From: Thermoplasmata archaeon
Lineage (GTDB): Archaea; Thermoplasmatota; E2; UBA202; DSCA01
Length of the DNA stretch: 31,369 nt
Assembly: GCA_008297795.1 (NCBI GenBank)
Contig: VBQP01000012.1
Coordinates: 1 to 31,369 of the forward strand
Direction of reading: 5' to 3'
The notes under the pieces were generated by a model. It did not search any database and was not told where the DNA came from. It worked only from the letters and a program-made list of their open reading frames with translations. The position numbers were made by a program, and so were the translations under genes. Of this stretch, positions 1-31,369 are shown one piece after another; the stretch's first letter is position 1; every line of letters begins with the position of its first letter.

Positions 1-385
1 TCCATACAACAGACATCTTTATTTCTACCAGAAGAAGGATATCTTCTGCTCTTTGAATCCTCGAAGGCTTTCTTGAAATAGCAACATCAGCGGGGGAGCG
101 TTGCCCAATTCCTATTTCTTCACAAACAACGTTGTGAATTGAGTATGCATTGAATTTATCAGCAATTAGTTGGAGTAATTCACTTGCCCATTTCTCGGTA
201 TAACTTCCGATAAAAGCATTCCTGCTTTGGAGTGTGGATTTCTTTCCTTTATAATGTTTCGGCCAGTATGCCAAGTACCTATTATCTTCTGTGATATAAA
301 ACAGTTGTTCGGGGGTGGCTATCTCTAATGCCCTTCTAAAAAATTTGTACTCCTCATTTTTACTCCACAACCTCTGTATCCTCAT
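1..385 (-). CDS. Probable PD-(D/E)xK type II restriction endonuclease-like protein (partial, runs off the left edge)
   Basis: Manual translation of the minus strand from ATG at 385 (GGAGG 8-9 nt upstream): MRIQRLWSKNEEYKFF...LQSRNAFIGSYTEKWASELL...SPADVAIS...LLLVEIKMSVVW. E..(P)AD..E-x-K spacing fits a PD-(D/E)xK active site. Absent from the ORF track because it has no stop in the window. Specificity unknown. Confidence 0.6.
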   Translation of the reverse strand, partial: MRIQRLWSKNEEYKFFRRALEIATPEQLFYITEDNRYLAYWPKHYKGKKSTLQSRNAFIGSYTEKWASELLQLIADKFNAYSIHNVVCEEIGIGQRSPADVAISRKPSRIQRAEDILLLVEIKMSVVW

Positions 386-534
386 CTATTTTCCCTCCAA
401 CATACAACCACTAAAGGCAGGTATGAGTCATATTGTTTTTCCATCTTCATACTTAATTAAGACGAGCATTATAACTATTTTCATTGCTTTCTAAATGTGC
501 CAATCAGTTTAAGGACAATAAACAAGAGCGGAAC

Positions 535-1410
535 TCAGGAGCCGCCGCCCTCGCCCCCGCCGCTAAAGCCCGAAAATCCCTGCATTGCAAGTGCCCCCAT
601 CACAAAACTGAGCAAAGATACTGTGAGCAGATTGAAGTTTATGGAACGCATCCCGAGCCCTATCGCAAATGTCATTGCTGAAAAACCGTTGTACAGGTCG
701 AGTACAAACGGTATATGAACGTGCACTCCAACAAATCCAGCGAGAGCCATAAAACTTGCAAAGGCGGTCAGATGATAATTTCTTAAGAGGCCCTTTGTTT
801 CGACCATCCCGAAGGCGCCCCAGCACATATCTGCAATATCAAAACGGAGGAATCCTGAACTTCCGAAAAGTTTGCTCATGCCTATTATTGGCGGAAACCC
901 GAGATGTGCCTCTCCGCTAACGAGGTATAGGGCGTTGACCGTGCAGAAAAAGTTTAGCAACAAAGGCAGATTGAAGAGACCCATTGCTTCGTAATTTGAT
1001 TTTACCTCCTCTGCCCCGGACTCAGTGAATGCCATTTTACCTGCTTTTTTGTACATTTCACTCTGCCAGTTCTGAAGTGATGCTTTTGCGACCAAGCCAT
1101 ATTCCTTAAGTATGGAAAATCTTTCTTCAATTGTTTTTGCTTCCACCAACTTCTCTTTGAGCGTATTTGCATCATTCACTGTAAGTCTTACTGCCTTCTC
1201 CTCTCCATAACCATCTGCACCATATTGCGTGACTTCGACTTCAACATATTCATCTTGGGCACTGCTCTGCTCTTCGATTATTTCATGGTTTGCCTGCGCT
1301 CCGAAAGGTGAGAAATTCTGTGCGGTAAGCGGCATTGCTGAAATACCAAGCAATATTGCCACAATGACGAACGCCAATCCTTTTTTCATACTGCGTTTTT
1401 TATTTTCCAT
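535..1410 (-). CDS. Secreted or membrane-anchored hypothetical protein
   Basis: 291 aa; basic N-terminus plus hydrophobic signal peptide (MENKKRSMKKGLAFVIVAILLGISAMPLTA), acidic helical middle, hydrophobic C-terminal half, Gly-rich tail. Confidence 0.75.
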   Translation of the reverse strand: MENKKRSMKKGLAFVIVAILLGISAMPLTAQNFSPFGAQANHEIIEEQSSAQDEYVEVEVTQYGADGYGEEKAVRLTVNDANTLKEKLVEAKTIEERFSILKEYGLVAKASLQNWQSEMYKKAGKMAFTESGAEEVKSNYEAMGLFNLPLLLNFFCTVNALYLVSGEAHLGFPPIIGMSKLFGSSGFLRFDIADMCWGAFGMVETKGLLRNYHLTAFASFMALAGFVGVHVHIPFVLDLYNGFSAMTFAIGLGMRSINFNLLTVSLLSFVMGALAMQGFSGFSGGGEGGGS

Positions 1411-1513
1411 TTTCTGCCCCCAGCCGTAATCCTGTATGGATTTAAAAATTTAACCTTGTTTTGGTTTTCAGTTCCACAATCCTTTAAAAACGTAAGGTGA
1501 TTCGCCAGAGTTA

Positions 1514-2692
1514 ATGCCGAAGATTAGTAAGGAAAACATAGCACTCATATGCGTCTCGATCGGATGGTTCCTCATATTCTCGGGAAGACTGAGCATATCC
1601 ACCCTGCTGGTTACCATAGAGGAGAGTTTTGGCATGAATCATGCTCAGGCAGGTTTGGCTCTTACCGGCATGTGGTTTTTTTACGGGTTCATGCAGTTTC
1701 CTTCAGGTGTGATATCTGATTTGAAAGGGCGGAAGGCGACCATAATAGCATCTATGACGATATTTTCATTTGCTTATCTCATGATAGGTTTATCTGTTCA
1801 TTATCTCATGTTCTTTTTCATGCTCATTCTGCTCGGCATAGGGGGCGGGAGTTTCCCCACAGCAGGGATTGCCATGCTTTCAGACATTTTCAAAGAGAGG
1901 AGGGGAAAAGCCCTGGGCATTCAATCGAGTTTTGGCTCAATCGCAGGAATCATGCCGATAGTTGCTCCGATCATCGCCTCTTTTAACTGGCGATTCTTCT
2001 TTTTCATATGGGCAGCCCTGGGCATTCTATCGCTTTATCTTTTTCTCACATGCACCGAGGAATCAACAAAATTACCCTCGGGCGAATCAATGCTTGCTCG
2101 CTTTGCCGACAGTATGGCTGCCCTCAAGGACAGGAAAATAATCTTAATTTTTTCCATAAACCTGATTGCGACCCTTTCGTGGATAGGATATATCTCCTTC
2201 TTTCCAACATATCTCATAGAAAGCAAGATGTTCACTGAGATAGAGGCAGGAATTTCATTTGCCATTCTCACACTGGGCGGATTTGTGTTGAAGCCACTGA
2301 TAGGCTCGCTTTCTGACAGATACGATAAAAAAGTCATTATGCTCTTTCTCATATCAACATCTGCAATAGGCACCCTTTCCCTCGTTTACTTTAATTCATT
2401 TATTGCGATCCTACTCATAAGTTTCGCCCTTTCAACATCAAGCGCCTTTTTCCTTGTTGCAAACTCATATCTTCTCGGGATGTGGGGGGAGAGGGGGAGG
2501 GGAGGTCGCCTGGGATTTTACCGCTCCCTCCTTATTTTAACAGGCAGCCCCACTTCTGCTCTCATCGGGGCTTATGCAACTGACGGCGGCTTTTCTTTCC
2601 CATTTCTTGTGATTGCCCTCCTCCTCTCCATCGGCGCCCTCTTCCTTCTGGTAAACATTGTTTTTGGCGGCATGGAGCAGGAAGGCATGTGA
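1514..2692 (+). CDS. MFS transporter
   Basis: 392 aa with about 12 hydrophobic segments; MFS motif A-like GVISDLKGRK and GSLSDRYDKK in both halves. Confidence 0.92.
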   Translation: MPKISKENIALICVSIGWFLIFSGRLSISTLLVTIEESFGMNHAQAGLALTGMWFFYGFMQFPSGVISDLKGRKATIIASMTIFSFAYLMIGLSVHYLMFFFMLILLGIGGGSFPTAGIAMLSDIFKERRGKALGIQSSFGSIAGIMPIVAPIIASFNWRFFFFIWAALGILSLYLFLTCTEESTKLPSGESMLARFADSMAALKDRKIILIFSINLIATLSWIGYISFFPTYLIESKMFTEIEAGISFAILTLGGFVLKPLIGSLSDRYDKKVIMLFLISTSAIGTLSLVYFNSFIAILLISFALSTSSAFFLVANSYLLGMWGERGRGGRLGFYRSLLILTGSPTSALIGAYATDGGFSFPFLVIALLLSIGALFLLVNIVFGGMEQEGM

Positions 2693-2776
2693 GAGAGGCA
2701 ATGATTGCAGTATTTGAACTGCGGCTTGCATCCCTCAAAAATTTTATACACTGTTGCCCATTTCAATGTGAAGAAA

Positions 2777-4045
2777 ATGAGTGAAGATTTGGGCGCCGTG
2801 ATTGATGAGATTATGAAATCTGTTGAAGGGGATGTCAGCAGGGAGGATGTAGAAAGCAATTTGAGAAAGTTTATTGATTATGGGGTGCCGGTTGAGCAGG
2901 CAAAGCAGGCGGTGATAAAGAAATACGGAGGAAAGCAGGCTGTTCAGGTGGTACAGAAGAAACTGGGCGAGGTGGAGCCAGATGACAGGCGCCTTTCTTT
3001 TATAGGAAAAATAGTTGCCATTGATGAGAGGGAGGTCGAAGTCAGGGGCGAGAAGAAAAAAATATTCAGAGGGCTTATAGGTGATGAAACAGCAGTGCTG
3101 CCCTTCACCGCCTGGAAGGATTTCGGGCTTGAGCAGGGAGAGGTTGTGCGCGTAAAAAATGCATCTGCCGGAGAGTGGGGAGGGCAGCCCAGATTGAATT
3201 TCTCCGAGTGGACTGAAGTGGAGAAAACAGATGAGCAGGTGGATTTGATAAAGAGGAAGCCGCAGCATTACGACATAATTGATTTGAAGCCAGGTCTTTC
3301 CAATATCGAGGTTAAGGCGAAGTTGCTCACGATGGAGGAAAGAGAAGTAAGCGTTGAGGGAACTATTAAAAAAGTTTATACCGGAATTATGGGCGATATG
3401 ACAGGTAAGATACGCTACACTTCCTGGACAGATTTCGGGATAAGGGAAGGGGATGTCGTTGAGATAAAGGGTGCATATACCAAATCGTGGAGAGGCGCTC
3501 CTCAACTCATATTTGATGAGAACGCAACTGTAGAGAAGATTGATGAGGATATTGCCATATCGGAGATGAGCAAGAAGAGCATACCCATTTACAAACTTGT
3601 GGAGGCGGGGGGAGGGGTGGATGTTGCTGTTGAGGGGGTTGTCATTGAGATTCAGAGTGGCTCCGGCATAATTTACAGATGCCCCAAATGCAACAGAGCG
3701 ATAAGCGAAGGTGTTTGTCCTGTTGACGGGGAGGTTGAGGGCATCCCTGATTTGAGAATAAAGGCTGTCGTGGACGACGGGACAGGTGCTGTCAATGCTG
3801 TGTTCAATAGGGAGACGACTGAAAAATTAACCGAAAAGACACTCGAAGAATTCAGAGGCATGAATGATGGCGAAGTAGAGGAGGAATTAAAAAATCTGCT
3901 TATAGCGCATCCCATTCACGTTGAGGGAAATGCTTTATCTGATGAATACGGTGTCACCCTCATAGTACAGGATGCAGAGATGGTCACACCTGCTGTGGAG
4001 CAGGAAAGGGAAGAACTTCTCTCCAAGATGGAGGTGATGGAATGA
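2777..4045 (+). CDS. rpa: Replication protein A (multi-OB-fold ssDNA-binding protein with C-terminal Zn finger)
   Basis: Repeated OB-fold motifs (GLIGDETAVLPFTAW, GIMGDMTGKIRYTSW, AVVDDGTG) and CPKC-x8-CPVD. Start moved to ATG 2777 (MSEDLG), downstream of a TATA-like TTTTATAC near 2741. Confidence 0.9.
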   Translation: MSEDLGAVIDEIMKSVEGDVSREDVESNLRKFIDYGVPVEQAKQAVIKKYGGKQAVQVVQKKLGEVEPDDRRLSFIGKIVAIDEREVEVRGEKKKIFRGLIGDETAVLPFTAWKDFGLEQGEVVRVKNASAGEWGGQPRLNFSEWTEVEKTDEQVDLIKRKPQHYDIIDLKPGLSNIEVKAKLLTMEEREVSVEGTIKKVYTGIMGDMTGKIRYTSWTDFGIREGDVVEIKGAYTKSWRGAPQLIFDENATVEKIDEDIAISEMSKKSIPIYKLVEAGGGVDVAVEGVVIEIQSGSGIIYRCPKCNRAISEGVCPVDGEVEGIPDLRIKAVVDDGTGAVNAVFNRETTEKLTEKTLEEFRGMNDGEVEEELKNLLIAHPIHVEGNALSDEYGVTLIVQDAEMVTPAVEQEREELLSKMEVME

Positions 4046-4866
4046 GGGAACCTGCACTCCGTGTTTTCGCAGGCGAGTACAATGAATCCACCCATGTCCT
4101 CAAGGGCGAGGGCGAGAAAACCCCATCTTATGTCATCACGCCTCTGGGGGCGAAAGTGAATCGCCTCTTCATTGTGGGCGTTCTTACAGATGTGGAGAAT
4201 GTCGCCCAGGAGGGCGAAATGTGGAGGGCGCATCTTTCCGACCCAACAGGCATATACAGCATATACGCAGGGCAGTACCAGCCCGAGCCTGCTGCCTTCC
4301 TTTCCCGGGCTGAGACGCCGAGTTATGTAGCAGTTGTTGGAAAGGCAAGGGTATACGAGCCAGAGGAAGGGACATTGTTTGTTTCAATCCGCCCTGAAAT
4401 GATGAAGGAAGTGGATGCGATGCTGCGGGATTACTGGATTGTCGAAGCATGCAAACATACGTATACAAGAATGAAGGCAATGAAAGAGGCGATGGAGATG
4501 GACCCTCCATCCGTATATAAATTGAAGGAACTTGGTTATCCATCTCTTATTGCGGAGGGTGTAGTGGAGGCGCTGTCAGCATACGGGGATGTGGACATTG
4601 AGCATTACCAGTTTTTGATAAAAGAGGCTCTGGCGCATTTTGAAACAGGGAAGATAGAGTATATGAAGGAATTGGGCGAGGCAGAGGAAAAAGTTCTGGA
4701 AATCGTGAAAAAATGTGAGGGAGAGGACGGCGCTCTGTGGGATGAGATAGTTGACAGCGGGGAAAAGGAAGGAATGGAGAGGAATCTCGTGGAGGAAGCA
4801 CTTGCATCTCTCATGGACAAAGGACTTGTATACGAGCCAATTTTGGGAAAATTGAAGACAACATAA
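4042..4866 (+). CDS. RPA-associated OB-fold protein (Rpap / COG3390-like)
   Basis: ATGA overlap with the rpa stop; MREPALRVFAGEY...TPLGAKVNRLFIVGVLT...SDPTGIYSIYAGQYQPE...VAVVGKAR...SIRPE; C-terminal winged helix. Same operon layout as euryarchaeal rpa-rpap pairs. Confidence 0.85.
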   Translation: MREPALRVFAGEYNESTHVLKGEGEKTPSYVITPLGAKVNRLFIVGVLTDVENVAQEGEMWRAHLSDPTGIYSIYAGQYQPEPAAFLSRAETPSYVAVVGKARVYEPEEGTLFVSIRPEMMKEVDAMLRDYWIVEACKHTYTRMKAMKEAMEMDPPSVYKLKELGYPSLIAEGVVEALSAYGDVDIEHYQFLIKEALAHFETGKIEYMKELGEAEEKVLEIVKKCEGEDGALWDEIVDSGEKEGMERNLVEEALASLMDKGLVYEPILGKLKTT

Positions 4867-4885
4867 ATGGATGATTTATCCTGCT

Positions 4886-5116
4886 CTACATCCTTTTCAC
4901 AATGTTCAAATCACCAGGATACATGTCAGATATTTGAGGATGCATTTGATCCCATTCTCTGTTTGTCCATTTTGCAGCATATGCATATGCCTCTTCTGCT
5001 GATATCCAGCCATCGTTGTTTCCGCCATACTCTGAATTGGTATCTGGGTCGTCACGAGCAAAAGCACCATCCTTACCTTCGATAGGTGTTGGCCAGTTGT
5101 ACCGTTTATTCCACAC
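4886..5116 (-). pseudogene. C-terminal remnant of a caspase/C13-like secreted peptidase
   Basis: GNNDGWISAEEAYAYA...QMHPQISDMYPGDL resembles the C-terminus of archaeal caspase-fold proteins. There is an in-frame TAA six codons upstream of the GTG, so no catalytic domain is encoded. Confidence 0.5.
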
Positions 5117-5165
5117 ACCAATAAAATATACAAATTAAAATAGTAGAATATATTTCACATCTAGC

Positions 5166-6584
5166 ATGGCAGAGAAGATTTCATTTCCTGAACCTGATGA
5201 AGTTTTGACTGAAAAACCATCTCTCAAAAAATATCTCCGCTACTTACTTTTCTTCGGACCAGGGGCAATAATAGCGTCTGCGACGATAGGGCAGGGGCAG
5301 CTCATACTCGGACCGCAGATAGGAGCATGGGCTGGATTTGATTTGCTGTGGATAATATCTCTCAGCATTGGCTCTTACATTCTTGCTTATGTTACCGCCA
5401 GATTTACGCTTTTATCTGGCATAAACATGGTTGACCTTTTCGCAATAAAAACAAAAAAAGGATTTCTCAACTGGGTGTTTATAGCAATAATAATTGTATT
5501 CGTTCCCCTTTTTGCCGCTGCGATAATAACAACCCTCGGCAAATCTCTTGAATGGATTTTCGGCTTCGGAAATTACATGGCATGGGGCATATCTTTTTCC
5601 CTCATTGCCCTCGCCCTTGTGCTTGGCGGGAGATATAAAATTGTTGAGCACACACAGGCTTTTTTTGTTGCAGTGCTTGCGATAGGCGCGATAGGCTCAA
5701 TAATAGCAGTGAAGCCGGACATACTCAAAATCATCCCCCACTTTTTTATAATAAATATCCCGCAGTATCCTGATTGGGTTCCCCAGAACGTTAAGGCAAC
5801 TCCTGTTCCTCTTGTAATGCTCGGCTACATAGGTACCCTAACAATAACAATAATAACGTTTGTTGGCTATTCAGGCTGGCTCAAAGTAAAGAGATGGGGA
5901 ATTTTTAAGGGAAAAGAAGATCCTGAAAAATTTTCACGCAGCATGTTCGAACTCTTTGAGAAAGAGGGAAAAATAAATTATCTTCCCGATGATAGAAAGG
6001 AAATAAAAAAAGCCCATCTGCTTTTAAGACCATCTCTTGTTGACCTCTCCATTGCTTTTGTGGTTGTTGCAGTTGTTTCATCTGCTTATATGCTGGCAGG
6101 CACCTACCTGCTGGGGCCAAAGCATGTCCTGCCGTCCGATATCCATCTCATTGAGGAACAGGCTGTCATATTTTCCAATATTGCAGAGTGGCTTGTCCCT
6201 CTTTACAAAATAAGCGTATTCTTTGCTTTATTCGGAACAATATATGCGGGCTTTGAGGCAGCGTCAAGAATGCTTTATGAAACAATGGGTGCTGTTGTGC
6301 CAAAGTTGAGAAATGTGAAATACAAAAAATTCATGGTCATGCTTTCGGTGTATCTACTTGCCCTGGGTATCCCTCTCGCAATATCCGGCATATCAATAAT
6401 ACTCATGCTCAGCATCACACTGCTTTTTATAGGTGTGGTGGGCGTAATAATTTATGGAATCGGAGCAGTTTATTTAAGCCAGAAAATTTTACCACCAGAG
6501 TACAAAATGGGAAAGGCCGGCACAGCAATAGCAATTCTTGCCATAATATTCCTCATACTCCCCCTTTTACTCCTGTTAGTATAA
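5166..6584 (+). CDS. Nramp-related (APC superfamily) transporter
   Basis: 472 aa with about 11-12 TM; N-terminal FGPGAIIASATIGQGQLILGPQIGAWAGFDLLW typical of Nramp-like families, but no DPGN motif. Confidence 0.8.
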   Translation: MAEKISFPEPDEVLTEKPSLKKYLRYLLFFGPGAIIASATIGQGQLILGPQIGAWAGFDLLWIISLSIGSYILAYVTARFTLLSGINMVDLFAIKTKKGFLNWVFIAIIIVFVPLFAAAIITTLGKSLEWIFGFGNYMAWGISFSLIALALVLGGRYKIVEHTQAFFVAVLAIGAIGSIIAVKPDILKIIPHFFIINIPQYPDWVPQNVKATPVPLVMLGYIGTLTITIITFVGYSGWLKVKRWGIFKGKEDPEKFSRSMFELFEKEGKINYLPDDRKEIKKAHLLLRPSLVDLSIAFVVVAVVSSAYMLAGTYLLGPKHVLPSDIHLIEEQAVIFSNIAEWLVPLYKISVFFALFGTIYAGFEAASRMLYETMGAVVPKLRNVKYKKFMVMLSVYLLALGIPLAISGISIILMLSITLLFIGVVGVIIYGIGAVYLSQKILPPEYKMGKAGTAIAILAIIFLILPLLLLLV

Positions 6585-6758
6585 AATCAAAGGTGGGGAA
6601 GAGGGTAAAAAATCCACATTATGGGTGGTAAAATTCACTCAATGGTGGAGGCATTTCTCCCTACCCTCTTGCCCCTTCATGTATATATGAGAAATATAAC
6701 CTATGTATTTAATATTTTCTAATGATGCATTTTCATAATCTGTCGCTGTAAATGCACA

Positions 6759-6770
6759 TTTTTTATATAT
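6759..6770 (+). promoter_or_regulatory. TATA box of tRNA-Ile2
   Basis: TTTTTTATATAT ends 23 nt before the tRNA 5' G. Confidence 0.65.
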
Positions 6771-6792
6771 CCGATTTAGATATGGGTTTTGA

Positions 6793-6873
6793 GGGCCCGT
6801 AGCTTAGCCAGGTGGAGCGTCTGGCTCATAACCAGATGGTCGCCGGTTCGAATCCGGCCGGGCGCCGGGCCCA
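6793..6873 (+). tRNA. tRNA-Ile2 (CAU, agmatidine-modified type) with a 7-nt duplication in the 3' acceptor strand
   Basis: GGGCCCG acceptor 5' strand, D-arm GCTT/GAGC, anticodon stem TCTGG/CCAGA with CAT at 6827-6829, T-arm GCCGG-TTCGAAT-CCGGC, then CGGGCGC CGGGCCC A. The GGGCCCG...A73 pattern matches archaeal Ile2 rather than Met. Confidence 0.85.
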
Positions 6874-6885
6874 TTTATTATAATT

Positions 6886-8430
6886 TTAATTCTCGTAATT
6901 GAAATATGTTAAATCTAGGTCATGCCAGTCATCGAAATCGTTCATGCCATGGGAGCCATCTGAGTAGTCAACAAGTATGTACGTATAACCATAATTCATG
7001 CAACTTTTGTAAGGACGGTATTTCCAGTAATCTAATTTCCACGGGGAGATTGTATCGGGATTGTCCACTCCCGGATTGAATATATCGAGGGTATGCCCTG
7101 TCTCATGCATGAAAACACTGCCATACACTATAGCCCTGTCAACAAAGAACAGTTGCCTGCATTTATCCTCTATGTACTTGGTGGAAATCTGGAATTCATC
7201 TCTTTTTATGGTATATCCGTTGAATCCGCCATCATAAACAACAAGGGCGTAGTGAAATATGCCCTGCCTCCATTCGTTTTCGCCGTTGTGCAGAAAATAT
7301 GTTTCGTAGTAGTCTTCCCTCAGCTTCCTCCCGCTTGTTTTTGCTGCAAATGGTATCATCTCCCCGCCGCCCATGCACCCATCATCAAGATGGTAAACAA
7401 TATTGTGCTTATCATAGGCGGTGCGAAGTACATCCTTTGAACCATCTGGAAGCAAACTGGCAGGTTCACCGTTGGGGCCTGCCTCCATCTGGTCAACTTC
7501 TATGAACAAATCCTTTCTGAATGGGTCGGAGCCCCACTGGGAGGTGAGATATTCCTCCACATTATTCAGCCCATCTTCATCTTCATCGATATTGGTGTGG
7601 TTCTCCCATACAAACGGATCGTAAAGCCATACGTCCTCGACTTCGTCATTCCACCAGTGGAGTTGAAAATAGTGTCCCCATTTCCATTCCCATTCTATCG
7701 GTACGCCATCCCCATCAGCATCTTCTCCCGTGTTATCAACTTCGGGGTCTGTATGGTATATGTTTTCCTCTGTCCAGTAAGGTATGCCATCTCCGTCATA
7801 GTCATTCTGATAAATATCGAACCATATTTCGCAATCCCTGTTGCTCTGGTATATGCTATTGTCATCGCATCCATTTGCTCTCCCGTAGCCGCTCAAATCA
7901 GGGTAACCCCAGTATTCTTCGGGGGAATTAAAATCGTCGCCATACCAGTGTCCTGTCTTTATGCTGTACATGAGGTCGAGGTCGCGGCTTCCGGTATAAT
8001 TGTCGTAGTTGTTATCTATATCGCACAACTTGTCACCAAGCGGGTCGGCATCCCAGAGCTGTATTGTTATATTTACAAATTCTTTATCATCTGGAACATC
8101 GAGCGAGACGCTCCAGTCAGGATTGACATATCTCTGATTTCTCCAGACAGGGCTTTTAAACTCCTCCCCGTTGATGAACACCTTTACATAAAAATCCGGG
8201 TCGCTGAATCTGTCTATCTCGTCGATGGTCCTTCCAAGATATTTCGTTTCCAGTGAGCGAATTTCCTTTATCTTCACGGTGACGGCAACATCATCCAGAG
8301 GGTCGTAATCCTCTGAGGTTTTCGTCGAACTAAAATTATTTCTCCCTTCCTTTTCCAGGAAAGTAAAGCCGTTCAGTGGGGCAGCAATCAATATTGCTGT
8401 TGCAACAGCCAGCAAAGCAATTTTTTTCAT
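6886..8430 (-). CDS. Secreted zinc metalloprotease-like protein with Ca-binding DxDxDG repeats
   Basis: Signal peptide MKKIALLAVATAILIAAPL (start moved to ATG 8430); C2-like N-terminal region (DPDFYVKVFING...QLWDAD); DYDGDGIP, DADGDGVP, DEDEDGLNN repeats; HExxH motif MHETGHTL. Confidence 0.72.
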   Translation of the reverse strand: MKKIALLAVATAILIAAPLNGFTFLEKEGRNNFSSTKTSEDYDPLDDVAVTVKIKEIRSLETKYLGRTIDEIDRFSDPDFYVKVFINGEEFKSPVWRNQRYVNPDWSVSLDVPDDKEFVNITIQLWDADPLGDKLCDIDNNYDNYTGSRDLDLMYSIKTGHWYGDDFNSPEEYWGYPDLSGYGRANGCDDNSIYQSNRDCEIWFDIYQNDYDGDGIPYWTEENIYHTDPEVDNTGEDADGDGVPIEWEWKWGHYFQLHWWNDEVEDVWLYDPFVWENHTNIDEDEDGLNNVEEYLTSQWGSDPFRKDLFIEVDQMEAGPNGEPASLLPDGSKDVLRTAYDKHNIVYHLDDGCMGGGEMIPFAAKTSGRKLREDYYETYFLHNGENEWRQGIFHYALVVYDGGFNGYTIKRDEFQISTKYIEDKCRQLFFVDRAIVYGSVFMHETGHTLDIFNPGVDNPDTISPWKLDYWKYRPYKSCMNYGYTYILVDYSDGSHGMNDFDDWHDLDLTYFNYEN

Positions 8431-8509
8431 GTTTATGCAGTTTAAACCATTATAAAAATCTTTCAACGCCCAGAAATAGTTTTATATTTTGCAAGCGTTA
8501 AGCACATTA

Positions 8510-10300
8510 ATGAAAGTGGTTCCCGATACCTCGGTAATAGTCGATGGAAGGATAACGGGGTTAATCAGAGCAGGCGAACTCGAAAATGCAGACGTACTAA
8601 TCCCGGAGGCTGTTGTTGCAGAACTTGAGCATCAGGCAAACGAAGGGTTTGAAAGCGGCATAAGCGGGCTGAACGAGATAGTCCAGTTGCAGAATTTTCA
8701 TAAAGAGGGTAAAATAAACCTTCGTTTCCTGGGCGAGCGCCCCTCCCCGGAGACGATATTCCATGCAGGCGAAATAGATGCAGTAATAAGAAAAGTATCT
8801 GAAGAAAGCCGCGCAGTGTTGTTCACATCAGACCGCCTGCAGGCTCATGTGGCTGAGGCGAAGGGGATAAAAGTTTATTACATCCGTCCCGAGCAGGAGG
8901 CGAAGGAACTGGAACTCAGAAAATTTTTTGATGAAGGTGTAATGAGTGTCCATCTGCGCGAGGGATGCGTTCCGTATGCCAAAAGAGGAAAGCCAGGAGA
9001 ATTTGAAATTGTGAAACTCGGGAGGAGAAGGCTGAAAGAGAAGGAAATGGAGGAAATGAGCAGGGAGGTAATAGAGGCAGCAAAAAGGGAAAAAAACAGT
9101 TTTATTGAGATTGAAAGGAAGGGCGTTACAGTTGTGCAACTGGGCTCAATGAGAATTGTTATCGCACGTCCTCCTTTCTCTGACAGATTCGAAATAACTG
9201 CAACCCAGCCGGTGGTTAAACTATCTCTCGAGGATTATGGACTTGATGAAGAAACAAAGGAAAGATTATCTGATTACAGGAGGGGCGTAATTGTTTCTGG
9301 TCCGCCCGGCTCCGGCAAGTCAACATTTGCCCAGGCAGTTGCAGAATATCTGAAGGAGAAAGGGGCTATTGTAAAAACAATGGAAAACCCCCGTGACCTT
9401 CAGGTCAGCGATGAAATCACCCAATATGCCCCCCTGGAAAACAGCATGGAACTTACATCTGACGTACTCCTTCTTGTGAGACCCGATTTCGTTGTTTACG
9501 ACGAGGTGAGAAAAAGTGAGGATTTCCGCATATTTGCAGACATGCGCCTTGCGGGGATAGGTCTCATAGGTGTCACTCATGCGAACCGTGCCATAGATGC
9601 CGTGCAGCGTTTGATAGGGAGAGTCGAACTGGGAATGATACCCCAGGTTTCTGATACGGTGATACATATAAAGGGCGGGAAAATAGAGCAGATACTGGAG
9701 TTGGAATTTACGGTCACACTGCCGTCGGGCATGGAGGACGCAGACCTCGCCCGCCCTGTCATAATGGTGAGGGATTTTCACACAAAAGAGCAACTTTATG
9801 AGATATACACCTACGGGGAGCAGGTTGTTGTTATGGCTGTTGAAGGAGAGAAGGCAAAAAATTCTCTGGAAAAACTTGCCGAAATGCAAATTCGCTCTAT
9901 AATAGAAAGGTATGTTGATGGCAGGGTTGAAGTTGAGATGAAATCCAGCAATTCTGCTGTTGTGTATGTCGAGGAGAGAAACATTTCCCGCATAATAGGA
10001 AAGGCAGGAAAGACAATTTCCAGAATAGAAGAAGAAGCAGGCATAAAATTAAATGTGCAACCTCTCTCTTCGCCGTCAGAAATAGTCCCCTCCATCTTCA
10101 AAAGAAAAAATTACCTTGTCATACAGGCAGGCAGGGCGTACAGCGGCAGGGAAGCGGACATTATTGTGGATGGTAAGGTGATTTTATCGGGGAGTCTTTC
10201 ACCTCAGGGAAGTATTAGAATAAGCAGGAAGAGCAAGCACGGAAAAGAGATAGTGAATGCCATAGCATCCAACAGTGAAATAGTGATGAAAGTGAGGTAA
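8510..10300 (+). CDS. pinA: PINc/VapC-family ATPase with KH domain (PINA)
   Basis: PIN domain (VPDTSVIVDG, ELEHQAN, TSD), Walker A GPPGSGKST, Walker B VVYDEVR, C-terminal KH (IIGKAGKTI). Start moved to ATG 8510. Confidence 0.92.
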   Translation: MKVVPDTSVIVDGRITGLIRAGELENADVLIPEAVVAELEHQANEGFESGISGLNEIVQLQNFHKEGKINLRFLGERPSPETIFHAGEIDAVIRKVSEESRAVLFTSDRLQAHVAEAKGIKVYYIRPEQEAKELELRKFFDEGVMSVHLREGCVPYAKRGKPGEFEIVKLGRRRLKEKEMEEMSREVIEAAKREKNSFIEIERKGVTVVQLGSMRIVIARPPFSDRFEITATQPVVKLSLEDYGLDEETKERLSDYRRGVIVSGPPGSGKSTFAQAVAEYLKEKGAIVKTMENPRDLQVSDEITQYAPLENSMELTSDVLLLVRPDFVVYDEVRKSEDFRIFADMRLAGIGLIGVTHANRAIDAVQRLIGRVELGMIPQVSDTVIHIKGGKIEQILELEFTVTLPSGMEDADLARPVIMVRDFHTKEQLYEIYTYGEQVVVMAVEGEKAKNSLEKLAEMQIRSIIERYVDGRVEVEMKSSNSAVVYVEERNISRIIGKAGKTISRIEEEAGIKLNVQPLSSPSEIVPSIFKRKNYLVIQAGRAYSGREADIIVDGKVILSGSLSPQGSIRISRKSKHGKEIVNAIASNSEIVMKVR

Positions 10301-10303
10301 AAT

Positions 10304-10705
10304 ATGCCGGATGTTGTGACCTGTGTGCTTTTGCATGATGGAAAAATCCTTCTCCTGAAGAGAAGCGATAAAGTTGGTACCTACAGAGGAAAGTGGGCAT
10401 GTGTTTCAGGATATGTGGAGGAAGGAGATAAAATAGAGGACAGGGCTTTCAGAGAAATAGAGGAGGAGACAGGATTATCAAGGGATAATTTAAAACTGGA
10501 AAAGACGGGGCAACCTGTTGGGTTTTTTGATGAGGCAGAGAAGAAGTCGTGGAGGGTGCATCCCTTCCTTTTCACTTCTGATACTGGCGATGTGAAAATA
10601 GACTGGGAGCATATCGAATATAGGTGGATAGAACCCTCTGAAATAGGAAATTACGATACGGTCCCGAAGCTGAAGGAAGTTGTGAAATCGCTCATATCTC
10701 GATAA
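10304..10705 (+). CDS. NUDIX hydrolase
   Basis: Nudix box SGYVEEGDKIEDRAFREIEEETGL; 3 nt after the PINA stop. Confidence 0.92.
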   Translation: MPDVVTCVLLHDGKILLLKRSDKVGTYRGKWACVSGYVEEGDKIEDRAFREIEEETGLSRDNLKLEKTGQPVGFFDEAEKKSWRVHPFLFTSDTGDVKIDWEHIEYRWIEPSEIGNYDTVPKLKEVVKSLISR

Positions 10706-11267
10706 TTTTTATTTCGACTACCTGTTTTACCCACAATCTGGAAGAGGTTATTTTTCCATCATCGACATAGGCAATTCTGAGGGGACCATCATCAAAATTG
10801 TATTCTCCGTCCTCGGCATAAGCAAGAAGCATTGTCACGCCGCCTGCACCGCTTTCATTTCCGCTGGTATCGTAAGTCGTAACGTTGCCAAGAATTTCAT
10901 CCATTGTATAATTTACCGAGTAGTTGTCTGAGGCTATTACCTGTATTTCATACTCCCCGGGAAGATTAAACTCGTCGAGAAACTTTATCATCCTCACTCC
11001 TGTGTAACTTTTAACGCCTTTGATGTCCCCATGTGAGGTTTTATACCCGCCTGTTCCTGTAAATTCATCAATTTTTTTCAAATCGGAAAGAGTGTAGTTA
11101 TATCGCTCGTCGCCATAATACACTGTGAGAAGCACTTCTCCTCCAGTTTCTTTTCCTGAATTGCCCGAATGATTGCTGTATAGATTGTAATATGCAAAAA
11201 CCCCTACCGCGACAAGAATTGCCACCACAAATATTCCCCCCACTATCTTATCCATATTTTTCGCCAT
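10692..11267 (-). CDS. Membrane-anchored extracellular protein with oxidoreductase molybdopterin-binding-like fold
   Basis: N-terminal TM helix; YTLSDL...YTGVRM...ASDNYS...GPLRIAY...WVKQVVEI pattern of the sulfite-oxidase-like domain; no Cys; several N-x-S/T sequons. Confidence 0.65.
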   Translation of the reverse strand: MAKNMDKIVGGIFVVAILVAVGVFAYYNLYSNHSGNSGKETGGEVLLTVYYGDERYNYTLSDLKKIDEFTGTGGYKTSHGDIKGVKSYTGVRMIKFLDEFNLPGEYEIQVIASDNYSVNYTMDEILGNVTTYDTSGNESGAGGVTMLLAYAEDGEYNFDDGPLRIAYVDDGKITSSRLWVKQVVEIKIIEI

Positions 11268-11314
11268 ATATCCGAAATCCTGGTTTATATATAAGTTTTA
11301 TAGTGCTGCATCTG

Positions 11315-11350
11315 TTGTTCTCTCAGAACAATTTTGTCAACCGTTTACAA
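11315..11350. promoter_or_regulatory. Two tandem 17-bp palindromic operators (TTGT-N9-ACAA) between divergent promoters
   Basis: TTGTTCT-CTC-AGAACAA (11315-11331, perfect 7-3-7) and TTGTCAA-CCG-TTTACAA (11334-11350), flanked by TATA-like boxes at about 11284-11293 and 11351-11377. Confidence 0.6.
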
Positions 11351-11398
11351 TATATATAACTTCGAATATTATAAATACCAGAACACAATATTGAACAC

Positions 11399-12220
11399 AT
11401 GGGGAGGAAAGGTTATTCCATATATGAGGACACAGGCGACCTTCTCAAATTCATAACCTCCTCGGGTGTGAGGATTAAGATGATGATAGGTCTGATGGAA
11501 GGATGCAAAACCTCGGGGCAGTTACGCGATGAGATAGGAGTTAGTTCATCGACTGTCATACACGCTGCAAGAGACCTTGAAAAAGAAGGGCTGCTTGTGG
11601 AAAAAGAGGACGGATATCATCTTACATCTGTTGGAAGCGTTATATCCTCAAAAATATACGAATTGATAAGGACAATGGCAACCCTGGAGAAGCACAGAGA
11701 TTTCTGGCTCAGTCATGATGTGGAAGGAATACCTGAAAAATTTCTTGACAGAATAGGTGAGATAGAAGATTATGAAATACTGACCTCAAGTGTCAAGGAT
11801 ATATTCAAGACACTAACTGTGTATGTTGAATTTACAAAGAAAGCAAAGAGATTCTACGGTGTTTCCCCCATATTTGTGGATGCGTTTGTGTCACTGGTGA
11901 AAAAACTGATTAAAAACGAAGCAGAGGTTGAACTGGTGCTCACAAGGGATGTTGTTAAGGAACTTGTGAAGAAAGATAAGAAAGGATTTAAGGAAATACT
12001 TTCAAATAATAAAATATCCATCTGGCAAATTAATGAGGATGTGAGGGTGGCTTTTACAGTCACAGATTCCATATTCTCATTGGGGCTATTCGGACTGGAT
12101 GGAATATATGATCCGTCTCACGATTTGGTGAGTAGAGATAAAGGGGCGATAAATTGGGGTAGAGAGCTATTTGAATACTACAAGAGTCGGGCAAAAAAAC
12201 TGGAATTGGAGAACATCTGA
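11399..12220 (+). CDS. Winged-HTH transcriptional regulator (ArsR-like HTH plus DUF1724/COG4742-type effector domain)
   Basis: SSGVRIKMMIGL...LRDEIGVSSSTVIHAARDLEKEGLL...YHLTSVG; FWLSHDVEGIPEKFLDRIGEI; AFTVTD...SLGLF...AINWGRELFEYY. Confidence 0.88.
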   Translation: MGRKGYSIYEDTGDLLKFITSSGVRIKMMIGLMEGCKTSGQLRDEIGVSSSTVIHAARDLEKEGLLVEKEDGYHLTSVGSVISSKIYELIRTMATLEKHRDFWLSHDVEGIPEKFLDRIGEIEDYEILTSSVKDIFKTLTVYVEFTKKAKRFYGVSPIFVDAFVSLVKKLIKNEAEVELVLTRDVVKELVKKDKKGFKEILSNNKISIWQINEDVRVAFTVTDSIFSLGLFGLDGIYDPSHDLVSRDKGAINWGRELFEYYKSRAKKLELENI

Positions 12221-13067
12221 ATTAATTGCTGCTCGACTCAGGGCGTTAATCTCGCTGCTGTTATTTTCACCTATAAACGTAGCTTTAAGTGGATTCTCCG
12301 TTGCTTACATTTCCTTCCTCCTTTCCGGTGTTAACCCAAATGCCTGCCTGATAAGCGCTTTTCTGATCACTTTCAGCGTCTATAATCTCAATCTCCTTAC
12401 AGATAAAAAAGAAGATTCTCTGAACTTCCCGGAGAGGGAGAAATATTATATCAGCGAGGACAAGAAGTTAATCTTCATATCCATTTCCTTTTACACCCTG
12501 GCTTTGTTTATTGGTGGCTTTGTAAACCCGTTAAGCATATTCGCTCTCTCGATTCCTCTTCTCCTTGGCATATTCTACAGTGTAAGGATAAATGGTTTCA
12601 GGTTCAAGGACTATTTCATAGGGAAGAATGCAACTGTATCTCTATCATGGGCTATGGAAGCATCGCTTCTGCCTGCGGCGTTTTCCTTCAATAGTTCTGT
12701 TATAGCAATGATTTTCCTGTTCATTTTCATAAAGGGAATGATAAACACAATACTGTTTGATATCAGAGACGTGGAGGGGGATATAAGGGCCGGGGTGCGT
12801 ACCATACCATCCATACTGGGGGTAAAAAACACAAGAAATCTGCTTTTTGCAATGAACACATTGCTGATAACATGGGTGCTATTTGCTTTTTACAATTCAA
12901 TGTTTATTCTTTACATACCTGTTTTTGTTTTCTGTATAATTTACGGTTACTTTTACATAATTTATTTCTCAAGGAAGAGGGAGATACCGAGAACTCACTA
13001 TGGGGTATTCATAGATGGCGAGTGGATATTCCTTCTCATGCTGTTTTTGCTCACTGGATTTTTTTAG
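12171..13067 (+). CDS. UbiA-family prenyltransferase
   Basis: Two Asp-rich motifs (YNLNLLTDKKEDSLN; FDIRDVEGDIRAGVRTIP), multi-TM. Start uncertain: the only canonical in-frame start is TTG 12171, which overlaps the upstream gene by 50 nt. Confidence 0.85.
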   Translation: MNTTRVGQKNWNWRTSELIAARLRALISLLLFSPINVALSGFSVAYISFLLSGVNPNACLISAFLITFSVYNLNLLTDKKEDSLNFPEREKYYISEDKKLIFISISFYTLALFIGGFVNPLSIFALSIPLLLGIFYSVRINGFRFKDYFIGKNATVSLSWAMEASLLPAAFSFNSSVIAMIFLFIFIKGMINTILFDIRDVEGDIRAGVRTIPSILGVKNTRNLLFAMNTLLITWVLFAFYNSMFILYIPVFVFCIIYGYFYIIYFSRKREIPRTHYGVFIDGEWIFLLMLFLLTGFF

Positions 13068-13107
13068 TCCAAAACAATAAAATATGGTGATGCATTCCCC
13101 TATTTAT

Positions 13108-13213
13108 GGCCCGGGTGGTGTAGCGGTAACATAAGGGACTGTGGATCCCTTGTCTCGGGTTCAAAAGAGAATATGCAGGGAGTTGCATTCTCATGAAAAT
13201 CCCGGCCCGGGCC
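13108..13213 (+). tRNA. tRNA-His(GUG) with genomically encoded G-1 and a 34-nt intron at 59/60 (13166-13199)
   Basis: G-1 + GCCCGGG / CCCGGGC + C73; anticodon stem AGGGA/TCCCT with GTG at 13141-13143. The T-loop is interrupted; removing 13166-13199 restores TTCAAAT. Confidence 0.92.
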
Positions 13214-13461
13214 CTCCATCATTTTTCACTCTAAAAATTTCAAAAGGGGCGGGGGGAGAGGCGGCATTTAAACCACCTGGAGTAGAGAGCTAATCTTGTC
13301 CTCCCCCCAGTTTGCTATCTTTTTGCTATCATAATGATAATATTCTGGCAATATATAAAACTATCGATTTTTTTCTGTATTCTCATTCACTTTTCAGATA
13401 GCATTCTCATCAAAAAAAATATAAAGTTTATTATATCATTTAAGCAATATTTACACACAAA

Positions 13462-15543
13462 ATGACCGATTTCATATATCTCGTGCCATCACTGGTGGCT
13501 GCAATATCACTTCCATCAGTTGCTTTTTATTTACTTACAAAAAAACCGAGGAGGATTTATGTTACAGTACTCTCCGCATTCTGCCTCGATCTGTTTTTGT
13601 GGAATATAAGTATTGCCCTGATAAATATACTTGGCGTGGAGAATCCCTATTCGGTAGTAATAGCAAAAATAGGTTCGGCAGGACTCATACTCGTTGCACC
13701 CATCATATTTCATTTTATAGTGGCATATACTGGATATATAAAGACCAAATTGTGGTACCCTCTCGTGTACGGTCCTGCATTTTTCCTCCTTCTCTCATTA
13801 TTCACAGATTATTATGTCAAAGGAGTTACCGTCAAGGGCTTCGGAGTAGAACCTGTCTATGGTCCACTTCTGCAGGCAAATGATTTGATTGCACTGATAA
13901 TCATAATATTTTCCACTCTTCTCATATTCAGATATTATAGAGAAAGTGCCGGCATAAAAAAATATCAGAGTTTGTATGTTTTTATTGCAGTGCCACTCTC
14001 CAGCATTCTTTCCTTTATAAGTTACGAGATTCTGAGTGTTTCCATGAACACGTCGCAGTTTCCCGTTGGCTCGAGCATAGATGTGGGAGTGGCTTATATT
14101 CTTGTGTACGCAATATTGAAATTCAAATTGCCGGTCGAGACGGCTGCAGAGGTGGACTTCCGCATTCTTGCAGAAACAGCGAGCGAGGGAATCTGCATCA
14201 TCGATAATTCGGGCAATATAGATTATGCCAATTCTCACTTCTCTGAAATGGTGGGTGTACCAAATAAAAATATTGTGGGCGAGGAGTTCAGGAAATTCGT
14301 GCCCCGCGAATATCATGCCGAACTCAGAAAAACCATCCGCAGAACGATGAAGGGGGAAAAGTTAGCCAATGTGGATATGGAACTGAAAGGCAGGGGGGGA
14401 AACCTGAGTGTTGAGATAAATACGTCTCCAATTATAGTGAATGATAAAATCATAGGGGCTTTTGTGACCATAAGGGACGTTACCGAAAGGAAGAAAACGC
14501 AGGAGGAGTTGAACAGACAGAAAGTGTATTTCCAGGCACTTTTTGAAAGTTCACCTGAAGCAATTGTCTCTCTCGATAAAAACCATAATGTTCTCGATAT
14601 TAATTCTTCATTTATAAAATTATTCGGATACACTCTCGATGAGGTTAAAGGCAAAAACATAGATGATTTCATACTGCCTCCCGAAAAAGAAAAGGAAGGA
14701 AGAGATATAACAAAAAAAGTCATAAGCGGAAATACGTTTGCCACCGAAACTGTCAGAAGGAGGAAGGATGGTTCTCTCGTTCCTGTTTCCCTGCTTGGCG
14801 CGCCGATATTCGTGAACGGCGAACAGGTTGGAATTTTTGGCATTTACCGCGATATCACCTCGCAGAAGGAGGCGGAGGAGGAGAAGGAATTTTACAACTC
14901 TCTTCTGCGCCATGATGTTGCCAACAGAAACATGGTCGTTCAGGGTAATCTCGAAATTCTTGAGAGTTCTAATCTTGAGGAGGAACAGAAAAATCTTGTT
15001 TCCAATGCGCTGAATGCTGCAAAGGCAAGTACGGACCTCATTAACAAAATAAGGGAGTTGAGGGCCGTGGAGGGAGATGAAGCACAACTCAAACCTGTGG
15101 CTGTGGACGAAAGCATATCGAGGGCAATAAAAACAAACATGCAGCAGGCAGAAAATTTCGGCGTTAAAATAAATTATAGGAAAAGTGGTGCAGTAATCAG
15201 GGCTGGCTCTCTGGTGGACAACATATTTTCAAATCTGATACAGAACGCGATTATACACTCAAATTGTAAAAATATAAACATATATTGCGACAGAGAAAGA
15301 AAATACGGAAAGGAATTCTGTAAATTGTCGATAGAGGATGACGGCAAAGGAATACCTGACGAGTTGAAAAATGATATATTCAAACCAGGCATAAAAAGAA
15401 GGGGAAGCCCCGGAAGCGGTCTCGGTCTCTATCTTGTTAAAAAACTCGTTGAGAAATACGGGGGATGGATGGAAATACGGGACAGAATAGAAAACGGCGA
15501 GAAAAAAGGCACCATATTCAATATCTATCTGGAGATGGCTTGA
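13462..15543 (+). CDS. Membrane sensor histidine kinase (7TM N-terminus, two PAS domains, HisKA, HATPase)
   Basis: About 7 TM segments; two PAS repeats (ETASEGICIID..., FESSPEAIVSLD...); H-box LLRHDVAN; N-box NLIQNAIIHS; G1 DDGKGIP; G2 GSGLGLYLV. Confidence 0.93.
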   Translation: MTDFIYLVPSLVAAISLPSVAFYLLTKKPRRIYVTVLSAFCLDLFLWNISIALINILGVENPYSVVIAKIGSAGLILVAPIIFHFIVAYTGYIKTKLWYPLVYGPAFFLLLSLFTDYYVKGVTVKGFGVEPVYGPLLQANDLIALIIIIFSTLLIFRYYRESAGIKKYQSLYVFIAVPLSSILSFISYEILSVSMNTSQFPVGSSIDVGVAYILVYAILKFKLPVETAAEVDFRILAETASEGICIIDNSGNIDYANSHFSEMVGVPNKNIVGEEFRKFVPREYHAELRKTIRRTMKGEKLANVDMELKGRGGNLSVEINTSPIIVNDKIIGAFVTIRDVTERKKTQEELNRQKVYFQALFESSPEAIVSLDKNHNVLDINSSFIKLFGYTLDEVKGKNIDDFILPPEKEKEGRDITKKVISGNTFATETVRRRKDGSLVPVSLLGAPIFVNGEQVGIFGIYRDITSQKEAEEEKEFYNSLLRHDVANRNMVVQGNLEILESSNLEEEQKNLVSNALNAAKASTDLINKIRELRAVEGDEAQLKPVAVDESISRAIKTNMQQAENFGVKINYRKSGAVIRAGSLVDNIFSNLIQNAIIHSNCKNINIYCDRERKYGKEFCKLSIEDDGKGIPDELKNDIFKPGIKRRGSPGSGLGLYLVKKLVEKYGGWMEIRDRIENGEKKGTIFNIYLEMA

Positions 15544-16831
15544 ACCTTTTCAGGGGTTTGGATAGATGCCTTCTTGCCACAACGTCCACCTCATAAAATC
15601 CTGGCTTTATGCCCCTCTCCACCTTCTCAAAGGTCGCATCCTCCTCTTTTGCAGTTGTACCGCATTTTATGCATCTGTAACCCTTCCCCTTTCCAACTGA
15701 TTTCATATGTTTGCCGCATTTCGTGCATATGGGATTTTCCTTCTTTTTATAAACTTCTGCGAGAGAATGTATTTCTATCTTTTCTATGTTAATCGTGCGG
15801 GGTTTATCTCTAACGCCGCCATATACTGTCACTCTGTCCCCTTTTCGAAGTCTTCTCACCAGGTTTCTGAAGCTCTTGGTCGGCTCATAGGCAGCACATT
15901 CTATCTCATTTCCATCGCAAAGAGAGAAAATGACATGCCCTCCCTCTATCGTCCTTGGTTCTCTGCATACCTCACCTGTAACAATCACAGATTCATATGC
16001 CACCACTTCCCCTATTTTCCTTCTATTGAGGTGTTCATCTGTTGCCTGGTTTGTTTCGAAAATCATCCATCTTTTTATTTTTCCTGAAACAACGTATTCC
16101 ATAGCTTCTCTCAATTCTTGGTAATCATCTCCTCTTATACCATACATCACCGGGCAGGGAGAATTTGGCATTATCTGGACATGGCGGTTTATGTAATCAT
16201 AATTATCAAATGTTTTTTTGAATTTTCTATCCATTCTCTTGACAGATTCTTCATCAACCCACCTCTCCCCACCATTACGGTAAGTTATTATCTCATATGT
16301 TCTGTCGCGGGGGCGCCATGATACTGCTGCCGAGGCTCCTATCAGTCCCCTCCCATTTTTGTACGGTATGTATAGCGCACCCATTTCATCAAGAACGTTC
16401 TTGATATCATTTATCTCCACAACGCTCCTCACTGCCTTTCTGTATAGCGAATAAGGGGGCTTTTTTTCTATGACAACAAGCCCGGGGTTTGTCTGCTCGC
16501 TTTCCATCATTGCCCTTTTTCGCACAATTTTATCAATTCTTTCAAGCACTTTTTCAGGTTCTGTCTTGCCGTCAGATATCTTTTTCTCATAGCAATATCT
16601 TTTTCCTTCAACATATCCAATCTCCGTCCTCCGCCCTCCCCCCCTGCCAAACTGGATTGCAATCGCCCCGTTTCCTCTTGTTTTCCACGGGATGTTTGGG
16701 TTGAGGCGGACAAGGCGCGGCATGCCTATTATGTCCATTCCGTCTTCATTCAGGGCTTTTATTATATCGCATGCAAGATGCGTGGTGCACATGCCTTCTC
16801 TCGAGTCGGTATCGTCTATTCCAAGCCACAC
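15518..16831 (-). CDS. tiaS: tRNA(Ile2) 2-agmatinylcytidine synthase
   Basis: GIDDTDSREGMCTT, LVRLNPNIPWKTRGNGA, HGRGLIG-like NGRGLIGASAA, TNQATDEHL, OB fold (CAAYEPT), C-terminal Zn ribbon CTKC..CIKC and RHLSKPL. Confidence 0.96.
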   Translation of the reverse strand: MWLGIDDTDSREGMCTTHLACDIIKALNEDGMDIIGMPRLVRLNPNIPWKTRGNGAIAIQFGRGGGRRTEIGYVEGKRYCYEKKISDGKTEPEKVLERIDKIVRKRAMMESEQTNPGLVVIEKKPPYSLYRKAVRSVVEINDIKNVLDEMGALYIPYKNGRGLIGASAAVSWRPRDRTYEIITYRNGGERWVDEESVKRMDRKFKKTFDNYDYINRHVQIMPNSPCPVMYGIRGDDYQELREAMEYVVSGKIKRWMIFETNQATDEHLNRRKIGEVVAYESVIVTGEVCREPRTIEGGHVIFSLCDGNEIECAAYEPTKSFRNLVRRLRKGDRVTVYGGVRDKPRTINIEKIEIHSLAEVYKKKENPICTKCGKHMKSVGKGKGYRCIKCGTTAKEEDATFEKVERGIKPGFYEVDVVARRHLSKPLKRFKPSPDRY

Positions 16832-16866
16832 AAATTTTTTATATGTGAAAGTAGTATTTTAGTTTG

Positions 16867-17775
16867 ATGAAAAAGGAGCTGCTGGCAGACACGAGAGAGC
16901 TGTTAGCACGTGCAGGATTCTATGTATCGGACATATGCAACATACGCCCTTCGAGTTTCGACTTTGTCGCAAGGAGAGATGACACTCTGCTTGTTGTAAA
17001 AGTACTGAATAACATAGATGCCCTCAGCGAGGAGGTTGCAAATGAACTCCTCCTTCTTGCAAAGCATCTTGATGCCATTCCATTGCTCATAGGCAACAGA
17101 ACAAGTTCGGGTCCTCTTGAGGACGAGACCCTTTATTACAGGTACAGGGTGCCAATAATAACCTATGGGACACTCAATGATTATCTCCACGGAATAATGC
17201 CAATTGTGACTGCAGCTCCTGGAGGATTTTATGCCAGCATGGATGGAGAAAGGATAAGGCAAATAAGGGAGGAGAAAGGTATCTCTATAGGGCAACTTGC
17301 AAGGGCTGCAGGTGTCTCAAGAAGGACAATAAGGATGTATGAGCAGGGGGAGAGGGCGACGGTGGAGGTTGCAGAAAAAATAGGTTCGTTCCTCGGAGAA
17401 GACATACTCAAACCGATTGATATGAAGGAATTCATAGAGAGTTATGAATTCGAGATAGAGAGGAGAATACACGACGATATGCTTTCCATGGTTGAGTCTC
17501 TTGGTGCATCCATTCTGCCAACCCTGCGTTCCCCTTTCAATGCAATATCTGAACTTCTGGACGATTTGCTTCTTGTGGGGACAAATAAGAGAAGGATTGC
17601 AGAGAGGGCAAGGATAATGTCAAACATATCAAGGGTGATGGAGCGGCATTCTGTATTTTTCATAGAGGCATCATCTAAAAAGAATATAGAAGGCATACCT
17701 GTTATAGATAAAAAGGAACTTTCAAGAATAGACGAGCCGCTCGGGCTGCTTGACCTCATCAGGGAGAGAGAGTGA
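16867..17775 (+). CDS. Archaeal HTH transcriptional regulator (COG1395-type, Cro/C1 HTH)
   Basis: SSFDFVARR..LVVKVLNNIDAL; central HTH RQIREEKGISIGQLARAAGVSRRTIRMYE; divergent from tiaS. Confidence 0.88.
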   Translation: MKKELLADTRELLARAGFYVSDICNIRPSSFDFVARRDDTLLVVKVLNNIDALSEEVANELLLLAKHLDAIPLLIGNRTSSGPLEDETLYYRYRVPIITYGTLNDYLHGIMPIVTAAPGGFYASMDGERIRQIREEKGISIGQLARAAGVSRRTIRMYEQGERATVEVAEKIGSFLGEDILKPIDMKEFIESYEFEIERRIHDDMLSMVESLGASILPTLRSPFNAISELLDDLLLVGTNKRRIAERARIMSNISRVMERHSVFFIEASSKKNIEGIPVIDKKELSRIDEPLGLLDLIRERE

Positions 17776-18443
17776 CTCTGAAAGTTGAATTGCTGGCGTA
17801 CACCCCTGAGGGGGAGATTTTATCTGCCATGGCGGCAAAACTCACACATTCTAAAAGCAGCATTGGCGAATTGAGAAACAGTGACAAGGAGGAACTGAAG
17901 AACATTCTCAGATACGTCGTAAAGGCAGGTCATGAGAGCGTTATAGAGCATGCCTATTTCACATTTGGAATTTCTGGTGTTTCCCGCGCTCTCACCCATC
18001 AACTTGTGCGCCACCGTATTGCCTCTTACTCACAGCAGTCGCAGCGGTATGTCGAGAGCGAGATGGAATATGTCATTCCTCCGTCGATTAAAGAGGCAGG
18101 AGTTGAGGAGGAATACAAAAAAATGATGGAGAGTGCATGGGACGCTTATAACAAACTCAAGGAGAAGGTGCCTGTTGAAGATGCCCGCTACGTTCTCCCA
18201 AATGCCGCATGCACACAGATAATGGTTTCCATGAATGCCCGCTCTCTGCTGAATTTTTTTGAATTGAGATGCTGCCTCCATGCCCAGTGGGAAATCCGCC
18301 ATCTCGCATGGAAGATGCTCGGGCTTGTGAAAAAAGTTGCACCTGTAATATTCGAGAACGCAGGACCACCGTGCAGGACAAAAAATATCTGTCCCATGAA
18401 CAAGAAAGACTGCAAGTGGTACCCTGACAGTCATTCACTTTGA
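17772..18443 (+). CDS. thyX: FAD-dependent thymidylate synthase
   Basis: GHESVIEH, SRALTHQLVRHRIASYSQQSQRY (RHR-x7-S motif), EDARYVLP, AQWEIR; GTGA overlap with the upstream stop. Confidence 0.96.
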   Translation: MTLKVELLAYTPEGEILSAMAAKLTHSKSSIGELRNSDKEELKNILRYVVKAGHESVIEHAYFTFGISGVSRALTHQLVRHRIASYSQQSQRYVESEMEYVIPPSIKEAGVEEEYKKMMESAWDAYNKLKEKVPVEDARYVLPNAACTQIMVSMNARSLLNFFELRCCLHAQWEIRHLAWKMLGLVKKVAPVIFENAGPPCRTKNICPMNKKDCKWYPDSHSL

Positions 18444-20144
18444 GTAAGGCTGAGAAAGCGGATGAAAATCAAAATTTACCCACGGAAACGGGAATCTCCA
18501 GCCCCAGATGGGTTTGGGAAGCAGGTGGGGACTGCCCCAGTAGTTGCCATTCCAGTCGTTCAAAGAAGGTTTTAGATTTCCCGGATAAATAAAGGTTGCA
18601 TCCCTGCTGTTATCCACGAAGTTATTTTTTGTTATGGTGTTGCCGAAGGAGCCCACCCGAATGCCGATTGAGTTGTATAAAAAATCATTTTTTTGCACAG
18701 TCGTTTCATCACTTGAGGATGAAATGTCGATTCCATACTCATTGCGAGAAATAGAATTTCTTTCAATATTATTTTTCAGGCAGTTATAAGACAGGGATAT
18801 TCCTCTATCGTTGTTTTCTATTGAGTTGTTTAATATTTTATTTCCGGAACTCTCCTGCCAGATGGTTATACCCTCAGCATTATACATTATGATATTTTCC
18901 GTTATCATATTGTCATAACTTCCGTAATCAAGATGAATCCCGTGCCAGTTATCTGCTATTGTATTGCCTGAAATGGTGTTATTATCAGACCATGTAGTTA
19001 TTCCTCTGCTGTTGTTTTTGATCAGGTTAGCATTGATTTTATTTTTGCCGCTGAAAGGGGCGATATCCACCCCGGCATATCCACATGAGGATATATCATT
19101 TCCCCTGATATCGTTAAAAGTTGATTTAAAGAGGTTTATCCCAATCCAGTTATCTGATATTTTGCTCGAATATATTTTACATCTCTGGCTATTGAATAAA
19201 AATATCCCTACTGTTGTATTTGATATCTCCTGATTTTTTATGGTGATATTGGAACAGTTAACAAGAATTATCTGCCCCGCATCTTTTTCCAATTCTATAT
19301 CTGAAGCATTTTCAATATATGCAAGAGGTTTACCGTTTACTGTATTATTCCTTACCCTGTTTGAATGGTATTCGTAGAAATATTCAAGACCTGAACCGTA
19401 AAACGAGTTGTTTTCCACCACATTTCTATTTCCAGAGAGAGACATGCCGTTATGTGTCTCCGATATTATTGTATTGTCTGAAAAATAATTCCCTGTCCCG
19501 CCCAAAAAAACACCTGATGAAAATTCTATTTCGTCTATTGTGTTGTTTATTATTAAGTTCCAGTTCGAATTCGATATCCATATGCCAACCCCGTATTTTG
19601 ATGTTATATTGTTTCCTCCCAAAATATTTTGGGAGCCATTTCCCATGAATATCCCTGTCCTGCAATCGAAAATTTTGTTATTCTCTACCACACTCCCTGT
19701 AGCCCTGATATTTATTCCATCCCCTGAGTTATAAATTATGTTATTTTTTATATCTGATTCATACATGCAGTAAATACCTGCATCGCTTTCATTCCTTCCG
19801 CTATTTGTTACCGTAAAATTGCTGATAGACGAGGGCGCTTTTATGGTTATGACACTTCCTTCCCCGCCGCCGTCTATTATTGTACTTTCGGCATTTTCCC
19901 CGACCAACGAAATTTGCTTTGTTATTACAATATGCTCGTGGTATGGGGCAGAATCATCATAAACATATATGGTAAAGCCGTCGCTTGCATTATCTATTGC
20001 AGATTGGATGGTGGTGTAATTCCCTGCGCCTGAGCCACCAACATGCAACACTTTCCCCAAACCAATGCTTTCGGGACTGCCTCTCACCATTAAAGATGCC
20101 AGGAGAATAAAAATTACAGTTATTGTCTTCAAATAATTCATCAT
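18435..20144 (-). CDS. Secreted right-handed parallel beta-helix (PbH1/NosD-like) surface protein
   Basis: Signal peptide; HVGGSGAGNYTTIQSAIDNA..GxTIYV; many N-x-I-x-xN / GI-x-L repeats; C-terminal WNGNYW...PWVNFDFHP. Confidence 0.88.
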   Translation of the reverse strand: MMNYLKTITVIFILLASLMVRGSPESIGLGKVLHVGGSGAGNYTTIQSAIDNASDGFTIYVYDDSAPYHEHIVITKQISLVGENAESTIIDGGGEGSVITIKAPSSISNFTVTNSGRNESDAGIYCMYESDIKNNIIYNSGDGINIRATGSVVENNKIFDCRTGIFMGNGSQNILGGNNITSKYGVGIWISNSNWNLIINNTIDEIEFSSGVFLGGTGNYFSDNTIISETHNGMSLSGNRNVVENNSFYGSGLEYFYEYHSNRVRNNTVNGKPLAYIENASDIELEKDAGQIILVNCSNITIKNQEISNTTVGIFLFNSQRCKIYSSKISDNWIGINLFKSTFNDIRGNDISSCGYAGVDIAPFSGKNKINANLIKNNSRGITTWSDNNTISGNTIADNWHGIHLDYGSYDNMITENIIMYNAEGITIWQESSGNKILNNSIENNDRGISLSYNCLKNNIERNSISRNEYGIDISSSSDETTVQKNDFLYNSIGIRVGSFGNTITKNNFVDNSRDATFIYPGNLKPSLNDWNGNYWGSPHLLPKPIWGWRFPFPWVNFDFHPLSQPYSK

Positions 20145-20209
20145 GCCTAATCCTGAGCAGACATATAATTTTTCTTACGCTATGAAAAGCATTTATATTA
20201 CTCTTATAT

Positions 20210-21196
20210 TTGTCAGAGAAGATGCTGATTCCAAAACGCCGCCGTTTAATAAAGGCAGAGGCAGAGACAAACCCCAATTACGGGAAACCGCCAAAAAGAA
20301 GAAGTGTTGAGGAGAGCATAGAAAACGGAGTGGTGATAGTTGACAAACCTGCAGGTCCCACATCCCATCAGGTGAGCGCTTGGGTAAGGGACATTTTCGG
20401 TGTGGAGAAGGCGGGGCATGGCGGCACGCTTGACCCCAATGTGACGGGCGTTTTGCCAGTTGCACTATCAAATGCAACAAAGGCAATTGGCTTACTTCAT
20501 TCTGCAGGGAAAGAATATGTGGCGGTTATGCGCCTTCATGGCGATGCAGGAGAGGAGGAAATAAGGAAAGCGTGCAATCGCTTTATTGGAAAAATACGCC
20601 AGACGCCACCCAGAGAAGCGGCCGTGAAAAGAGTTGAGAGAGAGCGTGAAATTTATTATCTTGATATAATTGAAATAAAGGGGAGAGATGTGCTTTTCAA
20701 GGTTGGATGCGAGGGTGGGACATATATAAGGGTGCTTTGCGAGGATATTGGGAAGGTGTTGGGGTGCGGTGCCCACATGCACGAGTTGAGAAGGACGAGA
20801 AGCGGCATTTTTGAAGAAGAAGATGTCCATACGTTGCATGACATTCTCGATGCGTATATATTCTGGAAAGAGGACGGTGACGAGGAAATAAAAAACATTA
20901 TAAGGCCCATGGAAGATTTACTTTCCCATCTGCCCACTGTGGTTGTAAGAGATTCGGCTGTTGATGCGATATGCCACGGTGCATCACTTGCCCTGCCTGG
21001 CATTCTGCAGGTTGATACGGGCATAGAGAATGGCACAGTTGTTGCAGTCAAAACATTGAAGGGAGAAGGCGTTGCGATAGGCACTTCTCTCATGTCAACA
21101 AGGGAAATGATGGAAAGGGATGCAGGCATTGCAGTTAACACGACAAGAGTACTGATGAGAAAGGGAACATATCCGCCAATGTGGAAGAAAAAATAA
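20210..21196 (+). CDS. cbf5: H/ACA RNA-guided pseudouridine synthase Cbf5 (TruB family, PUA domain)
   Basis: DKPAGPTSHQV, GHGGTLDPNVTGVLP (catalytic Asp), GTYIRVLCED, ELRRTRSG, PUA domain, C-terminal YPPMW. Start may instead be ATG 20222. Confidence 0.96.
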   Translation: MSEKMLIPKRRRLIKAEAETNPNYGKPPKRRSVEESIENGVVIVDKPAGPTSHQVSAWVRDIFGVEKAGHGGTLDPNVTGVLPVALSNATKAIGLLHSAGKEYVAVMRLHGDAGEEEIRKACNRFIGKIRQTPPREAAVKRVEREREIYYLDIIEIKGRDVLFKVGCEGGTYIRVLCEDIGKVLGCGAHMHELRRTRSGIFEEEDVHTLHDILDAYIFWKEDGDEEIKNIIRPMEDLLSHLPTVVVRDSAVDAICHGASLALPGILQVDTGIENGTVVAVKTLKGEGVAIGTSLMSTREMMERDAGIAVNTTRVLMRKGTYPPMWKKK

Positions 21197-21199
21197 AAT

Positions 21200-21284
21200 G
21201 CTGAGGTAGCCCAGCCCGGAACGGCGCAGGCCTGGAGAGCCTGTGGGGCTCTGCCCCTCGAGGGTTCAAATCCCTCCCTCAGCG
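21200..21284 (+). tRNA. tRNA-Ser(GGA)
   Basis: GCTGAGG/CCTCAGC acceptor, G73, anticodon GGA at 21234-21236, long variable arm (GGGGC/GCCCC), T-arm GAGGG-TTCAAAT-CCCTC; begins 3 nt after the cbf5 stop. Confidence 0.95.
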
Positions 21285-21295
21285 TAATTTTTATC

Positions 21296-21751
21296 TCACC
21301 ATATCTCCAAAAGCCTGAGAAGGTCTTTCACTACCTTGGGGCTTACGTCTGAAAAATTGAATTTGGATTTCCCGCCTGACCACTTTATTATTAATTCATG
21401 GGAGTTAATATCCTCATTTGAAGAATCCCTCCTTATTTTTATGGATTTTACCCGATTCCTGTCAATGGAAAAATTGCCATTTGTTTCTGCAATTATATCT
21501 GCAACAGGCATTGAAAAGTATCTTTTATACAGATTTATGCCTGCTGTCATTGTTGCGCCCATGCGTTTGAGGCGCCCTGCTCCCTGCTCTTTCAATTCGT
21601 CTGAAACTCTTTTTGATTCTTCTTTTATCATGCTGCTTGTGAGTTGAGCCACGATAATGCCTTTGTCGGTTGCAACTAAATTGTACATTTTCTGCCCGAA
21701 AACACCACTTTTAACATTAGGGATAACTCCCAGAATCTGTTCTTCATTCAT
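21296..21751 (-). CDS. Hypothetical protein (possible PH-like fold)
   Basis: 151 aa with ATG start and natural-looking composition; beta-rich N- and C-termini (YNLVATDKGIIVA; VKSIKI..ELIIKW). Confidence 0.7.
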   Translation of the reverse strand: MNEEQILGVIPNVKSGVFGQKMYNLVATDKGIIVAQLTSSMIKEESKRVSDELKEQGAGRLKRMGATMTAGINLYKRYFSMPVADIIAETNGNFSIDRNRVKSIKIRRDSSNEDINSHELIIKWSGGKSKFNFSDVSPKVVKDLLRLLEIW

Positions 21752-21893
21752 AGAAATAACCTTAAATGTAACCGATGTGATGTTTTAATATTTGCCATCT
21801 GAAAAATTACCGTGAGATTGCAAAGTGTAGTCAGGTTTTTATTAAAAGAATGGATTGGTGATGGAAGTAAACAATAACTCGACTTCGCAGTTT

Positions 21894-22147
21894 TTATCCC
21901 GTCAATCCAAGCCTTTCTAAATCGTCTTCACTCCATTTTGCTTGTTCTTCTATCATGATTTTCAGTAGTTTCTGAGGAAATGTTTGACTTCCCTTATGAT
22001 ATGAAAGAGTAACTCTTTTCCCATCTGGATGCCTAAAAATTTTATGGCTTCCTGATTGCCTAACTAAAGAAAAAAACCATCTTTTAGTAAAGCCAAAGCA
22101 AATTTTCTTGCCGTTAGACCCCTCAATCTGGAGTAATCTACTGCCAT
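21894..22147 (-). pseudogene. hicA: HicA-family toxin, frameshifted at a T7 run (plus-strand A7 at 22070-22076)
   Basis: Frame 1 from ATG 22147 gives MAVDYSRLRGLTARKFALALLKDGFFL* (TAG 22066-22064); the -1 frame continues SLVRQSGSHKIFRHPDGKRVTLSYH..., with the HicA GSH motif. ATG directly follows the hicB stop. Confidence 0.85.
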
Positions 22148-22402
22148 CTAAACGGTTACAGAAATAAAAGGCTCTGGAGATATCTTTGCTCCTCTCTTTC
22201 TTAGATCTTCTTCGAGTGAGTTTAACTCTCCGCATTCTTCCATATCTTCCAATACAAGTCTGACAACTTCCTCTAAGTTTATTATTGCTTCTTCCCTTGT
22301 ATTTCCCCAAGTATCTCCTCCTCTATCTTTCAGTTCAGGGATGTATGCTGCCCACTTTCCCTCCACTTCTTCAACTGTTGCCTTGAAAGTATATGTCTTC
22401 AT
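22148..22402 (-). CDS. hicB: HicB-family antitoxin (short form, no obvious DNA-binding domain)
   Basis: WAAYIPEL...TWGNTREEAIINLEEVVRLVLE, the partial RNase H fold signature of HicB. Confidence 0.88.
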   Translation of the reverse strand: MKTYTFKATVEEVEGKWAAYIPELKDRGGDTWGNTREEAIINLEEVVRLVLEDMEECGELNSLEEDLRKRGAKISPEPFISVTV

Positions 22403-22478
22403 TATGTTTTTTTATTCATATTCCATATACGTAGCTTTCTGTAAAGGGCATGGCAATGTATTATGAAATTCGCATCAT

Positions 22479-22490
22479 AAAAACAAAAAA
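22479..22490 (-). terminator. Oligo-T terminator after tRNA-Gly
   Basis: Minus-strand TTTTTTGTTTTT immediately after the discriminator base. Confidence 0.55.
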
Positions 22491-22609
22491 TGCGGGCGCC
22501 GGGATTTCCGAGCATGCAGCGAGGAAATATGCCTTGCTCGCAGGGCATGCATTCGAACCCGGGCAGTGAGCTTGGAAGGCTCAAATCCTAACCGCTAGAT
22601 CACGCCCGC
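22491..22609 (-). tRNA. tRNA-Gly(UCC) with a 47-nt intron at 59/60 (22505-22551)
   Basis: Minus strand: GCGGGCG/CGCCCGC + A73; TGAGC-CTTCCAA-GCTCA; CCGGG-TTCGAA|intron|T-CCCGG. Splicing restores TTCGAAT. Confidence 0.92.
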
Positions 22610-22660
22610 ATCAGTAGGCAATATGGAATTTCAATTTAAATAATTTGGTTTTGTCCTGCA

Positions 22661-23482
22661 TCAGAGCATTTTGCTTATTTCCTTGTATCGGTCATAAGAG
22701 AAGACAGGTCCTTCAAGGCATACATATATCTCGCCGCCTGCAATGCAGTGCCCGCATTTTCCCACGCCGCATTTCATTCGTCTTTCTGCAGAAACAGAAA
22801 CCTGAATGTCATTTATTCCCTTTTTCTTCAACTGCTCAACTGTTGGCTCGAACATTGCAGGAGGACCGCATATGACCGCAAATGAATCATCAGGTATTTC
22901 TTCATTCTCGACCAACTGGCTAACAAATCCAACATGTCCGTCCCATCCATCATCTGCCCTATCAACAGTGATTTTAACGTCTGCCATTTCCCTCCATTCT
23001 TCCAATTCGTCTTTGAAAATAATTTCTTCCGGTCTCCTTGCGCCGAAAAAAATGCTTATGTTGCCAAATTTATCTCTTTCGGCAAACACCTCCTTTATCA
23101 GACTTCTCAGAGGAGCAAGCCCTATCCCGCCTGCTATGAAAATCGGGTTGAAACCGTACATCTGCTCTATCGAAAACCCATTTCCGTATGGTCCCCGTAT
23201 CCCCACAATATCGCCTGCTTTCATCCTATGGATTTTTTCTGTCAGCCGTCCCACCCTCTTGATGCAAAGTTCGAAATATTCTTCTGTGGAGGGCGGGGAG
23301 GTGATGGAGATGGGCGCCTCGCCAAACCCGGCAACGCTTATCTCCACAAACTGACCTGGCTTGAATGAAAAATTCTTTTGCCTGCTATCATCAGAAAAAC
23401 GTATCCTGTATAACTTTGTATCATTCGTTAGGGCTTTTATATCCACAAGTTCGGCAGGGGAAGGAAGAAATTCATTATCCAT
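22661..23482 (-). CDS. FAD/NAD(P)-binding 2Fe-2S oxidoreductase (sulfhydrogenase gamma / AsrB / PyrK-like)
   Basis: FKPGQFV, GEAPISITS, IRGPYGNGF, AGGIGLAPLRS, ICGPP, ERRMKCGVGKCGHC..C. Start moved to ATG 23482. Confidence 0.9.
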   Translation of the reverse strand: MDNEFLPSPAELVDIKALTNDTKLYRIRFSDDSRQKNFSFKPGQFVEISVAGFGEAPISITSPPSTEEYFELCIKRVGRLTEKIHRMKAGDIVGIRGPYGNGFSIEQMYGFNPIFIAGGIGLAPLRSLIKEVFAERDKFGNISIFFGARRPEEIIFKDELEEWREMADVKITVDRADDGWDGHVGFVSQLVENEEIPDDSFAVICGPPAMFEPTVEQLKKKGINDIQVSVSAERRMKCGVGKCGHCIAGGEIYVCLEGPVFSYDRYKEISKML

Positions 23483-23520
23483 AACAATCAGGGGTATATG
23501 CAAATTTATTTTATATCTTT

Positions 23521-24357
23521 TTAGATTCCAAACAGGTCTCCGCAAGCCAGCGAAAGCAGCAGCGCAAGGAGGATGGCAGGCGCCATGGGATGCGACCTGA
23601 ATATGTATACATAATCGCAGAACTCTCTCAATTTTTCTATTTCCTCATCTGTAATTCCAAGATGGCTGGGCGCTGCAATTATTTCGTCAAAATCATCATT
23701 CCCCGGAAAAATCTTCAGCAGGAGGGAAGGCTTTTCCGCTATACGGACAACCTCTCCATTCCTTTTTCCTATCCTCTCTGCAAGCATCTCCCCCCGGATT
23801 TTATCAGACACCTTTACCTTCTTTCTGTAGGGCAGGAGGGAGGCGACCGCATCTGCTGAAAACGCAAGGCAAAAAACAGAGATAAGCAGTGAACGGGTGA
23901 GGAGATAAGATACGCATGCAATCCCAACTGGAAGGGATGCAAAAAAGATTTCTTTTCTTTTCTTCTCTTTCGCCGTTTCATACACTCCCGAAATGAAAAA
24001 TTGCATGAAGGTAGATAGAGCAAGCATCAGGAAAAATGTAGGTATGAAAGAATTTCCATCAGGAAACAGCGGAATGAGAGAAACTATGCCCATCAGCAGT
24101 TTTGCATCTCCCCCTCCGAAAAGCCCGCCCCTCCACATGAACCATATTAGCAGGAATGAAATGGCGAGAGGAAAAACAATCAGAATCCATGGAGAGCCGT
24201 AAAAAATTCGAATTGCCGAAATTGCAAGCCCTGCGCCTATCATCGGCATTGTAAGCCAGTTTGGTATCTCCCTTGTTTTTACATCAAAACAGGAGGCTGC
24301 GAATGTACCCGCAACTGCAATGGCATTTGCAATAAAACTCATTTCGCTGTTAAACAT
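23521..24357 (-). CDS. A24-family prepilin peptidase (EppA/PibD-like)
   Basis: ASCFDVKTREIPNW (first Asp), GGLFGGGDAKLL (GxGD), C-terminal PMAPAI, multi-TM with an inserted soluble region. Confidence 0.88.
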   Translation of the reverse strand: MFNSEMSFIANAIAVAGTFAASCFDVKTREIPNWLTMPMIGAGLAISAIRIFYGSPWILIVFPLAISFLLIWFMWRGGLFGGGDAKLLMGIVSLIPLFPDGNSFIPTFFLMLALSTFMQFFISGVYETAKEKKRKEIFFASLPVGIACVSYLLTRSLLISVFCLAFSADAVASLLPYRKKVKVSDKIRGEMLAERIGKRNGEVVRIAEKPSLLLKIFPGNDDFDEIIAAPSHLGITDEEIEKLREFCDYVYIFRSHPMAPAILLALLLSLACGDLFGI

Positions 24358-25604
24358 GCCTCTTCTCCCCCATGCCAGCTCAATCGGGGACGCACCTTTA
24401 TTATACGAACAGATTCAGAGATATCATCAACTATGAGGGCAACTCCCTTCTCACTTCCCACTTTTTTCAGCGCCTCTCCCATCTCTTCTTTCATATATGT
24501 CGGGCGCACCCTGTTAAGGGCATCTATATCCTCCTGCGAAGTGAGACGGTGGCATATTATTATGTCGCTGTGGGACATGACCTCCCCGTCCAGAGCGCCT
24601 GGCCTCTGGGTCGCAAGTATGAGGGACAATCCTGGCTGCCTGCCCTGCCTCATCCATTGATTGATGAGAATATCTTTTGAAATGCTTTTTTCACGGGGCA
24701 AAAATAGCTGCGCCTCGTCTATCGCCATCCAGACAAGTGGGAATTTTTTCTTCTCACCTGCCCTGCCTTTTATGATTTTTTCCTCGTCTTCTTTCCTTTC
24801 AATAACTCTTCTTTCAAAAATCTTTCCTGCCATAATGGAAACGAGAACCTTTTTCAATTCATCGGAAAAAGAACTCATGTCAATTACAGTGATTTCTCCT
24901 GCCCTTACTATGTCTTCTATTGCCATCCCTTCTGTATCAAATAGATTCCAGGATGAAGCCATTCTGAAGAAGTTCTCGCATGCGCCTTTCACATGGTCGC
25001 TTGAGGAACCATCATTTCTTATGCATTCCACCACCTCCTCCAGGGAATAGTTCTTTCCCTCAAGTTCATTTATTGCCCTTGAGATGGCAACCCCAAGTGG
25101 CTCGACCATTTTCACACCAAAAAGATGGCACCACTGGTATGCACTCAATTCAGATGCTTTTATGGCGAATTTACTGGCAGGCAGCCCTATTTTTCTATAT
25201 TTCTCCATGTTTCCGGCAGAGCTGAGCAGGGTGATTTTCATTCGTGATGGAGATAGCCCCCATCTTTCGAGAACGTTTTTCTGCTTACGGTTTTCAAAAA
25301 ATGATGTCCAGTAAATGCCCAGGGTGTCTATGACAACAACTCCTAGATTCTTCTTCACGGGATTATCCATCCTATATAGTTCTTCCATGATAACTCCCAT
25401 TGTGTACGATTTCCCATAGCCTCTTTTTCCACATATCAGAATAACATGCGGCTTTGAGCCATCTATATAAACCTCTGAACCGAGAGAACCGTCAATGGCA
25501 TAATACCTTCCTATGTTCAGAATGCATTCATTGCCTCTCCCGAGCACATGCAGCCTTTCAGATATACTGCTTCTTTTTTCAGCATCTGAAATGCTGAGCG
25601 GCAT
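24339..25604 (-). CDS. HerA/FtsK-superfamily ATPase (DUF87-like)
   Basis: Walker A CGKRGYGKSYT, Walker B WMAIDEAQ, arginine finger RQGRQPG, LATQRP. Start moved to ATG 25604; overlaps the peptidase start. Confidence 0.88.
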   Translation of the reverse strand: MPLSISDAEKRSSISERLHVLGRGNECILNIGRYYAIDGSLGSEVYIDGSKPHVILICGKRGYGKSYTMGVIMEELYRMDNPVKKNLGVVVIDTLGIYWTSFFENRKQKNVLERWGLSPSRMKITLLSSAGNMEKYRKIGLPASKFAIKASELSAYQWCHLFGVKMVEPLGVAISRAINELEGKNYSLEEVVECIRNDGSSSDHVKGACENFFRMASSWNLFDTEGMAIEDIVRAGEITVIDMSSFSDELKKVLVSIMAGKIFERRVIERKEDEEKIIKGRAGEKKKFPLVWMAIDEAQLFLPREKSISKDILINQWMRQGRQPGLSLILATQRPGALDGEVMSHSDIIICHRLTSQEDIDALNRVRPTYMKEEMGEALKKVGSEKGVALIVDDISESVRIIKVRPRLSWHGGEEACLTAK

Positions 25605-25649
25605 CAAAAAGTATATAGGCAAATTATTGATTAAATTTTGGGAAGGGGC
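25605..25649. promoter_or_regulatory. 45-bp bidirectional promoter
   Basis: AAAAAGTATATA (BRE/TATA-like, plus strand) and minus-strand TTTAATCA between the two divergent ATGs; GGAAGGGG before the plus-strand ATG. Confidence 0.55.

Positions 25650-31369: not shown

What the first reader, a model, noticed from the sequence alone, without database searches (positions are those of the whole stretch)
13108..13213. tRNA-His with a non-canonical T-loop intron (59/60)
Seen: TTCA (13160-13163) pairs with TGAA (13194-13197); 3-nt bulge AAT (13198-13200); AAA (13164-13166) faces a single A (13193); intron hairpin GAGA..ATGCA/TGCAT-TCTC. Cutting after the second base of each bulge removes 13166-13199 and yields TTCAAAT exactly. 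Established: non-37/38 introns are typical of Thermoproteales and some DPANN lineages and uncommon in euryarchaeotes. Standard annotators may miss this gene.
Basis: partly seen in the sequence, partly recalled or inferred. Interest (0 to 1): 0.7.

Follow-up and report, generated by a model that had tools for sequence, protein, structure and literature searches.

The report
tRNA-His gene with T-loop intron
This is a real histidine tRNA gene of an uncultured Thermoplasmatota archaeon, interrupted in its T-loop by a 34-base archaeal-type intron. The kind of intron is known, but it is unexpected in a lineage whose splicing enzyme is of the type thought to serve only standard intron sites.

Summary
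Window 13108-13213 (+) encodes tRNA-His(GUG), with G-1 and C73, split by a 34-nt intron (13166-13199) at position 59/60.

- **Structure:** the MFE fold gives the T stem, a 4-bp helix UUCA/UGAA, a 3' bulge AAU, and a 5' AAA facing one A, followed by an intron hairpin.
- **Detection:** ARAGORN finds nothing in the precursor. After in-silico excision it calls a 72-nt tRNA-His.
- **Orthologues:** related genomes carry an intron of unrelated sequence at the same site (23 distinct versions), or no intron at all. The intronless genes read GGGTTCAAATCCCG and are 66-69/72 identical to the predicted spliced product.
- **Copy number:** no other tRNA-His was found in this 70%-complete genome.
- **Enzymes:** RtcB is present. 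EndA was not assembled here, but all four same-genus genomes have a single alpha'2-type EndA without a CSL/ASL-size insert.
- **Context:** the genome has at least three T-loop introns, and near-complete relatives have at least eight.

The scan had already noted the sibling tRNA-Gly T-loop intron in this window (22491-22609).

**Verdict:** a new member of a known kind (59/60 BHB intron). Interest is moderate because of the lineage and enzyme context. No RNA-level proof is available.

The parts
13076..13085 (+). A/T-rich box AATAAAATAT centred about 27 nt upstream of G-1; candidate archaeal TATA box (inferred only)
   Evidence: Read from the sequence. Position fits the usual archaeal promoter spacing. 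Not tested.
13108..13108 (+). Genome-encoded G-1 of tRNA-His, pairs with C73 (13213)
   Evidence: column 1/124 is G-C in 19 of 19 orthologues.
13109..13165 (+). 5' exon, tRNA positions 1-59 (acceptor 13109-13115, D arm, anticodon arm, T-stem 5' strand 13155-13159, T-loop 54-59)
13141..13143 (+). Anticodon GTG (His)
13160..13163 (+). 5' strand of central 4-bp helix H (T-loop nt 54-57, UUCA)
   Evidence: Pairs with 13194-13197 in the MFE fold and in the RNAalifold consensus of 19 orthologues.
13164..13166 (+). 5' splice-site bulge AAA (nt 58, 59 and first intron base); cut predicted after 13165
   Evidence: Geometry is the same as in the canonical 37/38 introns of genus g8.
13166..13199 (+). Intron, 34 nt, at tRNA position 59/60
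   Evidence: Excision restores a tRNA-His recognised by ARAGORN and 66-69/72 identical to intronless orthologues.
13167..13192 (+). Intron hairpin h' (GAGA/UCUC plus AUGCA(G)/(U)UGCAU)
13193..13193 (+). Single unpaired A opposite the 5' bulge, which makes it a 3x1 internal loop
13194..13197 (+). 3' strand of helix H (UGAA), intron-encoded
   Evidence: U-A 19, U-A 16 / U-G 3, C-G 19, A-U 19.
13198..13200 (+). 3' splice-site bulge AAU; cut predicted after 13199
   Evidence: AAU in all 23 distinct intron-bearing tRNA-His genes.
13200..13213 (+). 3' exon: U60, T-stem 3' strand 13201-13205, acceptor 3' strand 13206-13212, discriminator C73; no encoded CCA
13222..13226 (+). T5 run 9 nt after C73; likely archaeal oligo-T terminator (inferred)
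   Evidence: Read from the sequence. Not tested.

Best explanation
Window 13108-13213 is the functional, and probably only, tRNA-His(GUG) gene of an uncultured Thermoplasmatota archaeon. A 34-nt archaeal bulge-helix-bulge intron is inserted between T-loop nucleotides 59 and 60. In the precursor, T-loop nt 54-57 (UUCA) pair with the intron's UGAA instead of forming the T-loop. This gives the order T stem (h), 4-bp helix (H), intron hairpin (h'), with a 3-nt bulge on each strand. The 5' bulge faces one extra A. The splicing endonuclease (alpha'2 homodimer type in all four same-genus genomes) cuts after the second base of each bulge. RtcB then joins the exons to give T-loop UUCAAAU and circularises the intron. 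CCA is added afterwards. What is shown: the sequence, fold, product, orthologue pattern and enzyme genes. What is inferred: that cutting and ligation actually occur, the order of processing steps, and that an alpha'2 enzyme without a specificity loop is enough.
For: 1. The MFE fold reproduces the motif, z = -3.0.
2. In-silico excision turns an ARAGORN-negative sequence into a regular 72-nt tRNA-His(gtg).
3. 39 of 41 relatives have an orthologous gene. 23 distinct versions carry an intron at exactly this site, 18-49 nt long, with unrelated hairpin sequences. H is 4 bp in all 19 Thermoplasmatota versions, and the 3' bulge is always AAU.
4. Eight or more orthologues in the same order are intronless and read GGGTTCAAATCCCG, 66-69/72 identical to the predicted product.
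5. Only one tRNA with anticodon GTG was found in this genome. The other ARAGORN 'His(atg)' call has no Rfam support. In relatives, BLAST found one tRNA-His locus per genome, and the secondary hits I fetched lack a GUG anticodon loop.
6. RtcB is present in this genome at 594 bits.
7. EndA is present in 36 of 41 relatives as one ORF of about 320-360 aa with two N and two C domains. It aligns over its full length to A. fulgidus alpha'2 EndA.
8. The H. volcanii splicing endonuclease cuts BHB motifs in rRNA precursors and in a 5' UTR, so a BHB is recognised outside the anticodon loop (PMC7714728).
Against: There is no RNA-level evidence (no tRNA-seq or circular-intron reads). EndA was not found in this 70%-complete assembly. 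The 5' splice site is a 3x1 internal loop rather than a clean 3-nt bulge. The reviews read state that alpha4/alpha'2 enzymes need the strict motif (PMC3239211, PMC5829648). The 30% of the genome that is missing could hold another tRNA-His.
Confidence: 0.92

Rival explanations
1. The intron is real and spliced, but a standard narrow-specificity alpha'2 enzyme is not enough. On this view the EndA of this order has broadened its specificity by some means other than the known CSL/ASL insert, or it uses a helper factor, which lets T-loop introns with imperfect 5' bulges spread.
For: Most T-loop introns of tRNA-His in the order have a 3x1, 4x1 or 4x2 loop at the 5' site rather than a clean bulge. 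Near-complete relatives carry at least eight T-loop introns each. The generic pattern gives 81 hits against 7 control in family f1 and 186 against 41 in f2 (my hand sums of the per-genome counts). The literature links such loads to (alpha-beta)2 or epsilon2 enzymes (PMC3239211, PMC5829648).
Against: Both bulges and the 4-bp helix are always present, so these are not HBh'/BHL motifs. The catalytic repeat aligns almost without gaps to M. jannaschii alpha. It spans 155 aa against 167 aa of A. pernix alpha, so no insert is visible. Tolerance of AFU-type enzymes for a 3x1 loop has not been tested either way.
Confidence: 0.2
2. The gene is a tRNA-His pseudogene disrupted by an insertion, and the working copy lies in the unassembled part of the genome.
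For: The genome is only 70% complete. EndA was not found in it.
Against: The same interrupted arrangement is the only tRNA-His locus found in 17 further genomes of the order, 11 of them at least 90% complete. The exons are conserved and the acceptor and T stems show compensatory changes. The splice motif is kept while the hairpin sequence turns over completely.
Confidence: 0.04
3. The pairing is a chance hairpin, or the locus is an assembly chimera next to a truncated tRNA.
For: The Rfam hit is only partial, 31 bits.
Against: The 3' exon completes the T stem, the acceptor stem and the G-1:C73 pair exactly. Independent MAGs from different studies show the same architecture. The reversed-pattern control gave 0 hits in 197 genomes.
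Confidence: 0.01

Closest known systems
59/60 T-loop introns of Candidatus Micrarchaeum acidiphilum ARMAN-2 (pre-tRNA-Cys(GCA), pre-tRNA-Pro(GGG); PMC3239211)
   Same: Same insertion point (59/60) and same BHB-type splice structure built from T-loop nucleotides plus intron. Removal is by the archaeal splicing endonuclease, shown in vitro for tRNA-Cys. My scan also found tRNA-His genes with a 59/60 intron in Micrarchaeota and Parvarchaeota MAGs (L047, L057, L062, L070).
   Different: ARMAN-2 uses a three-unit epsilon2 EndA with the ASL loop, and its tRNA-Cys intron is an hBH/BHL motif lacking one bulge. Here the host is Thermoplasmatota, the enzyme in the genus is alpha'2 without such an insert, and both bulges are present.
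Non-canonical tRNA introns of Thermoproteales and their proposed transposition (cited in PMC3239211 and PMC4090602; Marck & Grosjean 2003 as cited in PMC6379350)
   Same: BHB introns outside 37/38, several per genome. Related intron sequences occur in tRNAs of different identity. In this order the 'CTGCAACTTGC' intron family is shared by tRNA-His, tRNA-Ser(CGA) and tRNA-Gly(CCC), with z about 12 against shuffles.
   Different: Those lineages have (alpha-beta)2 EndA with the CSL loop, and the introns sit at many positions. Here the non-canonical introns I looked for and verified are all at 59/60. The intron of this particular gene shows no significant similarity to any other (best z 3.4).
Canonical 37/38 BHB intron of archaeal tRNAs
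   Same: Identical local geometry: stem, 4-bp helix made of loop nt 1-4 plus intron, bulges cut after their second base, and the intron after the sixth loop nucleotide. Genus g8 of the same order carries such a 37/38 intron in its tRNA-His.
   Different: This one sits in the T-loop, not the anticodon loop. It therefore blocks formation of the T-loop and the D/T elbow in the precursor.

Membership tests
tRNA-His | Anticodon GUG in a 7-nt loop on a 5-bp stem | tested here: met
   CTGTGGA loop at 13139-13145.
tRNA-His | Extra G-1 paired with C73 | tested here: met
   G 13108 pairs with C 13213; G-C in 19 of 19 orthologues.
tRNA-His | Regular cloverleaf after intron removal | tested here: met
   ARAGORN calls a 72-nt tRNA-His(gtg) on the in-silico spliced sequence and nothing on the precursor.
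Archaeal BHB tRNA intron (hBHBh') | 4-bp central helix H | tested here: met
   13160-13163 with 13194-13197; kept in 19 of 19 Thermoplasmatota orthologues.
Archaeal BHB tRNA intron (hBHBh') | 3-nt bulge at the 3' splice site between H and the exon helix h | tested here: met
   AAU 13198-13200 next to the T stem; invariant in 23 versions.
Archaeal BHB tRNA intron (hBHBh') | Clean 3-nt bulge at the 5' splice site between H and h' (strict form) | tested here: not met
   AAA 13164-13166 faces A 13193, giving a 3x1 internal loop. One relative, G007, is clearly strict. This gene is therefore a mildly relaxed hBHBh', not the strict form.
Archaeal BHB tRNA intron (hBHBh') | Outer helices h (exon-exon) and h' (intron) of at least 2 bp | tested here: met
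   T stem of 4-5 bp; h' GAGA/UCUC plus a 5-6 bp inner stem.
Archaeal BHB tRNA intron (hBHBh') | Excision at the bulges gives a product equal to uninterrupted homologues | tested here: met
   66-69/72 identical to intronless orthologues, with an identical junction GGGTTCAAATCCCG.
Archaeal BHB tRNA intron (hBHBh') | Splicing endonuclease and RtcB ligase encoded by the organism | tested here: inconclusive
   RtcB found in this genome. EndA not found in the 70%-complete assembly, but present in 4 of 4 same-genus and 36 of 41 related genomes.
Archaeal BHB tRNA intron (hBHBh') | Spliced tRNA and circular intron detected in RNA | not testable with these tools
   No transcriptome data are accessible.
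Relaxed HBh'/hBH (BHL) introns that need (alpha-beta)2 or epsilon2 EndA | One of the two bulges missing or replaced by a loop | tested here: not met
   Both bulge regions are present, so it is not filed here.
alpha'2 splicing endonuclease (enzyme of the genus) | One polypeptide with two tandem N+C repeats, catalytic Tyr/His/Lys in the C-terminal repeat, no CSL/ASL insert | tested here: met
   G003 EndA is 343 aa with 2x PF02778 and 2x PF01974. It aligns over its full length to A. fulgidus 1R0V/2GJW, E 8e-27. The catalytic repeat aligns almost without gaps to 1A79, and spans 155 aa against 167 aa of A. pernix alpha. Tested on same-genus genomes, not on the window's own genome.

The most novel reading that the evidence does not exclude
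This gene may be one copy of a spreading population of 59/60 T-loop introns. These introns occupy at least eight tRNA genes per genome in one order of Thermoplasmatota whose only splicing endonuclease is an alpha'2 homodimer without the CSL/ASL specificity loop. If so, the accepted rule that EndA architecture dictates where tRNA introns can live is incomplete. Either alpha'2 enzymes tolerate imperfect 5' bulges anywhere in a tRNA, or this order has evolved a new way to broaden specificity.
Probability: 0.35. Interest if true: 0.65.

Novelty: new member of a known kind. Interest (0 to 1): 0.45.

Why it matters
**Annotation.** A tRNA-His that ARAGORN and the Rfam model miss would make this genome, and many related MAGs, look as if they lack an essential tRNA.

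**Biology.** Reviews state that archaea with alpha4 or alpha'2 endonucleases have few tRNA introns, at 37/38 only (PMC4090602, PMC3239211, PMC5829648). In this genome 10 of 22 detected tRNAs are interrupted, three of them in the T-loop. Relatives carry eight or more T-loop introns each, and the genus has an alpha'2 enzyme. That makes the coevolution rule directly testable with one enzyme and one transcript.

**Evolution.** tRNA-His in this order occurs with a T-loop intron, with an anticodon-loop intron, or with none. This offers a compact system for studying intron gain, loss and turnover.

Tried and rejected
1. ARAGORN, with and without -i, on the window and the whole genome misses the gene. 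Its 'tRNA-His(atg)' at the end of contig C50 has no Rfam support and I rejected it.
2. My first two home-made cloverleaf scans were too loose or too slow. The stricter version gave a clean list.
3. Own-genome search for EndA (PF01974) found nothing, so the enzyme type had to be read from same-genus genomes.
4. The genome contigs pattern scan returned 28 loci, of which 7 were false positives: intronless tRNA-His genes followed by a chance RAAATCY. I tightened the pattern for the class scan.
5. Secondary BLAST hits in G001, G002, G004, G007 and G040 are other tRNAs, not second tRNA-His genes. No tRNA-His was found in G001 or G002.
6. Sequence similarity of this intron to the other T-loop introns, including those of tRNA-Gly and tRNA-Lys in the same genome and tRNA-His of the same genus, is not significant (best z 3.4; z 0.7 for the Gly intron). 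I do not claim that this copy arose by transposition, although other introns of the order clearly form cross-tRNA families.
I repeated it from files.
8. Literature searches for Thermoplasmata or Thermoplasmatota with non-canonical tRNA introns found no paper describing this.
9. tRNAscan-SE and SPLITS are not available here.

Full report
**Observation**

- G-1 is at 13108 and the acceptor 5' strand at 13109-13115.
- The D arm, and an anticodon arm with loop CTGTGGA (anticodon GTG at 13141-13143), follow.
- The T-stem 5' strand is 13155-13159 and TTCAAA is 13160-13165.
- Then come 34 nt (13166-13199), followed by T 13200, the T-stem 3' strand 13201-13205, the acceptor 3' strand 13206-13212 and C73 at 13213.

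RNAfold on the 106 nt gives the proposed structure as the minimum-energy fold: the T stem, UUCA/UGAA, a 3-nt AAU bulge on the 3' strand, AAA facing a single A, GAGA/UCUC and an inner hairpin. The energy is -44.2 kcal/mol, z = -3.0, and 0 of 200 shuffles are as stable.

ARAGORN finds nothing here. The Rfam tRNA model gives only a 31-bit partial alignment that mis-pairs the acceptor stem. After deleting 13166-13199 in a script, ARAGORN reports a regular 72-nt tRNA-His(gtg). Four excision windows, starting at 13163 to 13166, give the same product because of the A runs. The 59/60 label therefore follows from the bulge geometry, not from sequence alone.

**Comparative evidence**

A BLAST of the locus against 40 related genomes found an orthologue in 39 of 41 genomes, counting this one. 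Reading the loci gave three findings.
- Many genomes carry an intron at exactly the same site. There are 23 distinct intron-bearing tRNA-His sequences, with introns of 18-49 nt.
- Eight or more orthologues in the same order have no intron and read GGGTTCAAATCCCG. They are 66-69/72 identical to the predicted spliced product of this window.
- Genus g8 of the same order instead has a canonical 37/38 intron in tRNA-His.

In all 19 Thermoplasmatota versions the intron supplies UGAA or UGGA to pair with UUCA, and the 3' bulge is AAU. The hairpin h' uses unrelated sequences such as GAGA/UCUC, UCGC/GCGA, GCAAC/GUUGC and GGGC/GCCC. RNAalifold on 19 precursors recovers the acceptor stem (including G-1:C73), the D, anticodon and T stems and the H helix, with compensatory changes in five pairs. 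A splice structure that is kept while the sequence turns over, together with intronless orthologues equal to the product, is strong evidence for a functional intron.

**Is it the only tRNA-His?**

A strict cloverleaf scan of the whole 788-kb assembly (70% complete) found one GTG tRNA, this one. ARAGORN's 'His(atg)' at a contig end has no Rfam support. In relatives, the additional weak BLAST hits I fetched are other tRNAs. A pattern for the interrupted gene hits once per genome in 18 of 197 genomes of the class. All 18 lie in this order (f1 8/12, f2 9/25, other families 0/158), and the reversed-pattern control gives 0 hits.

**Host and machinery**

They tie other relatives to Thermoplasmatota/Thermoplasmata MAGs, including JdFR-43. 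Neighbouring genes fit an archaeon of this kind: UbiA, a FilR1-type regulator, a PAS histidine kinase and TiaS.

RtcB is encoded in this genome at 594 bits. EndA was not found in the incomplete assembly. In relatives, 36 of 41 genomes, including all four of the same genus, have one ORF of about 320-360 aa with two endonuclease C domains. The G003 protein (343 aa) has two N and two C domains. It aligns over its full length to A. fulgidus alpha'2 EndA (1R0V/2GJW, E 8e-27). Its catalytic repeat aligns almost without gaps to M. jannaschii alpha, and spans 155 residues against 167 of A. pernix alpha. There is no insert at the place where the CSL was engineered into AFU EndA (3P1Y). By sequence, the enzyme of the genus is therefore a standard alpha'2 type.

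**Genome context**

This genome has 22 detectable tRNAs.
- Three have T-loop introns: His; Gly(UCC) at window 22491-22609, minus strand; and Lys(UUU) on contig C23.
- Seven have anticodon-loop introns.

A generic T-loop-intron pattern gives 5-12 hits per genome in five near-complete relatives, against 0-2 for the control. Fetching the hits of two of these genomes showed proper cloverleaves with 59/60 introns in at least eight different tRNAs each, some also with an anticodon-loop intron. Summed by hand from the per-genome counts of the class scan, hits against control are 81 to 7 in f1 and 186 to 41 in f2. Most other families are about equal to their control.

Introns of different tRNAs can be clearly related. 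For example, tRNA-His of G037 against tRNA-Ser(CGA) of G004 gives z = 12.5, with 0 of 300 shuffles as high. The intron of this window has no significant similarity to any other, not even to the tRNA-His introns of its own genus.

**Mechanism**

Shown here:
- the precursor can fold into h-B-H-B-h';
- cutting after the second base of each bulge gives the orthologous mature sequence;
- the same geometry, applied to the g8 genes, gives 37/38.

Established for the enzyme family:
- EndA cuts both bulges and leaves a 2',3'-cyclic phosphate and a 5'-OH;
- RtcB joins the exons and circularises the intron;
- the H. volcanii splicing endonuclease cuts BHB motifs outside tRNA anticodon loops, in rRNA precursors and in a 5' UTR (PMC7714728).

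Inferred:
- an alpha'2 enzyme accepts the 3x1 loop at the 5' site;
- because nt 54-57 are sequestered in the precursor, T-loop modification and elbow formation must follow splicing.

**Comparison and novelty**

59/60 is a known insertion site. ARMAN-2 tRNA-Cys and tRNA-Pro have it, and their epsilon2 enzyme cuts it in vitro (PMC3239211). T-loop BHB introns are mentioned in reviews (PMC6379350). This gene is therefore a new member of a known kind.

What is unusual is the host. The reviews state that alpha4/alpha'2 lineages have under 10% interrupted tRNA genes, at 37/38 only (PMC4090602), and that only (alpha-beta)2 and epsilon2 enzymes handle non-canonical introns (PMC5829648). I found no paper in the held library that describes T-loop introns in Thermoplasmatota. 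An earlier follow-up of this scan on the tRNA-Gly of the same window reached a similar reading. I re-derived the enzyme type, the multi-tRNA spread and the cross-tRNA intron families independently.

**Verdict**

This is a real tRNA-His gene with a 59/60 intron (confidence 0.92). Interest is moderate (0.45). No RNA-level proof is available.

Noticed in passing
window 22491-22609 (-): tRNA-Gly(UCC) with a 47-nt T-loop intron at 59/60. H is UUCG/CGGA, the 3' bulge is AAU, and a 3x1 loop sits at the 5' site as in tRNA-His. Already noted by the scan (e1-5296143).
   Followed up: partly
own genome contig C23:11046-11149 (-), outside the window (locus L077): tRNA-Lys(UUU) with a 31-nt T-loop intron. 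The Rfam tRNA model scores it 54 bits with a 32-nt insertion in the T-loop. Orthologous introns occur in G004 and G007 (z about 15).
   Followed up: partly
L027, L029, L030, L086, L087 (genus g8 of the same order): In these genomes tRNA-His carries a canonical 37/38 intron of about 20-40 nt instead of the T-loop intron. One g8 genome (L019) is intronless. tRNA-His in this order therefore has three intron states.
   Followed up: partly
L091-L110 (G004 same genus; G007 same family): At least eight tRNAs per genome have 59/60 introns: His, CAU, Ala-CGC, Ala-GGC, Arg-UCU, Glu-CUC, Ser-CGA and Lys-UUU in G004; Gly-CCC, Ala-CGC, Ala-GGC, Lys-UUU, Lys-CUU, Asp-GUC, Arg-UCG and His in G007. Glu-CUC, Gly-CCC and Asp-GUC also have an anticodon-loop intron.
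   Followed up: partly
L008/L014 (tRNA-His of family f2) versus L100 and L103: An intron family beginning CTGCAACTTGC is shared by tRNA-His, tRNA-Ser(CGA) and tRNA-Gly(CCC) across genera (z 11-12 against shuffles). This suggests intron movement or conversion between T-loops.
   Followed up: partly
own genome contig C52:22004-22144 (-) (locus L076): tRNA-Trp(CCA) has a 69-nt anticodon-loop intron with a weak C/D-box sRNA match (Rfam sR3, 23.9 bits, below the 41-bit gathering score). This resembles the known guide-RNA intron of euryarchaeal tRNA-Trp.
   Followed up: no
L047, L057, L062, L070 (Parvarchaeota/Micrarchaeota MAGs); L053, L069 (other Thermoplasmata MAGs): tRNA-His genes with a 59/60 intron also occur in DPANN lineages and in other Thermoplasmata lineages, with different exon sequences. 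These are probably independent acquisitions at the same site.
   Followed up: no
class scan, genus g60 of family f4 (e.g. G141, G149, G150): The generic T-loop-intron pattern is enriched over its control (15 vs 3, 10 vs 0, 9 vs 0) in this genus outside the window's order. T-loop introns may therefore exist there in tRNAs other than His.
   Followed up: no
window 15518-16831 (-) and 6793-6866 (+): A full-length TiaS (agmatidine synthetase; TCKD, FLD, OB and Zn-ribbon domains) lies 2 kb from tRNA-His. A tRNA(CAU) lies at 6793-6866 and scores 58 bits with a G2:G71-type mismatch flagged by the model.
   Followed up: no

Follow-up and report, generated by a model that had tools for sequence, protein, structure and literature searches.

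Probable T-loop introns at tRNA position 59/60, apparently copied among tRNA genes in an uncultured Thermoplasmatota order that encodes a loop-less alpha'2 splicing endonuclease

Relaxed or non-canonical tRNA introns accompany splicing endonucleases (EndA) of the (alpha-beta)2 or epsilon2 type, or enzymes carrying one of the L1-L3 loops (PMC5829648, PMC3239211). A T-loop site at position 59/60 is used in Candidatus Micrarchaeum (ARMAN-2), where the pre-tRNA-Cys(GCA) intron has a relaxed hBH motif and tRNA-Pro(GGG) contains introns at both 53/54 and 59/60; the ARMAN-2 epsilon2 EndA, a three-unit protein with an ASL loop, cuts the 59/60 substrate in vitro (PMC3239211). Enzymes of the alpha'2 type are classed as narrow in published assays (PMC6379350 Table 1), and removal of a BHL intron from a full-length pre-tRNA has been reported for the alpha'2 enzyme of Archaeoglobus fulgidus (PMC6379350). 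The Methanopyrus kandleri EndA processed relaxed motifs poorly in vitro (PMC5829648).

We analysed a 31,369-nucleotide stretch of DNA (the window; contig VBQP01000012.1) from a Thermoplasmata MAG, denoted G000. A previous sequence-only reading had placed the host among Thermoplasmata-type archaea, which agrees with its close relatives. The window contains four tRNA genes (Table 1), yet only tRNA-Met and tRNA-Ser were called by ARAGORN on the unspliced sequence. The tRNA-His(GUG) gene was missed by ARAGORN, and Rfam matched its 5' part alone with 31 bits; tRNA-Gly(UCC) was missed by both programs. Following in-silico removal of an insert from each T-loop, the two genes were called as tRNA-His gtg and tRNA-Gly tcc, respectively. 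No RNA sequencing run was found to contain the locus.

Table 1. Positions of tRNA genes, T-loop introns and predicted splice-motif elements in the window
Feature	Position	Strand	Basis
tRNA with CAU anticodon, intron-less	6793..6866	+	ARAGORN, Rfam
tRNA-His(GUG), T-loop interrupted	13108..13213	+	sequence reading; Rfam 5' part; ARAGORN after in-silico splicing
tRNA-His ends: encoded G-1; C73	13108; 13213	+	sequence reading
tRNA-His T-loop TTCAAA; U60	13160-13165; 13200	+	sequence reading
tRNA-His U54-A57 (TTCA), exon strand of central 4-bp helix H	13160..13163	+	minimum-energy fold
tRNA-His A58 A59 / A(i1), predicted 5' splice site in 3x1 internal loop	13164..13166	+	fold
tRNA-His 34-nt intron, position 59/60	13166..13199	+	excision restores TTCAAAT
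tRNA-His lone unpaired A (13193); intron strand of H, TGAA (13194-13197); 3' bulge AA/U60 with predicted 3' splice site (13198-13200)	13193..13200	+	fold
tRNA-Ser(GGA), intron-less	21199..21285	+	ARAGORN, Rfam
tRNA-Gly(UCC), T-loop interrupted	22491..22609	-	sequence reading; ARAGORN after in-silico splicing
tRNA-Gly(UCC) ends: G1; A73	22609; 22491	-	sequence reading
tRNA-Gly(UCC) T-loop TTCGAA; U60	22557-22552; 22504	-	
tRNA-Gly(UCC) 47-nt intron, position 59/60, TGCATG...GCATGCTCGGAAA family	22505..22551	-	sequence, fold, in-silico splicing

Both inserts occupy site 59/60, and in both cases T-loop bases 54-57 are predicted to pair with the 3' end of the intron. In the RNAfold structure of the tRNA-His precursor, the T-stem is accompanied by a helix of 4 bp (UUCA/UGAA), a bulged AAU and a 3x1 loop in which AAA faces a single A. 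The minimum-energy fold of the tRNA-Gly precursor contains a 5-bp helix with a 2-nt bulge, equivalent to 4 bp (UUCG/CGGA) and a 3x1 loop. The motif is flanked by the 5-bp T-stem on the outside and, on the inside, by a hairpin within the intron (4 bp in His, 6 bp in Gly), with an AA/U bulge against the T-stem and the predicted 5' cut site within the 3x1 loop. As the 3' bulge is exact but the 5' site is 3x1, the window introns are relaxed, as opposed to strict, members of the BHB class. Gene anatomy, fold and in-silico splicing are thus in agreement with the previous claim that two of the four tRNAs carry 59/60 introns with a relaxed 5' site. A simple helix heuristic classes the 5' site of the His intron as 2x2, where RNAfold gives 3x1. 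It would follow from the pairing with the intron that U54 and U55 are sequestered until splicing.

The motif was evaluated across 68 parsed T-loop introns from 24 genomes of the order. Helix H comprises 4 bp in 60 of these, while the AAU 3' bulge is invariant and intron removal restores a 7-nt UUCRAAU loop in every case (68/68). The 5' site is strict in 9/68 and non-strict in 59/68 (including 3x1 in 15 and 4x1 in 18), classes assigned by the helix heuristic together with RNAfold and for which alternative pairings exist. Among 63 distinct introns of relatives, base 57 and the intron base opposite it covary (A:U 30, G:C 25, A:C 1 and G:U 1), in a set that includes non-independent kin and whose P value is therefore overstated. 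The covariation and the restored UUCRAAU loops indicate that the motif is more than chance.

These observations bear on whether the inserts are introns at all. That standard tRNA finders miss both genes, and that the inserts are rich in hairpins, could be taken to indicate MITE-like insertions that inactivate the tRNA genes, or assembly artefacts. However, the affected genes are the sole tRNA-His and the single tRNA-Gly(UCC) found in G000, and therefore should be functional. In addition, two families have the site of the His insert in common, covariation is seen in helix H, and inserts are always placed such that their removal gives a perfect T-loop. No insert copies were found outside tRNA genes in G000, and contigs of independent runs are identical in sequence to the loci. 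We consider an origin as inactivating insertions or artefacts scarcely credible.

The sequence-only reading had further proposed that the two window introns share sequence. Position and motif are indeed common to both, and an 8-nt stretch, TGCATNCT, occurs in each; as similar transfers occur in relatives (see below), a recent transposition within this genome could be envisaged. To compare the introns, the last 6 nt, which are forced by pairing, were left out prior to local alignment. The best alignment obtained was the 8-nt TGCATTCT/TGCATGCT, and the similarity was not above that of shuffled sequences (score 11 versus 9.1 +/- 1.9, P=0.17). When 67 introns are ranked as partners for the window His intron, the Gly intron comes 40th, and the two introns are neither significantly similar nor identical at 80% or more of their positions. 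The introns instead belong to different families: the His intron groups with AGAG/AGAAGG-type introns of the His and Ala genes of congeners, whereas the Gly intron, of the TGCATG family, has its best match in the tRNA-Arg(CCG) intron of G034, above its ortholog in tRNA-Gly(UCC) of G036. The common YGRAAA tail is explained by the pairing to the T-loop, which forces it. Shared sequence is thus not borne out for this pair, and a recent transposition between the two genes is very unlikely.

A tRNA-His intron is found at 59/60 in most genomes of the order, with a length of 18-49 nt, whereas the congeners G003 and G004 have a tRNA-Gly(UCC) gene without the intron seen here. A third T-loop intron of G000, located outside the window, interrupts tRNA-Lys(UUU). 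The three introns of this genome differ in their past: that of His is old and found throughout the order, that of Lys is conserved throughout the family, and that of Gly has a patchy distribution and is a member of a mobile family.

The earlier proposal that a T-loop intron family spreads among tRNA genes of the lineage was upheld in the relatives. A census using one search pattern, with totals counted from the result tables, returned about 180 T-loop intron matches in 39 genomes of the order compared with 3 for a reversed control; for 158 genomes from elsewhere in the class, the same pattern gave 50 matches, against 24 for the control. In a single genome, as many as about 12 tRNA genes are interrupted at site 59/60. 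We defined a transposed intron family as introns at least 80% identical in at least two tRNA types of one genome. In G023, the introns of tRNA-His and tRNA-Gly(GCC) are identical (44/44), as are those of tRNA-Gly(UCC) and tRNA-Arg(CCU) (45/45) and of tRNA-Arg(UCU) and tRNA-Gln(CUG) (16/16) in G021; in each of these pairs, the two tRNAs have different bodies and acceptor stems. Further families link Ala and His in G004, and Leu and Gly in f23, a second intron-rich lineage. Among pairs from tRNAs for different amino acids, identity of at least 80% is ten times as frequent within one genome as between genomes (3.1% versus 0.3%). Judged by these sequences, T-loop introns have indeed been copied from one tRNA gene to another within this uncultured order of Thermoplasmatota. 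Wide prior reports of T-loop introns for the lineage, which had been named as counting against the sequence-only reading, were not found in the searched literature; the other two observations so named, introns unrelated on alignment and a standard alpha2-type enzyme, were both encountered.

The relaxed motif had also led to the suggestion of an atypical EndA, to be located and classified. Unfortunately, endA was not found in the G000 assembly, and as this MAG is 70% complete the enzyme presumably acting in G000 is deduced from its congeners. Classification was possible in the relatives: a single two-unit EndA ORF (318-410 aa) is encoded in 36 of 40, including all four genomes of the same genus, with duplicated copies in G008 and G038 as exceptions to the rule of one ORF per genome. 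The intron-rich f23 likewise has one two-domain EndA ORF. Pfam identifies two PF02778 and two PF01974 domains in both EndA P0001 and P0002. The C-terminal unit contains an invariant FRVY...HAPY...SV(R/K)K pattern and is the only unit to keep the catalytic Tyr/His/Lys; the corresponding His and Lys positions of the N-terminal unit show no conservation within the order. The N-terminal unit aligns full-length with the M. jannaschii alpha subunit and is unusually complete. The catalytic unit aligns without insert to M. jannaschii 1A79 and almost gap-free to A. fulgidus, and no extra residues occur at the CSL graft site of A. fulgidus EndA (3P1Y). Over the aligned spans it is shorter than A. pernix alpha (~12 residues), N. 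equitans alpha (~8 residues) and the corresponding ARMAN-2 unit (~4 residues). A structure model (pLDDT 89.3) gave TM scores (query/target length) of 0.86/0.88 to 5X89, 0.78/0.87 to 1RLV and 0.65/0.76 to 2OHC. By sequence and structure model, the lineage enzyme is an alpha'2 tandem-repeat EndA devoid of known specificity loops.

An atypical enzyme of broad specificity, be it (alpha-beta)2, epsilon2 or loop-bearing, would be the reading in line with the literature that ties relaxed introns to such enzymes or to L1-L3 loops (PMC5829648, PMC3239211), and the enzyme of G000 itself is unseen. The prevalence of one two-unit ORF in the relatives, among which neither a separate beta-subunit ORF nor a three-unit EndA was found, argues against this, as does the absence of any CSL/ASL (L1/L2) or L3 insert relative to M. 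jannaschii and A. fulgidus. The EndA is also colinear, without indels, with that of sister families lacking the intron expansion, and the loop equivalent to L1 contains a conserved basic residue that the intron-poor family f4 has as well. An (alpha-beta)2 or epsilon2 EndA is largely refuted for the lineage at the level of architecture, and we regard an atypical enzyme as extremely unlikely.

Given that alpha'2 enzymes are published as narrow, cleavage of 3x1 and 4x1 sites by a loop-less alpha'2 is unexpected, and may need unseen substitutions or a helper. The alpha'2 EndA could thus have been broadened by point substitutions or a partner protein, such that the coevolution rule holds functionally despite an ordinary architecture. 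The large non-strict fraction of 5' sites, which includes sole-copy essential tRNAs, would fit this explanation, as would the identity of just 24-31% to characterised alpha'2 enzymes, the unusually complete N-terminal unit and the best structural match being the M. kandleri beta-alpha fusion. However, no order-specific indel or motif was found in comparison with sister families, the relaxation is mild since the inner helix is still present, and removal of a BHL intron by the A. fulgidus enzyme (PMC6379350) implies that a plain alpha'2 may suffice. A specially broadened enzyme is therefore unlikely, although it retains some weight.

We favour, with a probability of roughly 0.8, the reading that the inserts are genuine BHB-class T-loop 59/60 introns, belonging to families copied among tRNAs, and are removed by an ordinary alpha'2 EndA. 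In the precursor, the T-stem would act as the outer helix, with U54-R57 pairing to the four bases just ahead of the AA that ends the intron. Cleavage at the 3' site would occur within the AA/U60 bulge; at the 5' site it would follow A59, inside a small asymmetric loop that an intron hairpin closes. Following cleavage of both sites by EndA, the exons would be ligated by RtcB, which is present in G000, to restore UUCRAAU. As the exon half (T-stem plus UUCR-AA-U) is near-uniform across tRNAs, an intron ending in YGRA-AA would be spliceable from almost any tRNA, which could account for intron families being copied among many tRNA genes at one site. An ordinary alpha'2 would have to remove these introns, and so this type of enzyme should, in the present phylum at least, tolerate 59/60 sites with 3x1 or 4x1 5' loops; the substrates that the genomes encode appear to argue against a strict specificity of alpha'2 EndA. 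If splicing occurs as we infer, the order breaks the textbook rule that introns of relaxed or non-canonical type go together with (alpha-beta)2 or epsilon2 enzymes, with only 9/68 strict 5' bulges alongside a plain alpha'2.

Similar to the alpha'2 EndA of A. fulgidus (1RLV, 2GJW) and Thermoplasma acidophilum (2OHC), the lineage enzyme consists of one chain with two tandem units, has its catalytic residues in the C-terminal unit only, matches these structures over the full length and lacks a specificity loop. In contrast to those enzymes, to which its identity is low, it is 30-50 residues longer with a near-complete alpha-like N-terminal unit; both are counted among the narrow enzymes and come from hosts for which few introns, of canonical type, are described. 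The best sequence and structure match is the (alpha-beta)2 EndA of M. kandleri (5X89; PMC5829648; E 7.6e-36, TM 0.86), which likewise has no L1/L2/L3 loop in a host that still has some relaxed introns (PMC5829648). The M. kandleri enzyme is encoded by two separate genes, fused for crystallography only, compared with the single ORF here. As in known tRNA intron transposition (2010, summarised in PMC4090602 and PMC4033280), near-identical introns occur across isoacceptor types in one genome, and their spread is limited to places where the splicing motif can form. Particular to this order is that the documented copying is all at the examined 59/60 site, in a euryarchaeal-type phylum with an alpha'2 EndA. 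With ARMAN-2, the order shares the T-loop 59/60 site, a motif relaxed on one side and genes missed by standard finders. Where ARMAN-2 combines an ASL-bearing epsilon2 with a lost bulge, the lineage described here encodes a loop-less alpha'2, keeps the inner helix with a 3x1 or 4x1 loop, and uses the 59/60 site in as many as about 12 tRNA genes of one genome.

ARAGORN calls only tRNA-Met(CAU) and tRNA-Ser(GGA) in the window, and an Rfam search adds a partial tRNA at 13109-13161 (31 bits). Direct reading of the sequence reveals two further genes, tRNA-His(GUG) and tRNA-Gly(UCC), each carrying an insert between positions 59 and 60 of the T-loop. The tRNA-His has acceptor strands GCCCGGG/CCCGGGC and a TCGGG/CCCGG T-stem, while the corresponding T-stem of tRNA-Gly is CCGGG/CCCGG. 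Both genes are preceded by an A/T-rich box approximately 25-30 nt upstream and are followed by a T-run. The two strings quoted in an earlier, sequence-only reading of this DNA each occur once, at 13184-13199 (+) and 22505-22518 (-). Once the inserts are removed in silico, both genes are recognised by ARAGORN, as tRNA-His gtg and tRNA-Gly tcc.

Location of the interrupted tRNA genes and other tRNA features in the window and in the remainder of the genome (G000)
Feature	Location	Strand	Source	Details
tRNA-Met(CAU)	window, 6793-6866		ARAGORN	
tRNA-Ser(GGA)	window, 21199-21285		ARAGORN	
tRNA-His(GUG)	window, 13108-13213	+	sequence reading	G-1 at 13108, C73 at 13213
tRNA-His T-loop TTCAAA	window, 13160-13165	+		U60 at 13200
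tRNA-His 59/60 insert	window, 13166-13199	+		34 nt
tRNA-Gly(UCC)	window, 22491-22609	-	sequence reading	G1 at 22609, A73 at 22491
tRNA-Gly(UCC) T-loop TTCGAA	window, 22557-22552	-		U60 at 22504
tRNA-Gly(UCC) 59/60 insert	window, 22551-22505	-		47 nt
tRNA-Lys(UUU), third T-loop intron	contig C23, ~11040-11149	-		31-nt insert at 59/60
tRNA-Trp(CCA)	contig C52, 22002-22144	-		69-nt intron at 37/38

In the RNAfold structure of tRNA-His, helix H forms between U54-A57 and UGAA of the intron 3' end, and a 3-nt bulge, AAU, separates it from the T-stem; on the other side A58-A59-A faces a single A (a 3x1 internal loop), with an intron hairpin closing the loop. The tRNA-Gly folds in the same register, with UUCG/CGGA and the AAU bulge, and in its minimum-energy fold an extra A58-U pair lengthens the helix to 5 bp and leaves a 2-nt bulge, the equivalent of 4 bp plus the 3x1 loop. 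Cleavage of each bulge behind its second base, according to the canonical bulge-helix-bulge rule, excises exactly the insert and yields UUCAAAU or UUCGAAU. Sequence reading, RNAfold and ARAGORN after in silico splicing all place the inserts, and shape them, as the sequence-only reading had described, and these are almost certainly spliced introns. No intron-skipping contig was found for either intron among the DNA contigs of four runs. Short loose contig ends at 13165 and 22551, where TTCAAA or TTCGAA runs directly into TCCCGG and the acceptor strand, read as His- and Gly-like T-arms that lack an intron; they belong to co-occurring relatives, in contigs that are divergent or of low depth, and are assignable to no specific organism.

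Two further features of the window neighbour these genes. A full-length TiaS (tRNA-Ile2 agmatidine synthetase), with TCKD, FLD, OB and zinc-ribbon domains, is encoded at 15518-16831 (-), between the two intron-bearing tRNAs, and the same window holds a tRNA with a CAU anticodon. Directly 3' of tRNA-Gly (gene end 22491), a contig of metagenome run X1 has 1236 different letters in place of positions 21800-22488, a stretch that contigs of run X2 skip. This is strain-variable DNA adjoining a tRNA 3' end, as seen with tRNA-targeting integrative elements.

The splice motif could be compared more widely by searching 40 related genomes with the two window genes, from which 68 T-loop introns (63 distinct) were parsed in 24 genomes. 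The AAU bulge is present in all 68, and the 4-bp helix H in 60. Base 57 and the first intron-strand base covary (A:U 30, G:C 25, A:C 1, G:U 1; Fisher 7e-14 for the 63 distinct introns, a P value inflated by relatedness). At the 5' half, only 9 of the 68 have a clean 3-nt bulge, the commonest forms being 4x1 (18) and 3x1 (15) internal loops; individual assignments are soft because these classes derive from a simple heuristic and RNAfold, but the trend is clear. As the inner helix is nearly always present, the T-loop motifs are mildly relaxed rather than open bulge-helix-loop structures. The 44-49-nt introns of both main families contain a central R-Y-TTTCC or ACTTCC element (loci L064, L067, L072, L076, L095 and others) and resemble a short hairpin intron to which its own 3' arm has been added once more, pointing to an internal duplication or to alternative hairpins. 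Pairing of the internal TTTCC with the GGAAA tail was considered and found unconvincing (5 of 35 introns vs 1.4 expected).

The sequence-only reading had also taken the two window introns to be related in sequence, and this was not supported. The last six intron bases (YGRA-AA) are fixed by the T-loop pairing and were removed before comparison. The best remaining local alignment is an 8-nt match, TGCATTCT/TGCATGCT, with a score of 11 vs 9.1 +/- 1.9 for 2000 shuffles (P=0.17), and the Gly intron ranks only 40th of 67 as a partner of the His intron. The His intron instead resembles AGAG/AGAAGG-type introns in the His and Ala genes of congeners, while that of Gly falls into a TGCATG...GCATGCTCGGAAA family, its closest member lying in a tRNA-Arg(CCG) of another genome.

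The window is contig C25 of a 788-kb MAG (G000; 66 contigs, 70% completeness, 44% GC), the DNA of which occurs in marine-sediment and hydrothermal-vent metagenomes; no RNA data set is listed as containing the locus. Scans of the whole MAG found approximately 24 tRNA genes, three of them with a 59/60 intron: His and Gly(UCC), both single-copy, and Lys(UUU), in which helix H has just 3 bp and a G-A mismatch. The Lys(UUU) intron is 84-90% identical in the tRNA-Lys(UUU) of three relatives (G004, G006, G007), and near-identical sequences occur in five further genomes of family f1, across which it is conserved. Nearly every genome of the order has the His intron, which is 18-49 nt long and turns over rapidly in sequence, and the Gly(UCC) intron occurs in G000 and G001 and is missing from the congeners G003 and G004. 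The three introns thus differ in history. About seven tRNAs of the MAG, tRNA-Trp among them, have introns at 37/38. In a parse of the canonical 37/38 introns, unreliable for some genes, those of Glu, Leu and Trp look strict. Euryarchaeal tRNA-Trp introns are known to contain a C/D-box guide RNA, which the G000 tRNA-Trp intron resembles, with C/D-box-like GTGATGA and CTGA motifs inside it. At 37420-37525 (-) the end of contig C50 cuts off the 3' part of a tRNA that has either a long extra arm or an intron, which ARAGORN mislabels tRNA-His(atg). No free-standing intron copies were found outside tRNA genes in G000.

Across the order, T-loop introns interrupt tRNAs for His, Gly (UCC, CCC, GCC), Arg (UCU, CCU, CCG, UCG), Lys (UUU, CUU), Glu (CUC, UUC), Ala (CGC, GGC), Ser (CGA, GGA, UGA), Met, Leu (CAG, UAG) and Gln, and several genes contain both a 37/38 and a T-loop intron. 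In some cases the same intron occurs in different tRNAs of one genome. In G023 the His and Gly(GCC) introns are identical (44/44), as are in G021 those of Gly(UCC) and Arg(CCU) (45/45) and those of Arg(UCU) and Gln(CUG) (16/16). The tRNA bodies and acceptor stems of these pairs differ, as does base 57 in G023, where the one intron would serve A57 and G57 alike, a single U pairing with either. Intron identity of at least 80% between tRNAs for different amino acids is seen in 3.1% of same-genome pairs vs 0.3% of different-genome pairs. A census with the pattern GGTTCRAA-N(10-50)-GRAAATCC returned approximately 180 matches among the order's 39 genomes, with a maximum of 12 in any one, compared with 3 for the reversed pattern used as control; within the order, the share of tRNA genes with a 59/60 intron reaches roughly one quarter. 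The other 158 genomes of the class gave 50 matches vs 24 for the control, and most of 401 genomes of the phylum gave 0-3. The spread of T-loop introns proposed in the sequence-only reading is supported, and more strongly than could be known from the window. A second, unrelated expansion is found in family f23 of a different class of the phylum (G211 and G218; loci L114 and L115), with 7 and 13 pattern matches. Two intron families occur there, ATGAAGGG...TTTCAAAACCTGCA... and ACAGCCCTTTC...GCGGAAAGGCG..., again distributed over various tRNAs, Leu(CAA) and Gly(CCC) among them, with the 5' site seemingly in an open multiloop.

On the basis of the relaxed motif, an atypical splicing endonuclease had been expected for this lineage. 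Searches of G000 with PF01974 and congener EndA queries did not find endA, which says nothing about its absence given the 70% completeness of the MAG. In 36 of the 40 relatives, including all four congeners, EndA is a single ORF of 318-410 aa with two PF01974 matches; the congener proteins P0001 and P0002 (343 and 344 aa) each have two PF02778 and two PF01974 domains. The C-terminal unit retains FRVY...HAPY...SV(R/K)K. The His and Lys positions of the N-terminal unit are unconserved across the order, making this a structural unit as in alpha'2 enzymes; for the same reason we rejected a second catalytic unit, despite the Y...H...K seen in genus g1. None of the L1, L2 or L3 specificity loops described in PMC5829648 is present in the alignment: the catalytic unit aligns almost gaplessly to the M. 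jannaschii alpha and A. fulgidus enzymes, has no extra residues at the site of the Crenarchaea-specific loop graft into A. fulgidus EndA (3P1Y), and is shorter than the aligned catalytic units of A. pernix, ARMAN-2 and N. equitans. An AlphaFold model (pLDDT 89.3, pTM 0.83) matches, over its full length, the M. kandleri beta-alpha fusion (TM 0.86) and the alpha'2 enzymes of A. fulgidus (TM 0.78/0.87) and T. acidophilum (TM 0.65/0.76). The EndA of the intron-poor sister families f4, f5, f6 and f9 is colinear with that of the order, and a basic residue of the L1-equivalent loop (FxG[KR]), a candidate for an order-specific feature, was discarded because it also occurs in f4. In f23, EndA is likewise a single two-domain ORF. 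Two alpha'2 endA copies per assembly were seen in G008 (contig C75, 204-974 and 5305-6075, in inverted orientation) and G038 (C109, C37). The outcome is the opposite of that expected: an ordinary-looking alpha'2 enzyme occurs alongside the T-loop intron expansion.

In the mechanism we propose, EndA would cut after A59 and before U60, and RtcB, which is encoded in G000, would ligate the exons. With U54-A57 paired until splicing, neither the T-loop, its modifications nor the D/T elbow could form. Since almost every tRNA contains the exon half of the motif, 59/60 may serve as a universal landing pad; copying could proceed by DNA-level conversion primed by the conserved T-arm, or by way of an RNA intermediate. 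A further-reaching reading is that, in at least two Thermoplasmatota lineages (this order and f23), short hairpin introns act as mobile elements specialised for the universal T-loop site, together with a loop-less alpha'2 enzyme that is broad in practice. We consider this possible, with a probability of roughly 30%. If true, this would break the proposed coevolution of EndA architecture or loops with disrupted tRNA genes. As to purpose, the introns could hold back T-loop modification and formation of the elbow until they are spliced out; alternatively, they could interrupt the T-arm-to-3'-end attachment site used by mobile-element integrases, and strain-variable DNA does adjoin the intron-bearing tRNA-Gly at its 3' end. 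With one site, short introns and a small enzyme, the system is suited to testing the determinants of EndA specificity and the ways in which tRNA introns move in archaea. In practical terms, the tRNA complements of such MAGs are under-counted, as standard tRNA finders miss T-loop-interrupted genes.

The 59/60 position is a known insertion site, and the relaxed 59/60 intron of ARMAN-2 pre-tRNA-Cys, which shares the site of those described here, is cut in vitro by an enzyme of a different class, epsilon2 (PMC3239211). Intron copying among tRNA genes is known in Thermoproteales (Fujishima 2010, as cited in PMC4090602 and PMC4033280), and a 2026 preprint takes it as its positive control. Within an incomplete coverage of the literature, and hence as weak evidence of novelty, we found nothing specific on T-loop or non-canonical introns in Thermoplasmata or Thermoplasmatota; three features had no description in the same incomplete coverage: an abundance of T-loop introns in a Thermoplasmata-type lineage, genes carrying two introns, and intron families common to several tRNA types. 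Reviews describe the tRNA introns of euryarchaea that have alpha4 or alpha'2 enzymes as few, limited to one per gene, strict in motif and placed at 37/38, and relaxed or non-canonical introns are said to need (alpha-beta)2 or epsilon2 enzymes or special loops (PMC4090602, PMC6379350, PMC5829648). The order contradicts this picture in its 59/60 load, two-intron genes, mostly non-strict 5' sites, intron copying and plain alpha'2 enzyme. The architecture rule is already soft: T. acidophilum and A. fulgidus EndA are classed as narrow, yet the latter can remove a BHL intron from full-length pre-tRNA (PMC6379350), and loops have been argued to weigh more than subunit type (PMC5829648). Neither version of the rule accommodates a loop-less alpha'2 enzyme alongside so many non-strict T-loop introns.

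Follow-up and report, generated by a model that had tools for sequence, protein, structure and literature searches.

The window analysed here, a stretch of 31,369 nucleotides, carries a tRNA-Gly(UCC) gene on its minus strand at positions 22491–22609, the T-loop of which is split by a 47-nt insert (22505–22551). The host assembly (G000) is a metagenome-assembled genome (MAG) of an uncultured Thermoplasmata archaeon and comprises 788 kb in 66 contigs, with a GC content of 44% and a completeness of 70%. The gene measures 119 nt with the insert and 72 nt once spliced. Its 5' exon (22552–22609; 58 nt), which can be read directly, runs from the 5' strand of the acceptor stem to base 59 of the T-loop, and its 3' exon (22491–22504; 14 nt) consists of T60, the 3' strand of the T stem, the 3' strand of the acceptor stem and A73. 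The acceptor stem is GCGGGCG/CGCCCGC with A73 as the discriminator, the D stem is ATCT/GGAT with a D loop that contains GG, and the anticodon stem is TGAGC/GCTCA with the loop CTTCCAA, in which the anticodon TCC occupies 22576–22574. The variable region is 4 nt long, and the strands of the T stem (CCGGG/CCCGG) are separated by 54 nt instead of the usual 7 nt.

The flanks of the gene contain two further elements on the minus strand. A TATA-like box (TTTAAAT) can be read directly at 22634–22640, 25–31 nt upstream of the mature 5' end, and it may be an archaeal promoter. A T-rich run (TTTTTTGTTTTT) follows directly after A73 at 22479–22490 and is likely a terminator; the orthologues of this gene likewise have T-runs downstream. 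CCA is not encoded. A scan for sigma-70 and terminator consensus sequences was set aside, as it is not meaningful for an archaeon.

In silico removal of 22505–22551 yielded a 72-nt tRNA, the T-loop of which is TTCGAAT as in the original prediction, and ARAGORN identified the spliced sequence as tRNA-Gly(tcc). The predicted product is the same in every letter as the intronless gene of a genome from the sister genus (G008), which scores 65.4 bits with the Rfam tRNA model (cut-off, 29 bits). These two results bear out the identity that had been proposed for the gene. The unspliced gene was called by neither ARAGORN nor Rfam, and its partial Rfam match of 25.1 bits lies under the cut-off.

The borders of the insert form a motif of the archaeal splicing type. 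The exon strand UUCG (22554–22557; T-loop bases 54–57) pairs with the intron strand CGGA (22507–22510), and this central helix is supported by sequence, fold and covariation. At the 3' splice site, a clean 3-nt bulge AAU (22504–22506) separates the central helix from the T stem, and at the 5' splice site AAU (22551–22553) faces the single U 22511, giving a 3x1 internal loop. The intron itself contains two stems, namely GCATGC (22550–22545)/GCATGC (22517–22512) and GCGAG (22541–22537)/CTCGC (22523–22519). The central helix, the bulge, the single base facing the other AAT and both intron stems had all been foreseen in the original prediction, and each of them was found in its place. If each AAU is cut behind its second base, UUCGAAU is restored and the intron lies at position 59/60. 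Three features by which an archaeal bulge-helix-bulge (BHB) motif is recognized are present: a 3' splice site in a 3-nt bulge beside an exon–exon helix, a 4-bp central helix between the splice sites and a canonical mature tRNA upon excision. The strict hBHBh' form, in which both bulges are clean 3-nt loops, is not attained, owing to the U opposite the 5' AAU. The minimum free energy fold (−51.7 kcal/mol, z = −2.69) recovers the helices, although with a central helix of 5 bp and a 2-nt 5' bulge. A search for a small RNA inside the intron yielded no Rfam family at the cut-off, and no C/D-box motifs were seen by eye.

Because AAT is repeated, the exact cut (59/60 versus 56/57–58/59) is not readable from the product, and the 59/60 register rests on the motif geometry. 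TTCG|AAT...CGG|AAT and the shifted forms all give TTCGAAT, and the removal of a real intron at 56/57, 57/58 or 58/59 instead, or without the splicing endonuclease (EndA), would accord with this ambiguity, with the 5-bp helix and 2-nt bulge of the energy-based fold, which are not textbook geometry, and with the alpha'2 EndA of the relatives (see below), which is devoid of the known broad-specificity loops. However, 59/60 is the only register with each cut behind the second base of a 3-nt AAU and with the two cuts 4 bp apart on opposite strands, as in the rule of archaeal EndA. The 3' AAU is invariant in the family alignments described below, and 35 of the 37 aligned family members have a base that faces the 5' AAU. 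This base is U, C, A or G, which indicates that it is conserved as such and does not add a base pair; a C, A or G at this place in the relatives cannot lengthen the helix. To our knowledge, no other tRNA-intron pathway exists in archaea. We regard a different register or route as very unlikely and retain excision at 59/60.

We infer transcription, the exact cut sites and cutting by an alpha'2 EndA; a search for RNA sequencing runs that contain the locus found none. The gene would be transcribed into a 119-nt precursor, in which U54–G57 would pair with CGGA at the end of the intron. The resulting helix of 4 bp would be the centre of a BHB-like motif, with the T stem outside it and the intron hairpin inside. 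EndA would then cleave each AAU behind its second base, and ligation of A59 to U60 by RtcB would yield the T-loop UUCGAAU.

We compared this gene with those of relatives by a DNA search of 40 genomes and by inspection of the loci. Its exons are 95–100% identical to Gly(UCC) genes in 30 or more genomes of the order, and the 5' exon is 98–100% identical to the matching part of the orthologues in the family. Intronless orthologues were found in two genomes of the same genus (G003 and G004), in three others of the same family (G005, G008 and G011) and in many genomes of the second family. Orthologues bearing an intron, always at the same site, were found in G001, G006 and G007 and, in the second family, in G021, G023 and G036. 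The intron of G001, which belongs to the same genus as the host, is 30 nt long. Sister MAGs with the same intron-bearing gene came from Auka vent sediment and a hot spring. Two oddities were seen among the orthologues. The anticodon loop of the G021 gene (contig C33) is CCTCCAA, with C33 in place of the near-universal U33, which may be either genuine or an error of sequencing. In the intron of G023 (JAWAYL010000003.1, 4895–4956), a helix arm is duplicated (CAAGTTGC occurs twice), so that the inner helix can form in two ways, and the splice motif arises in just one of them.

The original prediction had named another intact Gly(UCC) gene elsewhere as the finding that would speak against it, and no such second gene was found in the 70%-complete assembly. 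In G006, which is 99% complete, both Gly(UCC) and Gly(CCC) bear introns, these introns are identical, and no match to an intronless copy was obtained. Taken together, the single copy in G000 and the pattern in G006 point to the intron-bearing gene as the working one. This bears on the alternative that the locus is a dead tRNA gene, the T-loop of which received a short mobile or palindromic insertion with an incidental likeness to a splice motif. Such a gene would be in keeping with the lack of a call by the standard tRNA finders and with the presence of several congeners without the insert, but it would not be expected to be the sole Gly(UCC) gene found in both G000 and the nearly complete G006, to keep exons conserved at 98–100% or to retain an intact TATA-like box and T-run.

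The weight of the splice motif itself was assessed by a scan of the whole 788-kb genome. The relaxed motif comprised an outer helix (3 bp or more), a bulge of 3 nt, a helix of 4 bp, a 3-nt loop faced by 0–2 bases and an inner helix (3 bp or more). It gave 53,904 matches in ~3.0e8 position-by-length combinations. A motif this common by chance could well arise in a dead gene, yet the one specific excision at this locus produces a perfect T-loop as in the intronless orthologues, and the chance of hitting the single tRNA-restoring combination is ~2e-4 according to the same scan. In-silico splicing of the motif matches yielded a junction-spanning tRNA in 15 cases, including Gly(tcc) and tRNA-His. 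With the helices also covarying over 34 sequences (see below), a dead gene is very unlikely.

A fragmented MAG of 66 contigs and 70% completeness raises the further question of whether the split gene is an artefact of assembly or binning, that is, a chimeric contig joining two tRNA halves or a piece of foreign DNA. Contigs from three other studies span 22488–22800 with 0–2 differences, carry the gene with its intron and show no joint, which indicates that it is not an assembly artefact, and homologous intron-bearing genes occur in many independent MAGs. The contigs of four DNA runs contain no intronless joint, bearing in mind that contigs drop rare variants. We consider an artefact extremely improbable.

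The anatomy of the gene, the identity of its product with intronless orthologues, its conservation, the covariation and distribution of the intron, and the enzyme genes of its kin, the last three of which are described below, are established in this study. We put the probability that 22491–22609 is a functional tRNA-Gly(UCC) gene bearing an archaeal-type intron at about 90%.

The same window contains another T-loop intron. The tRNA-His(GUG) gene at 13109–13213 (plus strand) has a 34-nt intron at the same 59/60 site and with the same geometry, in which a TTCA/TGAA helix is combined with AAA opposite a single A and a clean AAT bulge. Unspliced, this gene gives a truncated 31-bit Rfam match, and ARAGORN recognizes it as tRNA-His after in-silico splicing. 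The original prediction had spoken of a 'second' T-loop intron in tRNA-Gly(UCC); the word holds for the window, in which this intron is the second after that of tRNA-His, but not for the tRNA itself, which has one intron only. The His genes of the second family have 29-nt introns at the same 59/60 site. Within G000, the Gly and His introns have the motif in common and little likeness in sequence.

Other tRNA genes of G000 are also interrupted. Canonical 37/38 introns are present in Gly-GCC, Leu-UAA and Glu-UUC. According to the motif scan, Glu(UUC) has two introns (C2:18–139); two each were also noted in Arg(UCU) (C27:~7270–7412) and Trp(CCA) (C52:22002–22144), and Pro(UGG) possibly has a 17-nt D-loop intron (C5:~130–220). 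In total, ~22 tRNAs were detected in this 70%-complete assembly. The window also carries a tRNA with the anticodon CAU at 6793–6866 (plus strand), for which the Rfam alignment indicates a non-standard pair at acceptor position 2:71.

At lower window coordinates than the tRNA-Gly locus, a gene for a Cbf5/TruB-type pseudouridine synthase (20210–21196, plus strand; DKCLD, TruB_N, TruB_C_2 and PUA domains) stops 3 nt short of tRNA-Ser(GGA) (21199–21285). The Cbf5/TruB family can make pseudouridine 55 of the T-loop in archaea; the position of this gene beside tRNA-Ser(GGA) is probably a coincidence. The interval between tRNA-Ser and tRNA-Gly (21286–22488) contains a HicA-toxin-like ORF (21897–22310, minus strand; PF07927, E = 6e-8) and two ORFs without a family. 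The contigs of the three other studies match perfectly through tRNA-Gly and diverge beyond its 3' end (at 22481 or 22488), which indicates that this interval is strain-specific, and it may represent a small island bounded by tRNA genes.

To follow the intron across the order, we built a covariance model (R1) from 13 intron-bearing T-arms. R1 matched 38 of the order's 39 genomes, at most 13 times in any one of them, and none of 112 genomes from other orders of the class (E ≤ 1e-5). In a phylum-wide sample, it was found in one further family only (two of three genomes). In a model-guided alignment of 34 distinct sequences, which was fitted to the model and therefore favours structure, 92% of the cells pair as opposed to 79% after shuffling; the slid controls, in which pairing falls to 56% or less once the partner is moved, and a compensatory pair are clear. 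Double-sided changes were seen in 10 of the 15 pairs. T-loop base 57 and its partner in the intron form GC in 18 sequences, AU in 12 and GU in one, and the central helix pairs in 99% of the cells, with compensatory GC/AU changes at its fourth pair.

When 37 R1 matches were cut at the same place, ARAGORN recognized a tRNA in 35, and the restored tRNAs belong to at least 10 families (Gly, Arg, Glu, Met, Pro, Gln, Ala, Lys, His and Ser). A homologous intron lies at the same T-loop site of tRNA-Arg(CCG) in G034. In G021, a segment of 62 nt, comprising the T-arm plus the intron, is identical in tRNA-Gly(UCC) and tRNA-Arg(CCU). A copied family, as described for Thermoproteales, is marked by introns that recur almost unchanged at one position in tRNAs that differ in identity, and the sequences indicate that this T-loop intron family has been copied to the same site of many tRNA genes in the order. 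It also appears, from its distribution, to have been gained or lost between close relatives. The orthologues with and without the intron, the compensatory changes and the tRNA-His case thereby all support the T-loop intron at 59/60 that had been predicted for tRNA-Gly(UCC).

The enzymes expected to process such introns were sought in the host and its relatives. The ligase RtcB is encoded in G000. EndA (PF01974, PF02778) was not found there, an absence that is uninformative in an assembly of 70% completeness; it is present in all 12 of the same-family relatives, including all four congeners. In 36 of the 40 relatives, EndA is encoded by a single ORF of 318–362 aa (410 aa in one genome) with two tandem PF01974 domains, and apart from duplicate copies in two genomes, no further EndA paralogue was detected among the 40 relatives searched. 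Judging from these sequences, the EndA of the relatives is of the alpha'2 architecture. The best solved match of the EndA of the order is the fused M. kandleri enzyme (5X89), and in both families the catalytic repeat is collinear with the loop-less M. jannaschii EndA and contains the Tyr/His/Lys triad. CSL, ASL or L3 inserts are absent from the EndA of the relatives at the ARMAN-2 and crenarchaeal loop sites. Of the hallmarks of broad-specificity EndA, namely two genes, a three-unit gene or an active-site insert, none was found in the relatives.

The N-terminal repeat of alpha'2 EndA is normally non-catalytic. By eye, that of G001 (P0001; L031:1037–2068, minus strand) appears to retain Tyr, His and Lys in the places of the triad (residues ~100–150), and that of G036 (P0002) is without the triad His.

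The architecture of this enzyme is of interest in view of what is known about its substrates. Relaxed non-canonical introns are efficiently removed only by (alpha-beta)2, epsilon2 or loop-bearing EndA, and the presence of a loop in EndA tracks tRNA gene disruption (PMC5829648, PMC6379350, PMC4033280). The loop-less alpha'2 class is efficient on strict motifs only (PMC5829648, PMC6379350), and the A. fulgidus alpha'2 enzyme is reported to be able to cleave a full-length pre-tRNA at a BHL motif (PMC6379350). Either the 3x1 loop is canonical enough for this class, or the EndA of the order is broader than its architecture suggests.

Introns at 59/60 have been documented in ARMAN-2 (PMC3239211). 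The present case resembles them in the T-loop insertion point, in a BHB-type motif formed outside the anticodon loop by T-loop bases and the 3' end of the intron and in the oversight of the genes by standard tRNA finders. However, the EndA of ARMAN-2 is a three-unit epsilon2 enzyme that bears a specific loop, and in-vitro cleavage was demonstrated there, whereas the kin of our host have a loop-less alpha'2 EndA and splicing is deduced from sequence. An inner helix is lacking in the ARMAN Cys intron, which is of the hBH type, but exists in ours, the relaxation of which is confined to the 5' bulge.

A second parallel is found in Crenarchaeota. Introns at 59/60 in Thermoproteales were reportedly described by Sugahara et al. 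2008, and non-canonical and multiple introns in crenarchaeal tRNAs, above all those of Thermoproteales, for which intron transposition was proposed, are said to have been reported by Sugahara et al. 2008 and Fujishima et al. 2010, works to which PMC4033280 and PMC4090602 refer. Common to Thermoproteales and the present order are a lineage-specific rise of introns outside 37/38, including 59/60, near-identical introns at the same site of unrelated tRNAs and a patchy occurrence among close relatives. The crenarchaeal enzyme, however, is an (alpha-beta)2 EndA with a Crenarchaea-specific loop, whereas the hosts here are Thermoplasmata with alpha'2 EndA, and the expansion is centred on one site and one recognizable intron family.

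M. kandleri is similar in being a euryarchaeal-grade lineage that combines a relaxed non-anticodon intron, the D-loop HBh' intron of pre-tRNA-Glu(UUC), with a loop-less EndA (PMC5829648). In that species, such an intron occurs once, and the (alpha-beta)2 enzyme, encoded by two genes, is inefficient in cutting it (PMC5829648), whereas in this order a single-gene alpha'2 enzyme exists alongside up to 13 model matches per genome. Like the canonical euryarchaeal 37/38 introns of the hBHBh' type, the present intron has two 3-nt loops 4 bp apart, and EndA followed by RtcB would process it, but it lies in the T-loop instead of the anticodon loop and its 5' bulge faces an extra base. In the literature that we searched, we found neither a Thermoplasmata host combining loop-less alpha'2 EndA with such introns nor an order-wide concentration of tRNA introns on one site.

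Taken alone, the tRNA-Gly(UCC) locus is ordinary for archaeal tRNA biology, and this kind of intron is already known. It belongs to an intron family that occurs throughout the lineage and was mobile in recent times, and it is the pattern at the level of the lineage that merits specialist attention. For annotation, the consequence is that standard finders miss an essential decoder of GGA/GGG and many other tRNAs of the order, and the MAGs of this group will therefore appear poor in tRNAs as long as T-loop introns are left out of the models.

We give about even odds to the broader proposal that this order has spread a single T-loop (59/60) intron family with a conserved relaxed 3x1 5' site over tRNAs of at least ten amino-acid families, and that its sole EndA, a loop-less alpha'2 enzyme, processes these sites efficiently. 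If this is true, the rule that ties the proliferation of relaxed introns to (alpha-beta)2, epsilon2 or loop-bearing enzymes would fail here, and the extra base, which is conserved, would represent a novel solution on the substrate side for enzymes of the alpha'2 type. The order lends itself to a test, in nature, of whether the architecture of the endonuclease and the disruption of tRNA genes evolved together, as has been proposed. A clean system for the study of tRNA intron spread is likewise at hand, because identical introns occur in unrelated tRNAs and their presence varies within a genus.
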